A DNA stretch of 20,000 nt from Elsinoe ampelina (taxonomy: Eukaryota), in NCBI GenBank assembly GCA_010093995.1, contig ML992505.1, forward strand, positions 587,056-607,055. The letters run 5' to 3'. How positions within the stretch are numbered: position 1 is the stretch's first letter; the number at the start of each line of letters is the position of its first letter. The translations under genes were made by a program, and so were the position numbers. Positions 1 to 20,000 of the stretch are shown here, piece by piece. Under the pieces are notes generated by a model. That model searched no databases, had not been told where the DNA came from, and saw only the letters and a program-made list of their open reading frames with translations.

Positions 1-893
1 TAGTCGTTTAGATTCTCCTTTTTAACCTTACTACTATCGAGATATTAAGGCTAAGAGTAAGAGATAAAGTGCTCTTATAACTACTTAATAGTAACCTTGT
101 TATTTAACTAGCTAGTTAGAGTTGCTTTAATTATAGCACTAGCGTAGCTATAATTATCTAGAAGTAATAGGAGCTCTTTAAACTAGCCTTCTTAAACGTT
201 ATTACTACTTATAATAAACACTAGAGGTATTACTTAACCTCTAGCACTAAGAGTCTTAATAGCTATTACCTATTTACAATTACTAGATTAACTATAATAG
301 CTAGTTTGCTAATCCTCTCGATTAATTTAGATCTACTTACTTAATAATTGGCTAATTATATAGCTAACCTTATCTATATTATAGATGTTCTAATACTTTA
401 TATTATACTTGCCTAGGGTATAAGCTACTAGTCTAAACTATAATACTATCTTTTTAAGGTCTTATAGTTTATCTAAACGGACTATATCTATCGCTAGATA
501 ACGCTTAAGATTAAGAGAAGAGTAGTAGGCCTTAAATTCTTTATACTAGTAGTAGCTAAGAGGTATAGTAGATGTCTAGGTTAATAGCTTATTAAGCATT
601 AAATAGGCATAGTTAAGGAGTTACTAGTTGCTTAAACTAAAGCTATAGGTTGCTAAGTATTTATAATATCTTACTAGTGCTATCTCTTTTATAGGGCTTA
701 AGTGTTAGTAAGAGATATAAGCCTTAAGTAGTAATAAAGAAGTGCTCTTTAATCTATAACTAAGAGTATTAAGCTTAATAAGGGGGAATTCTCTACACAG
801 CTGTAAGAGCAATTTCTAGCCTTTTAATGCTTAGTATTAATGAATAGCAGCTTAGATTTAATTCTTACGTTTAATTAATTGCTTTAATAGCAT
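1..893 (-). pseudogene. DDE_1 (pogo/Fot1) transposase pseudogene
   Basis: ATG at 893. De-RIP reading gives NIYNMDEVGxMIG (~345-385), GNREWVTAIETLSAGG..PPVFI (~210-290) and TPTGWSNNEVAIEWLQEHFI (~65-125). Many TAA/TAG stops at former Gln/Trp codons and at least one frameshift. Confidence 0.85.
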
Positions 894-1036
894 TATAAAG
901 TAGTAGATAGAGTAGTAAACTATCTGGTGGTAATAGTGTAAAGTAGCTTAAGAAGCAAAAGAAGGAGGACTTCCGTATTAGGAAACGCGGCCCGGCAATT
1001 TTGGCACCTGTGATTGGCCACCTTCTCGCTTAGCCA

Positions 1037-1082
1037 GGGGGTCTCAAAGGCTGGGGGGGTCTCAAAGGGGGGGGACAGACGT
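1037..1082. repeat. Probable terminal inverted repeat of the pogo element, with internal 14-bp direct repeats
   Basis: GGGGGTCTCAAAGG occurs at 1037-1050 and 1055-1068, next to the ACGT|TA terminus. The partner TIR is outside the window. Confidence 0.7.
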
Positions 1083-1679
1083 TATCATGCTTTCTATCAT
1101 CACAGCATGGCATTCTGGGCAGACGCCATGCCTACTGCAAGGAAGCATCACACGACAGTTCGAAGCGTGTTTCATATCGCTCTGAGCCCTGTCTAGCCGC
1201 CGTCACTGCAGGATCCAAGATCGACGAAATATGTCTTGGTGCGAAGCAATGCGAGGGGACAGCGAGGGAACGAACCAGTGGCGTCTCTGCCCGCACCTCT
1301 TTTTGGCTCCTTTTGGGTAGGTCTGAAGCTTCTTGTCGCGCTTCGATACGCTTGATTTCACCACGACCGCGTGGCCTTCCTCTCCAGGCTAGAGATCTGT
1401 GAAGACAGAGGTGATCCGACCTGATCGACGGCTGGCGCCCGTATCTTCCCCAGAAACCTGGCGCCTGCAAAAGTTTGGTCGCAAGGACATGCTATAACTG
1501 GGCTACCACTCCATGGAAACCGGCTACACTATCGAAGCGCTCTGACTACAGCCTCGTATTTCACCACTCGAAATTTGAGCTTCAGCGATCGGACGCATCT
1601 AGCTGTCTAACAGCTCCCTTGCCCTTTCACCTGTCATCCGTCACTTGTCACAGCCGTTTCACCTCCGCATCCATACAAC

Positions 1680-2450
1680 ATGTTCCGCAACGGAGTCCTG
1701 GCAGCTTCACTGCTGTCGATATCAAGCGCTTCGCTTTTGGAAGTAAGCCGAATATCTCAATCTTCCCGTGTCTCATCACTGACAATTGCAAAGAGACAGA
1801 CAGACATTTCACAGCAAGGATGCAACGGCATCATCGGCGACTACTACGGAACACTCTACTGCTGTCCTGGTGTAGCCTACAACGATACAGATGAATACCC
1901 ATCAGGCTCTGGTTTCTGCTGTGTCGGTGCAGTCTTTCCCATCCCTGGCGCCGGCCGCTTCTCCGACTGCTTCCCGAACTGCGGACAGACCTCATCCTTG
2001 AGCGAGGTCAACATTCTGCCCATCACCGAGTCACAGAGCTGTCGCACTACGATCATGTTCACGGACAGCGAGTACACGAGCAAGGCAAATGCATATGGGG
2101 CGGCTATCACAACGCCGTTGACCATCAATACCGAGAGCGCGGTCTTCACCCGGCCGGTCCAGCCCACCACTGCGGAAGACCCTACTTCATCTATGACCCA
2201 GTCTGGAGGGTCCTCGACACCGTCGAGCACCTCCGCTGGCAGCAGCGGTGCCTCCTCCGGCGCCTCTTCTTCAGCTTCCTCCGCAACAACGGGCTTCTCT
2301 GGGGCTGCCATTACCGGGTCGACGTCGAATACCGCAGCCGGTGCATCAACCTCGACGAGCCCCAGCTCTGCTCTCGGTGCTAGGATCACGAGTGGACCCA
2401 TGGCCGGTGCACTCATGGTAGCGGGAGGAATCTTGGCCGCAGCATTGTGA
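1680..2450 (+). CDS. Secreted, probably GPI-anchored cell-surface protein with an 8-Cys N-terminal domain and a Ser/Thr-rich stalk
   Basis: 256-aa ORF. Signal peptide MFRNGVLAASLLSISSA; Cys pattern C-CC-CC-C-C-C; S/T/G/A-rich linker; hydrophobic C-terminus (MAGALMVAGGILAAAL) preceded by small residues. Probable in-frame intron at 1743-1793/1799. Confidence 0.85.
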   Translation: MFRNGVLAASLLSISSASLLEVSRISQSSRVSSLTIAKRQTDISQQGCNGIIGDYYGTLYCCPGVAYNDTDEYPSGSGFCCVGAVFPIPGAGRFSDCFPNCGQTSSLSEVNILPITESQSCRTTIMFTDSEYTSKANAYGAAITTPLTINTESAVFTRPVQPTTAEDPTSSMTQSGGSSTPSSTSAGSSGASSGASSSASSATTGFSGAAITGSTSNTAAGASTSTSPSSALGARITSGPMAGALMVAGGILAAAL

Positions 2451-2583
2451 TCAGCAAATGCCAGAAGAGAATGATAAGAAGGACATGCATCACGCCGTCA
2501 CGAAATCCAAATTGAGATAGTTCATCTAATGTACATTATTCTGATATACACCCACACCCGACCCCTGACCTCACTCTCCCTTC

Positions 2584-3831
2584 TCACGTCCCCTTCACCC
2601 CCTCCTCCGCCTCCGCCGCAACAGCCACCACCTCCATCTCACTCAACCACCCCCTCACACTCTCCATGACCCTCTCCAACCCCTCCCCACCCGCAACCAC
2701 ATCATCCAAATCATGCACACTAACCCCACTCCTATGATCCGTCACCCTCTGCTGACCCCAATTATACGTCCTCACCTTGTGCTCCCTCCCCAACCTCCCC
2801 ACCGCCACCGTGCCCCTGCGCAGACTCAACATCTCCTTCTCCTTCTCCTCGCGCCTCATCTGCGCCACCTTGGCCCTGAGCAACCGCCACGCCTTTTCTT
2901 TATTCTTGTGCTGGCTGCGCTGGTCCTGGATCGCGACCACCGTGTTGGTGGGCACGTGCGTGAGGCGGACGGCGGAGTTGGTCGTGTTGACGTGCTGGCC
3001 CCCTGCGCCCCGCGATTTCATAATGTCCACGCGGACGTCTTTTTCCTCCACGGCGGCGTCTTCGAGGTCGGATAGGTCGGGGGAGTCGGGGAAGGAGGGG
3101 AGGACCATGACGGCGGCCGAGGAGGTGTGCGTGCGTCCTTTGCTTTCTGTGGCCGGGACGCGTTGGACGCGGTGCACCCCGCTTTCGCACCGCAGGAGGC
3201 CGTAGGATGAGGGGGAGAGCACTTCGATGATGCATTCTTGGAGAGGTGCGGAGGAGCCGTTGGGGTCCGAGGGCCCGAGGGCGTCTTCGTATTTGAGGAT
3301 GGAGTGGGGGAGGGAGCGCGAGGTGAGGTAAGAGGTGTACATGCGGACGAGGTCGGCGGCGAAGAGGGCGGCTTCGGAGCCGCCGGCGCCAGGGCGGATT
3401 TCGATCAGGCAGGGGAGGTGGGCGAAGGGGTGTGGCGGGACGAGGGAGTGGCGGAGGGATTGGGCGGCGGTTTGCAGGGTGGTGGTGGCGGACGGGAGCT
3501 CTTCTTCGGCGAGGGTGCGGAGGTCGGGGTCGGTGGTGGGGTCGGAGAGGAGTGATCGGAGCTCGCTCAGGGAAGTGTGGGCGGTCTCATAGGAAGTGAG
3601 GGCCGTGGTGGTGCGACTTAGCTGACCGAGCTTTCGCGCATTGGCTTGCGAGAAGCTGTCGGCGAGGGAGGCCGAGAGGGTGGCATGTTCCTGTGCTATG
3701 GCGCGAGCTCGGGACAGGAGCAACGGGCTGACTTCATCGCTGGATATAGTGGACTGGAAGCGGACCTGTCGCCAGACCGGCTGACGAGCTCGGAGGATGT
3801 AATGGCGGGCGTGCCATGTCGTCCTTCTCAT
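2584..3831 (-). CDS. MRF1: Mitochondrial peptide chain release factor 1 (RF1/PrfA family)
   Basis: Motifs IEIRPGAGGSEAALFA, ESGVHRVQRVPATESKGRTHTS (PxT codon-recognition motif), GAGGQHVNTTNSAVR (GGQ) and KVRTYNW..RVTDHR. First ATG at 3831 gives an Arg-rich, acid-free presequence (MRRTTWHARHYILRARQPVWRQVRFQS). 415 aa, no intron needed. Confidence 0.95.
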   Translation of the reverse strand: MRRTTWHARHYILRARQPVWRQVRFQSTISSDEVSPLLLSRARAIAQEHATLSASLADSFSQANARKLGQLSRTTTALTSYETAHTSLSELRSLLSDPTTDPDLRTLAEEELPSATTTLQTAAQSLRHSLVPPHPFAHLPCLIEIRPGAGGSEAALFAADLVRMYTSYLTSRSLPHSILKYEDALGPSDPNGSSAPLQECIIEVLSPSSYGLLRCESGVHRVQRVPATESKGRTHTSSAAVMVLPSFPDSPDLSDLEDAAVEEKDVRVDIMKSRGAGGQHVNTTNSAVRLTHVPTNTVVAIQDQRSQHKNKEKAWRLLRAKVAQMRREEKEKEMLSLRRGTVAVGRLGREHKVRTYNWGQQRVTDHRSGVSVHDLDDVVAGGEGLERVMESVRGWLSEMEVVAVAAEAEEGVKGT

Positions 3832-4757
3832 GCTAGATTGAACTTGGACTTGGAAGTATTTTGATGCAACAGTAGAAATGCAAGCAAAGCTCCACAGCCC
3901 TATATGGCTTGGCAAACAGATGGCTTTCGAGCGGATCTGTTTCTTTGCGCAGTTCCCATTCCTACCCTCTGAGCTCTTTCTCCAGAACCTTTCGGTCGTT
4001 TAGAATGAATCTATGAAATGTGACATGCAGTCTATGAAGATCCGTCTTACTAGCATGTACCTACCACATGTGGGTGCACATCTCGAATAGATAATCAGGC
4101 TCGACGACGATGCTGGCATTCTCCTGCGATATATGCCATGCTCGGCGCTTATGGAGATGGACTCGGCCTGATCTTTCTATGATATGATGGGATGCGATGT
4201 CCTGGACCTCAGATCACACTTTGGTCACGAGCAGCCTGAAGAGGATATGAAGTTGCTCGGGCGGATCGAGAATAAGATCTTGCAGACTGAACAGTATATG
4301 GCCGACGCTTCTATAGTACCTCGACGATAATTTAGCTTCATCTTCGTATGATCTTATTCTCTCAATCGAAATACCCATGTACACTGTATTGGTCATCCTG
4401 TATTCAACATTGCCGTGCACATTGACCCGTACTTGGCAGGTCATCCGCCAGAGCAATAGCGGCTAGAACATCTTTGTACCATAGAGTATACCTGATCGTA
4501 TGGTCATTGCCACTGAGCTTGCAAGTTGTCGTTGTGGTTGATTGGACAAAGAGGAAAGGCACCCGGGAGGGAAACCCCCGACATGTCTTGGCAGGGGGCG
4601 AGCAAATCCCCTGACCTGAGCAAAGACGACGATATATCTCTACTTTGAACATTCTTGCGTTGTTTTTGGATCCTATCTGTTGTTTATCTCATTTGTTGAC
4701 TTGTGTAGGGGAGGAAAAAGGATTAATTACTGCCTGAACCACCAAAATGAGGTAGAT

Positions 4758-4953
4758 TGTAACTATATAAATACTTAACCTAGTGTACTAAAAGATAGCT
4801 AAATTAAAAGAACTCCTTAATAGTAGCAGATTAAGACAATAACCTTCTAATTTGATTATAAATTAGTAGAGTGGTAGATAAGTGTTTAGTTCTACTAGGG
4901 GATAAACTAAATTAGGGTCCTTCTTAGCGCTCTAGCTTATACCTTAGTTAATA
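4758..4953 (-). repeat. 3' LTR of the Ty1/Copia element (~196 bp)
   Basis: On the minus strand the PPT-like AAAGGGGTA (4954-4962) is followed by TATTAAC (RIP of TGTTGAC). The repeat ends ...GTTACA at 4758, where RIP composition stops. The partner LTR is not in the window. Confidence 0.65.
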
Positions 4954-5431
4954 TACCCCTTTACTAGATAGCTATAAGGCTATTATAGCTAGTTAGTGGA
5001 CTACTAACTCGAGGGATAGCTATTATAAGAAGGCCTTATATCTTCTAGGTGGCAATAATTTAGTTAATCTATTAGCTAAGGTATCTACTAATAGTGTCTA
5101 TATTACTAAGATAGAGCTAGATAGATCTCTAGCTTAATTAATCTCTTGTTTTAGCTAATAATAATAAATATTAATATAGTAAAGGCATGTGTTTAGCTTC
5201 TTAATTAGAGTAGTAATAAGACTAATAGTTTACTAATTATTATACTAAATACTAATATATTTAAGAGAATAGATAGAGGCTATTAGCCTCCTCTACTATA
5301 TAGCTTACTTAGTAGTCTCTATAAGAGTAAGTAGCTTAGCCTCTATAGTTAATGTTATAACTATTAGTTACTTTATAGTCTTCTAGTTAATTAATCCTTA
5401 AAACATCTTAAAGAGATAGCCTTAAAGGCTC
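4758..5431 (-). mobile_element. Ty1/Copia retrotransposon relic, 3' end (RNase H, PPT, LTR)
   Basis: De-RIP minus-strand reading GYLFKMF.G.IDWK..KQ.TVTTSTTEAELLAL (5310-5425) and ADGLTKLLP..RHKAFLQQLSL (5010-5080), which are Copia RNase H signatures. Confidence 0.88.
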
Positions 5432-5893
5432 TATTATAAACTAGTAGAACAGCTAGAGCGTAGGGACGTTAGGACTAATTAAACTGCTAAGGTTATTACG
5501 TGACCTAGCCCGACGTTCACTCGATTCTCTATCTTCTCTAGTAGCTCTACTCTAGAGACTATAGAGCGTATAGGTTACTAGTAGATATATACTCTATATT
5601 GCCCCTAACTCTCGCTACGGAGTATATAGAGTATATAGAGCATATAGTAAAGAATATATATATATAGGAATAGTTCTTACCTTATATAAGTACTATAGTT
5701 AACCTCGTCTAGATAGTAAACACTAGTATTACTAAGGCTAGCCTTTATAATACTATCTAATTGTACTTTATTATCTATAAGATATATCTTCTTTAACTCT
5801 TACCTTAGTACTATACTACTATAGAAGTAGAACTACCTCGCTCTTAGCTTAGCTTAGACTACTAGTATAGGCTATATTAGATAGTTCGTAACA
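5432..5893 (+). repeat. 5' LTR of the outer Gypsy (462 bp)
   Basis: Starts TATTATAAA (RIP of TGT...) and ends CGTAACA. Colinear with 18147-18522; about 28 mismatches by hand count, all transitions. Confidence 0.92.
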
Positions 5894-6009
5894 CTTTAAC
5901 TACTCTTACTATAGTATAGCACGCTACAAGGTTAATAAGTAACTCTTACTCTAAGTTACTATTAGTATCTTTAATCGCTAGTAAGCTAGAAAAGCTTACT
6001 ATTAACGAT

Positions 6010-8001
6010 ATATCTATTACTAGTTTAACCTTAAGCGAACATAGAAGGTCTCTTAGTATAGAGAAAGAATAAAGTAGGCCTAAGTTAAAAGTAGAACTCT
6101 TCTATAGAGACTATACCTACTTAAGGCGCTTCCTTGTTTAGCTTAAGGCCTTCTTTGCTCTAGAGAGAGACAAGTACACTAACGACATAGCAAAAGTTCT
6201 CTATACTAGAATACACCTTAAAGGCGCCGCCTTCGAGTAGTTCGAGCCTTATATAAGTAGCTACTTAGATAGATAACTAAGCCTAGATATAAAGGCTATC
6301 TTTAAGAGCTTTAGTATCTTCTAGACAAAGATTAAGTAAGTCTTTAATATATCTAATAAGGAACGCGTTACTATAACAAAGATCTAATAACTATAATAAT
6401 ATAGGTCTATAGCCTAGTACTATTTCTAGTTCTAGTAACTTATAATATACCTAGACTAGAACGATAGTACTAAACACTCTATATTCTATTAAGGGCTAAG
6501 TAACTTAGTTAAAGATTAAATAATACTTAAGCCGCTAGATAGCCTTTAGGAACTAGTAGACACTATAATTACTATTAACAACTAACTCTATAAACGACAT
6601 ATAGAACGCTATAGAGGATATAAGGTAAATACTAGATATATACGTTTCTCCCGGAGTTATAGAGACTCTATAGAACTTAACGCTATACGCAAAGGTTGCC
6701 CCTTATAGGTATAAGGCTACGGCTATAGAGGAAAGTTCCTTAGCGGAAAAGAGAGAGAGAAGTATAGATAAGACAATCTATATTTTAAATATAAAAGACC
6801 TAGACATCGGGCTAGAGACTACTAATAAGGGGCGCTAGCCGATAGATTATATATAATAGTTGCTAGGCTAGTAGAGAAAAAGGCCGACACTACTATAGAA
6901 GACCTAATAACCTTTAGCGTAGGTAAGGAAATATAGAAGAAGTCTATAATAACTCGAGAGGTAATAGAACTCTCTCTAGATATTATACTTAATATCTCTA
7001 TAACTAATAATAAATAATAAAGCTATTACGTAATACTATTATAGATAGCATATTATAACGACTCTTATTATATTTACTTATTAGACAAGTAGGGATCTAG
7101 TTAGTTCCTATATAAGCTATCTAAGCGTAGGTAACTAACGAAATAGCTAGACTAGGGACCTAACCTAGAAGAGCTCTCTATAATTAGTAGCAATATTAAC
7201 TAACCTTAGAAGGTAGTTAGCGACAATTACTAATATATAATTATTAAAACGAAGTATTAGAATATAAGTGCTATACAATAATATAGTAGTCTTACCTTTA
7301 GCTCTTATAGTAAACTATAAGGAAAGGTATATTATATATCGCTCTAGAAATATATAAATCTAAATTATAAATAGTACTATACTATCTACTTATACGATGT
7401 ACTTAAAGAAGACACTATTAGTCTTAAATATACTATAGACTTCTTAGTAATTAAAATAGATAGTACTATCCCCTATAGCTAAGTAAGGGAATATACTTAG
7501 TGTAGCCTTACTAATTATAACTATACTAGAGGTAGTAGCGACAAAGAGAAATATAATAAAGAATATATCGAACAACTATAATATAATAACATAGATAAGA
7601 ATTTATTTAACAACAATAACAACAATAATATACTACTACTAGGCGAGCGACTTAAGGCGTACCTTATAGAAATATAGAGAGATTATATAATAATATATAT
7701 CTACTACTAGAGTAGGACATAACAAGACAAATCTACTTAACTCGTATTTGTCTTTAATACTAATATATAGCTCTATCTAGAGGGAGTAGTTATACTAATA
7801 TAGGTGTATAATACTACTTAGTGTAATTAGTAGAGGATTATTAGACTTTATAGTTATTAAGGAACTTAAGTGCTAGAAGTCTACCTTACTATATTAAATA
7901 GCGATAAGATATAACTAGCCTAATAGATATAGTACTAATAGTAGATACGTGTAGAAAGGGATTAGCTACTTATCTAAGGAGCTATAATAACAAAAAACTA
8001 G
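6010..8001 (+). pseudogene. gag of the outer Gypsy, unusually long (~660 codons)
   Basis: De-RIP reading LRRFLVQLKAFF...HLKGAAFEWFEPY (6121-6252) and CCHC knuckle LCFKC.RPGHRARDC (6778-6822). One frame holds to A AAA AAC TAG at 7992-8001. Start codon is approximate. Confidence 0.85.
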
Positions 8002-8699
8002 CTAGTTATCGCCTAATAAGGTAAGATAATAACACTAGCTAAAGTCTTAATATAATAAAGATCTATACGTTAAACTACTTTATACTAGAAGTCGAAATAT
8101 AAGAGAATAAGGTAAGAGTAATAATAGATTTAGAAGCTAACTATAGCTACGTTTCTATAATAGTTACTAACTAGCTTAAACCTTATTAATATTAGAAGGA
8201 GTTACCTTACCTACTTACTATAGCAAATAGAACCCCTATAGAGAAGAATAGGAAAGTTACTTAGGAACTATAAAACGTTATAATTAAAATCGAAACATAT
8301 ATAGAAAAACAATTAATCGATATAGTAGATATATAGTATAATATAGTACTTAGTATAGACTAGCTTTAATAACATAATCTAGACATAGACTAGATTAAAG
8401 AAACACTTAAATTCCCTAAGTGTAATTATAGAACGTAGGAAGTATAATTAGCTCTATAGATACTAACTATAAGAATAGTATAGATACAACTAATAGTTAG
8501 AGCTATCGCTAGCGTAAGTAATTAAGCACTTCCGCTAGAATATAAAGACTTTAAGGATTTATTTAAAGAAAGGAAAGGCATTATAGCCTTACTCTAATAT
8601 AAACTATAGAATTATAAAATACTCTTTAAAGAGAGTAAATCCCTAATACACTATTAAGGTCTTATACTACTATCGAAATAAGAGAAGAACGTCCTTAAG

Positions 8700-8969
8700 N
8701 NNNNNNNNNNNNNNNNNNNNNNNNNNNNNNNNNNNNNNNNNNNNNNNNNNNNNNNNNNNNNNNNNNNNNNNNNNNNNNNNNNNNNNNNNNNNNNNNNNNN
8801 NNNNNNNNNNNNNNNNNNNNNNNNNNNNNNNNNNNNNNNNNNNNNNNNNNNNNNNNNNNNNNNNNNNNNNNNNNNNNNNNNNNNNNNNNNNNNNNNNNNN
8901 NNNNNNNNNNNNNNNNNNNNNNNNNNNNNNNNNNNNNNNNNNNNNNNNNNNNNNNNNNNNNNNNNNNNN
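8700..8969. other. Assembly gap (270 N) inside the outer Gypsy RT
   Basis: Run of N. Confidence 1.
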
Positions 8970-9280
8970 TATAACCTTCTAAGAGTTAATTAATAACACT
9001 CTATAAGAATACCTTAATAACTTTGTCTTAGTATATTTAGATAATATTATTATCTTCTTAAAGATATATAATAAACATGTAGGATATATTTATAAGGTAC
9101 TATAGAAACTAAAAGAAAAAGACTTACTAGTAAAGCTCTTTAAGTATAAGTTTTATAAATATAAGATACAATTTCTAAGCTATATTATATCTACTAATAG
9201 TATTAGACCCGATTCGAAGAAGATTAAGTTAGTAAATAACTAGCTAGAACCTACTATAGTTAAGGAGGTTTAAGTACTAC

Positions 9281-9482
9281 TAATACGAGATGAATTACGA
9301 ACTAGATTTAGTTAGTATCTAGGTCGGAGAGGTCACGTGATCTCGGCTCTCAGCCCGGGCTTCTAGCCGCTCCGCCCTCGATATCTTATATACTTTATAG
9401 ACTAGCTTTCTTCTTCTTCTTCTAACTCTTAATATCTTAACGAATAGACGTAATTAACCTTCTATCTTGCTAGTTGTAATTA
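9281..9482 (+). repeat. 5' LTR of the inner Gypsy (202 bp)
   Basis: Ungapped match to 15297-15498 with 16 mismatches, all C/T or G/A. Confidence 0.96.
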
Positions 9483-9634
9483 CTATATTAAGAGTTTAAA
9501 GCACCTACGATTAAGCGATAGAGCTATTAAACTATCTAGCTCTTCTACTACTTACGTAATTCTAATAACTACCATTTACGAAGAATTAAAGAATTAAAGA
9601 AGAAGCTATTACGACCGCAGTTCCCGCGCACACT

Positions 9635-11164
9635 ATAATAGATCCTCGCTGCCGCTGCGTAGGTCGATACTATAAATATAAGAAGAAGGTAATAAGTCGA
9701 GTTATAGATAACTCTTAAAGAAAGTAGGCCTTTAGCTAAATTTTTTAGATATCTCCTTTGTCACGCGTTGACTTTTATACCACGAATTCACAACTAACCT
9801 CGCTAAGTATAGCTTGCCCTAACCCTAGCGACGACTGCTATGTAAGTAATATTCCTCTACCTCCTACTAACAACAACGACGAACTAGTCTAGTTAGCTTA
9901 CTACGATCTTATTTGCCTTAGCGACGACGACCTTAAGAAGAGGCTATAAGAGATAGACGATATAACTACTCTACGTAAGGCCTTTGCCTTTATTAAGTCC
10001 ACCTATAACAAGTGGGTTATTGTACGTAACTTAGCATATTCTAACGCTCTTAATTTGCGCTACTAGCTCGATAACGCTATAGCCGATCTAGATACATCTA
10101 ATAGTACTACTAACAATCTTACTACCTAAGCTATACGCTACCTTACTAACATTAATAAGCTTAAGGCCGAGCTAGCCTAGCTAAAGGCCGAAGTAGAGCG
10201 CGCTACACTAACCTCTTCTACTAGAGGCGCTACTCTGTCGGAAAAGATCCTAGACCTAGCTATATTTAGTAGCGGCACCCTAGAGCAGTTTAAGGTCTTT
10301 AAGCACTAGATAAAGAACAAGATACGTGCTAACGCCGACCGATTCCCTACCGAGGCTACCTAGTTCGTATATCTCTACTCGCGCCTCTCTAGAGAAGTAT
10401 ACACCCTTATTATAGACTCTGCTAGCAATAACACTATCGACGTTAGTAAAGGCTTAGCTCTCTTAGCCTAGCGCTTCGAAGACTCTAACTGTAAGGCTAT
10501 AGCACGCGCTTAGTTCGCTAGCCTATTCTAGTGTAATGCCTCTTTTAATTTCTTTATTAGCGAGTTTAATAAGTACGCTCTCCGCGCTAAGATTGCTAAG
10601 GACAAGTAGCTCTACTAGCTACGCTAGAAGATATCTAACGAGTTGCGCGTTGCCCTTGTCAATTTCGATATAGACGACCTTATCTCCTTTATCGCTAAGG
10701 CTCGTGCTACCGATTATAATATCTAGTAGAGTAACCTTATCTCTAGGCGTACTTAGGCCCTCTGCTCTACGCTAGCTATAAACCGCACTACTAGTGCCTC
10801 GACTCGAGTAGCTTATTCTATATCTGCTCCTACTACTCTCTGCCCTATAACCGAAGGAGCTCTATAGCCTTTTCGCCCCCCCTAGTCACTTATCTACTTC
10901 GTATGCGGCAGGCCTAGCTATATCTCTACTAAGTGCATAGCTAGCGCCTCCGAGAAAGCTACCTATGCTACTACTCGCCCTGCTCGTACTATTAGTACTA
11001 TAGAGGCTACTAAGATTTAACACCTTTAGGATCGACTTACTAAATTAGGTACACACGCTCTATCCTAGCCTTAGTTCGACATTAGTTTAGATCTAGTTTA
11101 GTCCTAGTTTAACCCCGAGATAGATTACGAGTTAGCCGAACTATCTAGCTAGGGAAACAACTAG
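9635..11164 (+). pseudogene. gag of the inner Gypsy
   Basis: De-RIP reading LSEKIPDPAMFSG (10235-10273) and CCHC knuckle CF.CGRPGHISTKC (10895-10936). Ends G GGA AAC AAC TAG (11152-11164). Start is approximate. Confidence 0.85.
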
Positions 11165-14100
11165 CTAGAGGACAAGTTCTATCCTCTAGCGGAAGAAGAG
11201 TAATTCGAGATAGATCCGGAGGAGTTTAATTACTAAATAGCGTCGTTAGCCACTACACTCTCGCTATTATAACTCCTATTACTATACACGACCTATACAA
11301 CCGCAACTGTACTATTACGCTCTAAGTCTTTATCGACACTAGCGCGCTTATTAGCGCCGTAGCTAACTATAAGGTTCTTAATAAGCTTAAGAGTTTTAGT
11401 TGCCCTATAGTATTAGCTAACTCTATCTAGCTTAACGCCTATAATAGTGTTCTAACGGAGTAAGTCACTTATTAGATCTCTCTTACTACTACTGTCTCTA
11501 GCAAGTTTAATAGTCTTATAACTTTCCGTATTATAGATATCGGCTATTTCGATATTATCCTCGGGCTTAGCTAGCTTAAGGCTAATAGAGCTAATATCGA
11601 CTGCGAGCTTAGCTAAGTTACTTATAAAGAAGAGTTCTCCCCGGCTGTTGTTAAGTAGTAGCAGCTATAGCTAATTAGAGGGCTAGGATCTAGATCTAAG
11701 CCCGGCTCGGATCTAGGAGCTCGACTAGTTTAGATCTAGTTCGGCTGTAGTCTAGCTTGTAGACTATATTCTAGTTTAGCTTCCGAGCTAGAATCTGCCT
11801 GTCTATCTTAGCTGCCGGCACTTAGGCCGAATTTCAAGCTAGATAAGAAGGAGTTTAAGCTAGTTTCCTATAGCTCCTAGCTAATGCATAAGTTCTCTTA
11901 CGTACCTGCCTATATAAGTAACGCTAAACCTCGAAAGGACTATACAATAGCCTTTATCGGCGCCGTAGCCTTCGCCTTACAAGCTAAGCATTACGATTGT
12001 AAAGTGTTTACTATCTCTATAAAGAATATCGAGGACTACTGCCGTCTAGCTTCCGAACTAGAGCTAGACTCTATAGAGGTTCTACTACCGGAGCTACGTA
12101 AATTCGCTAATGTCTTCTCTAAGGAGCAATCTAACACTCTTCTACTACACCGGCCGGAGTTCGATAACTGTATTATTCTAAAGGATAGCGCTAAACTTCC
12201 GCGCACCGAGCCTTTACGCTACCTATTACTAGAGGAGCTCGATATAGTAGAATAGTTTATCTAAGAGCACCTTGATAAGGGGTTCGTTACTCTAAGCTCT
12301 ATAAGCTATTTATCTTCTATCTTCTTTGTCCGGAAGCTAAATAGAGAACTTTGCCTCTACATCGATTACTACGGCCTAAACGAGGTTACTAAGCGAGATG
12401 TCTACCCGCTGCTACTTATTAAAGAGACGCTTACTCGCGTCAGTAAGGCTAAGTAGTTCAGTAAGATCGACATCTATTAAGCCTTTTACTGCCTCTATAA
12501 CTCTATCGACTATAAAGATCTTACTACGTTCTCTATATATATAAGTAACTTTAAATAGCTAGTAATGCCTTTCGGCCTTACTAACGCCCTAGCTATATAG
12601 TAGAGGTTTATAAATCACAACTTCATCGATATACTAGAGCGCTTTATATTAATCTACCTTAACGATATTCTTATCTATACCGACGGCACTTGCCGAGAGC
12701 ACGCCGAGCACATTAAGCTAGTACTCTAACAACTCTACGAATTAGGCCTTAATGCCGACATTAAGAAGAGCAAGTTCTACCTAACAGAAGTAAAGTACCT
12801 CGGCATTATCGTTAGCCGAGATAGAATCTAGATAGACCCTAAGAAGGTAGAAGCTATTAAAGCCTAGAAGTAGCTAGCCCCTAGTAATACTACTTAAGTT
12901 AGGAGCTTTATTAGCTTCTACAGCTATTATCGCCGCTTTATTAAAGGATTTAGTACTATCGCTAAGCCGCTAAACGACCTACTTAAGAAGGACGCTGCAC
13001 TCTAGAGCGACAAGTGCACTGCTGCTTTTAACTGCATAAAGTATGCTATAACTAGTGCTCCGATTCTCGCGCACTTCGACTGCTCGAAGTAGATAGTGCT
13101 CGAAACTAACGCTTCGGACACTACTACTGCTAGTATTCTATCCTAGTACGACAATTCTAATGTACTTCGCCCTGTTACCTTCTTTAGTAAATCTATAAGC
13201 GAAGCCGAACGCAACTATACTATCTATAACAAGGAGCTACTAGCTATCGTCTAAGTCTTCGAGGAATAGGCCCCTAAGCTTATAAGTGCTTAGCCTAATA
13301 AGACTATTTACGTCCTTACTGACTATTAGTCTCTAATACACTTTATAAGGACTTAGAAGCTATTACGCCGCTAAGTACGCTAGGCTCTCTATCTAGCACA
13401 GTTTAACTTTAAGATAATATATCGACCCGGAGCTACTAATGGCAAAGCTAACGCACTTATAAGAAGGAATAGTAACGTACTACGCTCGAAGGAAGACCCT
13501 AATCTACGCTAAACCCTACTACCGTACAGAGTCCTAGACTAGCGTATCGTCGACGAATTAGAACTAGGTCGTATCCGAGGTGGATTACTAGCTTAAGCCG
13601 AACTAAGAATAAGTAAGCTTAGTTCAACTGCCGAACTAGAATCTAATTCGCGATCTAGTTTAGCACGTAGTTTACTACCTAGTTCGACATCCATTTCGGC
13701 TGCCGGATTAGATAACTATCTCGCCTCTATCTCGACCTTAAAGGACGAACTACCTTCTCCCCTTTTTAACGAGGTAGCTAAAGCTAACCTAAGAGACCTA
13801 GAGTTCGAGTTAGCTCGTGGTATTCACCGTATAATAGGAGCCTTCCCTAAGCAGAAATAGTTGCTATTAACTAATGTTATAATCGACAACGGAATACTTT
13901 AGGTCGCTAGTCGACTATTCGTGCTACTATCGATAGCTACGAAGGTTATTTAAGAAGTTTACACCTTAAAGAACTACGTACACGCTAGAGCCGCTAAAAC
14001 CGTAGCTATAATTAAATCCACCTTCTATATCCTAGGATACGACACTAATGTCAAAAGGTTCGTCGCTAACTACTATAACTGTAAGCGTTCTAAAGCTCGC

Positions 14101-15260
14101 TATAGCCTCCTAGCCGGCCTTCTCTCGCTACTCCCGATACTAGAAAAGCCTTAGTAGCATATTACGATAGACTTCGTTACTAGTTTACCGCTTATAGACG
14201 GCTATAATACCGTCCTCTACGTAGTCGACTATCTATCTAAAGAGCGCTACCTTATCCCCTACTTCTCTAGAGACGAAGGTACCTTAGCGTATAAGACAGC
14301 TAAGTTGTTATTCTTATACGTATAGAAGCTTTATAGTCTACCTAACACTATTACTTCGGATCGAGGCCTCTAATTCGTAAGCGACGTATAGAAGAGACTC
14401 TACTAGATTCTAAAGGTTATAGCTAAACTGTCTACTGCTATACACCCCTAGATAGACGGCTAGTTAGAGGTTTTTAATTGCGATTTTAAGCGAGTTATCT
14501 GCACCTATAGCTATCGATATGTAAACTAGCTACTGATCCTTCCGATGGCCGAGTTCTCTACTAACGTTAACTCTTCGGAGAGCACTAAACTATTACTATT
14601 CTAAGTTATAAAGGGATACAACTCGAGGCTAAGCTTCTAGCCTCCCGTAGAGCCTATATTAACACGAGCTAAGCTAAACAAAGCTAGTATTCGCGCACTA
14701 GCTAAGTAGATAGAGGACGCTCGTAAGATTACTAAGGTAAACCTCGTAAAGGCTTAATTACGTATAGTTAAACAAGTAAACAAGCGGCGTCTTTCTACGG
14801 AGTTTAAAGCTAGTAATAGAGTATAGTTATCGACAAAGAACTTCTAGCTTTAAGGGAACCCTAAGCTACTACTAAAGAGAGTTAGACCTTATAAGATTCT
14901 AGAGAAGCGCTCGGCGCTCTTATATAAGCTAGAGCTCCCTTAGGCACTATAACGTATCTACCCTGTGTTCTACGCCGACCTACTTACTAAACACCCTAAT
15001 AACCCCTTACTAGGACAAGCCTTCGAGAAGCCTCTACTAGTAGCTATTAAAGGTAAGAAGAAGTATAAGGTTAATAATATCGTAGACATAAGAAAGCTAC
15101 GGAATAGACTAGTTACTCGAGTAAGCTAGAAAGGTTATCTAGAAGATCTAACATAGTACCTAATCGACAATCTAAAAGGAGTAGCTAACGTACTACGTAA
15201 CTATCTAGACTCCTATATAGATAAACCTCGTCCGAGGTGAATCGACTAACCTATATAATA
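11152..15260 (+). pseudogene. pol of the inner Gypsy (protease, RT, RNase H, integrase, chromodomain)
   Basis: FIDTGA (11329), MPFGLTNAP (12565), YLDDILIY (12655), VLETDASD (13096), WQHITMDFVTGLP (14152), SDRG (14356), HPQTDGQSE (14443), and chromodomain EYEVDDIVD..WKGY..DPTWYP (15061-15162). All in one frame; the listed ORF 11884-12255 is a stop-free piece of it. Confidence 0.93.
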
Positions 15261-15296
15261 GCGTTTAAGGGCAAACGCAATTAAGAGAGAGAGTAG

Positions 15297-15498
15297 TAAT
15301 ACGAGATAGATTACGAACTGGATTTAGTTAGTATCTAGGTCGGAGAGGTTATATAATCTCGGCTCTCGGCCCGGGCTTCCGGCCGCTCTACCCTCGATAT
15401 CTTATGTACTTTATAGACTAGCTTTCTTCTTCTTCTTCTAACTCTTAATATCTTAACGAATAGACGTAATTAACCTTCTATCTTACTAGTCGTGATTA
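15297..15498 (+). repeat. 3' LTR of the inner Gypsy (202 bp)
   Basis: Direct repeat of 9281-9482, preceded by the PPT and followed by the TSD. Confidence 0.96.
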
Positions 15499-17523
15499 AC
15501 TACTAGGATTCTTTAACTACTATTATAAGTTTATTAAAGGATTTTCTAAGGTAGCTACGCTAATATCTAACCTTACGAAGAAAGAAACTAGCTTTATCTT
15601 TAACAAAAAGTGTAGGTAGGCCTTTAAGGAGCTAAAGCTTAGGCTTATAATAGTACCTGTCCTAGCACTCTTTAACCTAGACTAGTAAGCGCTACTAGAA
15701 ACGGATACCTTAGACTTTATAATAGAAGTATATCTAGTATAGAAGGATATAGAAGAACAATGCTACCTAATTATATACTACTTACGAAAAATAACTAGAC
15801 TTAAACTTAACTACGATATATATAACAAGAAGTTACTTATAATTATAGAAGTATTCTATAAGTAAAGAGTATACCTAGAAGAAATAACCTTACCTATATA
15901 AGTCTATACCGATTATAAAAACCTATTATATTAGATAATAACTAAGGTTCTTAATAGATAATAAGTTCGATAGTTAGAAACACTTATAAGCTATAACTTT
16001 TAGATCTACTATGTTAAGGGATTAGAGAATAATAGAGTAGATACTCTTAGCCGACAACTAAATTACTTAAAGAATATAACAATAATAGAGGCCTCTATAC
16101 TAAAGTAGTAAGATAGCGCTCTAGTCTATAAGTACCTAAAGGTAAAGTAGTTATATAGCCTTACCTAGGAGCTTACGTAAGAATAGAAGAAAGAAGTTAT
16201 TTAAATATACTATAACGACCTAATAGTAGGGCATAGTAGGATTAATAAGACTATTAAACTTATTATATAAAACTACCTATAGAAAGGACTTTAAAACGAT
16301 ATTAAGACGTATATTACTATATGCAATACATGCTATAAGTCTAAGCACTTATAACACAAGCTATATAGGCTATTATAACTCTTACTACTACTAGACAAAC
16401 TATAGTAATTAGTTATAATAGACTTTATAGAACCTCTACTACTATTAGAAGAACCTCTTACAGGTATAAAGTATAATAGTATTCTAGTTCTAGTAGATAG
16501 GTTTATAAAATATTACTACTTTGTACTATATAAGACAATAGTAACTACCGAGGATATAGCCTTTACCTTTCTCTAAATAATTGTTTTATAACATAAAGTA
16601 CTATAAGACCTAATAACTAATAGAGATAAGCTATTTATGTTATAATTCTAGTAATTATTTATAGACCTACTAGGAGTTAAATATAAGCTATTAATCTTCT
16701 TTTATCTATAAATAGATAGATAAACTAAATAGGTAAATTAAGTACTAGAGTAGTACCTACGCTACTACCTAAACTATAAGTAAGACTTATAAGTAATACT
16801 ATTACTGCTCGCGGAGCTTACTATTAATAATAGAAAGTTAGCTAATAGAATTTTACTATTTTACGTAAACTATAGAATATACCTAGATCTATACTATAAC
16901 ATACTCGGAATTAAGCTAATATCTAAGAATACTAATATACTAGTAGCTAACATTAAGAAACTATATAACTAGCTATACTATAATATAGTATTTATATTAT
17001 AAAGAATAGTAGAGTTTACTAACTAGAAGAGAATTACAGGACTAATTCTATAGAAGGGAGAGAAAGTTTACCTCCTTAGTAGAAATATTAAAACGAAATA
17101 ACTAAGTAAGAAACTTAACTACACTAAACTAGGACTCTTTAAGATCCTAGAAAAGAAAAATAAGAACATATATAAACTAGAACTACTAAGACATATAAGG
17201 ATCTATTTAGTCTTTTATATATTACTACTAGAGAAAGTACTACGGAATACTATACCTAGACCTATTAAACTAGATAAAGAAACATAGGAGCTATAGTATA
17301 AGATTAAAAGGGTTTTATATTATAAATCTATAAGGGGAAAGCGTTACTATCTTATCTACTAGAAAGAATATTAGTATAGTAAGGCAATATAGGAACTAGA
17401 GAAATACCTTACCTCGTAAGTAATTCTAGATTACTAGACTAAAAACCTATTCTAAGTAAACTAACTAGGTAGGCCTAATACTACTAATACTAAATAAAAA
17501 TAAGAATGCCTAAGGAAGACTAC

Positions 17524-18072
17524 TTAGCTAATAGAAGTACTCTAATCGTTACTAAATAAGAAACTCTAATTAGAGTTAGGTATAAATAATTATTAGTTCT
17601 ATAGTAGGACAGGATCTACCGACGATAGTATTTCCTCCTACTTTAAGATTTAAATATAAGTCTCCTCTAGAGAGATTACTTTCTCTGCTTTATCTTTTAA
17701 CTTTTATATCTCTTCGTATAGGCGAAGCTTATTGCCTATAGCTCTTTAATAAGCCTCTTTTACCTTTTTATAAGCTTCTTTAGCTTTCTTTCTAGCGGCT
17801 TTAGCTATAACTAATTCCTTTCGTAAATAAATATACTTAGACTAGAGACACTACTATTCTAATTTTATTACCTAAATATTATAACTTAAGTAGTTACTCG
17901 TAATATACTAGCTATAAATACCTAACTAAATATAGACTTTATAGTCTAGCTCTTTTAACTTATAATAAGAGTAAGCTTATAGCATGTTAGTTCTAAATAA
18001 CTTAATAAACTTTAAGAGATTCTTTCGTGTAGATATACTAGATTTACTATACCTTCGATAACTAGGAGACAT
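17524..18072 (-). pseudogene. Antisense accessory ORF of the outer Gypsy: Zn(II)2Cys6-like domain, coiled coil and acidic tail (RIP-inactivated)
   Basis: Six TAY codons (RIP of TGY) at C-x2-C-x6-C-x8-C-x2-C-x7-C spacing (17973 to 17881), followed in frame by an E/K/R/A-rich helical stretch. Both ends are uncertain. Confidence 0.75.
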
Positions 18073-18146
18073 ATTTAGTATATAGCGTAAAAGGATAAGA
18101 AAAAATACTTACTCGTTAGAATAACTTAATTAAAAGAGGAAAGTAA

Positions 18147-18522
18147 TATTACAAACTAGTAGGATAGCTAGAGTATAGAGACGTTAGAACTAATTAAACT
18201 ACTAAGGTTATTACGTAACTTAGCCTAATATTTACTCGATTCTCTATCTTCTCTAGTAGCTCTACTCTAGAGACTATAGAGCGTATAGGTTACTAGTAGA
18301 CATGTACTCTATATTACTCTTAACTCTCGCTATAGAGTATATAGAGCATATAGAGTATATAGTAAAGAATATATATATATAGGAATAGTTCTTACCTTAT
18401 ATAAGTACTATAGTTAACCTTGTCTAGATAGTAAATACTAGTATTACTAAGGCTAGCCTTTATAATACTATCTAATTGTACTTTATTATCTATAAGATAT
18501 ACCTTCTCTAACTCTTACCTTA
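18147..18522 (+). repeat. 3' LTR of the outer Gypsy, cut off by the assembly gap
   Basis: Colinear with 5432-5807 and follows the PPT. Confidence 0.92.
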
Positions 18523-18782
18523 NNNNNNNNNNNNNNNNNNNNNNNNNNNNNNNNNNNNNNNNNNNNNNNNNNNNNNNNNNNNNNNNNNNNNNNNNNNNNN
18601 NNNNNNNNNNNNNNNNNNNNNNNNNNNNNNNNNNNNNNNNNNNNNNNNNNNNNNNNNNNNNNNNNNNNNNNNNNNNNNNNNNNNNNNNNNNNNNNNNNNN
18701 NNNNNNNNNNNNNNNNNNNNNNNNNNNNNNNNNNNNNNNNNNNNNNNNNNNNNNNNNNNNNNNNNNNNNNNNNNNNNNNNNN
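18523..18782. other. Assembly gap (260 N) covering the outer LTR end and the Gypsy/Copia junction
   Basis: Run of N. Confidence 1.
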
Positions 18783-20000
18783 TACTAGGCTTAGCTAAGC
18801 TAGAGTCTCTTTATTAGTCTATCCCTTATAACTTAGATAGCTAGAAACTAGCTTAGATCTTTAAGTACCTTTATCTTATATTTAGTATAGAGAGCTACAA
18901 TAATAGTATTAGCTTTCTCTTTATACTTCTTAAGGTATATAATAGTAATATTATCTACAAAGAAGAAGATTATTATATTAAGAGTTAGCTAGAGGTAAGG
19001 AGCCTTAGGGGCCTAAGTAAAACTAATACTTTTTAGAGTAGTAGTAAATTTAGTATACTAGAGAGCTAGAGCTTATTTAAGACTATATAAGGCCTTATTA
19101 AGCAAGAGAATTGTATCTAATAGAGTAATACTAGGATAGTCCTTTATAAGATCCTCTATAACTAGCTTAAATCTAGTAGGGATAGTATAGTAGGTAGTCT
19201 TATTAATAGGACTATTAATATAGGTATTAATAACATCTATCTAGATAGCCTCTATATCTTTATAAGTAAGTAATACTATAAGTATTCTAAAGATCTTAGC
19301 TGCTAGAGTTGCTATATAAGTCTTAGATTCTATTAATTAAAGATTATCCCTTATATAGACTCTTACTTTATACTTTATAACCTCTCCTTTATTATTAACT
19401 TTATAGGTAAATACCTATATTAAAGAGATAGGCTTACTAGTAGCTTAAGCTACTAGTATAATAGTCTATATATGTTTTAAGTATAAAGTAAGTAATTTAA
19501 CCTTTATAGCCTCTTAAAATTACTTCTTATAAGAATAAGCCTTAAGTTCTCTAATATTAGCTAGTAGTAGTAGAAGATTATCTCTTAATTCTAGCTTAAG
19601 CTAAGTTAGTGTTATTAATAGATAAGTATTAAAGGCTTAGTAATATCTAGGAGCCTTATTAGTTTATATAAGAGTAGTAATATATACTTACCTTCTTAGT
19701 TTTCTTATTCTTCTTATTATAAGAATATATTTAGGAAGAAGGTTAGCTAACCTTATAGCAATTCTTTAAGAGAGTTACTTAGGCTAAGCTCTAACTACCC
19801 TTTTAGTCTAAACTTCTATCTTATCTCCTTTAGCTTTATCTCCTCCTAGTAGTAGAGGAGATAGCTATACTACTATAGATAGTAGTAAGACTAGAGTATT
19901 AAAGAACTATTTATTTAGTAAAGATTCCTAGATCTAAGCTAGGTTTAGATCTAGAATAGCCTTATCTAATTAGTCTAATAGAGGTAGTAACTAATCTAGT
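18783..20000 (-). mobile_element. Ty1/Copia reverse transcriptase relic, probably the upstream part of the element that ends at 4758-5431
   Basis: De-RIP minus-strand motifs in order: PLMWVFTYK (~19400-19427), TYAATLAA (~19300-19322), Q.DV.NAY (~19220-19245), LNKALYGL (~19080-19102), IFFFVDDI (~18948-18972), FL.IQVIRDR..KRLWLSQ (~18790-18850). Confidence 0.9.

Follow-up and report, generated by a model that had tools for sequence, protein, structure and literature searches.

A RIP-inactivated antisense gene with a six-cysteine, zinc-cluster-like remnant between the chromodomain and 3′ LTR of a Ty3/gypsy element in Elsinoe ampelina

LTR retrotransposons are usually regarded as encoding gag and pol only. 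Among animal retroviruses, HBZ of HTLV-1 is a minus-strand bZIP protein of about 200 residues that starts in the 3′ LTR and combines an activation region with a dimerising DNA-binding part. The described systems closest to the locus studied here are the antisense open reading frames between pol and the 3′ LTR (aORF-3R) of maize Grande, rice RIRE2 and Silene Retand, and brtn, the antisense gene of Boty in Botrytis and Sclerotinia (PMC7264820, PMC8365987, PMC4227169). As far as the available text of these reports goes, our locus resembles them in place, orientation and size class, and in a level of conservation near that of the element's own proteins (PMC7264820, PMC8365987, PMC4227169). It differs in that a zinc cluster and a coiled-coil-like helix can be named here, whereas the same text reports no function or domain for the plant genes or for brtn. 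The comparison with brtn is one of descriptions, and the two families may or may not be the same. In the literature covered, which lay mostly outside subscription journals and included the accessible part of PMC3248453, we met no account of an antisense gene with a zinc cluster in a fungal LTR element.

The window, by which we mean the whole 20,000-nt stretch analysed, is heavily RIP-mutated fungal DNA with the exception of a GC-rich island at 1000–4500. Outside the island, the RIP index TpA/ApT is 1.6–2.3 across window segments and (CpA+TpG)/(ApC+GpT) is 0.10–0.34, save for a value of 0.62 in the island-bordering segment 4500–5431. The island, un-RIPed beside RIPed repeats, contains on the minus strand (2584–3999) an open 471-codon frame with the PCRF and RF-1 domains of a peptide chain release factor. 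Two plus-strand Ty3/gypsy elements are nested in the remainder. Comparison of the LTR pair places the 5′ LTR of the outer element at 5432–5807, extending at least this far, and its 3′ LTR at 18147–18522; the two copies agree over 300 nt at 91% and identity continues to 5807 and 18522, the latter meeting a run of N at 18523 that hides the true end. Runs of N occupy 8700–8969 (270 bases, in the outer RT) and 18523–18782 (260 bases), the second of which conceals any target-site duplication together with the end of the outer 3′ LTR.

The 3′ part of the outer pol (15499–17485, plus strand, its end approximate) carries Pfam RNase H, integrase zinc and SH3_Tf2-1 domains, and matches the pol of a relative (L001, described below) by tblastn over 15503–17251 (E 2e-66). 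A chromodomain remnant at 17294–17431 aligns to the Pfam-defined chromodomain of a second relative's pol (L002; E 3e-05), and a polypurine run, AAAAGAGGAAAG, lies at 18132–18143 (plus strand), directly before the 3′ LTR. These two landmarks show that the pol-to-polypurine spacer of about 700 bp is real. The inner element (9278–15498, plus strand) is inserted in the outer RT, with LTRs at 9278–9482 and 15294–15498 that are 92% identical, and the Pfam domains of its pol reach its own 3′ LTR without a comparable spacer. The contrast between the two elements drawn by the initial annotation, a spacer between chromodomain and polypurine tract in the outer element and almost none in the inner, therefore holds. 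The antisense family described below has no tblastn match elsewhere in the window, the inner element included. CTACTA-like words at 9275–9282 and 15500–15505 stand on both sides of the inner element, whose boundaries are approximate, and may represent its target-site duplication.

On the minus strand of the spacer, a RIP-inactivated accessory gene of about 206 codons reads from an ATG at 18072 to 17455, the low end being approximate, with 19 in-frame stops and zero frameshifts. Its six TAY codons at 17971–17973, 17962–17964, 17941–17943, 17914–17916, 17905–17907 and 17881–17883 give the spacing Y-x2-Y-x6-Y-x8-Y-x2-Y-x7-Y; both the frame and these positions are as first annotated. The six codons delimit the remnant of a six-Cys zinc cluster (17881–17973, minus strand), in which, by the family alignment, all six Cys codons are now TAY. 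Next comes the remnant of a long helical, coiled-coil-like region (17617–17859, minus strand), which aligns to helix 83–181 of the structural model of the family member P0003, and finally a poorly preserved acidic/aromatic C-terminal tail (17455–17616, minus strand, from the family alignment) that probably borders on the end of pol or overlaps it.

The frame was searched with X at its stops and Tyr kept as Tyr, with no recoding of TAY to Cys and no de-RIPed consensus. In this form, phmmer against 1.84 billion representative sequences returned P0001 (199 aa) at E 1.7e-10 over 143 residues, and P0002 (208 aa) at E 3.7e-04; the RIPed frame gave no match in a word-based protein search, and Pfam on all six X-read frames of 17401–18146 gave nothing useful. 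Placing X at the stops was sufficient to recover intact relatives of a RIPed frame, and the gene can be read through heavy RIP when TAY is taken to have been TGY and the stops to have been codons for Trp, Arg or Gln, a reading that proved correct here. A profile built from four intact members collected 34 proteins at E ≤ 0.001, and the window frame is collinear with the family alignment from Met1 through the tail. Precomputed Pfam domains are absent from all 34, and nearly all of them bear either no name or the label “hypothetical”, so that the gene is unannotated in every member seen. Antisense cargo of this sort has not gone wholly unremarked: brtn and the aORF-3R genes are already in print, as the available text of two reports makes clear (PMC7264820, PMC8365987). 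The ESM Atlas returned unnamed Ascomycota clusters only, with Zn_clus and DUF3716 labels absent, and the viral contigs scanned contained no relative of the family. Two names within the family call for comment: P0031 is called multidrug efflux pump subunit AcrA (membrane-fusion protein) at its source, probably a coiled-coil artefact, and P0022 is listed in UniRef as a Zn(2)-C6 fungal-type domain protein, though it is without Cys 4–6 in the alignment.

Intact members of the family are about 190–215 codons long. A basic segment (KRK...RR) and a helix precede the Cys domain, in which the spacing is C-x2-C-x6-C-x8-C-x2-C-x6-8-C with one invariant His; the consensus around Cys2–Cys4 reads C-R-R-x-x-x-E-C-K-V-H-V-R-S-G-x-C. 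The six Cys are invariant in 30 of 30 intact members, and five of the six are at least 90% conserved over all 35 rows of the alignment. After the Cys domain there is a single helix, some 100 residues long and showing heptad periodicity, and the C-terminus bears a conserved acidic/aromatic motif, LALSPxTWS..G.PDDFW....PWV. The order of cluster, helix and acidic/aromatic tail proposed from the window alone is thus found in the family alignment and the AlphaFold2 (AF2) model, and agrees with the heptad periodicity.

The tyrosine spacing by itself is no evidence of a gene, because a loose form of the pattern (Y-x2-Y-x6-Y-x5-12-Y-x2-Y-x6-8-Y) occurs six times in the six frames of the whole window, this one included; two of the five other occurrences are the two LTR copies. 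Its chance expectation is about 0.15–0.2 per 650-bp spacer, and the 40-residue stretch holds nine Tyr, six of which had been chosen in the initial annotation. As a signal, then, the spacing alone is within chance, and it rises above chance only once the Cys columns of homologues are aligned to it: the six chosen Tyr all fall on near-invariant Cys columns and the other three on none, one of these three occupying the column of the invariant His, which is TAT in the window (17932–17934, CAT to TAT). This coincidence is independent of the HMMER search, since Cys/Tyr pairs score poorly and the match was found nonetheless. Un-RIPed relatives likewise provide Cys at the six codons within open, intact frames. 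The alignment, with family Cys at all six places, supports the original suggestion that the TAY codons are RIP-mutated TGY, and the same Cys-to-Tyr changes occur in two RIPed siblings (L004 and L005) next to an intact copy (L003) from the same collection, with Tyr at Cys 2, 5 and 6 in L004 and at Cys 1 and 2 in L005.

The decay of the remainder of the frame follows the same course. Taking as conserved the 57 columns with at least 80% agreement in the family, the window is identical at 26, reachable by C>T or G>A changes only at 24, and otherwise different at 7. RIP-compatible columns therefore number 50 of 57, where shuffled codons gave a mean of 10.0 (SD 2.7, maximum 20, 2000 shuffles). A chance arrangement of Tyr codons in an AT-rich, RIPed spacer with no gene behind it, an explanation with the recurrence of the loose pattern in its favour, is refuted by this agreement together with the homology to P0001, and we give it negligible weight. 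Judged from its sequence, the window copy is dead, RIP-mutated and no longer functional. RIPed copies of the gene at L004 282–896 and L005 10001–10555, both in other fungi, also have stops in place of Trp or Gln.

Two DNA runs from the window's organism, X1 and X2, contain the outer element as a highly repeated sequence, with matches to 4019 and 2743 contig pieces, respectively, at a threshold of at least 80%; two further runs presumed to be RNA, X3 and X4, gave no match. Nearly every difference from the window is a transition (in X1, 204 of 209, counted as kinds by place). The differing places listed are 40 of 230, and the middle bases of the six Cys codons (17972, 17963, 17942, 17915, 17906 and 17882) lie outside those 40. 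Six of the listed differences strike conserved columns, and four of these restore the family residue (E144, A104, R75 and T69); of the other two, one is a residue that the siblings have lost and one matches neither.

A scan of metagenome contigs yielded five loci, L001–L005, that place the gene in its element. The open reading frame (ORF) is convergent with the 3′ end of pol in four of the five (L001, L002, L004 and L005) and in the window; the fifth, L003, is 1092 nt long and too short to include pol. The pol opposite the ORF has RT, RNase H, integrase, SH3 and Chromo domains, as in a Ty3/gypsy chromovirus. In L001, the intact ORF (3034–3630) meets an 859-residue pol on the opposite strand that ends within the 3′ end of the ORF (3449–3633), an overlap of about 185 nt, and on the far side of the ORF an LTR-sized gap is followed by gag and protease. 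The same L001 ORF matches the window by tblastn at 18042–17632 (E 2.7e-08). The ORF of L002 runs from 9950 to 10588 and the pol stop codon is at 10588–10590, such that the stop codons of both genes overlap; beyond the element on its LTR side come host genes (WD40, dynamin). L004 and L005 have the same gene order by tblastn, and L005 comprises a whole 6.7-kb element with LTRs at 9456 and 15840. The order in L001 (1–6093) is circularly permuted, from the 3′ part of pol through the antisense ORF, one LTR-sized gap, gag and protease to the start of RT, and reflects either tandem elements with a common LTR or assembly across copies. L005 sits in a 683-kb contig and adjoins a histidine kinase gene and a HORMA gene.

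In the features by which aORF-3R genes are recognised, the ORF agrees with them: it lies on the opposite strand between pol and the 3′ LTR in the window, L001, L002, L004 and L005, and its conservation is like that of pol. The pols of these elements are only 32–43% identical, yet the place and orientation of the ORF are constant. Comparison of L002 with L003 over 207 codons gave a pN of 0.152 and a pS of 0.729, a dN/dS of about 0.06 and hence below 1, with the Cys domain as the most constrained part (pN 0.072 in the same pair). Between L001 and L002, where pS is saturated, pN was 0.397 for the ORF and 0.394 for pol. These substitution patterns indicate that the antisense gene is under purifying selection. 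The initial annotation was thus right to regard the ORF as a gene of the element itself: in intact elements it stands antisense, with the chromodomain on one side and the 3′ LTR on the other. A lineage of ascomycete Ty3/gypsy chromoviruses carries this conserved accessory gene in antisense orientation, after the chromodomain end of pol and before the polypurine tract with its 3′ LTR. Two family members, P0022 and P0028, come from annotated Chaetothyriales genomes as ordinary hypothetical proteins, as might be expected of captured host cargo without a role in the element, a transduplicated host gene retained by chance. We consider this origin very improbable, given the constant position and orientation in four of four informative loci and in the window despite the divergence of the pols, and an amino-acid divergence of the ORF that equals that of pol. 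In addition to gag and pol, this is a third gene, one that is conserved, selected and, by prediction, structured.

The identity of the Cys domain is less clear-cut. Gal4-type Zn2Cys6 clusters have the spacing formula C-x2-C-x6-C-x5-12-C-x2-C-x6-8-C, typically with basic DNA-contact residues between Cys2 and Cys3, a Lys before the third Cys and a Pro before the fourth. The family spacing fits this formula, and the family has an Arg after Cys2 but Glu, Val or Asp before Cys3, and a loop before Cys4 without Pro. Zn_clus (PF00172, gathering score 21 bits) is the commonest weak Pfam match, reaching E ≤ 1 in 16 of 35 members; its cut-off is passed by none of the 35, the best scores being 16.9 bits (P0022) and 16.1 bits (P0010). 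The proposed Gal4-type label thus has the spacing in its favour, and membership of Zn_clus is not supported by the scores (16.9 against 21 bits, 0 of 35). When PDB sequences were searched with a profile, the Cys domain matched Leu3 (E 0.56) and Lac9 (E 0.92). DUF3716 (PF12511, gathering score 22 bits) matches fewer members at E ≤ 1 (12 of 35) with scores that exceed those of Zn_clus: P0006 stands above the cut-off at 22.9 bits, the only one of 35 to do so, and P0002, P0003, P0005, P0007, P0008 and P0020 score 15.3–19.5 bits over profile positions 2–59 of 59. These sub-threshold Zn_clus and partial DUF3716 scores place the domain between the two families rather than making it a proven Gal4-type cluster.

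Gal4-type clusters bind two zinc ions and contact DNA as dimers, and their fold comprises two short helices, each opening with a CxxC motif, that pack about the metal. The AF2 model of P0003, built with 30 aligned members (pLDDT 83.4), has a helix at 24–38, short helices at 47–52 and 66–71 on the two CxxC motifs, and a helix at 83–181 with a pLDDT of 98; the domain alone, folded from 3 sequences, reached a pLDDT of 59.3 and was set aside. Among the 26 Foldseek matches to the PDB that were listed, none of them at E ≤ 0.001, 18 are Zn2Cys6 DNA-binding domains, including Put3, Pho7, Hap1, Leu3, Ppr1, Gal4 and AlcR. The predicted cluster superposes on Ppr1 and Leu3 at about 2 Å, in a fold that the Cys spacing alone could have led AF2 to draw. 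Our model is therefore of a six-Cys domain with Zn2Cys6 spacing and a predicted Zn2Cys6-like fold. Compared with Gal4, Ppr1, Leu3, Put3 and Hap1, the family shares the six-Cys spacing and the order of cluster, helix and acidic tail, and differs in its sub-threshold Zn_clus scores, its invariant His and the residues round the third and fourth Cys, as well as in being encoded by a retrotransposon, with about 200 residues and without the middle homology region.

If the kinship with DUF3716 were the decisive one, the same gene could encode a DUF3716-type DNA binder with a role other than transcription, acting at repeats or DNA ends (telomere-like or heterochromatic) and steering integration or protecting cDNA alongside the chromodomain. 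DUF3716 is the top-scoring Pfam family, spans profile positions 3–59 of 59 and has one member above its cut-off. Moreover, the available text of one report describes two DUF3716 genes, REP9-1 and REP9-2, on a Class II transposon of Zymoseptoria tritici (PMC8232023), and the domain thus recurs on mobile elements. Like our family, the REP9 proteins are fungal and transposon-borne (PMC8232023); they differ in belonging to a DNA transposon, and the long helix and tail of our family, one of whose 35 members passes the cut-off, lie outside DUF3716. We regard such a role as unlikely: six of the seven DUF3716 matches are under the cut-off, the acidic/aromatic tail and the Gal4-like order of parts suit an activator better, and nothing in these analyses links the family to telomeres or targeting.

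The properties of the long helix bear on whether the product pairs. Its hydrophobic residues recur with a period of 3.5 residues (power 0.43, against 0.11 or less elsewhere), most strongly at 83–110 and 118–180, and hydrophobic a/d positions are few in its charged, Ala-rich middle (about 104–131). From this composition, the long helix may be a single stable helix instead of a zipper. A complex prediction with two copies and four zinc ions scored 0.01 against a mark of 0.32 in a run without controls, a value that speaks neither for nor against pairing. With its length of about 100 residues and its wealth of E, R and A, the helix could serve as a spacer or scaffold, which would suit a product whose zinc domain binds protein or RNA in place of DNA and acts as an adaptor or structural component, whether in particle assembly, RNA handling or the blocking of silencing proteins. 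The DNA-contact residues that are usual in Gal4-type clusters appear not to be conserved in the family. Furthermore, the plant aORF-3R genes are without an assigned function in the accessible text (PMC7264820). Ranked by rmsd and coverage, the nearest of the structures listed as matching the Cys domain are nonetheless DNA-binding clusters, and the basic N-terminal segment resembles a nuclear signal in its sequence; on these grounds we think a protein- or RNA-binding product quite improbable.

On balance we favour, as a probable reading, a conserved antisense gene, dead from RIP in this copy, whose product would be a small dimeric nuclear zinc-cluster DNA binder that acts on its own LTR or chromatin. 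In this model, the Cys domain would adopt a Zn2Cys6-like fold around two zinc ions, and two chains would pair through the long helix. The polypurine run lies 60 nt from the antisense ATG in the window, and in the window as in L001, L002 and L003 the complement of the polypurine tract is found 30–90 nt upstream of this start codon. Because the ATG is only 30–90 nt from the LTR edge, we infer that an antisense promoter must lie in the LTR; the outer 3′ LTR is its presumed site in the window, and the antisense transcript would begin inside it. The protein would then act on the LTR or chromatin of its element as a transactivator or an anti-silencing factor, with the acidic/aromatic tail recruiting host machinery.

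A narrower and more doubtful proposal is that this fungal chromovirus lineage encodes its own Gal4-like transcription factor, a dimeric two-zinc protein that would be expressed antisense from a promoter within the 3′ LTR, bind the LTR of the element, and activate the element or shield it from silencing; both the Gal4-type label and the regulator role are hypothetical here. Were it correct, a fungal retrotransposon would have in this gene an equivalent of the accessory regulators of retroviruses. The likeness to HBZ would be one of outline only, by analogy, as HBZ is an animal retrovirus protein with no sequence relation to this family. An element that brings its own DNA-binding regulator would bear on escape from silencing and on the rewiring of nearby host genes: with a promoter, and perhaps a binding site, in every LTR, each insertion would put nearby host genes under the factor. 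Between the polypurine-tract complement and the ATG, the inverted repeat CTTGCG-TCCT-CGCAAG occurs in L002 (about 9867–9887) and L003 (about 176–196), and alike in L004; none was seen in L001. It could be a candidate binding site or a 5′-leader RNA hairpin.
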